A DNA stretch of 63,723 bases, counting the filler, from Lenisia limosa (Eukaryota; Protista; Breviatea): assembly GCA_001655205.1 (NCBI GenBank). It is 9 parts of 9 records of this genome, joined end to end, with 100 filler letters (N's around TTAATTAATTAA, not from the genome) between each part and the next. Parts side by side here need not be neighbours in the genome. Positions count along the whole stretch, not along the records: positions 3,757 to 19,263 come from LPNZ01010394.1; 8 more parts are not named here. One strand, given 5' to 3'. The translations under genes and the position numbers were made by a program. The notes under the pieces are model-generated. The model had not been told where the DNA came from. It was given only the letters and a program-made list of their open reading frames with translations, and searched no databases. Positions 1 through 63,723 of this stretch are shown one piece after another (within the stretch, counting starts at the first letter, position 1; each line of letters opens with the position of its first letter).

Positions 1-2473
1 TCAAAAGCCGCTCGTTTCGCCGCCGCCAGGCCGACAAATGAAGCCTGGCAAATACGTGGGCTCTTTGTCACGACGTGTCCAGGGGGATATCTGCTTCAGC
101 GATAAAATAGATTTTTTGTTGTCTATGCCTTACATATCTCTTATTATAGTGATGGTGTGAACGGCTTCGGCTAGATACAACCTTATTTTTTTATTTCTCA
201 TTGCTATATGCCTGGTTACAGTATATAATACACATATGGTGTGTGGCCTTGTCTTTGTTTCTAGTTCAGTTATAACCACCCAGAGTTCCGTCCCTGCAAA
301 TATCCACAGCCATAGTGGAGATGAACACGGTAAATTCGGTGGGGGGACCCCCATCTGAAAGGGGCCTGGTAACATAATAAATTTCAATATATGATATATT
401 TGTGTGGCAGTGTTCTGTTATAGCAATATCTTTGATGTTAAATACCCATCCTTAGCCTTGTGTATCAAATAGCGATGTACATTTCCGTTCTGGTCTTCGG
501 TGTGTTATTATTTTTTTGCCAAATTCCGTCTTTGTTTTTTTTTTTTGAGACCGAAGTGAGTCACTACACAATGGTTAACTCCTTCAGATCACATGACTAA
601 GCCAGCAAATCGCTTTTCAAAAAGTAAAGCAGGTCTGAGGGCTCTTTTAGTGGTGTCATCAGTGCTACATAGTTCGATACGCCCAATGCTATCTTGGTCA
701 TTCAGCTGTGCTCATTGTCTTTAGAAGAGAAGCCTCAAAGCCAACGATCAAGGCAGTTTGAGAAGCCTAAAGACATGCTTGCCTATTCCGCCAGGCCGAG
801 GAAAGTGGTGAGCTGCACCCCCATTAACATGCGGCAGTACCTACATGGGTTCCGATTCACTTCTTGGCCACCCCTTGTTACGGACAAATTCCTTGTCTCC
901 CTCCAACAATATTCACCATTCCAGTCGAACTTCAAGCCCTACAGTGGGGGCGGCAACCTGCAACAGGACCTGAGGACGCGCAACGGGCTTGGTGCCGACT
1001 TGGAAAGTGACAAATACCAGGAGCAGGTCGGATGGAATTGAAATGTCAAAGTGTTGCGTTTATTTCTTGTTATGACAACGTTGGCTTGAGGGTTCGGATT
1101 GTGTCAAGTGGAACGATTGTTGCAGTCAGTATTTTATTTCCGAGTTAACCCCAACCCCCACCCCCAGAGAGAGAAATGGGAGCGAATGAAGAACTTTGGC
1201 GCCAACTTGAGGCAGCGTCATCGTGAAGGCCCATTGCCAGCACCCCATGTAAGCCGATTCAACCAAGGCAATTGTATCTCAAGCATTTCGTTCTCTTATT
1301 GTGTGTGTTTATGCGGTCTTCCTTGATGACATGGTGTGATTGACTTTCATAGAAACGAAACCTCGCCCCCGTGATAGGCGAAGAGAAAACTGAAAAGTTC
1401 AACAGGAGAAAAGTGGGAAGCAATGTGACTGCAGCCCACAATCGAATGTTCATTGTAATAACATAATACACAGGCGTTTTATTTTCCCGACTTTGATAAG
1501 CGACTTGTCTGTGATTTTTTGTTTTGTTGTTATCAACCCTTGTGTATTNNNNNNNNNNNNNNNNNNNNNNNNNNNNNNNNNNNNNNNNNNNNNNNNNNNN
1601 NNNNNNNNNNNNNNNNNNNGACTACGCTGGAACTGTTCCAAGACCGGAAGTGCAGAGCCCCCAAGTTCGCGATGGTTTAATAATTTCTCTAATCTTCTTC
1701 TATTTATTGTTTGAAAATTGTACACGATATTTTTGTGTTTTTCATTTTCGAGTGGGTTCAAATTAACCTCTCTAGGCAGCCCCTCCATCAAGTCGCAATC
1801 TTGCCCATCAGGTTGGCCTTGTTTTTGTTGATATAAGCCAACTATATACATACTTTTCTTAGAGTAATGAAAACCTTGTCGTAATGACTGGTATGGTTGA
1901 ACTTGAAGAGATGCTTATCCTTGAGCTATTCAAAACAACCGCTGCAGTATCAGCACCCCCATGTAACCAATTAGTCTTTATACCGAGAACTCCCCTCGGA
2001 AGCCGCCAAGATTGACAGCGAACAAGCGAAGGCAATGTTGAAGGGCGGACGCTCCTCCGCTCGCAGAGGGACAGCAAGTGCACGTGTCACACCAAGAAGG
2101 TGGGACAGAGGGTTGTCACCCATTTGTGAGGATAGGATTATGTATGTGTCTTATTGTACCTTCTCACGCCAAAGGAACGGTGCCGACTATGATGTAGACC
2201 CGAAGCTCAAATCTGAGCTCAGCAGTTTTCAGATTTCGTCAGCCAGACGAAGTACCTCTGGCCGGTCTCCCCAAGGCCTTGATATGATGAGCCCCTTGGA
2301 GGTGGGCAGGGGGCTCTATTGCAGAAGGTAGTCTTTGAACGATGAAAAGTGGGTGTGGAGGATGTTTTCTTCATTTCTTTTTGGATTGGACCATTTTGAC
2401 GTGGTAGGCCATGGAAATGAAACATCGCATGGACCAGGAGGCTGTGGCTCAGATGAGACGCGATTTCTCATAA
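1..2473 (+). CDS. Multi-exon JHY-like (ciliary/basal-body) protein, 5' partial
   Basis: Hand-spliced exons give ...KYQEQ|REKWERMKNFGANLRQRH..., ...HNRMFI|DYAGTVPRPEV... and the last exon AMEMKHRMDQEAVAQMRRDFS* (TAA 2471-2473). These resemble the JHY C-terminal motifs (ALEYAKTIPKP; L..RHE.EK.AVA). Recognition is from memory of the family. Confidence 0.45.
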
Positions 2474-2762
2474 GCGGTTAGATGGATTGCAAGGTACTTT
2501 CAGTGCGAGAATAGTGTAGAAATATCATCTCTGCCTTATCTTTCTGACATTCAAGGTGTTAGAATCTGTTAATAGTTTTTTTGTAAGGTCTATTTTTCTT
2601 AGTTTTGTACCAATAAATGTTGTGTGTTCTTCTTTGGTCCATCCAAGAATGAAACAAGTAAGCTTAAACTATTGTTATTATAACTCATGTGTTGAACTAT
2701 TCGAGTTTGAATAGAAAATGGAATAATATATATTAATAATTGAGCATACAGTATTGTCTTAT

Positions 2763-3656
2763 CTAATGTAAACATTGATTCCTTGGAAGCTTTGGAACCC
2801 AACCACGAAAACTCCAGTGTAGGAGTTTGCGCCATAGAGTATCTGGACAATGAATTAAACCAACAATGTTGACAAGGCTCCATAAACAATCACCAACAGC
2901 ATTGTCAGAGTTCGTGCTCCCATGGTTGTCACAGGAAATCCAAGGGTCCTCCATTCGGGTCACTCGGATGCATTGCGTGGGGGTCACCGTTCCTGCAACC
3001 ATGAAGAAATCTGCCATCCACCCCTATACCAATGGGGCAAATGGGTCCGTAGCTTCGGAAACTGTTTTGTCGTGCCTTCCAAAAAGAAATGAGGGAGAGA
3101 AGTAAGCTCGCTGTTGCATGTAGAAAGAATAATACTATAAACTCAAGTCGTATATCACATAGCTATCATATGATATAGCTTCAATGCAATGATAATAACC
3201 CACCTGGTTGGGACTCCTTAGTTACAATGGGAGGTGCCTGGTTGCAGCTCATTGTGGACTAATTTGGTCATAAAAATCCATAAAAATATAAAAAAAGAAA
3301 CGTAAATGCAGGTAAAAAAAACAAAGACTCACAATTCAAATAGCGGTGTTATATTCTTCTACCAATTGTTATTTAACAGATTTATAGAATATATAGTGAC
3401 TTCCATTGGAATGAAGCTTGCGATAAAGGTGCGTCACCAGAGGGCATTTTCTTGCCAAAACACAGCCACACTGACAATGAAATTCAGATCTGCCTTGGCC
3501 AAAACAGCCCATTTCGAACCATCACCAAATTTGAAGAGATATTCAGTAAAGTCCAGATGGTCAAACCTGAAAAAGTTAACTCAATGAGAACAGAAAAATC
3601 TTTGTACAGTATTTTTAGGGCTTCACTTCGGTACAAAAGACCAATTCCTTCATTAA
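2763..3656 (-). CDS. Hypothetical multi-exon protein, 5' partial at scaffold end
   Basis: Exon-like segments with GT-AG borders, e.g. FDHLDFTEYLFKFGDGSKWAVLAKADL (~3460-3560). Downstream frames could not be resolved. Confidence 0.25.
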
Positions 3657-3700
3657 NNNNNNNNNNNNNNNNNNNNNNNNNNNNNNNNNNNNNNNNNNNN

Positions 3701-3712
3701 TTAATTAATTAA
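3701..3712. other. Artificial scaffold-joining spacer
   Basis: TTAATTAATTAA (stop in all six frames) flanked by N runs on both sides. Confidence 0.97.
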
Positions 3713-3776
3713 NNNNNNNNNNNNNNNNNNNNNNNNNNNNNNNNNNNNNNNNNNNNCTTCTGTAGTTCTCCTTCTT

Positions 3777-6189
3777 ATGGCAGATATTCAGGAAACCACC
3801 CCATTGAACTCCATTGTAGCGCCAAAAAAGGTTTGGATCGCGTTTGTCCCTCTTAAGAGAGCCTATGATGGGATTTTTTTTAGTTTCTTATTATTTTCAT
3901 TTTATATATATAGATATATATATATATCATTATATAGATAGTATATATCTATATATATGCATATACTATATTGAAAATGCTCTATTGCACTTCAAAATTT
4001 CCATCACAAGAGTGAACTCGCATGATAAACTATAGGCGCGACTTGTGAGTATCGATGTTGCTCGAGGGATAACGATTGCTGTCATGTTACTTGTCAACAA
4101 CGCTAATGCTGCTTACCCTTGGCTGGACCATGCACCGTAGGTTTTGAGTACCTATTGGCTTGGTGTTGTTTTGTGGGTCTGTGTGTGCTCTCATGTTTGT
4201 TTTTTAGACTCCATTTGAAGTTTCTCTGATCTGCAGATGGGACGGTTGTAACCTTGCGGACTTTGTGATGCCATTTTTCCTGTTCATTGTGGGAGTGTCT
4301 ATATCGCTTTCTCTCGATAGGTTGGTTGTACTGGATTCTGTTTTATTTTTTGTTTCAGCACACGTATTCCAGGTAGAGTTAACCCCTCAAAATGGGCCAA
4401 AACAAAAAAGGTCCTTTGGAGAACATTCAAGGTAAGCTTTTCTCAATCTATTGGGGTTTCGCATAGATTACTCAACATGTTTCTCCAAACTCCTGCATAG
4501 TCTTTTCTGATGAAGAATCAGAACAAAGTTATTATGAACGTGCTAATTTTTTAATTAATTTTGTGTTACAATCGTAGATGCTTCTGATGGGATTGTTCCT
4601 TCAAGGTCATGGGTTCCCGGATTATGATCTGAACACTCTTAGAATCCCTGGTGTACTCCAAAGAATGTTTGTCATATCCCAACTCTTGTCATTACATTGT
4701 AGTGCAGTTTGTTACTGTGTTGGCGCTTTGGCTGTGGTTTTGTTACCACGTAGAAGAACTTGTAACCCGATCCCATACACTTCTGAAAATCCAAGTCTCG
4801 CCCAGGTTTGATGTGCCTTTGTTTTGATTCTTTTTATTAGGTGATCGGTCAGCGACTTTGGACAATGCTACTGGGTGTGTTTATCGCTATTATTTACCTG
4901 AGTGTATACTACTTTCTTTTCATTCCTGGATGCCAGTAGGTGATATGGATTGGCGACTATTGACTTGATGATACAGATACGACCGGTCAACCACAAACTG
5001 CAATGCTGCGGGCTACATTGATTACCACATACTTGGTACAAATCATATGTTCAGGTAATCACATGAGAACAGAAGATTGGTTTATAGGATAAATTCACTT
5101 CAAAATTTCAGATTGGAAGTCTAGAGTTACGGGATTCCCGTCAAGTCTAGAGTTCACAGGAATAGTTTTTTTTTTAAAAAAAAAAAAAGTACCAATATTT
5201 TCTTACTTAAGTCAGTACTTAAAAAATTCATGACATAAAAAATAAACTCAATGAAGTCAATGGGGAAGAGTGTGTAGGGTTGAGATACTTTGAATTTGAG
5301 AAGCCTGAAACATACTTCTCGACTTCCAATCTGAAACTTTTTAAGTGAAATTTCCCGTTGTTTCGACCCATAAGGGTCAAGCCCACGGGGCCATACAACT
5401 TATTTCATGATGTAGATGGCCTACATGCCTTGAATCCAACCCACCTTGTGAGCATTTTGATCCAGAAGGATTGGTGAGAAAAGGGCAATTAATTATTCAT
5501 TGTTTTCAGTTCAGTACCATCGGTGCATGTTTATCTGTATTTCTTGGAATGATTTGGGCAATGATTCACAAAAACATGTTCCACCAAACAAGGTGGGTTA
5601 TTCCAATGGTACTATTGGTGCTAATTATTGAGGAGGATGATGAGCTGGATCTTGGTATACTCGGCTTTATTAATCATTGGAATTGGCCTTCATTTTGGGG
5701 GGCTCTCTGCTCTCAATAAAAATCTCTATTCGCCAAGGTTTGCAGGAAGATGCTGATGAAGCCTTTATATGTTTAGCTACATTCTATTTATGGCAGGCGC
5801 AGCTGGCCTCTTCATGTCTTTTATGTGGGTCTACACATTTATTTCTTGCTTCTCACCGTTTAGCCACCATGTTGTTGATGTGATGGAGTGGAGGAAACCG
5901 TTCCACCTCTTCAAGTGTCTTGGAATGAACTCCATATTTATTTTCTTCATGGACCCTTTTACTGTTTTGTTTCTGAGGATTTTTTACTTCAAAGAGAAGA
6001 ATCGCAATCTCCTTACCCAGATCCAAGTCCATGTTTATCGAGACCATATGGAAAAGAAACTGGTTGGTGGAGACGAAAAATAATTGAGTAACCATTTAGG
6101 CTGACATCCTTTGGGCCCTCACTCATATCATTGTCTGGACGTTGGTGGCATATGTTTTGTATCGCAAGCGCAAGTTCTTTAAAATCTAA
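3777..6189 (+). CDS. HGSNAT: Heparan-alpha-glucosaminide N-acetyltransferase-like membrane acyltransferase
   Basis: MADIQETTPLNSIVAPKK|ARLVSIDVARGITIAVMLLVNNANAAYPWLDHAP|WDGCNLADFVMPFFLFIVGVSISLSL...GVLQR...LGMNSIFIF...VLYRKRKFFKI* (TAA 6187-6189). This has the family RLxSxDxxRG and H-A-x-W-x-G motifs. Confidence 0.9.
5087..5355. mobile_element. ~270 bp MITE-like element with ~35 bp imperfect terminal inverted repeats, in an HGSNAT intron
   Basis: Left GGATAAATTCACTTCAAAATTTCAGATTGGAAGTC versus reverse complement of right end GGAAATTTCACTTAAAAAGTTTCAGATTGGAAGTC. Non-coding AT-rich interior; no clear TSD. Confidence 0.65.
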
Positions 6190-6355
6190 AGGGGAGTAAC
6201 GTCAATATATATATATACAGTGTATATATACTATATTATATATAATATATCAAAGTACTATTTGTGTTTGGTTTTGTACATAACTACTTTTTATGATGGG
6301 TGAGTAGCAAAAAGTGCATATAGATTTAGATGCATGAATAAGGATGAACAAAAAC

Positions 6356-6868
6356 CTAAGGAAGTTGGCTGCGGAGATGGTTGAGGAGCTGAGTCTTAAT
6401 CCATGACTTAGTCATTGGACGGTATTGGCCAGTGTTACTATCAAAACTACAATATAAGCAAGATTTATCGGATTTGTCGAACTGGACAACGAAAAGAACA
6501 GAATATCATTAGGAACTAAGCAATTAACCTTAATATAATATGAAGAAGTCATTCCATTCTCTCCCCCTTACACAAGGCAGGCAATATCTTCCCAGTGATC
6601 GATAAAATCATAGAGGTGAGAAATATCATATGTGATTTCACGATAAGAAGGGTTTCTCCTCTTCAAATGGGCTTCATACCTGTGACAGAGACCTAAAATA
6701 AAGATAAAAGGAAGAGAGAGCGCCAAGCCATACCATCAAGAGCAAATTTTAAGCTTGTGAAGTCAGAATAGATTTTTGAGTCTTCATCTGGGGTTTGCTG
6801 AATCAAAATAATAGTGTGGGAGGACTAAAATGGTAAGGAAAGCACTAAAGGACAAAGAAACAAACCAT
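6356..6868 (-). CDS. ERH: Enhancer of rudimentary homolog
   Basis: M|[71 protein letters not shown]|[29 protein letters not shown]. Colinear with ERH (MSHTILLVQ...ITYDISQLFDFID...). Absent from the ORF track because it is split by introns. Confidence 0.95.
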
Positions 6869-6983
6869 TTTGATAAAAAGCGGTCTATACTACTTCTATT
6901 ATTTTTAACTCAGCTACAGAGACAAAGAGAGAGCGTTTTTTTTTTTGGAGAACTTTGAACTGTGAACTTTGAACTTTAATGCA

Positions 6984-7376
6984 TCAATAATCTGGGGGTG
7001 TATACAACCCAGGAAACCTCAACAAACCCCCCTTGGGGTTTATATATAAAACTACATACAAAAAAACAACAAGACGCTTCATTGCTATTCTCCTCCTCTT
7101 CATCTTTATACTCTCTCTTCTCCTGCCTTCTTTTCCATACTTCTTCATTCTTTTCTTCCTCCACTTTGCATACATCTTTCTTGCTTCCTTTCTTCTCTCC
7201 TTATCTTTAAACCATCCTTTAGTCCTTCTTCTTAGCTCTTCTTCTCCTCTCCACTTCACAATCTCGTCCATCCTTCTTCTTGCCATATCATAATCATTCA
7301 CTTCTCTTCCAATTCTCGTCAATATTCTCTCTTCCATCCATCTTCTTTCTTCTTCCATTTCCTTGCATTCTTCCAC
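6984..7376 (-). CDS. Charged, coiled-coil-like ORF/exon (E/R/K-rich); uncertain
   Basis: 130-codon open frame preceded by a polypyrimidine tract and AG near 7378. It could equally be a low-complexity purine tract. Confidence 0.3.
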   Translation of the reverse strand: MEECKEMEEERRWMEERILTRIGREVNDYDMARRRMDEIVKWRGEEELRRRTKGWFKDKERRKEARKMYAKWRKKRMKKYGKEGRRRESIKMKRRRIAMKRLVVFLYVVLYINPKGGLLRFPGLYTPPDY

Positions 7377-7667
7377 TATGTGAGAGAAGCAGAAAAAATA
7401 AAAAAAAACTGAAAGGGAAGAAGAATTGCTTAGACGTGGCGTGAAAACTTTCCGACTTGCCTAATTGGGTCTTTTCTTTTGCCAAAAGAAGCTTCACAAG
7501 CGAGCAGGATGGTCCAATTAAAAGATCCAAAAAAGTAACCATTATTGCGGTTGAAGTGCTATTGGTGTGCTGTTGAATATTTCACATTGGAGTTCTGTAC
7601 AACAGGTAAAAGGAATCCTCCATCCCAAAAGAGCCCTAGAGAGCCCTATCTCTAACCCCATGTCGTG

Positions 7668-10473
7668 ATGGAAGCACAAGGTTGCTACCATCAGAAAGAC
7701 CCCTCACCATTCACTATTTCCCCAAGTCCAATGCCCTATAATGTACATCACAGCCATCCAAAGGTGACAACTGACAGTACCAATTGGGAGGAGCATGATA
7801 TTGAGCAGATCATCTACGTCAGCAATGACAATGTAAGTTATATGCAAAATGGCTTTTTGACTTTGTTAGATATCTCCTGGTGGTCAAAGAGCACTAGAAT
7901 TTAAAAATGAAGCTATGTGGATGCAGGTGTGTTTAAACAACAGCATTTGAAATTACATTTGAGAATTGTCTTTCAACTTACTTTTATTCATTTAGCAACT
8001 TACGGAAGAAAATAGGGTTAGTTTGTGGTTCACTTCTACCATTTTAATGTCATCTTGATTACACATTTTTGAATTATCTTACCTTTCAAGAAACTCAAAG
8101 AGGAAAACTCAAAATTGAAGGTAATTGAACTCGGGAGTTCAGGAGTTTATCAGACACACTCTAACAAGTAGGATAAGATTGAACAGCTTAAGCGAGAAAA
8201 GTACATTCTTGAAATCGAAAATTTCAAAGCTCCCGAAAGACAAGTTGACAAGGTTGGATTTTTGACACAAGTTAGCTATTTCGCTGGATATTACACATCT
8301 GCAATTGTTCTTATATATAAGGAGGTTATATTGTTGTTCATTTGGATCTTATAATAAAGGAGAAGTCAGTAACGAATAAAGTCAAAAGAGCACATTCAAT
8401 GCAGGTTCAAGTAAGATAACTCTTGTCGAACTTACTGACCCATAGTCCACACAACGTGATATAGCGCCGCTCAAATTAAAATGCATTGAGGTAAGTTGCA
8501 CGGATTAGTTATAATTCAAATTACGTATGGCAGTTCAAAAAGCAAATTCACCCCTTCACTTTCACACATGCAGAGTACTCCTCCAGTATCCCCCGCTTCG
8601 TACAATTATGCCACAATCAAATGCAAAATTGGACTTTTGGTTGGTCACTGATTATTCAACTATTCAACAGTTATATCTTATTGAAAAAAATCAACCTGAT
8701 AATTGTTTGCGAAAATTTCAATTAGAAGTGGTGCTGATTAGTACACCCCAACAGTTCGAATTGGAACCTTGAAACAGCTCTTGACCATCGCCATTGCACA
8801 AACAGAACAAGACGTTGTAAAGTTCTTCATCAAGTAAGCATATTTCATTTTTAAATAAGATATAAAAGTTAGAGTTCATAGTTAATATTCAGTTCGTTTT
8901 CAACCCCTTTGGAGGTAATGAATGTGTTGCTTGAACTGTTTGAAGAAAACGCCAAGAGTATCAAAACTGACACTGAAAAGTCTATGAATGTAGGGTTTTA
9001 ATAAAGTTGACTTTAGGTACGAATTAACCTTGTTAAAGCGGCTAAAAACTGGGTTCACTATTGGGAGGATTTCTACAAAAATACAGATGTCTTGGTAACG
9101 CTGAATCTGATTTACTTTATAAGGACAGATTAGCATACTTCTTGTCGACACAAGATAACAACTATGAGGAACTTTGGCGCCCCACTACAGGCTTACTGAA
9201 ACGAAGGGCCAATGAATTGGTCAAACAGAATCACAATGCAGAACAGCGTCGAAGTAGAAGCATTATTGTTCCTAAAGTAAGTTCAAATTACTTGTCATCA
9301 GTTTCGTTTTTTTTTGCCACCTGGTAACTATCTATTCCGTACTCTTGAGACTATCACACCAAAAGAAGGAGTTCAACTGAGTATCCTGACGGTTAACCCC
9401 ACTGAACTAGCTCGGCAGTTGACATTGTTGGAGTCGAACCTTTTCCGAGCTATCTTTCTCCGTGAATTTGTGAACTTGTACGTGTGTATCATTATCTGCA
9501 TTTGTTTAGTATCACTGCATACTAGCTCACACTGTTAGCAATGGAGAAGAAAGTTACCGGCAAAACAGGAACGAACACGTTGCACCTAATCTTTGTACGT
9601 TCTTAAAACAGTAGGCAAAGGAGAATATATGTATATATGCATATATATATATGATATATAGTATATGATATATATTTTTATAATATGTAGCTATATTATA
9701 TCATAATATCATATACTATATATAATATATCATATCATATAATATAACAGTAATATATCGTATGTAATTATGTATCACACAACACAGCTCAACCTCCATG
9801 TCCAACTATGCGAAGGCTCAAGTCTTGAATGTTGGTTCAGATAAAAAGAAGCAAACCAAATTGATGAAGGCATTCTTAGTCCTAATTGAAGAATTGGAGA
9901 TCTTAAATAACTACAACGCGTAGGCTAACTTCGGCACTATCACTTTGATCAGCGTCATGGAGGTTTCCAGTGGACTCATAAGTACCGGTGTGGAGTTGCC
10001 AATTAAAAAAGGCAAAAAGTCTTGCAATATTGTATCAGAGTATATGGATTTGTGCCATTCTGAACATTATGAAAAACAAGTCGATTTTGAAAGACATCCT
10101 TTAGTTCTGTTTTTACGTAAGATAAAAATCATGTACACTAATACTGTAGCCCCTTACATCAAAAAAATAGCAGCCTTCAGAAATTACTATTCCGAAGATA
10201 ACACTTCTGATAACGAAATCAACTTTGAGAAGCACCATAAAATCGGGCTTGTTGTCAATAAGATCAGACACTGTCAACAGGTTGGAAGGACTGGGAACTA
10301 AATTGATGGAATTTAAAAATGATTATACTACTATATACTATATCATAATAAATTTGATGAAGTAGGATATGTACAGCTTGCAGGACATACCCAGTATTTC
10401 ACAGTGGCTCAGATCTCCTTTCAGTGCCACCCGATTCACATCAGAAATGATGCAAACTATGATTGAGCCTTGA
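7668..10473 (+). CDS. RasGEF (CDC25-like) domain protein with N-terminal coiled coil
   Basis: VNPTELARQLTLLESNLFRAIFLREFVN; MSNYAKAQVL...LIEELEILNNYNA; INFEKHHKIGLVVNKIRHCQQ|DMYSLQDIPSISQWL...MIEP* (TGA 10471-10473). Start codon uncertain. Confidence 0.8.
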
Positions 10474-10618
10474 GCTCAAAAATGTTGTTTTTTTGACAAT
10501 ATGATATGTAAAATGTATAGTATTTTGCAACAGATCCATATGGAGAGCAAAAAAAAAGTATTATATAATGTAGTAGTAATATATCAGATAGTTTTATAAA
10601 AAATTAAATATAAACTGC

Positions 10619-13600
10619 TTATTTGACAGTTGAAAAGGCGGACTTGTAAGCATCAACAGCAGGCTGGTCGAACAACACAAAATAGACATCCTGGGTGTGA
10701 AACTGGGAAAAGGGTAATACTAAATAGAAGAGGCTCTTTTAAAAAAACCACTCACTTTAAGAGAAGTGGCCATTGAAGCATAGAAGAACTCTTCAATTCC
10801 CTTCACGATCGCCTTCGCTGCTGGCTCCAGTGGGAATCTAGATTGTGACATGGAACGAGTGAAGGGAAAAACAAGGAATCTTACCCATTCATTCCGGTTC
10901 CAATAGCTGGGAAGGCAATTGAGCTCAGGTCATCATTTTCAGCAACAGCAAGGGCATTCTGAGAGTAAAAAAATACGCAGATATAGGCTCTCAACCTCCT
11001 ACACACCTTGACAGTTGTAGTGAGGTTGCCAAGGCTGTCAGTGTTTTGTCTATACTGGGGGCTGTGTACGTGGATTATCTTTTTACAAGGCAGAGAGTGT
11101 CCTAAATAAATAATTATCCAGTTTCATAATTCAAAATGTATTGTTGAAAGGACAACTCGTTAAGAAAAGGGGTTTTTAATCCTACCAGCAGTTGAAATAG
11201 CCCTTGTTTCATCCAAGCCATTGGGGTTGTTTTTGTTCCACTCATCAGTGTCTGATCTCAAATCGCTTCCAACAGCACTACTTAATGCCTGGCCTAACCC
11301 ATAAGTACCTAGTAATACGGCTAGTTGAACCTACCGACACGGCCTCCAAGATAGAGTCCCTTGTTGGTTGGGTGGATGATGGCATCAACATCAAGAGTAG
11401 TAATGTCTCTGTTGGGTTAGAAGAATGGTCATGTTTTGCTTCCATCATTCATATTCCTCTTACTGCTTGACAATGTGAAGATTCTGACCCAAAAATAACT
11501 TCTTTGTAGCGACTTTCTCGATCTGAATGTGATCAACCCTGATTGAAGTGCAAAGTCATATTGAGTGTAATCCTACATCCGGTGCCTGTCCGCCATTGCC
11601 TCCGTCATCACTTTTGTTAAGGGAAGCAATCTAAAATATCAAACGAGGGGGCCTTGAAAAGGCTACCTTCCTGATACCAGTCGGCTTTGCAATGATCTTG
11701 ATGTTCTTTGCAATCGGACGCACAGCTGGCTTGGCCTTGGTTTTTGTTTGGGAAGCCTTTGCAATGACCTTTGTCTTTGGGGAAGGCTGCCTGATGGAAG
11801 TAGGGTTCGGCACAACACCTCCTTCACAGATAACTGTGGATCCCAAGAGCTACGTCGGGTTATTAATGACTCAGGACTACATACTTCATTAAATTCAATA
11901 TCTTTGCGGAAGGCAAGAAGGAGCTCGCGAGGCCTGATCCTCTTTCTTTTTGCTTCATGAGCCGCATTTCCTGCCTGCAATGTCAACATGTACATATATT
12001 ATATCATAATATATTTACAGTAAAAAAAACTGCGAAGGATACAACCTTGTTTTATTTCTCATCTCTCAAATATATCATATTATGTATGATATATGTATCA
12101 GATGCTCCTGCGCCAAAACCCCGTCATTTTTGGGATTTACCGTCACTTTTAAATAAATGGCGTCATAGACCTCAAAAATCCAATGTTTCACTATTCTAAC
12201 CAGCAGAGAGTAAAAATTAACCAAGTTTTTTAAAATAAAATAAATCAAAAAAATTCTTCTGAGGTTTCGGAAGTTCAGTTAACCCCCTTTTCATGAAGTT
12301 TTTTTATTTTTACTTCCCGCTTTTTAAGCTTACCAAAGTTGATTTTTTTATTACATTTTTTTACAAAATCAAGAAGAAGACATCCAAATCAGTTGTTTGC
12401 CACCTTTTTTGTGAATAACAAAATGACATCTAGGTCCTTGGGTTTTTGTTACAAAGTTGGCATATTTGGTCCTGAAACATGATTAGTAAAAGTTTGAGTA
12501 ATATAGGCAGGCCTATTTGGGAAATGAACGGGGGTCTGAATTTGTTTGTTTTCAAATGTATTTCGTCTATTTATATGTTCTGAATAACAATAGACTCAGA
12601 GTTTCCAATTCAACGATCTCATTTTTACAGGTTTGAGAGTAATTTAGCCGAAAAAGCGTTATATTGAAGTTTGGGTGTATTTATATGGACATGGGGCAAT
12701 AATGGTCCTTTCTCCACTCTATTTGGCATAAGAGACTTTTAATTCATGTTTTACAACTTTTTTCAACCAAATTATTCAATGGGTTGTTCTTATAATTTCG
12801 CCGAAAAAGAGAAAATGTTATATTTCTGAAGAATGTTGACCCATATCCACTAGTGATATGATCAGATGACCAACTTACGAGTCGAAATGATAACGGAGAT
12901 ATCACAAAGGTTCATCCCGAGTGTATCAGAGTATCATTGGGACTTGTCGGTCAATTATCACACAAGTGGATATGAGGTATCATACCACTGCGTAGAAAAT
13001 GTTAGTGCACACATATGAAAATGACCCAAAAGATAGTTTCCAACAATATGTAAAATCACTATAATCGATATATCATACGATATGTATAATATATATCACA
13101 CCGTCCAGAAATATGTCAAATTTTAGATATAATATGTGAAATTTGGCCAGTTTTTCGTCACTTTGAAACAATTGGGGGAAAAAAGAAAGTGATAGTGTGA
13201 GTTCTGCATCTGAGAGTCCAAGTGAACGTACTTGCCCCCCCCCCCATTGGTATGTTTCACTTATCGTTCAAATAATTTAGCTATAAGAAGAAGAATGGAG
13301 TGGCAGTACGTAAAAGTGATTTCGTACGTAGTTTTTGATTTTGAAGGATAATACTAGGGCCGCTTGCAGTTGTCCAGTGTAACGAACAAAATCAAAAAGA
13401 CTTCATTCAAAATGTTCGGTCAAACAGATTTGGTCCATATTAGTCCTCATAACATAAAATAAAGAGTGGAATGCGGCATCTAAAAAAAGTCAAAACCCCC
13501 CAACCAAATCGAGCAACTCTCCAACTAAGTATTCCAAGGCGGCTGCCATTGCAATCCCAGCTTTCTGGTGGGTCAGTCAATTTTATCTAGTGCAGCTTAG

Positions 13601-13909
13601 AAGAAACTCCGAGACGTACCTTTCCGACACGAGATTTGATGTTCAGACTCTTCAGCTTCTTTTGGAATCTGTAGGTTAGAAGATATGTTTTAGGTTCGAG
13701 AACATCAGAAGAAAAGAAGAAAACGGGGAGAAAGTACAACATGAATGGATCTGATCTTTTGATGGTGAGATCCTCATAATCTCTGCCACAGCTGTGTCAC
13801 GGGGCTTATGGAGAGCAAGACTCAGCCCAGACCTGTGTGGAGGAAACGTTAAGCCAGCTGCTTGTGCGGTCGTTTGCCTGGCTTTCTTCGGGCTGCGTGA
13901 TCCAACCAT
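10619..13909 (-). CDS. macroH2A: macroH2A histone variant (H2A fold + basic linker + macrodomain), macroH2A1.1-like
   Basis: Spliced: MVGSRSPKKARQTTAQAAGLTFPPHR|FQKKLKSLNIKSRVGK|KAGIAMAAALEYLVGELLDL|AGNAAHEAKRKRIRPRELLLAFRKDIEFNE|LLGSTVICEGGVVPN-[K/P/A-rich linker]-IEKVATKKLFLGQNLHIVKQ|DITTLDVDAIIHPTNKGLYLGGRV|GQAL...|GHSLPCKKIIHVHSP...TTVK|NALAVAENDDLSSIAFPAIGTGMNG|FPLEPAAKAIVKGIEEFFYASMATSLK|DVYFVLFDQPAVDAYKSAFSTVK*. All junctions are GT-AG and in phase. Confidence 0.93.
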
Positions 13910-14302
13910 TTTATTTGGTAGGGAAATGAGACAGAGAAGAGAGAAACAGAGAAAAGAAAACAGAAAGTGGCAAAGAGGGGGCGGCCCGGGGGTTGGTAGT
14001 TGACTCGCTCCCGATCAGAAATCGGTTCGGAAAGGGATGGATATGTTTTTACTACTAATATCCACAGTTCAAGAGTTTGACAAGAGTATCTATAACGCTG
14101 ATAACACGTATTATATAATTATATAAAGCTATAATAAAGCTATAAAGAGTGGGAGAGTCGAACGAAAGTCCTTTTTTGGGACCTGCTGAAACTAGGAGAA
14201 AAGATTTTGTGCAACATTGTAAAAACCCAATAATGTAATTCATACAAAACCCTTAGATTCACAAAAACACCGAAACACCCTAGAATACACCTTTACTCCG
14301 CC

Positions 14303-17300
14303 CTAGATCTCAAAGAAGAACGAAGGATGCTCAATGATCAACTGCAGGGCTGATGACTGCACGGACATGTCCATCATACTATATCATTAGATTACTCTGT
14401 GCTCACAGCATTCAAAGAATACAATAAAGAGACTTACCTGTCAAACGTTTCCTCTGCAGCTCTCACGCATGTTGGTCCGAAAACTAGCGCCAAATTTGAC
14501 GACCCCATCCTGAGAGGGTTAGCCTTACCTACACATCCAATCAAGATCCATCCTCACTTATTGACGCTCTCATATTTGCTGATCTCATTGAGGTAGAAGA
14601 AAAGCATTTTCGCAGTCTCAAAGTTGTTCTACATAGATAAGACGACAGCACAATGTACAAACGGACCTCAGGAAGTAGCTTGATAACTGACAGAAGGTTG
14701 TTGTATCTCTCGTCGCTAGTCTGTGCCGTTTCTGGAGGGGGGAGGGGTGAGCTGTCCCATCAATCAACTCAAAAAAAAANNNNNNNNNNNNNNNNNNNNN
14801 NNNNNNNNNNNNNNNNNNNNNNNNNNNNNNNNNNNNNNNNNNNNNNNNNNNNNNNNNNNNNNNNNNNNNNNNNNNNNNNNNNNNNNNNNNNNNNNNNNNN
14901 NNNNNNNNNNNNNNNNNNNNNNNNNNNNNNNNNNNNNNNNNNNNNNNNNNNNNNNNNNNNNNNNNNNNNNNNNNNNNNCACGTGTTGTGTCAAAGGCCTT
15001 CTTGAGATTGTTAATGGAGCTGACATTACCAGATAAACGGAACAATCCCTCAACGTTTTCAGCACCTGCAGTGTATAAGTAAGATGAAGCAGCAGTGTGC
15101 TCATCAATGGGAGAGCAAATTCAATACAACTGTCCCCATACCTTGCTCTCTCAGGAGACGAATAGTTTCTTCCAGGAGCCTGCGAAAGTGAAATATCAGT
15201 CAAACAGCATTTGAAAGCCACACACGTTGGCCAAGGGGGTACCAGGCATACCGGGGTACTCGAGGGTTGGAACCTGGGTGTGTGCGGATAGCAGCCTGAA
15301 TGGTGTTGCCGAAGATTTTGGTGGGCTCTAGACAACATAAGTTTGAACCTGAGGAAATGGTCGAAAATCGACATACCCCCCACGTTTGATTCCAACAGTC
15401 AAGAGTTGGGAAGCATTGAGGAGGGTTCCCTTCTTCATTTTGGTGGTCTGCAGGGAGGGGTAAGGTAAGAAGAATTAATATCCGATTATATCGAGCCTGA
15501 TTCCTACAAGGGGCTTCTTTGTTGCGGCAGTGAGAGACTTCACCCAAATGACAAGCTCAGCCTGCCGAGTAAGAAAAAACAACACTATATTTCCGGCTGG
15601 AACGCACCTGGGACATGACGGAGAGCAGGTGCGGCTTGCCTCCCTTCTCTTGAACTCGGAAGACAAATGGCCGTCTGGCCCAGATTAGGGGTAGTGGTTT
15701 TAATACAAAAACATGTACTAGCAAAATTTTAACCAAAATAGAACGATTATAAATTAAAAGTAAACATGGGAGACCCACCCACCCGGTGCTTGTAGAGGAT
15801 GCAACGTCAATCTTGCCTCCTGACAGGTAATAGCTGAACCTTGCTTTTGATCCCTGGATATGATGAGATGAGTGTTATGACATTTGAAATTTTGTATCAC
15901 GAAATCTTTTATTTTAGATCTGATAGTAGTTGAGCTCCACAATATGGCGGATGCCATAGTGACGCTTGAGCCTACCTTGGCGTGGAAGTCCTTGAAGCCG
16001 CTGAGGATACCATCGGCTAGAATGCAGTACCGTGTTGTCCAGTCCTGTACGGTCAGGGTTAGAAACACATTTTTCAAATACATACTTTGCTGCCGGAGTC
16101 ACACATCATGAAGCCTCTGTGAACATCTCTTACATCAGGGTCAGTCTAAAATGAGTCAGTGACCACAGACATAAAATGNNNNNNNNNNNNNNNNNNNNNN
16201 NNNNNNNNNNNNNNNNNNNNNNNNNNNNNNNNNNNNNNNNNNNNNNNNNNNNNNNNNNNNNNNNNNNNNNNNNNNNNNNNNNNNNNNNNNNNNNNNNNNN
16301 NNNNNNNNNNNNNNNNNNNNNNNNNNNNNNNNNNNNNNNNNNNNNNNNNNNNNNAAGAAAGTTTGTCTCTTACGAGTTGTTGCTGTGGAACAACTGGCTC
16401 AGCAGCTTGAGGCTGGGGCTGGGGTTGAGGAGTCTATAATGGTTAAACCCAGAGCACAATGGAAGACTGAGCAGTCGGAGAACGCAAAGCAATGTCAAAC
16501 CTGTTCGGGCTGAGTGGTGGCGACAGCGGTGGAGGCGGCACCAGCAGCAGCGGCACCAGCAGCTGCACCACGGCCTCTTCCACGCCCACGGCCTGGGGGG
16601 GGGGGNNNNNNNNNNNNNNNNNNNNNNNNNNNNNNNNNNNNNNNNNNNNNNNNNNNNNNNNNNNNNNNNNNNNNNNNNNNNNNNNNNNNNNNNNNNNNNN
16701 NNNNNNNNNNNNNNNNNNNNNNNNNNNNNNNNNNNNNNNNNNNNNNNNNNNNNNNNNNNNNNNNNNNNNNNNNNNNNNNNNNNNNNNNNNNNNNNNNNNN
16801 NNNNNNNNNNNNNNNNNNNNNNNNNNNNNNNNNNNNNNNNTTAGAATAATGGCATCTACCCTCCAAATATACAACCTATGAGCAATACCAAGAAGAGTGT
16901 CAGATAATTCATGTGAGTGGAAAGGGAGTACCAGATAAAAGAAACGGATATTCGGGAAGGAAATCGGAAAAGGCTCTTGGAATAAGCAGCCAACCTCGTC
17001 CTCTGCCTCGGCCCCTTCCGCGACCGCGAGGGCCAGCGGGTCCGGCTGCTGGCTGGGAGTCAGGCAGGGTATCAGCCTGAACCAGTTCGGGCTTAGACTC
17101 AACAAGGCTGGGCTGTGACTCCGCCTTAGTCATCTCACANNNNNNNNNNNNNNNNNNNNNNNNNNNNNNNNNNNNNNNNNNNNNNNNNNNNNNNNNNNNN
17201 NNNNNNNNNNNNNNNNNNNNNNNNNNNNNNNNNNNNNNNNNNNNNNNNNNNNNNNNNNNNNNNNNNNGAGCGGCCTCTTCGGCAACAACAGCCTCAGTTT

Positions 17301-18629
17301 CACCCTGGTACGCTTCTTCAACTTGGGGAGCCTCGTTTTCCTCAACCATGCCGGCTTCTTCTTGTGCCTGCTCTACCTCAGGCTCTTCCTCTTGTTGCTC
17401 AGGCTCTAGTTCATCTTGCTGAGGTTCTTGTTCAGCTTCAGCTAAGGGCTCTTCTCCGTCATCTTCCACGCTACTCTGTCCGAGGGCTTCAAGCTCTGCA
17501 AGTGCATCATCTCTCTCATCGTTTTCAAGCGAAATCGGTTTTGTTTCCTGTGTCGTCAGGTTGATATTGAAAGTTGTACAAACATGGAGATTCTGTATGT
17601 TCCATCATGGCAGCATCAGCACCAACCTCAATTTCATAATGCTGGTCGGAGGCCGCAACAGGGTCAGAGTGGAATTCAGCATCAACTGGACTACTCTCCG
17701 CTTCTGGAAGGNNNNNNNNNNNNNNNNNNNNNNNNNNNNNNNNNNNNNNNNNNNNNNNNNNNNNNNNNNNNNNNNNNNNNNNNNNNNNNNNNNNNNNNNN
17801 NNNNNNNNNNNNNNNNNNNNNNNNNNNNNNNNNNNNNNNNNNNNNNNCCAACCTCCATCCCCTTCAAGACTCGACATAGAAGCTGAATGTTCCTTGAATG
17901 GTGACACATTTGTGATAAAAAAAAAGAGTCTATTATCTATCTGGAATATATATCCTTTTAAACCAAGCTCCCATTGGTACAAATGAGAAGGCGGAGGTTT
18001 GTGTTTGAAAATCATCTACACAACAGCAAGCTTGTCCAAATGTTCTTCAAACACAACCACCTCCAGCAATTAAAGGTCAAAACACATAGTGAAATTAAGT
18101 GCCAGGCTCAATCATAATCATATAAAAACTGGAGAAATATCGGAACATTATTCAGTTGATAATCAAAACCCACATCAGAGATTCCTTGAAGGCCTTCTTC
18201 CATTTCTTCCGCGGTCAAAGTGGCAACAATCTAAAATTGGTCAGAGGAAATGGGCGTTAGAGTGGATGAACGCCTTCTAGCCTTCCTTTAAACTAGTTTT
18301 TCAGCTTACATCTTCAACGACAACATCTAAAGAAAGTTAGAAGAGTCCAAAAAAGATAAAAAAAAAAAAAAAGGGANNNNNNNNNNNNNNNNNNNNNNNN
18401 NNNNNNNNNNNNNNNNNNNNNNNNNATCGTCCTTTTCTCCTTTCCACCATCCAGAGTCAAGAGCATCGCCTGAGGCCGGTTAAAGACTATTTCTCGGAGC
18501 ATCAAGAAATCATTTGAACGAACCGATTGCAGTGAACGTTTCTCCAGTCTCAAAAGCAAGCTGGTTTGGTTGAGAGGTCTCGTAACTAAAAGTTGAACGA
18601 ACTCTAGTTCGCTTGTCTTCAGAACCCAT
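14303..18629 (-). CDS. SH3 - acidic/Pro-Gly-Arg linker - PH - RhoGAP protein
   Basis: SH3: YETSQPNQLAFETGETF...DSGWWKGEKD. PH: DWTTRYCILADGILSGFK...ELVIWVKSL. RhoGAP: KIFGNTI, EGLFRLSGNVSSINNLKKAFD, MGSSNLALVFGPT, LQLIIEHPSFFFEI*. Several N gaps interrupt the linker. Confidence 0.85.
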
Positions 18630-18932
18630 CTTCAACAAACAAACTAACTATACTCGTTGCTATTAAGAATAGTTTACTTGATCGTTCTCAGTGTGTTCTT
18701 GTCCTTGCGATTACCTTGCGATGCTGATATTGGCAAAATTGGGAGAAATCAACCGGGGATCAGTGATCAGGTTCTCCTTTCAGCCATTGCCATTTACGCC
18801 TTTTATTTCAAAAAAACAACAACAAAAAAACAAGTAAAATTTGAATGAAAACCCTGCGAAAATCCCACTTTCACTAAAAATACATAAACCATAAGAAAGA
18901 AGTAGAAACAGCTCTGAAATCTTGCAAATAGT

Positions 18933-19263
18933 CTATTTGTGGGAATGTTGCGACAGCTTGTTGGACATGACAAATGAACGGAAGGAAAGGGAACGGGTTT
19001 TGTCGATAACCTGGGTGTGGTTAGAATAAGGGTCAGAGTTAGCAGTAACCGAAGCCTACTTGTTGGTATACTGAATCTTGGGGGGTTGTCATGACAACAC
19101 AGTTCTTGCTGGCATCAATCTTGCCATCCAAGCGTGCGTTGCTGCAGATTAGAGAAGCCCATAAATCAAGCACTGTACATCAAAAACCCAACAATATCCT
19201 ACCGAATAAGGTTGACGATCCATCTCTCGGCATCTTCCTCCTCCATCTCAAGCTTTTCAGCCA
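18933..19263 (-). CDS. eIF3e: Translation initiation factor 3 subunit E, 3' end
   Basis: AEKLEMEEEDAERWIVNLIR|NARLDGKIDASKNCVVM...YQQ|VIDKTRSLSFRSFVMSNKLSQHSHK* matches the eIF3e C-terminus. Truncated by the scaffold end. Confidence 0.92.
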
Positions 19264-19307
19264 NNNNNNNNNNNNNNNNNNNNNNNNNNNNNNNNNNNNN
19301 NNNNNNN

Positions 19308-19319
19308 TTAATTAATTAA
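19308..19319. other. Artificial scaffold-joining spacer
   Basis: TTAATTAATTAA between N runs. Confidence 0.97.
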
Positions 19320-19363
19320 NNNNNNNNNNNNNNNNNNNNNNNNNNNNNNNNNNNNNNNNNNNN

Positions 19364-19894
19364 AGAACCATGTTACCAACCTGAAGATTTAGGGAAAAAA
19401 AAAAAAAAAAAAGCCCAAAACCTGGGCCATAGTACAGAAATGACGCAACTTACAGAGGCCAAATTGGGTCCGTTCATGATAGAAATCCCTCCACCAGTCG
19501 CTCCAAACACGTTCCAACCCCTCGCTGCTTGTCTGTCAAATTCCCCAATTTGAGGATTCGAGAAGATTCGTCATGCATACCCATTCTCTACGACCATAGC
19601 CCCTCATAACCGCACTCCCAAAACTTCCCACCGCCCTAAACAGCCAACCTTGTCCTCCTTAACGGTGGCGCCAAGCTTGGCGGCAACCTCTCTCTGCCAA
19701 ACACGGATAGCCTCAGTGTGTCCTTAAATGTCAATGCAAGGGTTGCCGTTTTGTGACCTACCGGACTTGCGAGGGATCTCGTTCATGGCAACAAAGTAAG
19801 AATACCAGGCGGAGGGGCCGTGAGCGGCGACGAGCTCGTCATAGATCACCTTAGAGTGGTCGCATTTGAAGAGGGTGGTGGCGTCAAAAGTCAT
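19364..19894 (-). CDS. 5' part of a gene; N-terminus weakly resembles M20/PepD dipeptidases
   Basis: MTFDATTLFKCDHSKVIYDELVAAHGPSAWYSYFVAMNEIPRKS|GHTEAIRVWQREVAAKLGATVKEDK resembles PepD W..F..I..IPR.SGHE..I. The next exon does not continue the PepD pattern. Confidence 0.3.
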
Positions 19895-20199
19895 TTTTGC
19901 TACTAAAGGTTTAAACACCAGCGAGGTTAACGAGAAACAGTTTCTTGGTAAAGTTCGGAGTGAAGCAAAAATTGTAAGAAAAGCTTGACTTGGCCAAGTT
20001 GATATAACAAGTGTAAATACGTTAAGTCAGCAAACCTTAAAACAAAAAGTGGAGATTTTTTTGTAAAAATTTGATTAGTGAAGATTTACATTAGTTACAT
20101 TTTGATGCCAAAACCCTGCCCCCCCCCCTCTTGCGTTGTTTATAGAGAGAGGAGGTGGAGAGGAGGCAAGAGCGAAGAGAAACAGAGTTTTCTGACACC

Positions 20200-23100
20200 A
20201 TGAGCATTGCGTTCTATGATGACGGCAGCAGCGTTGTCAACCATGAAGTGGAGCCAGTGAGCCTGGTGAATCATGTTGTTTAAAGAAATTGGATTTGGAT
20301 GCGATGCCTCCACATAATTGATGAAACTCTGGGGCTGTTGGCATTGAATGAATTGATGTAATTCGATAACAATCCGCAGCAGCAGGAGGACGATGTGCTG
20401 CATGGCATGGCGTGGCCAGAGTATTTCGAGGTCAACAGAACAATTGAAGAGGTCAAAGCCCTTGGCGCGTCAAGGGTTTGCTTGTCACCCCCCACCCCCC
20501 ATGTCTAATACCACATCGCCAAATCTGCTATGTTACAAGTCACTTTTTGGTGTTTTATACATTTATCAGGTGTGTCTCTTCAATGGCGTATGTTTTAAAC
20601 CACGATGAAATAGCAAAATTTACCAACCCCCGACCATATATGACCCCTACAGTGCGCGTTGCAGCTCCCTGATACCCTTCTGCCCTTTGCTGTCCGTCTG
20701 ACGGAGAGGCTCTCACAAGCTGATCTCTCGTATGTGGATCCCGGCATTGAAGTTTTTTTTTAAAAAAAAATAGTTAACCTTTTTGTTCCAAACTGACCTC
20801 TAGGTGCTTTGTTGTTGGTGACAGCACGTATGGCCCATGTTGTGTTGATGAGGTGAGACATTTAATTATGCTACGAGAGACATGATATCTTCAACCAAAA
20901 ACCCCCTCTTTAAGTTTTTCTGGGTGCAGCAATGTCCCTTAACACTCCCCATAGGTCTCAGCCAAGCATTTTGACCCGGATGTGATTGTTCACTACGGTC
21001 CCGCATGCTTTTCGGCGTAGGGTGGTGTGACGTGTGAATGTGTTCTTTTGTGCAATTAGCTGTTATACTTCATATTATTAGACATATGGTATCCTTCATA
21101 GATATGATTGGTACACATAACTTTTGATCTCCAGGACCCTTGAAGTTCCTGTGATCTATGTATTCGGCCGGTTGAAGTGCGATATCAACGCAGTTGCTGC
21201 TCAGATTGCATCCTTAAAGTACCTGGGTTTATTGTTATTTTATATTGTTGGATTTGTTTTTTATTTCACTCGTGAGTGCCCGATCAGCTAAACGATACTA
21301 GAAGTGAATTATTAATATTCATTATAATTGTCAATTATTCCAGTTAATCTCACCACCCTTCCCCCAGGTCTGAAAACGGTATTGTGGTGTTGTCCGATCT
21401 TGATCTTGCATACGCCCTTCAGGAGGTAAAGAATTCTTTTGGAGGTTTGGCACGAAACAGTTTATGGGTTACCTGCAAAGAACTGTTTATTTCTTCATCT
21501 TTTTGTGATTTTCGAATTAGTTCTCTCACAAACTTTAGATGATTCCGGGGTATTTTGGTCAACCCTGACGTCTCAATCACAAGCCCAAGGTAGTGAACGG
21601 GTGCTTTCTCTGACCACCTATGATACAACTTTTTTTGTGTCATTTTACAATTTCATGTATAGTAGATATCATGTCATATTATAAATTATTTGTTTTGTCT
21701 AGCTTTGATTAATATGTTCAATGCGAATAGGGATGCTGATGGTGATTCTCAGGAAAATACCTGCATCCATTGTTAATTGGTATATTTTTTTTAGATTAGC
21801 TATTATCCTTCAGAAGGACATAATTCGGAGACTTTCCTCGGACGCCAAATATCCCTGCCGAGTGCTTTCGGCATTGCTTGCAGTCAAGGTACAGCAAGTC
21901 TTAGCTACATACATACATAATTATATACGTAGATCTGGCCTTTTTGGGACAGAGATAAAGATCTAACTGCGTTATTTACTCTCGGGGATAAAGGCCAATA
22001 GAGGGGGTGTTTATAGGTTGTGCAAAAGTAATCATTTGATTTGCGCATAGTACTATTACGTTCCGCTGTCCAAAAGGGGATATAAAATCCTGAATATTCT
22101 GGGGTTGCAGTAACCCCCCCCCCCCTAGGAGTGCGGTACCCTGGCTCCCTGACACCCGGGCTTAATGCTGATGCTGAAGACGTGGATGCGACTCCAACAG
22201 ACTTTATTTGGCTCGGAAAGCCGGATAGTTCGGCCTTAGCGTCATTCATCATGAACTACCCTCAAACTACAGTGGGAGTTGATAATTGATGTGGGTTTTT
22301 TTTTACTCTTTTAGTTTACAGTTGTATCTGCCGCTGGTGAAGTTGAACCGTTATCACTCTATGCTTCAAAAGTAGGCTGTTGTATTCAGTTGAACTAATG
22401 TGACAGTGACAGTATTTTTCTTTTTTATTGTTGTTCCATTTCTTTGTGAAGGCTAAGGAATATATGGTAATATATATCTTTTTCTTTAATAGTGTATGAT
22501 TTGTATGTAGGGATCACTCATTTTCCCCAAAAATCCTAATTTCAGAAACTTCATCGTACCTTTTTGGACCGATATTCGTGACATTCCAGGCCCTGATGCG
22601 ACGATACTATTTGGTGCAAAGAGCCCAAGACGCCAACTTAATTGGAATCCTTGTTGGCACAACGGCTCATTGTATGTGGGGGTCGAGAGCGTGCTTCCCT
22701 GCGGGCCTGAAAAAGAGAGTGAAAATGTCGATATTTATCACTTGAGATTTTATCTCAATAATATTCAGCATTCTGAGCCCAACTTAGCGGATAACTGTTC
22801 CAGCTGGCCTAATGAAAATGGTTCGAACGTTGAGAAAGAGAATTGAGGAGGCAGGGAAGAAGGCCTATGTCATCTCCATCGGACGGGTCAATGTTGCTAA
22901 GTTGGCTAACTTTGGCGAGATTGAGGTATTTGTGTCGCTGGCTTGTCCAATGGTTGGGGGGGGGGGGNNNNNNNNNNNNNNNNNNNNNNNNNNNNNNNNN
23001 NNNNNNNNNNNNNNNNNNNNNNNNNNNNNNNNNNNNNNTTTTTGAAATAATATATTTGTGGAGAGTGAAAAAGTTCTCACAGTCTGATAGAATTCCTTGG

Positions 23101-23907
23101 TTGACAGTCGAGACCTATTCCAGCCAATTGTCACTCCTTTTGAAATGGAACTTGCAATGAATGAGTAGGGGGGAGGGGATAAAGGTGATAACATTTGTGA
23201 ACGACCTTGGAAGGTTGTAATGCGTAACGAAAAATATGATGGGATATAATAATATTCAAATGATCAAACAGTTTTATATTATTGATAAATACAGCGTTTA
23301 TGGTAAGTCTTGATCACTATTTTGAGAAATAATCAGATATTGTTGTTCAAGGTTCACTTCTTACAGAGACCTCCAATGGACGGGCGACTTTTCTGTGGAC
23401 TTCTCCACTGTGGAAGGCGCTATGACGCAAAATGTCGTGGCTGTGGCGCAAAATGATGGCGGCAGCGCTAGGTTTAGCTTGATCACCGGAGGCCTTGTTC
23501 AAACCCAAAAGGCTGATGGTAAGGGAGGGGGGTATAGTGAGTCTTTATGTTTGGACCAAATTGGTCCAGTGGGAGCGGATGGCAGTTGGAAGTGGTAATG
23601 ATTGCTTTACCGTCCCAGTTATCTCCGAGTCTTGCGAGTCATCTGCACTGGTGGTGACACGGGAAACCACCTCAACGCTGGCACTGGAGAACAGAGAGGT
23701 CAGTGATACATTGTATCAGGTCCGTTTTGCCATAGTGGCTGTTTTTGGCAGGCTCTGTTTTCATATTCCGTGTTTCCATATCTATGCTTCCCCGTTGTTT
23801 TATTTTTTACAATTCAGTTCAAGGGCCTGGAGTACGAAGCCCCCACTGAGCCTGGAAAGCTTGAACAAGGTCGAAGCGGTCTCCCCTGTGAGTATACCAA
23901 CGTATAG
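20200..23907 (+). CDS. DPH2: Diphthamide biosynthesis protein 2
   Basis: EYFEVNRTIEEV...|VALQLPD...|[85 protein letters not shown]; C-terminal EQGRSGLPCEYTNV*. Confidence 0.9.
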
Positions 23908-24425
23908 AGGATGGTAATGGTTGTTGTATGGTTCTGATGTAAGTGTTTGCAATTCCAGAGTTTCCAAGTGTTGAGACCGGTACCAGGTAAAGGCAATTAA
24001 TTTGGTTCATAATCACGTAGCGAATAGATATATATCTTAAGTGAAATTACTGCCTCCATACTCTGCTATCCTATACTCCTATACTCCTGCTTCCTTGTAA
24101 TAACTAACTACAGCTGTCTTTTGTGACCGCCCTAGAGGAATATACTACAATACTACAGTAGAATATATATACACCTCCTCGTCCCAGGCTTCCCTTTATT
24201 TGTGTCTACACATCTTTATATCTTATAATTATCTTATTTGTGGAGAGAATACATACAATATTCATTTGATGAAACAGAAGGAAGAAAGCAAAAAAAAAAG
24301 ACCACTTTAAGAGTGATTGCTTTTGAAACTAATCATTTTAATCCAAAAATAAAATGATTCTTGCTTTCCACGTCTTTTCATCACTTGTGGGCAGATAATA
24401 GTTTTTATTTCTATTTCTGTTGAAA

Positions 24426-27400
24426 ATGAATCCGGCAAAGCGCGCTCGGTCCTCTGGAAACGAAGATGACTTTGTCCCCCATTCGTCCTTCACAATGCCT
24501 CTTCTCACAGATATGTATCAGGTATATAAAAAAGGTAGAAAACATGACAGATATTCTGAAAACCCTAATTTCTTAAACGGTTCCAGATCTCTATGGCTTA
24601 CGCTTATTTTGTGAACAAAAAGCATGAAGAAGAGTCATGTTTCGACCTTTTCTTCCGCAAAAATCCCTTTGGTAATGTAAATCAAGGCAATATCCGCTTT
24701 TTCTAACCCTTTGTCAGGAGGTGAATTCACTGTGTTTGCCGGACTTGATGAGTGCCTTCGCTTCCTCAATAACTTCAAGTTCTGTCAGGAGGATACTGAG
24801 GTAAGGCTGGCGGTTTGAGACCCCCCTCACCCCCAACTTTAATGTTGGTTTTATTCATGCTCTTTGATTTTTATTCCTTCTAGAAGGAATGGTATACTAG
24901 TTTTACCGATTCAATTCAATTCACTTCTTCTATCATTAATATCAAACTAGATTACGTCTGCTTATATCTTTCTTCCAGGCCCCCTCACCCCTCCACATCC
25001 TCCATTATCATATATCAAGGATAGGACCCTCCTAACTCAGCAATGAAAGGAATGTAATATTGTAATTTGAGGAAGAAAGACAGTTCCAGTAACAGTCTAC
25101 ACGGAAGCACATAAAGAGTTCCTTCCCCAGATATTCTATCATTCGCATCCCAGACCCATGCCACACCTGGCTAATCACCCAGTACTTGAAGACTATTCTC
25201 CCAGCTGACGCGGACCCTGCCTTTTTCGACTGGCTTTTGACTGTTGACTGCGCTCAGGTGGGGTGGGGGCTTGTCCATATCTAAGGATGCTGTTATTTAT
25301 GGAGTATGGGATATGCAGTTTGATCTTCCTTGTGATTAAATACTAGATTTATCTTGATATAGTGTATGTAATAGTGTTGTCATATTATATTTAATTATAA
25401 CAAGTTAGAGTTTTGGAAAAGGGGTGTTTCACTCAACAACAATGTTTCCAACATATTTTGATTTGATTGCACTAAACCGTCAGGTCAAGGTATTGGCCCA
25501 GAAAGAATGCTCCCTGGTGTTCCCCCGGGTGCCTCTTCTCAGGCTCACGGGGCCCCTCGCCATTATCCAGGTGTGCACTCCATCTTGTGTTTCAAAGTTA
25601 CCAGATGTGTCACATCTATGCCATATGGTCAAAAGATCAAGATTATCTTGATACCTTCAAACAATGTGTCTTCAAAATATCAAACACTGACGGCCTTGTT
25701 TAGCTTCTTGAGACTCCGCTCTTGAACCTCATCAACTACCCATCACTCGTCTGCACGCAAGCGGCCAGACTGAGACTCGCGGCTGGGCCTGAAGCAGTAG
25801 GATGGATACAAAACGTATCATAAAAATCAATTGGGGATGGGGGGGGGGGGGNNNNNNNNNNNNNNNNNNNNNNNNNNNNNNNNNNNNNNNNNNNNNNNNN
25901 NNNNNNNNNNNNNNNNNNNNNNNNNNNNNNNNNNNGGCTAATGGTATGCGTTATGTATGATATTGTGAATATTACACCAAGTATTAACTGTCATCTTCAT
26001 TTCAGAAAAACAACTGTTGTTCTATTGATTTACCTTTTTAACTTGATGATATTTTACCAATGCAGAAACTGATTGAATTTGGACTTCGCAGAGCCCAAGT
26101 TGGGGGGGGGGGGNNNNNNNNNNNNNNNNNNNNNNNNNNNNNNNNNNNNNNNNNNNNNNNNNNNNNNNNNNNNNNNGTGCATGTTGTCAATGGAGTATTT
26201 ACGAACCTGTGTCATACTTTCTGCGTGATAGCTCTATCCACCATCAAGATTCTCAAAAGATGTGCTGAATTCTACTTTCCGCAACCCCCTCGTTTTGATG
26301 GTGTAGGGCCCGAATGGAGCCATGTCCGCGTCACATTACAGCTACCTTGGCGGCTTCAACGCTACCAGCAACGTGCTCGCTGGTAAAATCTTCGGTTGGG
26401 TGGTATGAACATATAATGGCGTAGAGGGTGCAATCACAAACTGAATAATGAAACTCTATGAAAATATATATATATATGAAAATTTAGTTTTCATCTCCGA
26501 AATATCTTTTGCAAACGTGACAGGGGAGTAGTCAAATATAATAAAAAAAATAAGACTTCCGCACTGTCCACAAAAGACCATGAAAATGTCAATATTTATC
26601 GAGAAAATGTCAAAATCTTCAGTCTTTTTTTGACTGTAGGTAATCCCAGCGTAAGTCATTTTTATATCAACACTCCAGGCCTAAACGTATCTGGTACCCA
26701 CGCACACTCGTTTATTTCAGCTTTCACGTCTCTTGATAGTGTCCTTGACACTCACATTGTCTCAAAGTATGTTGGCAATGAAAAATGACAGGTCAAAACT
26801 GATACTATCTCTACGGTCATAACACATATATCTGTGAATTTTCCTCTATCTGTGAAAACAAGCCAAATGAACATTTTCATTGATAGAATAAGTTGAGCAT
26901 TACAGTATTTATCATATAATGTTAATTCGTTGCATTTTTGAGGATCATCTTCAGAATTTACTTCAATTAAAAGCAACNNNNNNNNNNNNNNNNNNNNNNN
27001 NNNNNNNNNNNNNNNNNNNNNNNNNNNNNNNNNNNNNNNNNNNNNNNNNNNNNNNNNNNNNNNNNNNNNNNNNNNATAGTTATATGCCATATTGTAAGCA
27101 AAATTTTTCGCATATTTCAAATAAATTCACAGATAGAGGCAAATTCACAGATATATGGACGGTGTGATCGATATGTATAATACACGTAATAATACTATGG
27201 ATAGTATATAATATTTTCATTATATTTCTAATTTATGTGCTGCATATAATGGCGACTTCACATCATATGATATTATCGAACATCATAATTTATTTTATGT
27301 TATTCCCCGAGGAGATTTAGGAAGTACCGAGGGACGAACATATAGTATACTACTATGCATATTATACATAGATACATAATTATATATCGATCATATTGTA

Positions 27401-29706
27401 GTATACTCTACATTATTACTATATGATTATCATATAGTATCCCTATATCCCTTTGCTAAGACACTCAGGAAAACTGGAGAAAAGGTGCACGTTCTTCCCT
27501 TGGTGCTGGAAGCCCGTGAAAAATTACCTTTCCCCAAGGCTACAGTTGATAGTGGGGGGGGGGGCACAGTCACAAAAAGGACCAACTTCCTTGCAACCCA
27601 AAATGATCAATTATATATCATATGNNNNNNNNNNNNNNNNNNNNNNNNNNNNNNNNNNNNNNNNNNNNNNNNNNNNNNNNNATATGGATGTTGTCTACAG
27701 AGTGCTTCTTTAGACGAGCCAGTTCTTAAGAGAAGCATTCACTCAATCAAACTTAACCCGGCAGGTGAATTGGCGGCATTCATTTCCTTCGCCTTTGCAA
27801 TGCCCGAACGCTTCCTTGGCCTTGTTGACACTTATGACAGTCTTCTCAGGTATGAGTTAGCAGAATCAATAGCTTGCAATATTGAGAAGTGAAGGTAATA
27901 TTGGACGGTTTGATAACATTTCCAGCGGAGTGCCTAACTACCTTGCCGTTGCCGTTGTTCTTTATGACCTTGGGTACAAGCCTGTACGAGGGGATACATT
28001 ATGTTGTTTTTTGTTGCTGCTTTTGTAAGACAGTACCCATGAATTGCCTTACACTGTTTGAAACTTATTATTCTGAAATTTCATATCAATTCCCCTTCAA
28101 AAAACATGTATCCTCATAGTTCAGCTTGGTATCCGCTTAGACAGTGGTGATTTGGCATACCTCTCTGTCCAAGCAAGAGAAATGTTCAAAAAAGTGAGTA
28201 AAAAAGAAGTAATATCTTGTTCAAGTCTGTTCTACTTACCATATTAGGCAAGTGAGACCTTTGGTTACCCCGATATGGAAACTCTCGACATTGTGGCCAG
28301 TAACGATATCAATGAGGCAGTCCTCCAGACCCTCCAGCAACAAGGGCATAGCATTACCGTCTTTGGCATCGGAACCAACCTTGTTACTTGCCAAGTGAGG
28401 GGAGTGTCATTGATCTGATATTTCTCTTGCTTCTCTTTTTGCTCTAAAGAAATTGTTAAAATATTTCATAAAAATAAATATGAGTGAATTCTGCGGGTTG
28501 TTTTTAATACTTATTCAGCCTCATGCTCCCCCCCCCCCNNNNNNNNNNNNNNNNNNNNNNNNNNNNNNNNNNNNNNNNNNNNNNNNNNNNNNNNNNNNNN
28601 NNTTAAACTGGTGCAACATATGGGGAAGCCAAGGATCAAGCTGAGCCATGAAATTGAAAAGGTCTGCACCTTTTGAATAGTTCTTTGAACCAAAGAGTTA
28701 ACCCGTTGATACAATGCTTATTTGCTCTAGGTTGTGACTACTTATGGGCCTATTAACGTCATAGATGACCATCCCCGCAATGAAAAACGCCTACCGACTT
28801 TATAACTCTTCAAACAAACCCATTGTCGACTTAATGACACTTTCTTCCGTTTGAGGGAGGGAATTGTTGATAAAGTACCTTGTACTATGCACATTATTGT
28901 GTTTGATTTTCCCTTCCTCTAATGGAAACAGGAGCTAGCTCCCGAGGTGGGCAAGCGCATACTCTGCCGCCACCCTGTTGACGAGGCCAAAAGAGCCATT
29001 GTCAACCCTTCTCAGGTTGGGGGGTATGGGATTGTCGTGGGGTTGGGGGATCTGACGAGAGAAACTCCAATTAATGCAGAGATTAGAAGTAAATGTTATG
29101 ATTGATTTGAGTTTTTTTTTTTGACTTTGGGCAATAGTGAAGCTAATCCGCATTTTTTTTTTTTTTTTTTTTTTTTNNNNNNNNNNNNNNNNNNNNNNNN
29201 NNNNNNNNNNNNNNNNNNNNNNNNNNNNNNNNNNNNNNNNNNNNNNNNNNNNNNNNNNNNNNNNNNNNNNNNNNNGATGGCAAAGTTGCTCAAGAGGCGG
29301 TATGAGGTCTTTTTATTCTTTATTTTATTACTTCCTTGGTCTCAAAAGAGAGACTTTTTTGAAACACAGGGAAGGGTCTTTCCATATACGTAATAACCCG
29401 TTTGAACTCACAATATTTTTTGCTCACACTACAGGTCCTTCTTGCCGCTGAGAAGCAAAAACGCCTACTGCAGTCGTTACAGAGCTTCCGATCGGATCAC
29501 TTGAGAGTCATTAACCCAACCCCGTATGTTATGGGGAAATCGACAAAAATATATGATAAGGGGGATAGCATGTTGATCATGGGGTATGTTGCTAAATACC
29601 AATGATGTTCTCACAGTTCAGTTATAAGGTATCAACATCCGAAGAGCTCTACACATTCATGCACAAGCTCTGGCAACAGGAAATGCCCCTTCAAGAACTC
29701 TCCTAA
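24426..29706 (+). CDS. NAPRT: Nicotinate phosphoribosyltransferase
   Basis: LLTDMYQ|ISMAYAY...[10 protein letters not shown]|[10 protein letters not shown]; [14 protein letters not shown]; [10 protein letters not shown]; GTHAHSF; ELAAF...LVDTYD; [13 protein letters not shown]; IVASNDINE; [11 protein letters not shown]; YKVS...[13 protein letters not shown]; TAA 29704-29706. Confidence 0.95.
26825..27157. mobile_element. ~330 bp MITE-like element with 32 bp TIRs in a NAPRT intron
   Basis: CATATATCTGTGAATTTTCCTCTATCTGTGAA (26825-26856) versus TTCACAGATAGAGGCAAATTCACAGATATATG (27126-27157): inverted, with one mismatch. Each arm holds two ATCTGTGAA sub-repeats. TA context at both ends; an N gap lies inside. 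Confidence 0.75.
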
Positions 29707-30027
29707 TTTTTTGCACTTTTCTCTCGATTACTTGTTTATATCGTTTTGATACTTTGATAGACTTCCTCTTCTCACCAGGACAGAAGTTTTCGGAAGTTTT
29801 GCAGATTTGGTTTATACTCCATGATAAAAATGCGTCTCAGAGTAAATAATATATGGATTCTAGCCCCCTCCTTCATATCATCGGAGGGAAGGCACCGTGG
29901 ACCTCTGGGGGTCGCCTGGGGGTAAACCATGGGTAAACAGGAACATAATTAATGACATAAGAAGTCTTTGCAGTGAAAGAAATGTATTGACCGGGTGATT
30001 TATGTCCAGCACTAGGGGAGAGGTAAC

Positions 30028-30100
30028 TTAGAGCTGTTCGGCTTTGCTGAAGCCTTGTTGAGGCTGCTGGGGTTGAGCGTATGGGTCTGCTTGATACACG
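30028..30100 (-). CDS. 3' end of an unknown gene
   Basis: VYQADPYAQPQQPQQGFSKAEQL* runs off into the scaffold-end gap. Confidence 0.3.
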
Positions 30101-30144
30101 NNNNNNNNNNNNNNNNNNNNNNNNNNNNNNNNNNNNNNNNNNNN

Positions 30145-30156
30145 TTAATTAATTAA
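30145..30156. other. Artificial scaffold-joining spacer
   Basis: TTAATTAATTAA between N runs. Confidence 0.97.
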
Positions 30157-30200
30157 NNNNNNNNNNNNNNNNNNNNNNNNNNNNNNNNNNNNNNNNNNNN

Positions 30201-33200
30201 GAGCCACCCCCTCGTCACGCCCTCCGAGCCTCAGGTGTCGCCGGCGTTTGTCCAACTTCATCCGCCGCCACAGCCAGCCCGGGAGCAACCGGTCCAATCC
30301 CTCCCGAAACCGGTCTTCACCCCCGACACAGCCGACCCTCTTCCGTCAGCCAACCCGAGGCAAGCTTTCGATATCACAACCACCAGCGCTGTCGCTACCC
30401 CTCCAGCCGTCTTCACAGCGGGTCAATATCCCGTGTCCGAGCCAGCAGTTGTACCATCCCCATCAGACACTGCAGCACCCCTGCACCCGGTTGTGGCATC
30501 ACCCGTTGTCAAGGCCCCAAACACTGCACTGGCACCCGATACTACCACCGCCCCCATCCTTCTTCCCCACCCCGTCGTCCTTCCAGAAGTCAAGCCCGTC
30601 GGAACTCCAGCGCAGAGGCCCGCGGAGACACCAAAAGAAACCCTGGTCGTGCCGGCTGAGCCAAGCCCAAGCCACACACCGGGTTGGTTTTATAGCCTCT
30701 GGTTGTTGATCTGAGTAAAAATCATCTCTAGAATATTGTATTTTTGTTTGCCCGTTACCATTTTTGAGCCATGATAAATATGGTAGTATTGAAAATCAGG
30801 GCATGTTGACTCTCCAGGTCCTGCAGCCTACCCCATGCAGCCCCCAATGATGTATCCCCCTCAACAGGTTCGTCTAGTAGAAGCGAATGCCTTGACTCTT
30901 GCTCTTGTTGTCACCAATACCATCTTGTGCTCTTACCCAAACATCTTATGCTCACATTANNNNNNNNNNNNNNNNNNNNNNNNNNNNNNNNNNNNNNNNN
31001 NNNNNNNNNNNNNNNNNNNNNNNNNNNNNNNNNNNNNNNNNNNNNNNNNNNNNNNNNNNNNNNNNNNNNNNNNNNNNNNNNNNNNNNCAAAGATGAGTAT
31101 GTTGACATTGTTCGTGAGGAGGTATCGAAGGCAATGCAAACTGCGGTTGAGGAGCAGTGCAAGCACCAGGATGAAGTGGATAGCATGGAAAGGAGGCGAC
31201 AGGAGGATTTGCGGGAGGAGAGAAGGAGAAGCGAAGAAGAAAGAAGAAGGAATGACGAAGAAAGAAGAAGACAGCAACAAAGAGAGGAGGATCAGAAGAG
31301 GCGGGNNNNNNNNNNNNNNNNNNNNNNNNNNNNNNNNNNNNNNNNNNNNNNNNNNNNNNNNNNNNNNNNNNNNNNNNNNNNNNNNNNNNNNNNNNNNNNN
31401 NNNNNNNNNNCACTTATCATGGGTGCACCATGCACCAACCAGCCAAGTCGTGAATTCGTCGCATGCCGTTTCGAGCGCCAGTGTCATGGGGGGATGTAAG
31501 CCCGGCCCAAATAGCGCCGATCCAAGACACCATAGCAGACGGCAAGACCATCCTCTGCTGACTGAAGGGTCGGCTCCCGGAGTTGAGGCAGTTCACCCAC
31601 TTCAGAGACCCCATGTCAATACTGATGGTACAAGTTGGCTGGGCGATTTATTTGTTATTAGATTTGTACTATTCAAACAGTATCCCGCACACGAATCGGC
31701 TTTTCAACCTGATAAAACATCTTTTAATTTCTCATGTCTACATTAGATTCCTTTTTTATTCCTTCACTATACGCCTTACCTTTAGAGGGGGAATAGCCCA
31801 GTTAGTTTTAACTCTTTAGGCTTCAGGGAGTCTGTGCCACGACCTTCTTGGTTTGGAGGGGAGGATCGGTGAATACTGCTTTTTTAATGATTGGGACTTT
31901 TGCCAGACTCATCCGCTCGTGTCCACAGTATCCATTAGAACTTCACTTTCGGTTCCAAAAAAGACGGAATCCTCGATATTAATTATTGAACATGATTTAC
32001 GGTACCGAAAATGAAGCTCTAGTGTCCATGCTAAATCAGTGCCATTGACTCCACAGGTCTGGAGGATCTGGTCTGATATCCACCCCTCTTAGTCGAAGCG
32101 CCTCTTCCGCCACAATCCAGCGGTCGCGCACCTCAACCATTCGCTACGACGACCGGAGGGACTATGATGAAAGAGACGAGCCCTATTCAGACTGGCAAAC
32201 GGAACCGCGCCGGCGGCGACATGATGACGATCTTAGTCAGGCAGACTTGGAGGAGAGTTTGCGCCATGCTGGGCTTACGTCACATCTTGGCTCGGAGGTT
32301 GGCTCACAGTTTGGTTGCACTTTGGGATCAAAAACACTAATTTCTTAATCACATCAATATGATATGATAATACCCAAACAGAACTTTGTATCTTGGCTGG
32401 ACCAAGAATTACGTTTCTGACATTTTTACGTGTCTGGCTAAAATCTTCAGGAAACAAGGAGACAAATGCAGCTCTTAGCGGACCAGGAGGAAGAGGCACT
32501 GAAGCATCTCTCTGATGTGAGCCTTTTGTGATAACATATATATATCATATGATATTGTGCATCAAAAATTCTACATTGAAATTAGAAATGAAAATATCAT
32601 TTGTTTCAGACTTACAAGAGTCTTGGATCCGCATCTCGAAGAGCCTCACAGGACCCCCTTCTCTCTGACGCCCTCTCTGCGGGTCGGGCCGATTCCCTTC
32701 TCTCCGAGCCGGATAAGCTTCCTCCAGAACTGGTTTCTGGCCTCATGGTCGGCCACAACCCTATTTCTGAATTAACATTGATTCAATCGCCAATATTATC
32801 ATAAGTGTTGTTGTCGGATTTGGACTGAAACGACCTGATTTATATTTCTCATTTCCACAATTGTTGACCCCCGTGTAGATGGCTGACTTCCCGACTCTTG
32901 AAGACATGGTGTCGGATCCCAGATCGCTCTCTCCGAAATCCTCACTATCATCGCGTCCTGTAACGGCATCGCCTCCCCCCCAAAAGACCAGGCCAGCTAA
33001 GGAACGAANNNNNNNNNNNNNNNNNNNNNNNNNNNNNNNNNNNNNNNNNNNNNNNNNNNNNNNNNNNNNNNNNNNNNNNNNNNNNNNNNNNNNNNNNNNN
33101 NNNNNNNNNNNNNNNNNNNNNNNNNNNNNNNNNNNNTACCCGGTAAGTCAGCTTGTGTTTACTTCGTCACAAGCAGTTATTGATATTGTACTGCTCTTTT

Positions 33201-34311
33201 TGGACCAAACTACACCCTTGATCTTGAAAGCTTGCAGAATGATATATTTTCTGTCTAGCACGTTGTAATGGAGATTGTCTTCATAGTTTTGAGGGGGGCG
33301 AGATTGTCTTCATAGTTCTGAGGGGGGGCGAGATTGTCTTCATAGTTCTGAGGGGGGCGAGATTGAGATAAATCTTGGATTTATTGAGACTATTTTGTCC
33401 AAAATGAAGCACTTGGAAGAATGCTGACATTGTCAGATCTCAAGCCGTGCAAAGCACACCAGCCAATCAGAGCTCTGCATCGCAAATAGAACTGGCTCAG
33501 TGGGGGGGGGGTATTCAAACAATGAATATGTAAATACAAATAACTGTTCTTATGTTCTGTCACTCAATAACCTATCTGTGTGTCATTTCAGGCCGAAAAC
33601 GACATCATCCCAGGCAGGCCCGGATGATAGCGTTGCAAAACAGTGGGTTGAGTGGTTGGGTGAGTGTTGTATTGAACTGTAAGTAAGTATTAATAAATTT
33701 AGGATCAGAGATGCTTTGGCAACTCTTCTCAAACCAACCCAAAAGAAGAAAGTGAAAAAGGAGACATCAACTCACCAAAAGTATGACAAGTCAAGTAATG
33801 TGACACTTCCTTTTCATCCGTTTTGTGGACATCTATTTCCATGAGTGTTCAATCAATGCTATGAATACCTTCAAAAGCCCTACTTTTTTTAACTCGCAGA
33901 CGGCCATCCTCGCCTCTTGCCCACCCCCCTCGAAGCTCTTATTTGTGGGGGGGGGGGGTAAAAAAACATGTATCAATTTGTCAAATCAGATTTTTGTGAA
34001 AAGATTCCCCATCACTGTGGTAATATAGCTTAAATTAGGGCTCCGTGCAATTAATTAATTAATTGCAAAAGAAGTGAGACATATAGTCATTGGAACTTCA
34101 TTTCAGACACTTTAATTTCAAATTTTATCAATTTATTTCTTCAAACAATTAATTGCACTGTGTCGTGGTTTAATTTATAGAGAAATACCATTTCTATTCT
34201 GGAACTGATGGATACCCAAGCTCTATCCCAACTAATATACAGGCGCCGTGACGAGTATTGGTACAACAGTTCGGACGATGATGACGATTTGGAGCTGAGC
34301 TCGGTAGCGAG
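30201..34311 (+). CDS. Hypothetical low-complexity protein (Pro/Thr-rich, then E/R coiled coil, then Ser-rich), partial at both ends
   Basis: GT-AG-bounded exons such as QPAREQPVQSLPKPVFTP..., DEYVDIVREEVSKAMQ...ERRRQED..., RYDDRRDYDERDEPY..., AKQWVEW|IRDALATLLKP. No family recognised. Confidence 0.55.
33271..33364. repeat. Intronic minisatellite, ~30 bp unit x3
   Basis: GAGATTGTCTTCATAGTT(T/C)TGAGGGGGG(G)C repeated three times plus a partial copy. Confidence 0.9.
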
Positions 34312-34355
34312 NNNNNNNNNNNNNNNNNNNNNNNNNNNNNNNNNNNNNNNNNNNN

Positions 34356-34367
34356 TTAATTAATTAA
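34356..34367. other. Artificial scaffold-joining spacer
   Basis: TTAATTAATTAA between N runs. Confidence 0.97.
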
Positions 34368-34495
34368 NNNNNNNNNNNNNNNNNNNNNNNNNNNNNNNNN
34401 NNNNNNNNNNNTGGGGAGAAGGGGAGCGTGGTGGTGGGTTCTGAGCATAAATGCAGCATTATGCTATATTCTACAAGTCATGTATCACACTTCAG

Positions 34496-37400
34496 GCTGC
34501 CTGTGCTCTTCAGTATTTGATGTCTGGGAAGGTAAAAGGGATTTAAAATTTGGTATACTATGTTATATTTAACATATAGTATACCAGATATTAACATATA
34601 GTACATATATTTAACAGATCATGATCATCAGATTTTGGATGTTGTGTGTTCTTTTTTTGCTTTTCTTTGGGTTTATAAGCGAGGATTTCTTGATTATAGT
34701 CCAAAGTAGATGGATGTTATCCATTTCGTTTGTAAGTCAAGCAAGGAGCTAAGCTTAATTCTTGCTTTACCCCGAAGATCGATATTAAGGAAGTGCCAGC
34801 TGAGGGTAGCAAGGTTATGTTCATTGATGGTGGCGACAGCAGCCTTCAGGTAAACAGGTTTTTTTTATAACTCATTTGTTTAACTTTTCAGGTTTCAGTT
34901 GTCTCTTTTGCACCCCCTCCCCTAGAAAAGAAGACAAAGTTTCCAAGGAAGATTCTTGGTTGGTGGTGGGGGTGTAACCTTTTGTCATTTTCGGTCTACT
35001 GCACCTCAATTTTCATGAACAACTTGCTTTTTCTAATAGTGTAGGAACAGTTGAAGTAATTGGCTATGGTCGTACAACTGCTGTCAATGGACGGGATTTC
35101 GACCTCAAAATTGTGGGGGAGGGGATGTTGAAGTTAGTGGTTTTACCCATGTGTTCCGTTTTTCATTTGCTTTAGGTTGATATTTTGGCGGAGAAATTCA
35201 TGGTGAAAAACCCCACTCTCATGGTTTGTTAAAGGATCATTTTAAGAAACTAGGGCAAATGCTAAGCCCACATTGTAGTGATACGATATCATATATAATT
35301 GTAGAATAGCTGCCTATTGTATTACAATATGAACCGAGACGGGTTCTTATCTCCAATAGGACCCCCGTGAAACCCCACGCAGTTTGGCACGTCTTCGTAA
35401 AGAGGCTACTAAAATCAAGGAAATCCTGAGTGCCAACCCTGAAGTAGATGCTCATGTGAGATATTTCCTAATTTGTGATAGTTTCTTTCTTGCATCTACG
35501 GTTTAATTCACCGCCACCACCAGATTGAATCCCTCCTCGACGATAAGGACTTACACGTTCGGATCCTGCGGGCTGAAGTTGAAGAGGCCTGGTCTGAGAT
35601 GTTACAAAGTGTGGACAAACCGATCCATGATGCACTTCGAAGCGCAAACGTTGACCCTGTAAGGGGTTAGATAATACCCGTAGAAATTTTAAGCGGTTCA
35701 TTTTGTTATTGACCGGATTCAGGTTGACTTGGTTGCTGTTGAAGTTATTGGTGGTATGACTCGTGTTCCTTCTATTAGCACTGTACTGAAAACTGCACTT
35801 GGAAGGTGTGGCGAATTGGGGTTAATGGTGTTGTATCATTCTGATGTTTCATGTCTTTTTGTTATTTTCAATCCCCTCTAGAGATACTCTCGACCGTCAA
35901 CTTAACGGTGATGAGGCTGTCGCTTTTGGTGCGGCCCTCTATGCTGCAACTCTTAGTACTCAGTTCAGGGTGAGTGAAATTAAGGTGAGGGGGGGGGGGG
36001 GTGAGTCATTTCGTTTAGCAGGTTTCCTCTCCAACTCAAATACTCATCTTGCCTCCTCTACAGTTAAAGGAGTTTGCTCTGACAGGTGTCAACGTCACAG
36101 TTAATGAGCCTCTTAATGTGGAAGAATCTAAACAGGAGGTTGAAAAGGCACACGGTTAGTAGTTATATGGGAATTGTGTGGTATGTGTCTGTTGTATACA
36201 TTTGAAATATACAGACAGCTTTTTCTAGGAGTGTTTTGTTTCTTACCGTATTTAGTTACTATTGATGTTGAAGATACCCTTGACGTTGGGGTTGGCAAAC
36301 CTGATTTGTATACAGATACTGAAGGCGAACCTGTTGTTACCGGTGAGAATTTTTCTGTTTCAGGTCTCTATGGTGTTATATTTTTTAACATTACGTCAGA
36401 AATTGCCTCTTCTGAAGTTGTTGCTGTTGGTTCACGTCTTTCTTCAAGAAGGAAAATTACTTTCTCACATGATAAGGTGAGAAGTGTCTTCTATATATTT
36501 TGCATGATACGTTTGCCACTATGGTGGGTAGGCTCGTGGTTTTTAATTGATAATTATAGTAACCTTGATTTTCTGTTTCATCCCTTCTCTCCTTCTCATA
36601 CCACCTTTTTTTTTACTTCATGTAGGATATGGATGTTATTCTCACCGCAGTAAGGCCAAGGCATTACAGTGATGGTGACCAGATGGGTGTTTTCCATGTT
36701 TCCGGGATGGAGACTGCTACTAATAAGTATGGAGGAGGGGCACTAGATTGTTTAGAAGATATGGTTATCAATCTGACGAAATTGTTTTGAGATTCTGTAA
36801 TTATTGAATAACAATAAAGAGAAAAGTATGATAATGCGCAATATCTCTCCCCTGTCTCTTGTTTATTCCCACCAAGTTTTTTTTGCTCTTTTGTTGAGGT
36901 AATCTCCAATATTAAAGATGGGTTAGTTCATCTTTTAAGAACTAACTAGTCTGAGCGCAAGTTCAATAAACAAAAAAAATATACATACTAGTAGTTTGAG
37001 GTGTGTGGCTTTCTTTTCTAATATCCTGCAGCCCTTCGAGAATTCCAGAGTCCCCCGTAACAGTATCCCTGTCTGTCCGTACACTGAGTTCTGGCGTTGC
37101 GGTTGTTGATCGTGGTGAAGCTAAGGTGAGGAAGTCCCCCTCCCCCTATGTCAGATTTTTTCTCATGGACTGAAGAACTGCAATCGTTTTTTTGAAAAAT
37201 CAGCATTCTTACTATGGTTCACCCATTCCCCCAGATTGAAGTGGAGGTTGATGTTGAAGTGGAAGTTGAGGAGTCGGCTGATGAGCCGTTGGTCATTGAT
37301 GTAATCGATGCCAATGCTGCTGAAGACCTTGCAGGCAAACAAGTAGACCCAATTGAAGCGGAAAAGGCTGAGGAGAAGGAAGAAAAGGTTGAAGGGGAGA

Positions 37401-39003
37401 AGTTTGAAGAGAAGGTAGAAGAAAATGAAGAGAAGCTTGAAGAAGATATTATTGAAGCAAAGGAAGAAGAGGTAGTTGAGTCCAAAGAAAGTGAAAGTGA
37501 AGAAGAAGTGGTTGAAGAGAAGGTGGAAGGAGTGCAGGTGCAAGACAAGGCAGGGGAAGTCGAAGAGGGCATAACAGAAATAAAGCCTGAGCAAAAGAAA
37601 CAGACCATTATTGAGAAGCAGGTTCAGTCAAAGAAATATCCCCTTAAGGTTTGTTTGTACACTGCTTTGTTTTGTATCCTATACCCCTTCGGGCCGTTGT
37701 GACTTGTTTTAGATCACTGCTATTTCGGGCCCCAAACCCGCGCAACTTACAAATACTCAGTACAGAGCTTCTCAGGAACTGTAAGTACAATCCTGTACAA
37801 TTGTATCATAACGCATCTAGCCTTGGTTCTCTGGATGCCCAGGACAAGAGTCGCTTCGATAAACAAGAAGAAATCAACGCTCTTGAGACCTATGTTTACG
37901 CGGTGAAGGAGAAAGTTGGATGGGGGNNNNNNNNNNNNNNNNNNNNNNNNNNNNNNNNNNNNNNNNNNNNNNNNNNNNNNNNNNNNNNNNNNNNNNNNNN
38001 NNNNNNNNNNNNNNNNNNNNNNNNNNNNNNNNNNNNNNNNNNNNNNNNNNNNNNNNNNNNNNNNNNNNNNNNNNNNNNNNNNNNNNNNNNNNNNNNNNNN
38101 NNNNNNNNNNGCACTTTCTGAGGCTGGGGACTGGGTCTACGATGAAGGATTGGTAGGAAATTCGGAAATTCCTTCCTTTTTTTGGCTATCCAGTTTATCA
38201 TGATTTTCACAGGATGCCAATTTGGATGTGGTTCAAGAGAAGCGTCAGAGTCTGGTAAACAAGTGTGGCTCCTTCATGACCCGCATTATCGAGCAGGATT
38301 TGAGACCTAAGGTATGGTCGACTACATCATCTGTCAAATATTACTGTTTCACCCTCTTTACTTACTTCACATACTTACTTCACAGGCTGTGGAATCCTTG
38401 GAGAAACTCATTATTGCCTCGACCCAACTTGTACAGCGATGGGAGGACGAGACAGCAGAGTCTCTCAAAAACGAGACAGCCCCCAGACTGACTGAAAAAG
38501 TAAGAGGACATAATTGTCGCAATACAAGATATCTTTCGTTTTGCCTGCTGACTTCGATAGGATTTGGAGAAGGTGAGAGGCCAGATTGACTCTACCAAAG
38601 AATGGCTCACCACCAAAAAGGCGAAGCAAGTACGTGTTGATATCTTTATTGTTATTTTTGACTTTTTCTGATTTTCTGACTCTTAAGGAGGAGCTCAAGC
38701 CTTTCGAAGACCCTGCTCTGCTCTCTACGGAAGCAAACAAAGAGGAACGAACACTACAAAGGGAAATGGAGTATTACGCTAGGAAGAAGACAAAGAAGCC
38801 AAAGGTAAACAAGAAGAAAAAGGACAAGAAGAGTGAAGAGAAAAAGATCGAGGAGACGACTGAAGAGAAGGAGAACAAAACAGTAGGGTTATTTTTGGAA
38901 CTCGCGAAATAAAAATGATACCATATTATTTCTGAGTTTCACACCCCAGATTGAAGAAACCACCGAACCTACTGAGGAAGTCAGCTCTGAGGAGTCTTCA
39001 TAG
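34496..39003 (+). CDS. HYOU1: Large Hsp70 (HYOU1/Grp170-type), 5' partial
   Basis: [26 protein letters not shown]|IESLLDDKD; [11 protein letters not shown]; [23 protein letters not shown]|VKEF; INALETYVY; DWVYDEG; EDPALLSTE...[12 protein letters not shown]. The ILSAN and C-terminal motifs favour Grp170 over cytosolic Hsp110. Confidence 0.82.
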
Positions 39004-39395
39004 CTTCGTATTGCATAGTATTTGGAACTGCATATTCCCACAAGGGCATGGAAATGTAATTTGTTGTATTTTATTGACGACCAGAACTACTTTACCACTC
39101 GTCCTCCCCAGCGTCCTCCCGTCCTCCTCCACTCAACCTCCACTCAATCTCAACTGACCTCAACTCGTCCAGTACCGTAGAGATCTATAACCAAAATCAA
39201 GACAAAGAACTGAACCTTCCGACTTTTCCGAAATAAATTCACAGCTATTGCCTTTTTTTCAAATTTTTTTTCTTGTTTTTTTTAACTTAAAAAGAAGAAG
39301 ACGAAGAAGAAGAGTATTTTTTAATTTAGAAATACGAAAGATTGCACTTTATTGTAAACTGGCTGGCCAAACCACACTAGTTTCTCCTTCCAACA

Positions 39396-42300
39396 ATGGG
39401 AGGAAAGAGTTTGCTACCATCTTTTCATGTTTAATTATCGTTATAGGAAATAAAGGACGGTTGAATGGTGACAAAAACCTTCAAACTCGGGAGTTAGTCT
39501 CTCTTGAAGAATACCGCGTACCTTCTTATGCTGAGGAAAAGCCTTCTAAGAATAAATCAAACAGGAAAAAGTATCAAACAATCCGCCAAAAGAAACCCCC
39601 TCCTCCTCCCTCTGATCTGGGTGAACTAAGTAGATGTCGTTCAAATATGAGTCAGGTTGGAGGGGGGGATAGGACCCAGTTGAAGGCTTTCCAACAACAA
39701 CAGGAAAATGTTCAAGTTCAGTGACTTTTATTGTTTTTAGTCTTATGGTTATATGTTTTTGTGTGATCACTGTTAGACTACGGAATCGGAGACCCCCTAC
39801 TGCTCTGTCAAACACTACATGGAAATGGACTTTGATCATGTGGAGGACGATGACCAGAACCACAGCGAGGATGAGGCTCTTTTACAAGAAGCAGTATGAG
39901 GTTTTCTGTCATATAAAACTGGGAATGGGGGGGGGGGGTAATTGCAGAGGAATTTTGTCTTTGAAATACAGTAGTGCTATATCATACTAAATATCCTAAT
40001 TTCATGCATTTTTTATTTTAGTTTTACTGTTCAGCCCCCAAGAAAAAAGAAAGCTGCTGTCAAGTGGGATGGTTTTGAATCGGTCACTTGAAATATTATC
40101 TGAATGTATTTGGCGTTAAAAGTCTAGATTTCACGACGTTGTTGACGAGGTTTTGATTGAAGATATCCCCAAAAGGGCAAGGCGTGTGAAGAAGCGGAAG
40201 CGCGATGAGCAGGTATAATGGAATAGAAACAATTTTTGAGCCAAGAGCATTGTAACTCTCACAGCTCTTCTTACATATCTTCTTAAGATGTGAAATTCAT
40301 GCTTTTTAATCTATTCAAGGAAGCACGGAATAGACGCCGTCGTAATTTGTCATTTGCATCATTTGCCTCTACTGTAGCTACCCAGAGCAACCCTTTTATG
40401 GTGGGCTGGGGTAGGTTTGAGGAGTGAATAACGTCAGGTTTGTTCAAATTCCCTATACTAATTTTGTATCGAAGGATTAGAATATTGTACATGTATATAG
40501 TATGTAATGTGGAATTTTTTTCAATTAAGTCGTATCTAAAGACTTGATTTCCCTGTTTACTCCACAGGCAGCGGATGGGTCGCGTGCAGACTTGGATGTT
40601 GCAGAATCATGCTGGTATCAGACTCTTAATAGTGCCCAGGATAAAGTATGGCAAACAGGTGTTGGACTACAGTGCTATCAGAAATAAGGGGGCGGGTCTA
40701 TACAGCCCGTGATATGCTTGTATTGTTAATTAATGTGCTTGGTAAACGAGGAAAACCCTCAAAATATGGGGGAAATTGCAGAACTTCAGATTTCGCAACC
40801 TCATTTATTTAGGCTGCACAAGATGCTGAGGCTGAAGCTCGCGAATATGACTTCCCTATGCAGCCAGATGACCTTGCTGGTGAGAAAAAGGGTGGAATGT
40901 TTTACTTTATTTGGTATAATTCACAGAGGAGTTATTATTTTTAATATTTCTCTTTTTAACATTTAGAATTGGACCTTGATTTGGTCGAATTTGCCACTGA
41001 ACTACAAGACTGTGACCCACTTCTTCAATTGGTGGGGTTTTTTACCTCATCCAAATCAACAATTTGTAACACTCTATTTTTAGTTTTGTTACACCGTTTC
41101 TCTTTTTCAACAACTTATTCTGTACAGCCAGACCCTGTGTATGGTGTTTCTCCAACAACATTCAGAACTGTAGGAGAGGGGGGGGGGGTCTTTGTAATTG
41201 TANNNNNNNNNNNNNNNNNNNNNNNNNNNNNNNNNNNNNNNNNNNNNNNNNNNNNNNNNNNNNNNACTACGCTATTCATTCAACCATCATGTGAACTTAT
41301 TATTAAGGATGACTTGGTTGTAATTCCCGAAGATGAACCGTTTGTACCAACCCTCTTTTCTCGGCCACACCTTCATGACCCCAATTCTGTTTGTGGAGTG
41401 AAGAATACTAACCTTGATACTTACTCTTAATTGACAGTTTTCAGAAGAGTTTTTGTAATATTTCCACCCAATACAAGCACCAATATATTTGTAAATTCCA
41501 TTGCCTCTATCATCCCCAGTTCATTCGATAGTTTTCTCCAGAAGAACGTATCGACACTGTGCAAGCTCTCACAAAGTGGTCCAATAAGAGTCGTGTGCCA
41601 CATGCTCCTGGGGTGAGAGGATACCTCTAGTGCTTTTTGAAGGGTTATATATGGTAAACCACAGTTTTTTCTTCTTCTATGTTTTGCTTATTGGTATACT
41701 CGTTTTAAATTCCTTGGAATCGTCACGCTAATATCCAGATTCTATTGTGTCGAATTGTGGACGAAATTGTGACTCTTCACTTTAAGAAGTCTTTTGCTAG
41801 AGTAGGTCTTAAAAGCAGGTTGATATTGCTAATGATACCCCCCCCCCCTGTATTATAATTTGAACATAATTAATACAATAATTCATTTAGGGATTGTCCC
41901 ACTTTGCTTATTTGGAAGTTCTTATTTTGAGAAACCTGGGCTTGAGGAAACTAGATAAGGTTGTCTGTCCAGCCCTGAGGTAAGTGACGTTGTTAAATGT
42001 GTATGGATCTGTATTGGTCTTGTTTACTGCTGAGAGTCCCGTTGCAGCTCTTAAAATACTCATTTTACTCTTGTTTCATTCTTCAGGTACCTTGACGCGT
42101 CATATAACCAGATCACTGACATTCGGTAGGGGGTGTATTGCGCTGCTTGCAGTCAAAACATCGAAGTTTTGAAGAGTGCACTATGAAATTTCCTTTTTGA
42201 TGGTTTCTAGGTCTGTCATGTCGCTTGTCGGGAACAGCCCTCTTTTAGAGGTACAGTTTTTTTGTACACTAACTGTCAATACAGATATGCAATTTGACGG

Positions 42301-45300
42301 CAAACCCAGTCTGTGCGAAACAACAGTTGAAAGATAAAGTGAGACTCTCCAATGAATCAGAATGTTGTTGTTGATGAAACCGAGAAAAATATTGTTCTCT
42401 CCGCAGTGTCATCCCCCCCCCCCCCCCNNNNNNNNNNNNNNNNNNNNNNNNNNNNNNNNNNNNNNNNNNNNNNNNNNNNNNNNNNNNNNNNNNNNNNNNN
42501 NNNNNNNNNNNNNNATCAGTCTCGCTGACCACCAAAGGGCCGTTTTGAAGCATGGTTCCAAGAAGACCAAAGCTCAGCTTGGGTCCAAGATTTGGGATCT
42601 GACACTTTGCGATGTTCCTCTCGTTTACGGTGGGTTTTGGCTTAATCTACCTTGTTTTGAAGCATTATTATCATTTCTGAATGCGTGTTTCTGGAGATTG
42701 TTTTTTTTTTTGACCTGAATCCCCCAGATATGGTAGAATGGCAGCCAGATATGATTGCAACCCTCTCTCTCTCTAAATGTGGTCTTACCGAGTTCCATGT
42801 TGCTGAGATGCCTAACTTGCAGTACCTTGATATCACTGACAACCAGGTATGCTGATATTCAATTGCGACACTATTTTATTTCCAAATTTACCCACACCAA
42901 GGTGTCCACTCTTCTACGTACCGGGTTAGATACCTGTCGCCGGCTTGAGCACTTTGCCTTTTCCAACAACCCAATTACCATCACTCTGGCTGAACTCGAT
43001 GTCTTTCCGTTGGGAAGGGGGTTTCTTTTCTGCGATTTATTGCGGTTTTTCTTGTGCTCATGACCAATGTGTTCTGTTTTTGGATCGGAGACTATTAGTG
43101 CTCACAAACACAGGCATCTGACTTCTCTCCTCTATCTTGAAGCTCAGAACGTGAGATCTAGAGTCAAACCTCTTGATGACCACTTAATATGGGCGTGTCG
43201 CAACTCATCTGGTACGGAGTCAATGGACTTTTTTTTTATAAGTTTTATGAATTCTGCCTTGTTTCATATAAAATACATCCACCCATCTAATTATTCATAG
43301 GAGCGTCTGCGGTGCCAGGTCTTGTTGAACTTAACGGGGAGCAGCTTTCCATTAACGACCGCGTGAGATCACTTTCCTGTGATCCAACCTCCGTGGCTAC
43401 ACCGGCTGAATACAGGTTGGAGGTCCAGGTAGATTGATCAAATCCAAACATCAATTTAATTAACCAACTGTTTCGTATCATTAGATTGATGGTTAAGATT
43501 CCGGCTAGAAATGGAGGCATTCTTCCTGCACATTCATATGGTTGAGGTTCCAACTTTCTTCTCAACTGTTACAGGTGGGTGGGGTTGGTTGTATGTATTT
43601 CCTGATGGTACTACCCGCGCCTTTGATACTCTTTTTCAAGTTGGTTATGTCCCAGTCCTCCATCTACCACAGAGAGGTCTTGAATACGCGGATGTCTCTC
43701 CTATGCCCCAACTTCTCAGTCTCGATTTAAGTGACAACAACATTACAAAGGTGACCTGACAAGTTATTTGAATAATAGTGTTAATCTGACGGATTTTTAA
43801 GGCTTGCGAAAATTTTCACATCCTCAGATAATCGGACTTTCAAACTGCCAAGCCTTAGAAGTTATCAACCTCGAGAACAACCCCTCCCTTGATATCTCTT
43901 CTATCCAGCGCTCATTAAAACATACCACCAGGCTCAAGGTTGCATCATTGAGCGTCAGATCCGGCAAAGTGAAAGTTGGAGGGAGGTGGTATTTGGACAT
44001 CGTTTTGTCCAAGTGTCTCACATCAATCTTACATTTCAGGCACTCCATGGGCACGCTTATCGAATCAAGACACTTTCAGCTCTTTTGTTCAGCAACCGAG
44101 ACCTACACACACTTGATGATTCTGTTGTTACATCACATGAGAGGGCTGAGGTATGTGGCTGAGGGATGGAAAATCTTTTACGTTTTCCGCGTCACAGTCA
44201 GTATATTCACCAGTTTCTCAAAATTTTCAGGCTCTTGCATTGACTGGGGTATCGGAGGAGGACTGTCTACGCTATAAGTTTGATATTGCGGTGAGCATCT
44301 TTCCCATTTCTCCAACTGCAGATTCAACTTTACTTTGCGTTATCTAACTTGTTTCAAGGTTATGGAAGCCATGATCCCAGCAAGTGACAGAAACTACCTT
44401 CCTACAGCAACCGGGCCAAATCAGCAGTTCAGTGCTGACTCTGTTATCTATCTTGGTGGGAAGGGGCCACGGTTGCTTTCATGTTAGTTGCTTACACTTG
44501 TTTCAGATGTAGAAAAGAAATAAACATGGTATTTTGTTGAATAGAAACACCTGGCCAATCACATTTAAGGAACACCAAGGTCTCTGGGACTAACTTCGCC
44601 TGTTGTCAACCTCGCCATCTATCACAATTTACAAGAGTTATGTCTTGCTGATAATATGGTATTTGGGGTTTTCTTTGTTTTTGTAACCCCGCTCGTCTCT
44701 CTGCTGTAGTTTTANNNNNNNNNNNNNNNNNNNNNNNNNNNNNNNNNNNNNNNNNNNNNNNNNNNNNNNNNNNNNNNNNNNNNNNNNNNNNNNNNNNNNN
44801 NNNNNNNAAATCATGTTACTTCCCCATTTTTCTGTTAGGTATACCCTGGTATTAATTGGGCGGAGTTGTGTTTGTAATTAGATCATTTTCTTGATTCGTA
44901 CTTTCCGTTCTGCTTATCGAATTTTGTAACGTTTCTGTTTCTTATATTTTAGCCAATCGTCTCACAAATAAGCTGTCTGAAGTAGCAGAGGTGCTTGATC
45001 AACTTTACAGTGGGCTACTTTAGCTTTTTGCTGTTTTTCCCCTATACATAATTATATGATACATACATGTATCTTATTTCATTCAGATCTTGAGGTGGTT
45101 TGTCTTCGAGAGAATCCATGTATGAAGAACAATAAGGAGAGGAAGCAACTTCTGAGTCTCATGACTCGACCTCGCTCGGTAAGTCGTTTTTTTGTATCCT
45201 TTTTTTTTTTTATTTCGCAAAACCAACTATTGTCTCATAATACAAGGTACTCTGTAAACTTCGAATTGTTGACACGATGGTCACGCTAAATGAGGTAAGT

Positions 45301-47767
45301 GTGTAGCACTGCTATTAGGTGTTGATAACCTTTGCGCGAGCGCTATACATTCATTGATTATATTATTTGTATTCACATAATACACCTCAAGTTTATCTCA
45401 CCCCAAAGCGAGTTGAAGCTTGGCGCTCAGGGGGCGGGTCTAAGGAAGAGGTCGAAAGCCTGCGAGCAGAACTGGCGGTTTCTATCCGTACTCCTTCATG
45501 TTTGCTGTTTTTTTTTTGACATTTATAATTTCTTCTCTGACATTATTTATCCATCTACAGGCCAAGAGAACGAAACTGTTACGCGATTGGTTGTTAACAA
45601 CATGCTTCTTGACCGTTTGCCCATCGCCATGTTCTCAGGGCTCAAGGTATATTTCAATTTCCAAACCTTTCTACTCTTCATCACTATTCAGGTACTCCTC
45701 GCACAAGACAATAATATTTCCGACCTATCTTCGATCCAAGGAATTCTCGAGGGTTCTTGTCCTGAGGTGAGTATTCCATGGATAGAACGATACTCTGAAC
45801 AGTGTGCATGCTCCTTACTTTATTTAGCTTCGTGTGTTAGATCTGCGAAACAACAAATTGACGTCGCTTGAGCAAATGGCTGGCTTGGTCAGTCGTCTCA
45901 TGAAATTACAGGTTGGTCTTCACCAGCTCATTTCTTTTCCTGTTTACTCCCAAAGGCTCTCGGTATTTCCGGCAATCCATGGGTGTCCAAAACCAAAGCC
46001 AAGGGCAATCGAGGACCGCGTATCCATCTGCTGTCTCTTCTCCCTTCACTGAGGTGAGCAGTAGATAACNNNNNNNNNNNNNNNNNNNNNNNNNNNNNNN
46101 NNNNNNNNNNNNNNNNNNNNNNNNNNNNNNNNNNNNNNNNNTATGTATACAGCTCACACATTTTTGATGGGGAAAGTGGCTTCCAATAAGGGATAAGGGC
46201 AATAAGGGTGACAGGGTAGGGGGGGTTCCCTGCTGTCCCAAAATAGACCGAATATCTTGATAAAACCTCGATAAATATCGATATTTCTATAGGTTTATAC
46301 TCCTCATAGATCACCGGAGTCTACTCTCTGTACAATTGACGAAGATGTAATTACAGTTGATGACCTGATTGAGGCATGGAGGGAGGCTGGAGCGAAGGAA
46401 GATGGTTGGTTGGGCTGTTTGACTTCAACTGTGTATTTTCTTCCAAGTTTAGGTCCACTTTTATTTACCTCCATAGACCATGAACCATTCCGCGCCCAGG
46501 TTGCCATCAACAGAAGAGTGGGGATTAGTGTCCAGGGACTGCATTCATTTATTTATTGAAAATAAACCCGTTATTAGACCCTCGTCTATGTTTTGTTTCT
46601 TACTTGTTGATCTAAGTTCAATACACTTATCTTCTACAGATAAAACCCGATTTACCACGTGACGAAGTGTTCGAGCTGAACCTCAAGAAGTTCAAACTTA
46701 CCATTGTTGATCTGACGTTGGGATGGGAATGACGACAAGTTTTGAAAATACACCCCTCCTCTCCCCAGCCATTTCCCACTTTTCTATTAAATGTTCTTTC
46801 AGCTGGCTTTATTCCCTATTTAGACCATTCACCTCGCTTCAAAAGTGCTCTTTGTCTCGCAATCTACTTGACCACCAGGCACTCGAAATGGTAAGAATTG
46901 AATCCAAAAATTCCTAGGTTTGGCTTCCATTTTCCCGAAAAGTTATCTGAGCTAGCACAAAAATTCATTTTGTTTTCAAATTCTCATTTGCAAAATTTCT
47001 TTGATGTAACCAATTGAACTTGACATGGGCTTTGTCTCAACGGTACTCTAGAGCGGACTATTGAAGCTACCAAGGCTTCAAAGCTTGGATTTATCGGACA
47101 ATAAAATTGAAAGTCCCGAGTTTTTGGCCAATATCCCCACTGCTGTACCGTCAATTCGTGATCTATGGGTCTCAGAAAACCCTGCTCTGCTTGAGGTGGG
47201 TGTGTTCTTGAATGTTTTATTTTTTTTCTTCTGGAAACTTGTGATAGTTTTTTTTGTAGTATTATACCTTTCCACGCGTTTTATGAATTTAGGACAACCC
47301 CGCATCTCGTGTTCAGTTTTTGAGCCTCAATGCGGACTTGTATAACGTCGAAAGCCCGCTAATGACCTTGAACGGACTGGAGGTAGTCCCCCCCCTTTTT
47401 TTTTNNNNNNNNNNNNNNNNNNNNNNNNNNNNNNNNNNNNNNNNNNNNNNNNNNNNNNNNNNNNNNNNNNNNNNNNNNNNNNNNNNNNNNNNNNNNNNNN
47501 NNNNNNNNNNNNNNNNNNNNNNNNNNNNNNNNNNNNNNNNNNNNNATCCCATCATTATTCTTGACATTAACCTCCCAGGTAACAGTTGAAGAACGGACAA
47601 ATGCGGCTCTCCTGCACGGAATGCCCCAAGATGAAGCTGAAGTTCTTCGTTTGAACTTGACCGTTGAAAATGTTGCTGCAACTGATATGTATGGGGTAGT
47701 TGAGCTCACGCAGGGGCGTCGTCTTTTACACTCTGTTTTAGATATCATATTTATTACATACATTTTT
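39396..47767 (+). CDS. Long leucine-rich-repeat protein with repeated LRR/LRR-cap modules, 3' partial (could be more than one gene)
   Basis: LSLDLSDNNITK; ALEVINLENNPSL; LQELCLADN; VLLAQDNNISDL; VLDLRNNKLTSL; LQSLDLSDNKIES. Cap-like segments ENPCMKNNKERKQLL...IVDTMVTLNE and PGLVELNGEQLSINDR. Acidic N-terminus. Confidence 0.75.
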
Positions 47768-47811
47768 NNNNNNNNNNNNNNNNNNNNNNNNNNNNNNNNN
47801 NNNNNNNNNNN

Positions 47812-47823
47812 TTAATTAATTAA
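47812..47823. other. Artificial scaffold-joining spacer
   Basis: TTAATTAATTAA between N runs. Confidence 0.97.
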
Positions 47824-47867
47824 NNNNNNNNNNNNNNNNNNNNNNNNNNNNNNNNNNNNNNNNNNNN

Positions 47868-50800
47868 CACTTTTTTCTTCTTTTCAAAAAAACATCCCAC
47901 AAATATTGCTAACGACGAGAGAATCGGAGCCCTGAATCCTTATCTTCTATTTACCTTTTTTAGAATGTGGCATTTGGCGAAAGTCCTTGAGGGATATGGC
48001 GACCCTCTTCTTCGTGTATGTTTGGTTGTGTGGGTGCTGTCTCAATATTATCGTTATTATTAACAATTAGATTCTCATAACTTATTGTTTGTTACTTATG
48101 AAACAAAATCTAACCCCCCACCCCCCAGGTTTCTGTTTTAGCCTCAAGGGAACAGACTAAATCCGAGGGTGCCATGGCTGAAGTCCTGGTCTCAATCTTT
48201 ACTCTGTGGGTACTTTATTCATTTCTTGATACTAATCACTTGCTCGGTATTGTTCTTTCTTGATACTAACCACTTGCTCGGTATTGTTCTTTCTTGATCT
48301 TTTATTTAATCCGATCTGAATGGGAAATATTGCGTTTTCTGTTTGCGCTCATTTCAATGATAACATAAATAGGTTGAACTTTAGAAAAGCTTAGGTAATT
48401 AAAGCAAAAACCCGCTCTTTCACTTCTCATTTATCTCTAGGTACTACCAGTGGAGATCTGAGGGTCTGGAGGTCAATGCCTTGGTGAATAAGTGGCACAA
48501 ACACCAGGAGTGGAGTGAGGGGGGGGGTGGAGTGAATGAAGACTATCACAATGAATAGCAGGTTGTTGGAATATGTTTTGTTGTCTTTTTGCTCGCTATT
48601 GGATAACTTTTTTGTTTGTTTTGTTTTGTTTTTACCAAATATCACCGCCCCCACTCACGACTATAGTTACGCCGAGCTCCTTTGCCACCAGTCTACACAC
48701 TCTCTTAAGATGGACCACTCCCCGCACTGGTCTCGTAACACCCTTCCTCACCTCAACCCTGGATAGTTGGATGACTCAAAATGACAACCCTGAAAGTTGG
48801 CGGTTTACTATTTGGAACAAGTACGTCAGCTTTACAAAACACTTAGGCTTCCCTGCGGTCCGAAAAAGACCGTTTAAATATATCGATAAGTATCGAGGAT
48901 TTATCGGGGATTCGGTCTTTTGGGACCGCGCAACCGTAGGGAGGCGCTACAAACAACATCCCTGTTTCTCATCTTCACTTCCGCATGTAATACTATTTCT
49001 TCTTGACAGTTGTTTTGGCACCTTTTTTATGTTAACGTTTTCAGAGGAAGAAGCAACTGACCCAGAATCCAAGGTTTGCTGGTTTTTACATGCAAAATAT
49101 ATTTTTTAAAAAAAAATCAAACTTTACAGTATATGGATGATTAAATATATGTCTATCATAGTATGTACATCACATTATGTTTGTATCTCCTTTTTGAATA
49201 ATTGCAATTTTCTTGCTAAAGAAATATATCACCCATGTCAAATTGTACACTGGTCGGCGGTATATGTACTGTATTCACCTACCAATTCATGAGCCTTTTC
49301 GACTCTACTACGAATAAATTTGCGAAGATGTTTATCTGTTGCGTACATCGCAGCGATGTCTACAAGTTGCTGAATTCACATGCTCCGCATTTAAACATGG
49401 TAGTAAGTGCATATAGTAGTGTTATACCAGCTTACACCAGCACATCCAAGAACCAAGGAATGTGGCAAGTGCCAGAGAGGCGTCCAAGCAGCTCTGCTTC
49501 CTTTCACCTTGCTTTTAGCATTGCATTTGATGGAAGGGTCCTGAGGATTATAACATTAAAGGACCAGTGGATATCTGTGAATAAATAGCAAACGTTAAGA
49601 TTGTTAAAGCAGACCAATAGCATAAGTAGGGTGAAGAAAGGAAGAGTTATCACATTTGTGGTATCTGTTAATCTGTAATATAAGACATGGCCAAAAGTGA
49701 TAAAAGTGTCATTTTCAAGAAAAGAAATCAAAATGAATACAATGTCAAGTTCTAGTGAATGGTTCTGTTTTGCTTTCAGTTCTTTTGTGCAGCTCTCCTT
49801 TCGTTCTTTATGTTTTTTTTTTTTGCTATTTCGTTAAATCAGATTGAATTTTTCATAAATCCTGCGTATAATTTTACATAATCGCTTTTGGAACCGCAAG
49901 TTAAGCTGCAATAAATTTCCATATTTCANNNNNNNNNNNNNNNNNNNNNNNNNNNNNNNNNNNNNNNNNNNNNNNNNNNNNNNNNNNNNNNNNNNNNNNN
50001 NNNNNNNNNNNNNNNNNTGGTTCATAACTTTTCCAATTTCTCTCACCCACCCCAGTGGCATGGAGTCCCTTCGTCCCTCCTGGGAGAACTCCTGCAAACG
50101 GATGGCGATCTAGAGTGGAGCGATGCCCAGCTGGATGGATGCTCTTTGGGTATTTAGGGAAATGGAAATGCTGGATAATCCTTGGGATGAAATATGAAAA
50201 GAGAGGGATTTGCTACGGTCATAAAAAAAACCGTTTAAATATCGATATGTATGGATTCAGTCTTTTTTGGAACTGGGGGGGAAGCCCTATTCATAGCCTC
50301 TTTATGATATTGTGTATTTTTACTTTTCTCTCCTTTATCACTCCACCAGCATTTTCATTTTTACGGACTTTCTGCAGTCGTCTCAACGGACTTGGTATTA
50401 AGGTGGGGTGAAATGATTATCATCATATCCCGTATAAACGGGATAATGTTAACTAGCTTGAAACATCCGTATTAAATTACTCGCTCAATACATTTCAATG
50501 TTTCGGACATACATATTTTACATTTCTTATTCTTCAAATGAGACAATATGTTTAGTGATGGAGACTCTCGTTAATTGTGAAGGGTTAATATACAGACAGC
50601 TTTCAAAAATGTCATGCATTCAGGTTGTCTCGACGTCCAACTGCCAGCCATGTCCACCCACAATGCCTATACTCTCTTCAGCACTCAAGGGGCCACCAAG
50701 CCTCCAACTTCTCCCACTTCGGCCAGACTATCAAGAGGTCCTCTCGTCAGCAGCAAATAGGGTGGGAGGGATTGCGATTTATTTCTTTGCAAGGGACGAA

Positions 50801-53800
50801 AGGGGGTAATGAATCAGTTTGATACTACACTAATATACAGTGACCAGGATTAATCTTGACCGATTTGCTATGTGATTTCCCAAGGAAAATAGGTCAAGAC
50901 TTATCCCAGTCACTGATGATAGTACACCATTTATTGCCTCATTTTGCAACAAGTAATTCTCATAATGTATTATTAAGGCAACAACAGAGGAGTGTCTGGG
51001 GTTGAGTAAATCAGTGATTGGGTGAAGAAATATAACGATAAACATAATTCTTTCTAACCTCAGGATTTGGCAAATTACCACCAAAAGGATCAATATAACC
51101 TTCTGTAGTCCCTCCACACTCGATCGCCTTCTCCACACCTGCTTGCCTCGCCATCGTTGAGGTTGGTGAGTCATCTTCGGCGATCATAGATCTCAAGCGG
51201 ATTAATGAAATATGATTAATAATAAAACCTTATTTCTTATTTCTCATTGCTATATAATAAGCAATAGGGCTCTGAGCTAATTGACCACATTTTCAGGATT
51301 GTGTGTATCTCACTGTAGGGGTCTAAACGATTAATTTTTATTTTTGTTACCACCGAATAAACGAATTTGTTGAATAGATTTTACCATGGACGCTTTGAGT
51401 TCATAGAGTATCTGTTGAAATAAACCTGCTATATTCATTTACGTTTCAGAGGGGGAATCCCCGGATCCGCTTCTGCTCGATCTATATCCACTGGGAGGTT
51501 TGTTTTTTTAGAAAGCGGTAGCGCTCGTGGAGTAGTTTTGATATTAACTTTTACTAGTTTACCTTATTATCACTATTTATTGATATTTTTTGGTTACTAT
51601 TTTGATTCTTATTCTATTTTCTATTTTACCTCCACAGAGGCACCCCATCTCCTGCGCCAACAGAAAACAGTCAAAGCACTGTTGACCGACCTACTCCCTC
51701 TGTGTTCTTGTTCAATAGCGTTGTATTGTGGGGAGGGTGTTTTGTGGTGTTTTATAATTGTGTTTTTAAAAAAATAATCTGGCAAATATTCGGGTTTTTT
51801 CTTTTTCTTTTCTTTTTCTTTTTTTATCATCTTTTTGTATTGAAATAAAGCTCCATTGATATTTTATCGAGATACAGTTTCAAAATTGTGTAACATAATG
51901 TGGATGTTTTATTATTCGTATTGGGTATTGGCTGCCCGATTCACACCTTTGTTTTTTTGGTTACAACATCTTTTAGTATTACATTGTTTGGGTTTATTGA
52001 GTGCGCTGTGGTGCCAGAAGTCTGTCCAGACAAACTTGGTCTGAAATGTAGCTGAAATGTATGTCGTCGGGCACAATCAAATTTTTCTGGATCGTCGCAT
52101 TTGAATTCGGCAGCCAGGGCTATCAACAGCTATCAATAAAGATGGCCATATTTACCACCCCTTTCTTGTAAAAAGAAGGTTAATCAATGCATTAACAAAA
52201 TTAAGAGCTAGACAGGCTTAATGTCCGTCTTGACGTTGGTGAAATCCTCAAGAGACTGTTGTTAGAATCATACACACACTCTCTGGATACAAGAGTTTTT
52301 TTTTTTTTCTTCCAGCAGCACATTCAGCATAGTGTCTATCAAGGAATATTGGTTGGCTTGTGGTTTCCAAGAATTCCAGCACATAAAAGAGAACTTCAGT
52401 TGTCTGGCACATGTTGGATTTGGCACTGTCCTTCTTCTTTACACGGGTAAGCAAATGGTGCCGTCTTGAAGACAGACAGTATTAAACCGTTTTCACTACG
52501 TCTCCCTTTATAAAGTGCCTGTCATATCAGCAGAACAAACATGGAGGGGTGAAAGTGCCTACCATATTTCCAGCCAAACATGGAGGGGTGAAAGTGGCTC
52601 AATCTATACAAGTAATAATTAGGTAACTGGTGCATGGTGCATAAAATGCCAGACAATGACAAATACATATTTATTTAATTGCTAGAGCCTCATTTTAGGT
52701 TCCATATAGCAACTGAACTCTACTGGTCGGGCTGCTTGCAAAGATGCTATTATGTAATGAATACAAGAGTAGCCATTTGACTTCTGGAACCGCAGCACAT
52801 TTTGAAACCTGTCACCCTTTTCCCTTTCTCAATTACCTCGGTACTCACTTCCATGTTTCATCATTTCTTGTTTATGTACTTCGTCACCGTCGTCTTTCTC
52901 ACCCTTCAGACCGAAGAGCAAGCCTTCTGATGAGGATGTGGGGAGCGAGGGGCTTACTATTCTCTTTTATCTGGAATTGAGCTTTCAGTTCCAACTGTGT
53001 AAACCATCGATATGTTCGATAATTGGAAAAACTGAAAGTGACGTTTTACTCCACCGTTTATTGATAATAGGTATTATATTACCCCCGACCCCAACCGTAT
53101 TTCATTAACATAATGCAACATATGCAATAATCCCCATCACCCATCACCAACATACTGCATATGTGGGGAGGCATGTAGAAAGCTGTGTGCACAGAGTTGT
53201 AAGGCAAATGATTGGATGAACTAATATTATACTATAATCCAATATCTCTTATAAGCGTGNNNNNNNNNNNNNNNNNNNNNNNNNNNNNNNNNNNNNNNNN
53301 NNNNNNNNNNNNNNNNNNNNNNNNNNNNNNNNNNNNNNNNNNNNNNNNNAATAGTAGGTGCCATAGTCCTAGAAGTTGCTCTCCGCAGTCACGCGGTGTC
53401 TATTTCTGTCTGGTCACTAGATCTCCAAGATCTTCCGTCTGACTGTGCGTCATATTGGGTCCCCGGCGGCGATGTAGCCAGCCCGGTACGGGAGGCGAGT
53501 TTGGTCGAAATCTCCTCCCCGGCACTGTCCGCGTCCATGGAGCTGCTACCCGTGGGGGGGGGGGGGNNNNNNNNNNNNNNNNNNNNNNNNNNNNNNNNNN
53601 NNNNNNNNNNNNNNNNNNNNNNNNNNNNNNNNNNNNNNNNNNNNNNNNNNNNNNNNNNNNNNNNNNNNNNNNNNNNNNNNNNNNNNNNNNNNNNNNNNNT
53701 AATGGAGATTTGGTGCTATGATAGTGAATTTGAAATACTCTCTAAGAGACTTACCTGGCCGGCTTAACTCTTTAGGATAATGCTCCGCAACCTGACAAAA

Positions 53801-55682
53801 TGACTGAACAAAGTACGAAAAAGAAGACATTCCACCATATCCCCCTCCTCTTGTATACACAATACATATACGAAGGGCTTCTTTGGTCAAATAAAGACTG
53901 GTAAAATATCGTTATTTATCGGGGATTTATCGAGAAATTCGATCATTAGGGAAGCCCTACATATACTACATACATATCATATACTACATATCAGTTCATC
54001 CGAAGCGTACTAATACAATTCAGAGACTCCCTCTGAGACTGAGGTTTCCTCTGTTTGCCACGCCGTGGAACAGGTGAGTTGCTGGGTTGTCGTCGTATAC
54101 ATTTCATATGATATATTGTGTGTATATATTATGATATATGTACATATATACTATCTAATTACAATCATATGCATGTAATATATGAGATATATATATAGTC
54201 AAAGCTCCGGACATCATTCAAAATCTCCGGACACATCAAAACTCCCGGACAGCTTGAATTTTCCCTATAAAAGTACTATAAACTTCATTTTCATGTTATT
54301 TTCGAAAGTAATTTCAGTCATAATCACAGGATTGAATGCGGTTTTTACATATTCTTGGCTCAAACCCAAATTAAGTCACTTGGCTACCCGTTTGCGGCCC
54401 TTAAACTGCCACAAACAACCAAAACCGTTAAAATCGGCCACATTCAAGGAATAAATGGCAACTATCCGGGAAAGTTTGACCTTGTAGAAAGCACTATTTT
54501 GAACATTTTTTTCTCAAAATTCACCATTACATTGCCAAAGCATGGGGGAATCCATAACCAATTACTCCGAGGGGTACAATTTTTGTTTCTAAGCACTAAA
54601 AGAGGGATAGATATAGAAAATAATCTCGTGAAAAGGCAAAAGGGGCCACCCCCGGGGAGACCAAATTCATGGATCTTTAACACTTGCTCAAAATTGAAAA
54701 AAAAGTTGGGGAACATTAAGAGGTCATTTTCTTAATATATCTGTCGAACCAGTTTTGTATTAAACACTACCGTTGACCCATACAAGGGGTCAACNNNNNN
54801 NNNNATATATCATAGTTTATGCAGTATTTCTCATCCCCCTTCAGGCTGTAAGCACAACCATGACGAACATGCACTTGGCATCAACAACATACAACTTCAG
54901 CATTCGGGCGCTTTTGTCTGTTCTCCACAGAGCCCGGCCAGGCGAGAAGAGCAAAACCACCACGGAGGTGGGAGGGGGCTGGGTTTATCCACACCCCAAA
55001 ATCGTGATTTGATTCTAAGAAACTATGATTTTGATCATTACCCCCCCCCCCCNNNNNNNNNNNNNNNNNNNNNNNNNNNNNNNNNNNNNNNNNNNNNNNN
55101 NNNNNNNNNNNNNNNNNNNNNNNNNNNNNNNNNNNNNNNNNNNNNNNNNNNNNNNNNNNNNNNNNNNNNNNNNNNNNNNNNNNNNNNNNNNNNNNNNNNN
55201 NNNNNNNNNNNNNNNNNNNNNNNNNNNCATTCGGGCTGAGGCCTCCATTTTCCCTGCCCTCGACAACCCCACTGCTATTATGGAAAGTTCAGCGTTCGTG
55301 AGAGTGAGGGGTGTCTCATAAGACATTATGCTTCACTAATACGATATATATAGAGCTTCACTTTGGTTCGATGGTGTGGACAGCTTTGGCCAGATACAAT
55401 CTTATTGTATTTCATCTCTATGCAATACGTTATTGTTTGTCATTCACCAGGTGACATGAGTAATATGAGTAACTTGAATAGCATACATACCCTCTGGTTG
55501 TTATACCCCGATCTTGCCTTGCACACCGCTGTATAACTCTGTTATCTCCATAGACCCTTGATAGTGTGCTGAAGTTGTACCCTTCTCCGCCCCTTTTCGC
55601 ACAAAACAGCCTCAAATCGGAAGTAAGCCCCTTGCGTTCACGGAAATGACATTGTTGTTCTGTATCAAGAAATCTCCACCCA
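47868..55682 (+). CDS. One or more hypothetical multi-exon genes; structure unresolved
   Basis: Many plus-strand segments with pyrimidine tract-AG and GT borders (e.g. GTPSPAPTENSQSTVDRPTPSVFLF; LEVALRSHAVSISVWSLDLQDLP...). Phases could not be closed and no family was recognised. Confidence 0.35.
48222..48298. repeat. 34 bp tandem duplication in an intron
   Basis: TTTCTTGATACTAA(T/C)CACTTGCTCGGTATTGTTC twice plus a partial third copy. Confidence 0.85.
48846..48945. repeat. ~100 bp palindromic (hairpin) dispersed repeat, best-preserved copy
   Basis: GGCTTCCCT-GCGGTCCGAAAAAGACCG ... CGGTCTTTTGGGACCGC ... AGGGAGGC. Related copies lie near 3616, 46224, 50202, 53874, 57724, 58305 and 59108. Confidence 0.7.
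53874..53958. repeat. Hairpin repeat family copy
   Basis: AGGGCTTC ... TTTATCGGGGATTTATCGAG ... GAAGCCCT inverted ends. Confidence 0.6.
54196..54804. mobile_element. ~610-650 bp MITE, copy 1 (right TIR falls in the N gap)
   Basis: Starts TAGTCAAAGCTCCGGACATCATTCAAAA after a (TA)n run and aligns along its length with 56922-57571. It is followed by ATATAT after the gap. Confidence 0.8.
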
Positions 55683-55726
55683 NNNNNNNNNNNNNNNNNN
55701 NNNNNNNNNNNNNNNNNNNNNNNNNN

Positions 55727-55738
55727 TTAATTAATTAA
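55727..55738. other. Artificial scaffold-joining spacer
   Basis: TTAATTAATTAA between N runs. Confidence 0.97.
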
Positions 55739-55782
55739 NNNNNNNNNNNNNNNNNNNNNNNNNNNNNNNNNNNNNNNNNNNN

Positions 55783-58730
55783 CAAATGACATTGCTTTCG
55801 CGTATCGCCAAGCCCGGCTATATGGCTACCCAACTGACGGTTTGTTCTTGGCTGCTATGGGTTGGAACTAGGGATTTAATTCGGTTCGAATAAGTCAAAA
55901 TTCTCACTAGGGACGCCAGTCCCGAGGAAATATGCCCCTCAAATCCATACCTTTTACCCCTTTCACCCCCATCTCAGATTCGGTGCTCATCAGTGAGGCA
56001 GCACTAGTCCACGATATCAGCCAGTACGTCATGGCCGCAAGAGAGCGCATTCAGTTGGTAGTGGACCAGATCAGCCGCTTCGAGATCAACTCTCCCATCA
56101 CCATTGTGGTTTGCTGCGGTTATCAACTCACGATTTTCCTTCTATTGGTTTTGATGTATTTAGAAGCACATGTGATTTCCCTTTTTCAAGGGAAATAATA
56201 TATATATACTATATCATATACATATACATGTACATTGGAACCCTAGGGGGAAAATACATAGGGATACCATAAACAAAGTACCNNNNNNNNNNGGTTCTTG
56301 GCTGCTATGGGTTGGAACTAGGGATTTACTTCGGTTCGAATAAGTCTGAATTCCCACTGCGGATAATCCTTTTTAACTTCATCTTTATCTGAAATATAGA
56401 GCATGAATTGATCTTTAGAGGAATATTTTCAATTTTTCAAATTAAAGAATAAATTATAACTGGGGATGCACTGATTCAAAAAAAGAAAAAGAAAAAAACA
56501 AATAAAAGAAAGAAAAAAGAAGAAGAAAAAAAAAATGTTGAAAATCCCAGGGGGGAAATGACGAAATCGAAAATCCCTAGTGCATACGGTCATTGTTTCC
56601 CTTGTCTTGTGTTCAATATTTTTTTATTTTTTTTCTGAAAATACTGGAACATTTCTAGGTAAAAAAAAGTTCAAAGACTTTTCTTCGTAAATCCACACCT
56701 TTTACCCTCCTTTCACTCCCATCTCAGATTCAGTGCTCATCAGTGAGGCAGCACTAGTCCACGATATCACCCAGTACGTCACGGCCGCAAGAGAGCGCAT
56801 TCAGTTGGTAGTGGACCAGATCAGCCGCTTCGAGATCAACTCNNNNNNNNNNCATGTATTTAGAAGCACACCTGATTTTCCCTTCTTTCTTTTTGAACAA
56901 GAGAAATAATAAATGTATGTATAGTCAAAGCTCCGGACATCATTCAAAATTCCCGGACACATCAAAACTCCCGGACAGCTTGAGTTTTTCATACAAAATC
57001 ACCATAAACCACCTAGAAACCCTATTTCCCTTCTGTTTTTGAAAGTAATCTCAATCTTAATCAAATAATGAAACCCCAATTTAACATATTATCGGGTCAA
57101 AACCAAATTAAGTCCCTAAGCTCTCTATTTACGGTCCAAAAACGGTCAAAAACAAGCAAAAACCGTTATAAAAGGCCACATTCAAGGAATAAATGGCAAC
57201 TATCCGGGAAAGTTTACCCCTGTTGACAGTGCTATTTTTAGCATTTTTTCCTCAAAATTCACCATTACATAGCCAAAGCAAATGGGAACCCGGAACCAAT
57301 TACTCCGAGTGGTCTTAACACTAAAAGAGGGTAAGATTCAGAAAAAAATCCTGTGAAAAGGCAAAAGGGGGACCCCCGGGAGACCAAATTCATGGATTTT
57401 TGACATGTGCTCAAAATTGAAAAAATAAGTTAGGGAACATTAGGAGGTCCTTTCTCTATGTATCTGTCGAAGCATTTTTTCAAAAATCATTAGCAATGGC
57501 CTATACAAGGTGTCAACTTCAAGCTGTCCGGGAGTTTTGATGTGTCCGGGNNNNNNNNNNAGGAGCTTTGAGGACCCACATACATATATATATGATATGT
57601 ACATGTACATTGGAACCCTAGGGAAACAAATAAATACATAGGGATACCATAAACAAAGTACTATGTTCCAATAGCTCGCATAAATACTCACCATATTTTG
57701 ATTGGTTTCTTGTTCTGTAGTTATTTGGGCTTCCCCATGTTCCGAAAAAGACCGATATAATATCATTTTTCGAGGATTTATCAGAACTTCAGTGGCTCAC
57801 CATTTAGAATCAATATTCCTCCGAAGGTTACGCATCCGGTCCCATTGTCGACCTTTATCATTACAGAATCGTGGGGGGGAGTTTTCATATCATGAACTTT
57901 TTTTTTCATTATATCGAATTATTCCATGTTGTAAGTACCTCGATATTTTCTCCGTATTATACTTGATAAATGTGTTATATGTGTTTCACCACATAATGAA
58001 TGTTATGAAAGTTAGAAATCATATCACTTTTGGATCATTTTCACACGTGTGAACTATTTTTTTCTCTCCTAGTTTTTCTTGAGGTCTTATTTTTGCCAAT
58101 ATTATCCGCCAACTTCTTGGCAATTCAACAGTTATATCCGCTTTTGTGTTTTCCACCTCACACTTTAGAATAACCCGCTTTTAAAGGCGATTTGTGAGGA
58201 TATTCTAAGTGTGGTGCTTTCAGGTTTGGAAATCATACTGCAAATCGATAAAGGCTTATCCCAGTCACTGTACATTTTTACGGTGTTACAAATGAGTTAT
58301 CATTTGGGCTTCCCTACGTTTCCAAAAAGACGTGATTCCTCGATAATTCCTCGATAAATATCGATATATTGATGTTTGAAGCCGTAGCTTACCTTTTCTC
58401 CCTCCGTTCACCTTTCAAGACTCTCCACCAAGCCAGAGCACAGTCTCAGAATGGTTGACAGCCATTGAGGTGAGGAAAGGGACATTTCCGTCTTAATATT
58501 TGCAGTGAACCTGCTGATTTTTTTGATTGTTTGAGAGCGTGAATAGTTAATATAATCTAGGAAGTAAGTAAATATATTGTAGGGTTACCATAAACACATT
58601 ACTGCTCAGACTGCCCGGTCGGCTCGGGAGGGCCAACTTGATACAAGCCTTTACCAGATCCTGAACTTCCTTCCGCAGTTCATGCGCTGCCTCAAGTACT
58701 TCGCAAGGTCAGTTCGATTTAATTTGGTGC
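55783..58730 (+). CDS. Hypothetical multi-exon gene fragment containing a duplicated exon
   Basis: NDIAFAYRQARLYGYPTD|DSVLISEAALVHDISQYVMAARERIQLVVDQISRFEINSP... is present twice (from ~55978 and ~56728). Later exons: DSPPSQSTVSEWLTAIE|TARSAREGQLDTSLYQILNFLPQF... Confidence 0.4.
56922..57571. mobile_element. ~650 bp MITE, copy 2, with ~55 bp TIRs
   Basis: Left TCAAAGCTCC...CCCGGACACATCAAAACTCCCGGACAGCTTGA; right TCAAGCTGTCCGGGAGTTTTGATGTGTCCGGG-N10-AGGAGCTTTGA is its reverse complement. Three CCGGACA sub-repeats in the left arm; preceded by TA. Confidence 0.85.
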
Positions 58731-59021
58731 CATTGTTTGTCAAACCCTCTGCCTCTTAACATTTTATTTTGAGCTTTATACATTTCTTAATATTTGAAGA
58801 ATATCATATCATATGTATTGTGGAGAGAGAGAGAGAGACAGAGTGTGTGTGGGGGTGTAAATAGATATGCAGGACCGGCTAAACCTATCCTTTTATGGAC
58901 CACCGGACCATATTGGCCCAGTTTTTAACATGAGAGGTATTACCGAAAATAGAAGCACTTTTCCGTCATTTTGAAAANNNNNNNNNNNNNNNNNNNNNNN
59001 NNNNNNNNNNNNNNNNNNNNN

Positions 59022-59033
59022 TTAATTAATTAA
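59022..59033. other. Artificial scaffold-joining spacer
   Basis: TTAATTAATTAA between N runs. Confidence 0.97.
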
Positions 59034-59077
59034 NNNNNNNNNNNNNNNNNNNNNNNNNNNNNNNNNNNNNNNNNNNN

Positions 59078-59829
59078 TCCCTCAGATTTCCCGTCAATGT
59101 ACCAGGTAGGGGGCCCAGGACTAAAAAAGACCGTAAAAATATCCATTTTCTTGGTTTTGCTTTACTAAACCTTTCTAGGCACTTTCCATGACAGTCGCCA
59201 AGATGCCAAAGTGGCTTGAGAAGAGGCCCCTGGTAAGCACCATGATTAGGGCTTCACTTTGGTTCGTGCTCTTGCTTTCATATCACATAGTTCATTTCGG
59301 TTTTTTTGATATCCACATCAAGCCATATTGCCCCCCTATCAAATAAGTCATATTTATGAGTGTTTCCGTAGTTATAAAATGTATTTATCTGATTTCATGT
59401 GCATAACAACATCATTACCCCCATATCAAAATTAATTCTGGGTTGTTTTGTTTAATTTCCCCTTTTTACTTCCATAATTCGAGTTTTTTTTGTTTTATTC
59501 CCCTTTTCACTCCCCATAGTCTGAGGTCCATGGATTGTGCCGCAAAGTCCTCACCATCTACGCCCGAAAAGTCCACTCTTCTGGCCTCACGGAGTACCAT
59601 GACGCCTACCCCGTACTTGATGCTTTGCTAAAGGTAATGCAATGACCAGACCTTATCTACCATCTGACTTGATACCATGTACTCTTGTTCTTGTTTCACT
59701 CTGTAGACTCTTGAAGAACGCAGTGTCACTCCCGACGTCGTGAAGCCTCCCTCCAATACCCCTCCACAGGTCGAGGTTCAACCATCTGTATCAAAAACCA
59801 AGACGTTTACCTTCCCGTCCTATAACTGA
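59078..59829 (+). CDS. 3' end of a hypothetical protein
   Basis: VAKMPKWLEKRPL|SEVHGLCRKVLTIYARKVHSSGLTEYHDAYPVLDALLK|TLEERSVTPDVVKPP...FTFPSYN* with in-phase GT-AG introns. Confidence 0.55.
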
Positions 59830-59847
59830 AGCTTCTGTTCAGTGTGG

Positions 59848-60990
59848 CTAAATGAAAAGAATTCTGGCCAGCTTCTTTTTGGCAACCTTGCGAGTGAGGG
59901 TATTGGAAATGGGGGTGGGAGCTATCAGTGATTCAGTTGCTTCTTCGACACGAAGACCAAATTTGTTCCACTCCACTCAACCTCCTCTATCACATTCTCG
60001 TCAAAAGGTACATACCACATCGGCATACCTGAGCAGTAGGGTGGTTGGGCCCCAGGGTTTTGCAGAGGTCCAAGACAGCCTCTCGCGCCTTGCCGTTGCC
60101 CCACTTCCGGTCCTTTTTGAGGGACGTCAGGAAGTGGTCCAGTGCCACGTCATTGTGGCCCTCAGCCGTCTCCGCCACTCCTGGGGGAGTAAAATCGACA
60201 ATGAAATCAAAAACCCCAAAATAACTCTCAACATGAGGGTTGAAAACAAAACAAACAGTTGCTTCTGTACATAGTGTTAAGGGTCTCACTTCAACGAAAC
60301 ATAAAAAGGTGTATGCTGTGAAGGAAGGTGCAGACGTCCGATCTATTGTTTATGAAATACGCATCCAGCATGAGAAGTTATAACTAAGATAATGAAAACA
60401 CACTCCATCTCAGATCACAATATTCTTAGCAAGACAAGGAGTGACCCCCCTCTCACCAAGGTTTATGTTGACCCCCCTCTCACCAAGGTTTATGTTGACC
60501 CCCCTCTCACCAAGGTTGAAATGATGCTCAGGATTGGAAGGGTCAGTCTCAACCAACTTGACAAGAGTTGCCATCTCGGGGATGGGGTTACCGGCTGTCA
60601 ACTTATGTAATGAAAGCGCGGACCTGAACCGTCAGGAGTAGCCTTACCATAAAGACCCAATTTCATAATCTCACTCGGTAATTTGTACAGCTAGTTCAAG
60701 AGAACAAGAAAATACGTAATATAAACAAACGATAGAGAACATAGAACTCCCTCCCACAGGGCATGGGCGACTTCAGGCTTGTTCATTTCATGGGCGTAAT
60801 CGTTTGCGATTCTGGTGGCAAAGGCCTCGGCTCCCTCAACGTCAGCAGGGTCGTCGTTAAGGTCACAAAGTACTGCGGGGGGAGTAAAATGAAGGAAATT
60901 TTGATGAAAAATATTGGCGTAAAGGTCCTTTCACGAACCCGAATAATCTGAAACTCCAAACAAAAAACAAAAAACAAAACAAGCAATAAC
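59848..60990 (-). CDS. CnoX/YbbN-like TPR co-chaperone, C-terminal part (5' partial)
   Basis: ...PEVAHAL|SALSLHKLTAGNPIPEMATLVKLVETDPSNPEHHFNL|GVAETAEGHNDVALDHFLTSLKKDRKWGNGKAREAVLDLCKTLGPNHPTAQ|VAKKKLARILFI*. This matches the CnoX C-terminal TPR pattern (DP.D..ARF.LA; DR.W.D..AR..L...F..LG; RR.L..LLF). Confidence 0.72.
60443..60517. repeat. 27 bp tandem repeat x3 spanning an exon end and 5' splice site
   Basis: Minus strand AACCTTG|GTGAGAGGGGGGTCAACATA repeated, translating NL-GERGVNINL-GERGVNINL-GERGV. Confidence 0.9.
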
Positions 60991-61034
60991 NNNNNNNNNN
61001 NNNNNNNNNNNNNNNNNNNNNNNNNNNNNNNNNN

Positions 61035-61046
61035 TTAATTAATTAA
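61035..61046. other. Artificial scaffold-joining spacer
   Basis: TTAATTAATTAA between N runs. Confidence 0.97.
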
Positions 61047-61090
61047 NNNNNNNNNNNNNNNNNNNNNNNNNNNNNNNNNNNNNNNNNNNN

Positions 61091-63461
61091 GATGGGAACT
61101 TCACGGAGGTAGCAGCTAGCATTGCGGCAGCACCTTTGACAAACTCCGGATTTGGGGTGTTCTCGGGCACAAAGGACACTGCCTGATTGGCAAGTGCTTG
61201 CTCATATTCAATGCAACCTTCAGGCTTAGCCATGTTGATGGTGGTGAGAGCCTGGGTCTTCTCGAGAGCAGTTGGCTTGCAAGTCATTCGAGGGAATGCT
61301 GGAGTGCAGGGGTAGAGGTTGGGGCAGTTGAAAGGGCAGTGAGTGTTAGTGAAGGAGAATAGTGCATGGAGGTACTGGGTGGTAGGAGCAGGGTAACCTT
61401 GGGATGGTGTGGGGCGAAAGACAGAACCTTTGAGGTAGAGGGAGGGTGGGATTTGGAATGGGTTACACCCAGAGATTTCATAATCACAAGACTCCTGGGA
61501 AGCACTATAACGTTAATTTGCACATATTTATGAGGAGGGGGGGGGTATTGGGGTTAACAGTGAGAGTGCGTCAAAGAAGTTTCGGATACAATAATGTAAG
61601 AATTTCTATATCCCTACCGAATAACTGCTGTGCTTGGACTGCTCATAGCTTTTGCAATCAGCTGGAACACTTCCTCCTTGATGGCCTAATATGGATAAAA
61701 AATGTCAAACAAACATCACTCTTCAAGAAATGTAGATATACATCCAACAAAAACTCACTTTCCGGAATTGGCCTCCTTCCAGCTAGTTATTTGTCTGTAT
61801 ACTGATTGGTTTACTTTGGCGTGGTAATGTGAATCGGCGACTTGAAGGCAGTCAGATATTGTGAAATGGTTATAGCATATTTTCCAAGACAAACCTGAAG
61901 AAAATGACTGGTGAACGACGGCTCAATGATGAATATTATACCGTAAAGTAAGAAGATAGCAGCACACACCTGAAAAGTAAAATAGAGGAATAAGGTATCT
62001 TTCACAAAAGCTTTTACCCTAACTCTAATGTTGCGTGTATTATGGCACCATCTCCGATCATAATCAAGGCGTCATGGCACGATGAGTGTTTGTTTCGGCA
62101 CACTACCTCAAGGCACCGCAAGAAAGCTTCAGTCGAAAAATAAGAACTACTGTTGACACCGATTGCAACCATGTTCCAGTCCTCAGCTGCTTGAACTGAC
62201 TCTGGCTTTGGGGGGAAAAGAACTGGCGACTCAAGAGGATTTTTTTTTCATCGTGAATGGTCTTCTTGGCTTCGGCAGTGTTGGCGTGGGGGGATCCAAC
62301 AACAATGCCTGACGACACTATCTCACCCGACATCGACGTAATCGTGACCGCAGAGGCTATGGGGTCATCCTTCATGTCCTTAAACACCCCCTTTATCCAC
62401 GCATTTTTGTTGTAGAAGAGTATGCGCTGTGATATCCACATCAGATGCACAACCATCCAATAGTACCACCCAGGACTGCATCAGGGTAAGAACTTCCGGC
62501 TTGGACAGGGGAGCTTCAACACATTGAAACCATCAAAAACAAAAAGGAATAAGATAAGAAAATGGTACCCTTGCAAACCTTCTGGTTTCTGAACGTAGCT
62601 TGCTGTATTCTTTTCCAAATATCTGGACTGCATCTTTNNNNNNNNNNNNNNNNNNNNNNNNNNNNNNNNNNNNNNNNNNNNNNNNNNNTCATACCCATAT
62701 CATCATCTCCAGCCAATTTGTAGCGAAGAGCAGTAAGGTCAGTTTTCACGAGCTTTTCAGCTGTACTGGCCAGACCATACGCCTTGATAGCTGCTTTCAT
62801 TTTTGGCTTCGATAGTTGTCTTGGATTTTGAGGCTTTTTAGCGATTCGAACTCCAGCATTCCAGAGACGAGCCATGATTAAGGTGCTCTCTGGCTTCGCA
62901 TGTTAGTGAAATCATAATAAATGAGAAAATAGGGTGAAAATAGTGTGAAAATAGTTAAAACTACTAACAGATATCTAATTATCCAAAAAGTGCAGAGCTT
63001 ACTTGTGTCTTTTCCTGCCNNNNNNNNNNNNNNNNNNNNNNNNNNNNNNNNNNNNNNNNNNNNNNNNNNNNNNNNNNNNNNNNNNNNNNNNNNNNNNNNN
63101 NNNNNNNNNNNNNNNNNNNNNNNNNNNNNNNNNNNNNNNNNNNNNNNNNNNNNNNNNNNNNNNNNNNNNNNNNNNNNNNNNNNNNNNNNNNNNNNNNNNN
63201 NNNTTTTTTGACAAGCTTATGATAGACAAAGCGGGTCAATGAGCGAATAAAAGTTGTTCTTGGAATCACCATTGAAAAAGAACTGTCGCAGTCCATATGA
63301 ATGAAGTCATTGATGGGCGATTTCCAAAGTTGTCGCAGTCAGTATAGGCTTCAATTGCCTTTTTGAGATAATTATTTTTCTCTCTTACAGAGAGATATGG
63401 TTCCCCTGAATCAGGATCCTCTCCGTTCCAAGCATCTTTGAGAAGAGGGAGGGTCACAGGG
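61091..63461 (-). mobile_element. Intron-containing, degenerate pogo/Fot1-like (DDE_1) transposase or transposase-derived gene
   Basis: Motifs occur in the expected order: HTH-psq-like NYLKKAIEAY; SAVTITSMSGEIVSSGIVVG; VNSSSYFSTEAFLRCL; ALIMIGDGAIIHATLE; YGIIFIIEPSFTSHFLQ|VAD; AIKEEVFQLIAKAMSSPSTAVIR; YEISGCNPF. The first catalytic Asp is not identifiable, the frame breaks at three junctions, and no TIRs were seen. Confidence 0.55.
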
Positions 63462-63723
63462 NNNNNNNNNNCCCATTGAGTCTTTCTCCAGTAGCTTTCT
63501 CACAATGTCCTCGATCTTTACTGAGACCCCCCATCTATAATAAGTCAGCAATTCTCTCATCAACAAATATATAACTATACTTGAAGGGAAAAGTGATACT
63601 GTTGCACAACAAAGTAAAACCTCTTACCGATTTGCGGCATGTTTCCTCAGCCTCTTTGTTGGCATCATTTCCGAGTGGCTTGCGTCCCTTCGTAGTTCCA
63701 AAGAAGACAAAAACATCCTCTGA

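Follow-up and report, generated by a model that had tools for sequence, protein, structure and literature searches.

Histones of the macroH2A type couple chromatin to NAD+/ADP-ribose metabolism, and the age of this family bears on the origin of eukaryotic chromatin regulation. In animals, macroH2A is known from diverse phyla, cnidarians and placozoans among them (PMC3380720); it has also been reported in holozoans and Meteora, and its presence in LECA has been inferred (bioRxiv 10.1101/2021.11.30.470311). Oikopleura dioica is devoid of macroH2A (PMC3156773). The closest described systems are vertebrate macroH2A1.1 (human MACROH2A1 splice form 1; 1zr3, 3iid), in which the H2A fold is followed by a basic linker and then by the macrodomain, and the macroH2A of Capsaspora owczarzaki (7ny6, 7ny7). 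Macrodomains of the MacroD type and of PARP9/14 belong to the same fold family (PF01661). The histone part is related to H2A, H2A.Z and H2A.W.

The window, i.e. the whole stretch of DNA, comprises 63,723 nucleotides including filler. A macroH2A gene was found on the minus strand of a 15.5-kb piece (LPNZ01010394.1, positions 3,757 to 19,263) with its ATG at 13909 and its stop at 10619. It consists of 13 exons separated by introns that all follow the GT-AG rule (Table 1). The gene model was obtained by joining exons on the basis of the sequence alone, which yielded 13 exons in a single frame with GT..AG throughout, and was then checked against contigs from an RNA run with polyA selection. A single RNA contig of 1117 nt with a depth of 49 spans positions 10592-13922 with 12 joints, all of them CT..AC on the plus strand, which corresponds to GT..AG on the minus strand. 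The acceptors of introns 8 (11334..11294) and 12 (10755..10691) were set by this contig, correcting the sequence-only model. The corrected coding sequence of 1077 nt encodes 358 amino acids and contains no internal stop. RNA depth was close to 0 across the introns and in both flanks (10431-10561 and 13968-14200), demonstrating that the 1117-nt contig derives from spliced RNA rather than from contaminating DNA. The 5′ end of the contig carried no extra non-genomic letters, and there was no sign of a spliced leader.

Table 1. Features of the macroH2A gene in transcript order; coordinates refer to the window.
Feature	Coordinates	Strand	Evidence
5′ UTR, to limit of RNA contig	13910..13922	-	RNA contig
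Exon 1: N-terminal tail of H2A with start codon, as far as AGLTFPPH	13833..13909	-	Model and RNA contig
Exon 2: H2A alpha1/loop L1 region, RFQKKLKSLNIKSRVGK	13620..13668	-	RNA joints 13668/13833 and 13564/13620
Exon 3: H2A alpha2, KAGIAMAAALEYLVGELLDL	13505..13564	-	Model and RNA contig
Intron 3: 1530 nt, GTTGGG..CAG	11975..13504	-	RNA joint 11973/13504
Exon 4: H2A alpha2 end to alphaC, AGNAAHEAKRKRIRPRELLLAFRKDIEFNE	11885..11974	-	Pfam Histone; PDB H2A chains
Exon 5: docking segment of the H2A C-terminus LLGSTVICEGGVVPN (to ~11790), then linker start	11667..11849	-	Pfam Histone_H2A_C; PDB; composition
Exon 6: linker end, IASLNKSDDGGNGGQAPD	11577..11630	-	Model and RNA contig
Exon 7: macrodomain start, IEKVATKKLFLGQNLHIVKQ	11464..11522	-	Model and RNA contig; human counterpart motif KSLFLGQK
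Exon 8: DITTLDVDAIIHPTNKGLYLGGRV, Asp and Gly-Gly pocket elements, counterpart of vertebrate 1.1/1.2 switch region	11335..11408	-	PDB
Exon 9: variable macrodomain segment	11186..11293	-	Acceptor from RNA contig (joint 11292/11334)
Exon 10: GHSLPCKKIIHVHSPQY..., macrodomain core	11007..11101	-	Pfam Macro, E 0.008; PDB 7ny6 (Capsaspora macroH2A)
Exon 11: NALAVAENDDLSSIAFPAIGTGMNG, glycine-rich phosphate-binding loop	10885..10958	-	Pfam Macro; PDB macroH2A chains
Exon 12: FPLEPAAKAIVKGIEEFFYASMATSLK	10756..10837	-	Sole PDB matches are vertebrate macroH2A1 macrodomains, colinear with 160-186 of 1zr3
Exon 13: DVYFVLFDQPAVDAYKSAFSTVK and TAA stop (10619-10621)	10619..10690	-	Acceptor from RNA contig (joint 10689/10755); PDB
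3′ UTR, to limit of RNA contig	10592..10618	-	RNA contig

The H2A fold (residues ~1-112), the basic linker (~113-172) and the macrodomain (~173-358) are thus parts of one polypeptide encoded by one polyA mRNA contig with 12 in-frame joints. This confirmed the original prediction, which had joined the three parts in one frame by canonical splicing and had proposed an RNA check: the H2A and macro exons lie on one contig and not in separate transcripts. The interval 10619-13909 given there proved to be the exact stop and start of the minus-strand coding sequence. As had also been claimed, the ORF track does not reveal the gene; the ORF listing shows fragments only.

The RNA evidence consists of one assembled contig from one study, whose library is labeled metatranscriptomic with polyA selection, a label that would suit a protist cultured together with prey or bacteria. 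Only two public runs contain the locus; they belong to one 2016 study that provides both DNA and RNA. As the evidence is an assembled contig and not single reads, and a contig across two genes proves no single transcript, the apparent transcript might be an assembly chimera or a read-through of an adjacent H2A gene and macro gene. Such an artefact would have to account for a frame that stays open from ATG to TAA across 12 precise GT..AG joints, for linker exons 5 and 6 being spliced in frame on both sides, and for the uninterrupted passage from the H2A part to the macro part, with neither a gap nor a stop nor the context of a start codon in between. We consider this explanation very improbable. 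A tblastn search with the protein against the 15.5-kb piece revealed no second copy of any exon, including exon 8. Rfam models detected no histone 3′ stem-loop, SL RNA or snRNA in the piece and gave only a chance miRNA-like match. In our estimation, the probability is about 0.85 that the locus carries an intact gene, rich in introns and polyadenylated, whose 358-aa product is a histone variant of the macroH2A type.

Homology searches against Pfam and PDB were performed exon by exon, and the individual E-values are modest. An N-terminal H2A-type fold with docking segment is present, as indicated by the Pfam families Histone in exon 4 (E 0.0033) and Histone_H2A_C in exon 5 (E 0.013); both scores fall below the whole-protein cut-offs because single exons were scanned. 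In PDB, exon 4 matched H2A chains with an E-value of 1e-4, and 16 of 29 residues (~55%) are identical to canonical H2A. The matches of exon 5 were H2A C-termini, and exon 1 gave no match. The segments shared with H2A, H2A.Z and H2A.W comprise alpha3/alphaC and the docking region (AGNAA..R..PR.L.LA.R.D.E.N and LLG...I..GGV.PN). In contrast to these histones, the protein carries a C-terminal extension of ~245 aa composed of linker and macrodomain. The gene is further set apart from canonical and variant H2A by its 12 introns and by an mRNA recovered from a polyA-selected library.

The histone fold is unusually divergent, with for example FPPHR instead of FPVGR, and far more so than that of vertebrate macroH2A1.1; the linker resembles its vertebrate counterpart in composition only. 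The linker is basic and of low complexity (Lys 18%, Ala 13%, Ile 13%, Pro 10%; pI 10.6), in agreement with its earlier description as Lys/Pro/Ala-rich. This region of ~60 aa is probably disordered. Comparison of the linker-bearing exon 5 (61 aa) with 1.84 billion representative proteins displayed no true relative and only a spurious 740-aa low-complexity match, which fits a fast-evolving linker.

A macroH2A chain was found neither among the 60 PDB matches listed for exon 4 nor among those of exon 5. Together with the high divergence of the H2A part, this is what might be expected if an H2A gene had been fused independently to an unrelated macrodomain, making the protein a product of convergence and not a macroH2A orthologue. 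The macrodomain exons point in the other direction. PF01661 was recognized by the Pfam Macro model on exon 11 with an E-value of 1.1e-4 and 22.5 bits (cut-off 22). The best PDB matches of exon 8 were the human macroH2A1.1 chains 1zr3 and 3iid (15/24 identical, E 1.8e-4, 23.5 bits), compared with ~12.5 bits for MACROD1/2. Exons 10-11 matched Capsaspora macroH2A (7ny6) with 34.9 bits (E 1.7e-7) and human macroH2A1 with ~28 bits; lower scores were obtained for PARP14 (25 bits), MacroD-type macrodomains (18 bits) and macroH2A2 (13 bits). The sole PDB match of exon 13 was 7ny6 (EVYFVLFDQ...). Exon 7 alone had no match in PDB, and exon 9 yielded nothing meaningful.

Hence, macroH2A macrodomains were the top or sole PDB match for five exons (8, 10-11, 12 and 13), ahead of PARP14 and MacroD, and the matched stretches are colinear (45-68, 104-159 and 160-186 of 1zr3, followed by 189-205 of 7ny6). 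Wherever MacroD and PARP macrodomains appeared, they scored below macroH2A (18-25 versus 35 bits for exons 10-11, 12-13 versus 23.5 bits for exon 8), and they are without a histone fold, unlike the protein described here. Judged by best matches, these comparisons support the view that the predicted macrodomain is nearest to those of macroH2A. The original prediction, which would have been at odds with a grouping with MacroD/PARP, held in these exon-wise matches. An independent fusion would leave unexplained that five macrodomain exons independently place macroH2A first or alone, that family-typical strings such as VYFVLFD and SIAFP.IG.G.NGFP are common to both, and that H2A, basic linker and macrodomain occur in identical order. 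A convergent origin is therefore unlikely by a wide measure, and we retain the assignment to macroH2A. In the ESM Atlas, an 80-aa open frame over exons 10-11 hit generic "Macro domain" clusters only, and a homologue search with this frame, under a length filter that shuts out full-length relatives, gave no candidate. The exact 30-nt pattern of the exon 10/11 junction gave nothing in JGI metagenome contigs, and a degenerate-pattern scan with the 80-aa exon 10-11 piece returned no relative.

According to the exon-wise PDB matches, the human and the Capsaspora proteins lie at about the same distance from the macrodomain. Exons 10-11 have their best PDB match in Capsaspora macroH2A, where GHNLPSKWIVHVHSPNY corresponds to GHSLPCKKIIHVHSPQY of the present protein, and EVYFVLFDQ of Capsaspora aligns with DVYFVLFDQ in exon 13. 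Nevertheless, the aligned exons of Capsaspora macroH2A are just ~43-70% identical to the protein. Exon 8 is nearer to human than to Capsaspora, with LGGR in the present protein, IGGE in human and FAGQ in Capsaspora. The gene thus stems neither from Capsaspora nor from a close relative of it. The 3′ boundary of exon 8 probably coincides with the end of the vertebrate alternative exon.

All four pocket motifs of the macrodomain, namely the Asp, the Gly-Gly pair, the G-x-G-x-N-G loop and Phe-Asp, are kept in the PDB alignments. We take these residues to line the pocket on the basis of the human 1.1 structures. Aligned with macroH2A chains, the protein reads D-I for D-I, YLGGRV for YIGGEV and AIGTGMNG for SIGSGRNG, and VYFVLFD is identical. 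The human macroH2A1.1 switch-region exon shares the 15 of 24 residues mentioned above with DITTLDVDAIIHPTNKGLYLGGRV, and the glycine loop reads SIAFPSIGSGRNG in human macroH2A1.1 and SIAFPAIGTGMNG here, with VYFVLFD in both. The motifs quoted in the original prediction (KKLFLGQNL, VKQDI, AIIHPTN..YLGGRVG, SIAFPAIGTGMNGFP and VYFVLFD) are all present in the 358-aa protein, and its proposal of a macroH2A1.1-type pocket agrees with exon 8, which matches 1.1 chains and has no 1.2 (1zr5) or macroH2A2 (2xd7) chain among the PDB matches listed. MacroD hydrolases possess a catalytic GGGVD motif; at this position the protein has GGRVG.

From these motifs, the pocket is predicted to be of the macroH2A1.1, i.e. 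ADP-ribose-binding, type. Ancestrally, the pocket is expected to have been 1.1-like. In contrast to vertebrate macroH2A1, the gene has no alternative 1.2-type exon, so that only the binding form should be made. Two features might instead suggest a macrodomain that serves as a structural module and no longer binds ADP-ribose, like those of vertebrate macroH2A1.2 and macroH2A2: exon 9 is divergent and without a match, and the residue after the Gly-Gly pair is Arg (GGRV) in place of Glu in human macroH2A1.1 (GGEV). Given that the Asp, the Gly-Gly pair, the glycine loop and Phe-Asp are all kept and that exon 8 resembles 1.1 chains, loss of binding appears unlikely, and an ADP-ribose-binding pocket is preferred.

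By analogy with the family, the H2A part would replace canonical H2A in some nucleosomes, and the basic linker may touch linker DNA. The macrodomain would jut from the nucleosome and bind, but not hydrolyse, ADP-ribose or the termini of poly(ADP-ribose) chains. Chromatin might thereby respond to NAD+ metabolism and to the activity of PARPs, as in the case of vertebrate macroH2A1.1 and Capsaspora macroH2A.

The novelty attached to the gene by the original prediction was overstated. Since published surveys have already found the variant in diverse animals, in holozoans and in Meteora, and LECA is inferred to have possessed it, the conceptual picture is unchanged, and the gene adds at most one further member to a known family. 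It provides a new data point, namely a well-supported, expressed, single-isoform macroH2A of the 1.1 type from one more organism. Moreover, a very divergent histone fold beside a conserved pocket helps to ask which parts of the protein are constrained. What the gene contributes depends wholly on the lineage of its host. If the host were an animal with a miniaturised genome, such as a reduced parasite, the gene would be an ordinary metazoan macroH2A; this reading is somewhat less likely than not. Fast evolution has been described for reduced parasites with miniaturised genomes (PMC6736024) and would agree with the very divergent H2A fold. With lower probability, the host may be a protist from a lineage already known to possess macroH2A, such as a filasterean, an ichthyosporean or a breviate, in which case the gene would not be new to its lineage; the best PDB matches of three exons to Capsaspora macroH2A favor this reading. 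Less probably still, a host outside Metazoa, Holozoa, Breviatea and Meteora would make this a complete, expressed macroH2A with a binding-type pocket in a further deep lineage of eukaryotes.

The 15.5-kb piece also contains an HGSNAT-like and a RasGEF gene as neighbors of the macroH2A gene, and nothing in it is animal-specific. When twenty other open frames of this piece were compared with Pfam, the only matches were fragments of the HGSNAT-like (DUF5009) and RasGEF types. Exact look-ups of three ORFs in a gene-position index gave no match. Genes for eIF3e, DPH2 and NAPRT are absent from the piece.

The surrounding genome is compact and intron-dense, as would suit a protist and a miniaturised animal alike. 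The macroH2A gene itself contains 12 introns per 1.08 kb of coding sequence (~11 per kb) with a median length of 54.5 nt, a minimum of 35 nt and an intron GC content of ~40%. Intron-dense unicellular holozoans exist, and ~7-9 introns per kb of coding sequence have been given for the animal and ichthyophonid ancestors and for Ichthyophonus (PMC5560861). Intron length is similar to that of the orthonectid Intoshia linei with a median of 57 bp (PMC6543705), while Dicyema introns have a median of 27 bp as compared to the minimum of 35 nt found here. Monocercomonoides exilis, with a genome of 75 Mb and a GC content of 36.8%, differs in having 0.8 introns per kb of coding sequence and an intron GC content of 25%. 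Intron 3 of the macroH2A gene harbors high-copy repeats, over which the depth of the DNA run rises to as much as 7140 compared with ~37 in the flanks.

When the six-frame translation was joined by hand at GT..AG sites, a minus-strand gene emerged whose 13 exons share one frame and extend from the ATG at 13909 to the TAA at 10619-10621. The locus was present in only two public runs, both of one 2016 study (a polyA RNA library labelled metatranscriptomic and a DNA run), and contigs of both were placed on 10300-14200. A single 1117-nt RNA contig, at depth 49 and free of mismatches, spanned 10592-13922 with 12 joints, all CT..AC on the plus strand and thus GT..AG for a minus-strand gene. Since RNA depth was zero or near zero over introns (12003-13443) and both flanks (10431-10561 and 13968-14200), this contig represents spliced mRNA and not carried-over DNA. 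H2A and macro exons are therefore joined in one polyA-library transcript, confirming the original prediction that canonical splicing unites an H2A fold, a linker and a macrodomain in one frame. Ten of the 12 joints were identical to the sequence-only model, while the acceptors of introns 8 and 12 were reset by the RNA: intron 8 comprises 41 nt (11334..11294) instead of 26 nt, and intron 12 comprises 65 nt (10755..10691) instead of 53 nt. The RNA-supported coding sequence of 1077 nt encodes 358 amino acids, among which all motifs quoted earlier were recovered. As had been stated, the gene is invisible among the open reading frames, whose list holds only fragments of it. We consider the gene model, its expression and the family assignment solid, with a probability of about 0.85.

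Introns 1 to 12 measure 164, 55, 1530, 35, 36, 54, 55, 41, 84, 48, 47 and 65 nt, and their density reaches about 11 per kb of coding sequence. GC content is 47% in the coding sequence and 38-45% in most introns. The donor of intron 3 (13505 / 13504) is a weak GTTGGG and that of exon 1 is GTCTGG, both confirmed by the RNA contig; the splice-site consensus of the organism seems loose at +3 to +6. No histone 3′ stem-loop was detected by Rfam in the piece carrying the gene (LPNZ01010394.1). An mRNA from a polyA library, 12 introns and no 3′ stem-loop are typical of replication-independent histone variants.

Pfam and PDB searches were run exon by exon, so that all E-values are single-exon scores. 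In the histone part, exon 4 was matched by H2A chains in the PDB at E 1e-4, with AGNAA(H/R)...R.(R/I)PR.L.LA.R.D.E.N retained, and exon 5 by the C-terminal docking segment of H2A (LLG..(V/T)I..GGV.PN); exon 1 found no PDB match. The linker (residues ~113-172) is basic (pI 10.6), containing 18% Lys, 13% each of Ala and Ile, and 10% Pro.

In the macrodomain, the open frame of exons 10-11 scored highest against Capsaspora macroH2A (7ny6; 34.9 bits, E 1.7e-7), followed by human macroH2A1 (~28 bits), the PARP14 macrodomain (25), MacroD-type domains (18) and macroH2A2 (13). Exon 8 was closest to human macroH2A1.1 (1zr3/3iid; 23.5 bits, 15/24 identical), with MACROD1 and MACROD2 at ~12.5 bits. Vertebrate macroH2A1 macrodomains were the sole PDB matches of exon 12, and Capsaspora macroH2A that of exon 13 (EVYFVLFDQ vs DVYFVLFDQ); exons 7 and 9 matched nothing in the PDB. 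The matches are colinear, covering 45-68, 104-159 and 160-186 of 1zr3 and then 189-205 of 7ny6, and the human and Capsaspora proteins lie at roughly the same distance from the macrodomain. Judged by the exon-wise matches, their colinearity and the linker composition, both the architecture and the specific macrodomain affinities are those of a macroH2A, as originally proposed, and not of a MacroD or PARP macrodomain lying by chance beside a histone.

Features of the macroH2A gene and its surroundings (Pfam E-values for single exons or exon fragments)
Feature	Position	Strand	Evidence
macroH2A exon 4		-	Pfam Histone, E 0.0033
macroH2A exon 5		-	Pfam Histone_H2A_C, E 0.013
macroH2A exon 10		-	Pfam Macro, E 0.008
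macroH2A exon 11		-	Pfam Macro, E 1.1e-4, 22.5 bits (cut-off 22)
Intron 3, DNA-run word depth	12003-12133; 12789-12919; 12920-13050		1320; 2793; 7141 (flanking single-copy ~37)
RasGEF-domain gene	exons ~9281-10298, possibly from ~7600	+	Pfam RasGEF, E 9e-4 and 2e-3, two exon fragments
HGSNAT-like (DUF5009) membrane protein gene, multi-exon	~4208-6080	+	heparan-alpha-glucosaminide N-acetyltransferase relative
Six N runs (49-235 nt)	14780-14978; 16179-16354; 16606-16840; 17140-17267; 17712-17847; 18377-18425		5′ side of macroH2A gene

Pocket elements were read from HMMER alignments to PDB chains. The Asp opening exon 8 (D-I in both the Lenisia limosa and human proteins), the Gly-Gly pair (YLGGRV vs human YIGGEV), the glycine loop (AIGTGMNG vs SIGSGRNG) and the Phe-Asp string (VYFVLFD, identical in the Lenisia limosa, human and Capsaspora proteins) are conserved; we take these four to be the elements holding ADP-ribose in human macroH2A1.1 structures. 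The non-binding forms, 1.2 and macroH2A2, differ at these elements. Among the macroH2A entries of the PDB matches listed, exon 8 retrieved 1.1 chains only, with no 1.2 (1zr5) and no macroH2A2 chain, in agreement with the predicted 1.1-type pocket. No second copy of any exon was found in the whole piece by tblastn of the protein, and introns 7 and 8 flanking exon 8 comprise only 55 and 41 nt, leaving no mutually exclusive exon; the gene should make the binding-type form only. MacroD hydrolases carry a catalytic GGGVD motif. In contrast, the Lenisia limosa protein has a macroH2A-like GGRVG at this place, and ADP-ribose is therefore expected to be bound without hydrolysis.

One mRNA thus encodes one polypeptide with three modules. 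By analogy with the family, the H2A module would take the place of H2A in nucleosomes, the basic linker may touch linker DNA, and the macrodomain would bind free ADP-ribose or the ends of PAR chains, which could couple chromatin to the activity of PARP and to the use of NAD+ in the nucleus.

MacroH2A is described as ancestral in animals, including cnidarians and placozoans, with losses in Drosophila and Caenorhabditis (PMC3380720); Oikopleura lacks it (PMC3156773). A survey of 172 eukaryotes found it in holozoans and Meteora and inferred five histone variants, macroH2A among them, for LECA (bioRxiv 10.1101/2021.11.30.470311). Crystal structures of a Capsaspora macroH2A macrodomain are available in the PDB (7ny6, 7ny7). 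Because the family is already described in these groups, the complete 1.1-type macroH2A is one further eukaryotic case. The median intron of 54.5 nt compares with 57 bp in the orthonectid Intoshia linei, whereas the intron features argue against Monocercomonoides exilis (0.8 introns per kb of coding sequence, intron GC 25%) and Dicyema (median intron 27 bp). A compact, intron-dense genome suits a miniaturised animal just as well as a protist with a small genome, for instance one of the unicellular holozoans, and the near-equal distances of the macrodomain favour neither. The markers proposed for placing the organism (eIF3e, DPH2 and NAPRT) are absent from the piece. It is unlikely that the host belongs outside the lineages known to have macroH2A; a distant protist host would increase the value of the case.

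The piece is gene-dense with ~37% GC, and the DNA-run contigs total 71 Mb. Intron 3 contains repeats reaching ~190x single-copy depth. Transposable elements or MITEs have probably inserted here repeatedly, and this would account for the length of the intron compared with 35-164 nt in the others. Many contigs break with loose ends at 12003-13181, and a faint RNA contig stops at 12909. The RasGEF gene, whose catalytic domain appears divergent, and the macroH2A gene face each other with their 3′ ends, and RNA of low depth is present as a contig over 10300-10430. In the HGSNAT-like gene, the exon with RWDGCNLADFVMPFFLFIVGVSISLS aligns to residues 299-328 of human HGSNAT (15/30 identical, E 0.02). 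The sole Rfam match in the piece, mir-1282 at 7331-7424 (-), scores 29 bits vs a gathering score of 107 and lies inside a low-complexity frame (6987-7460) rich in Glu, Lys and Arg; it is almost certainly due to chance. The N runs resemble gaps left by scaffolding in a draft assembly from short reads; they interrupt 14000-19263, where no gene could be named. Open frames between them had no Pfam match, among them an acidic frame rich in Glu, Gln and Pro at 17268-17469 (-) and, near 16900-17100, Arg-Gly repeats.
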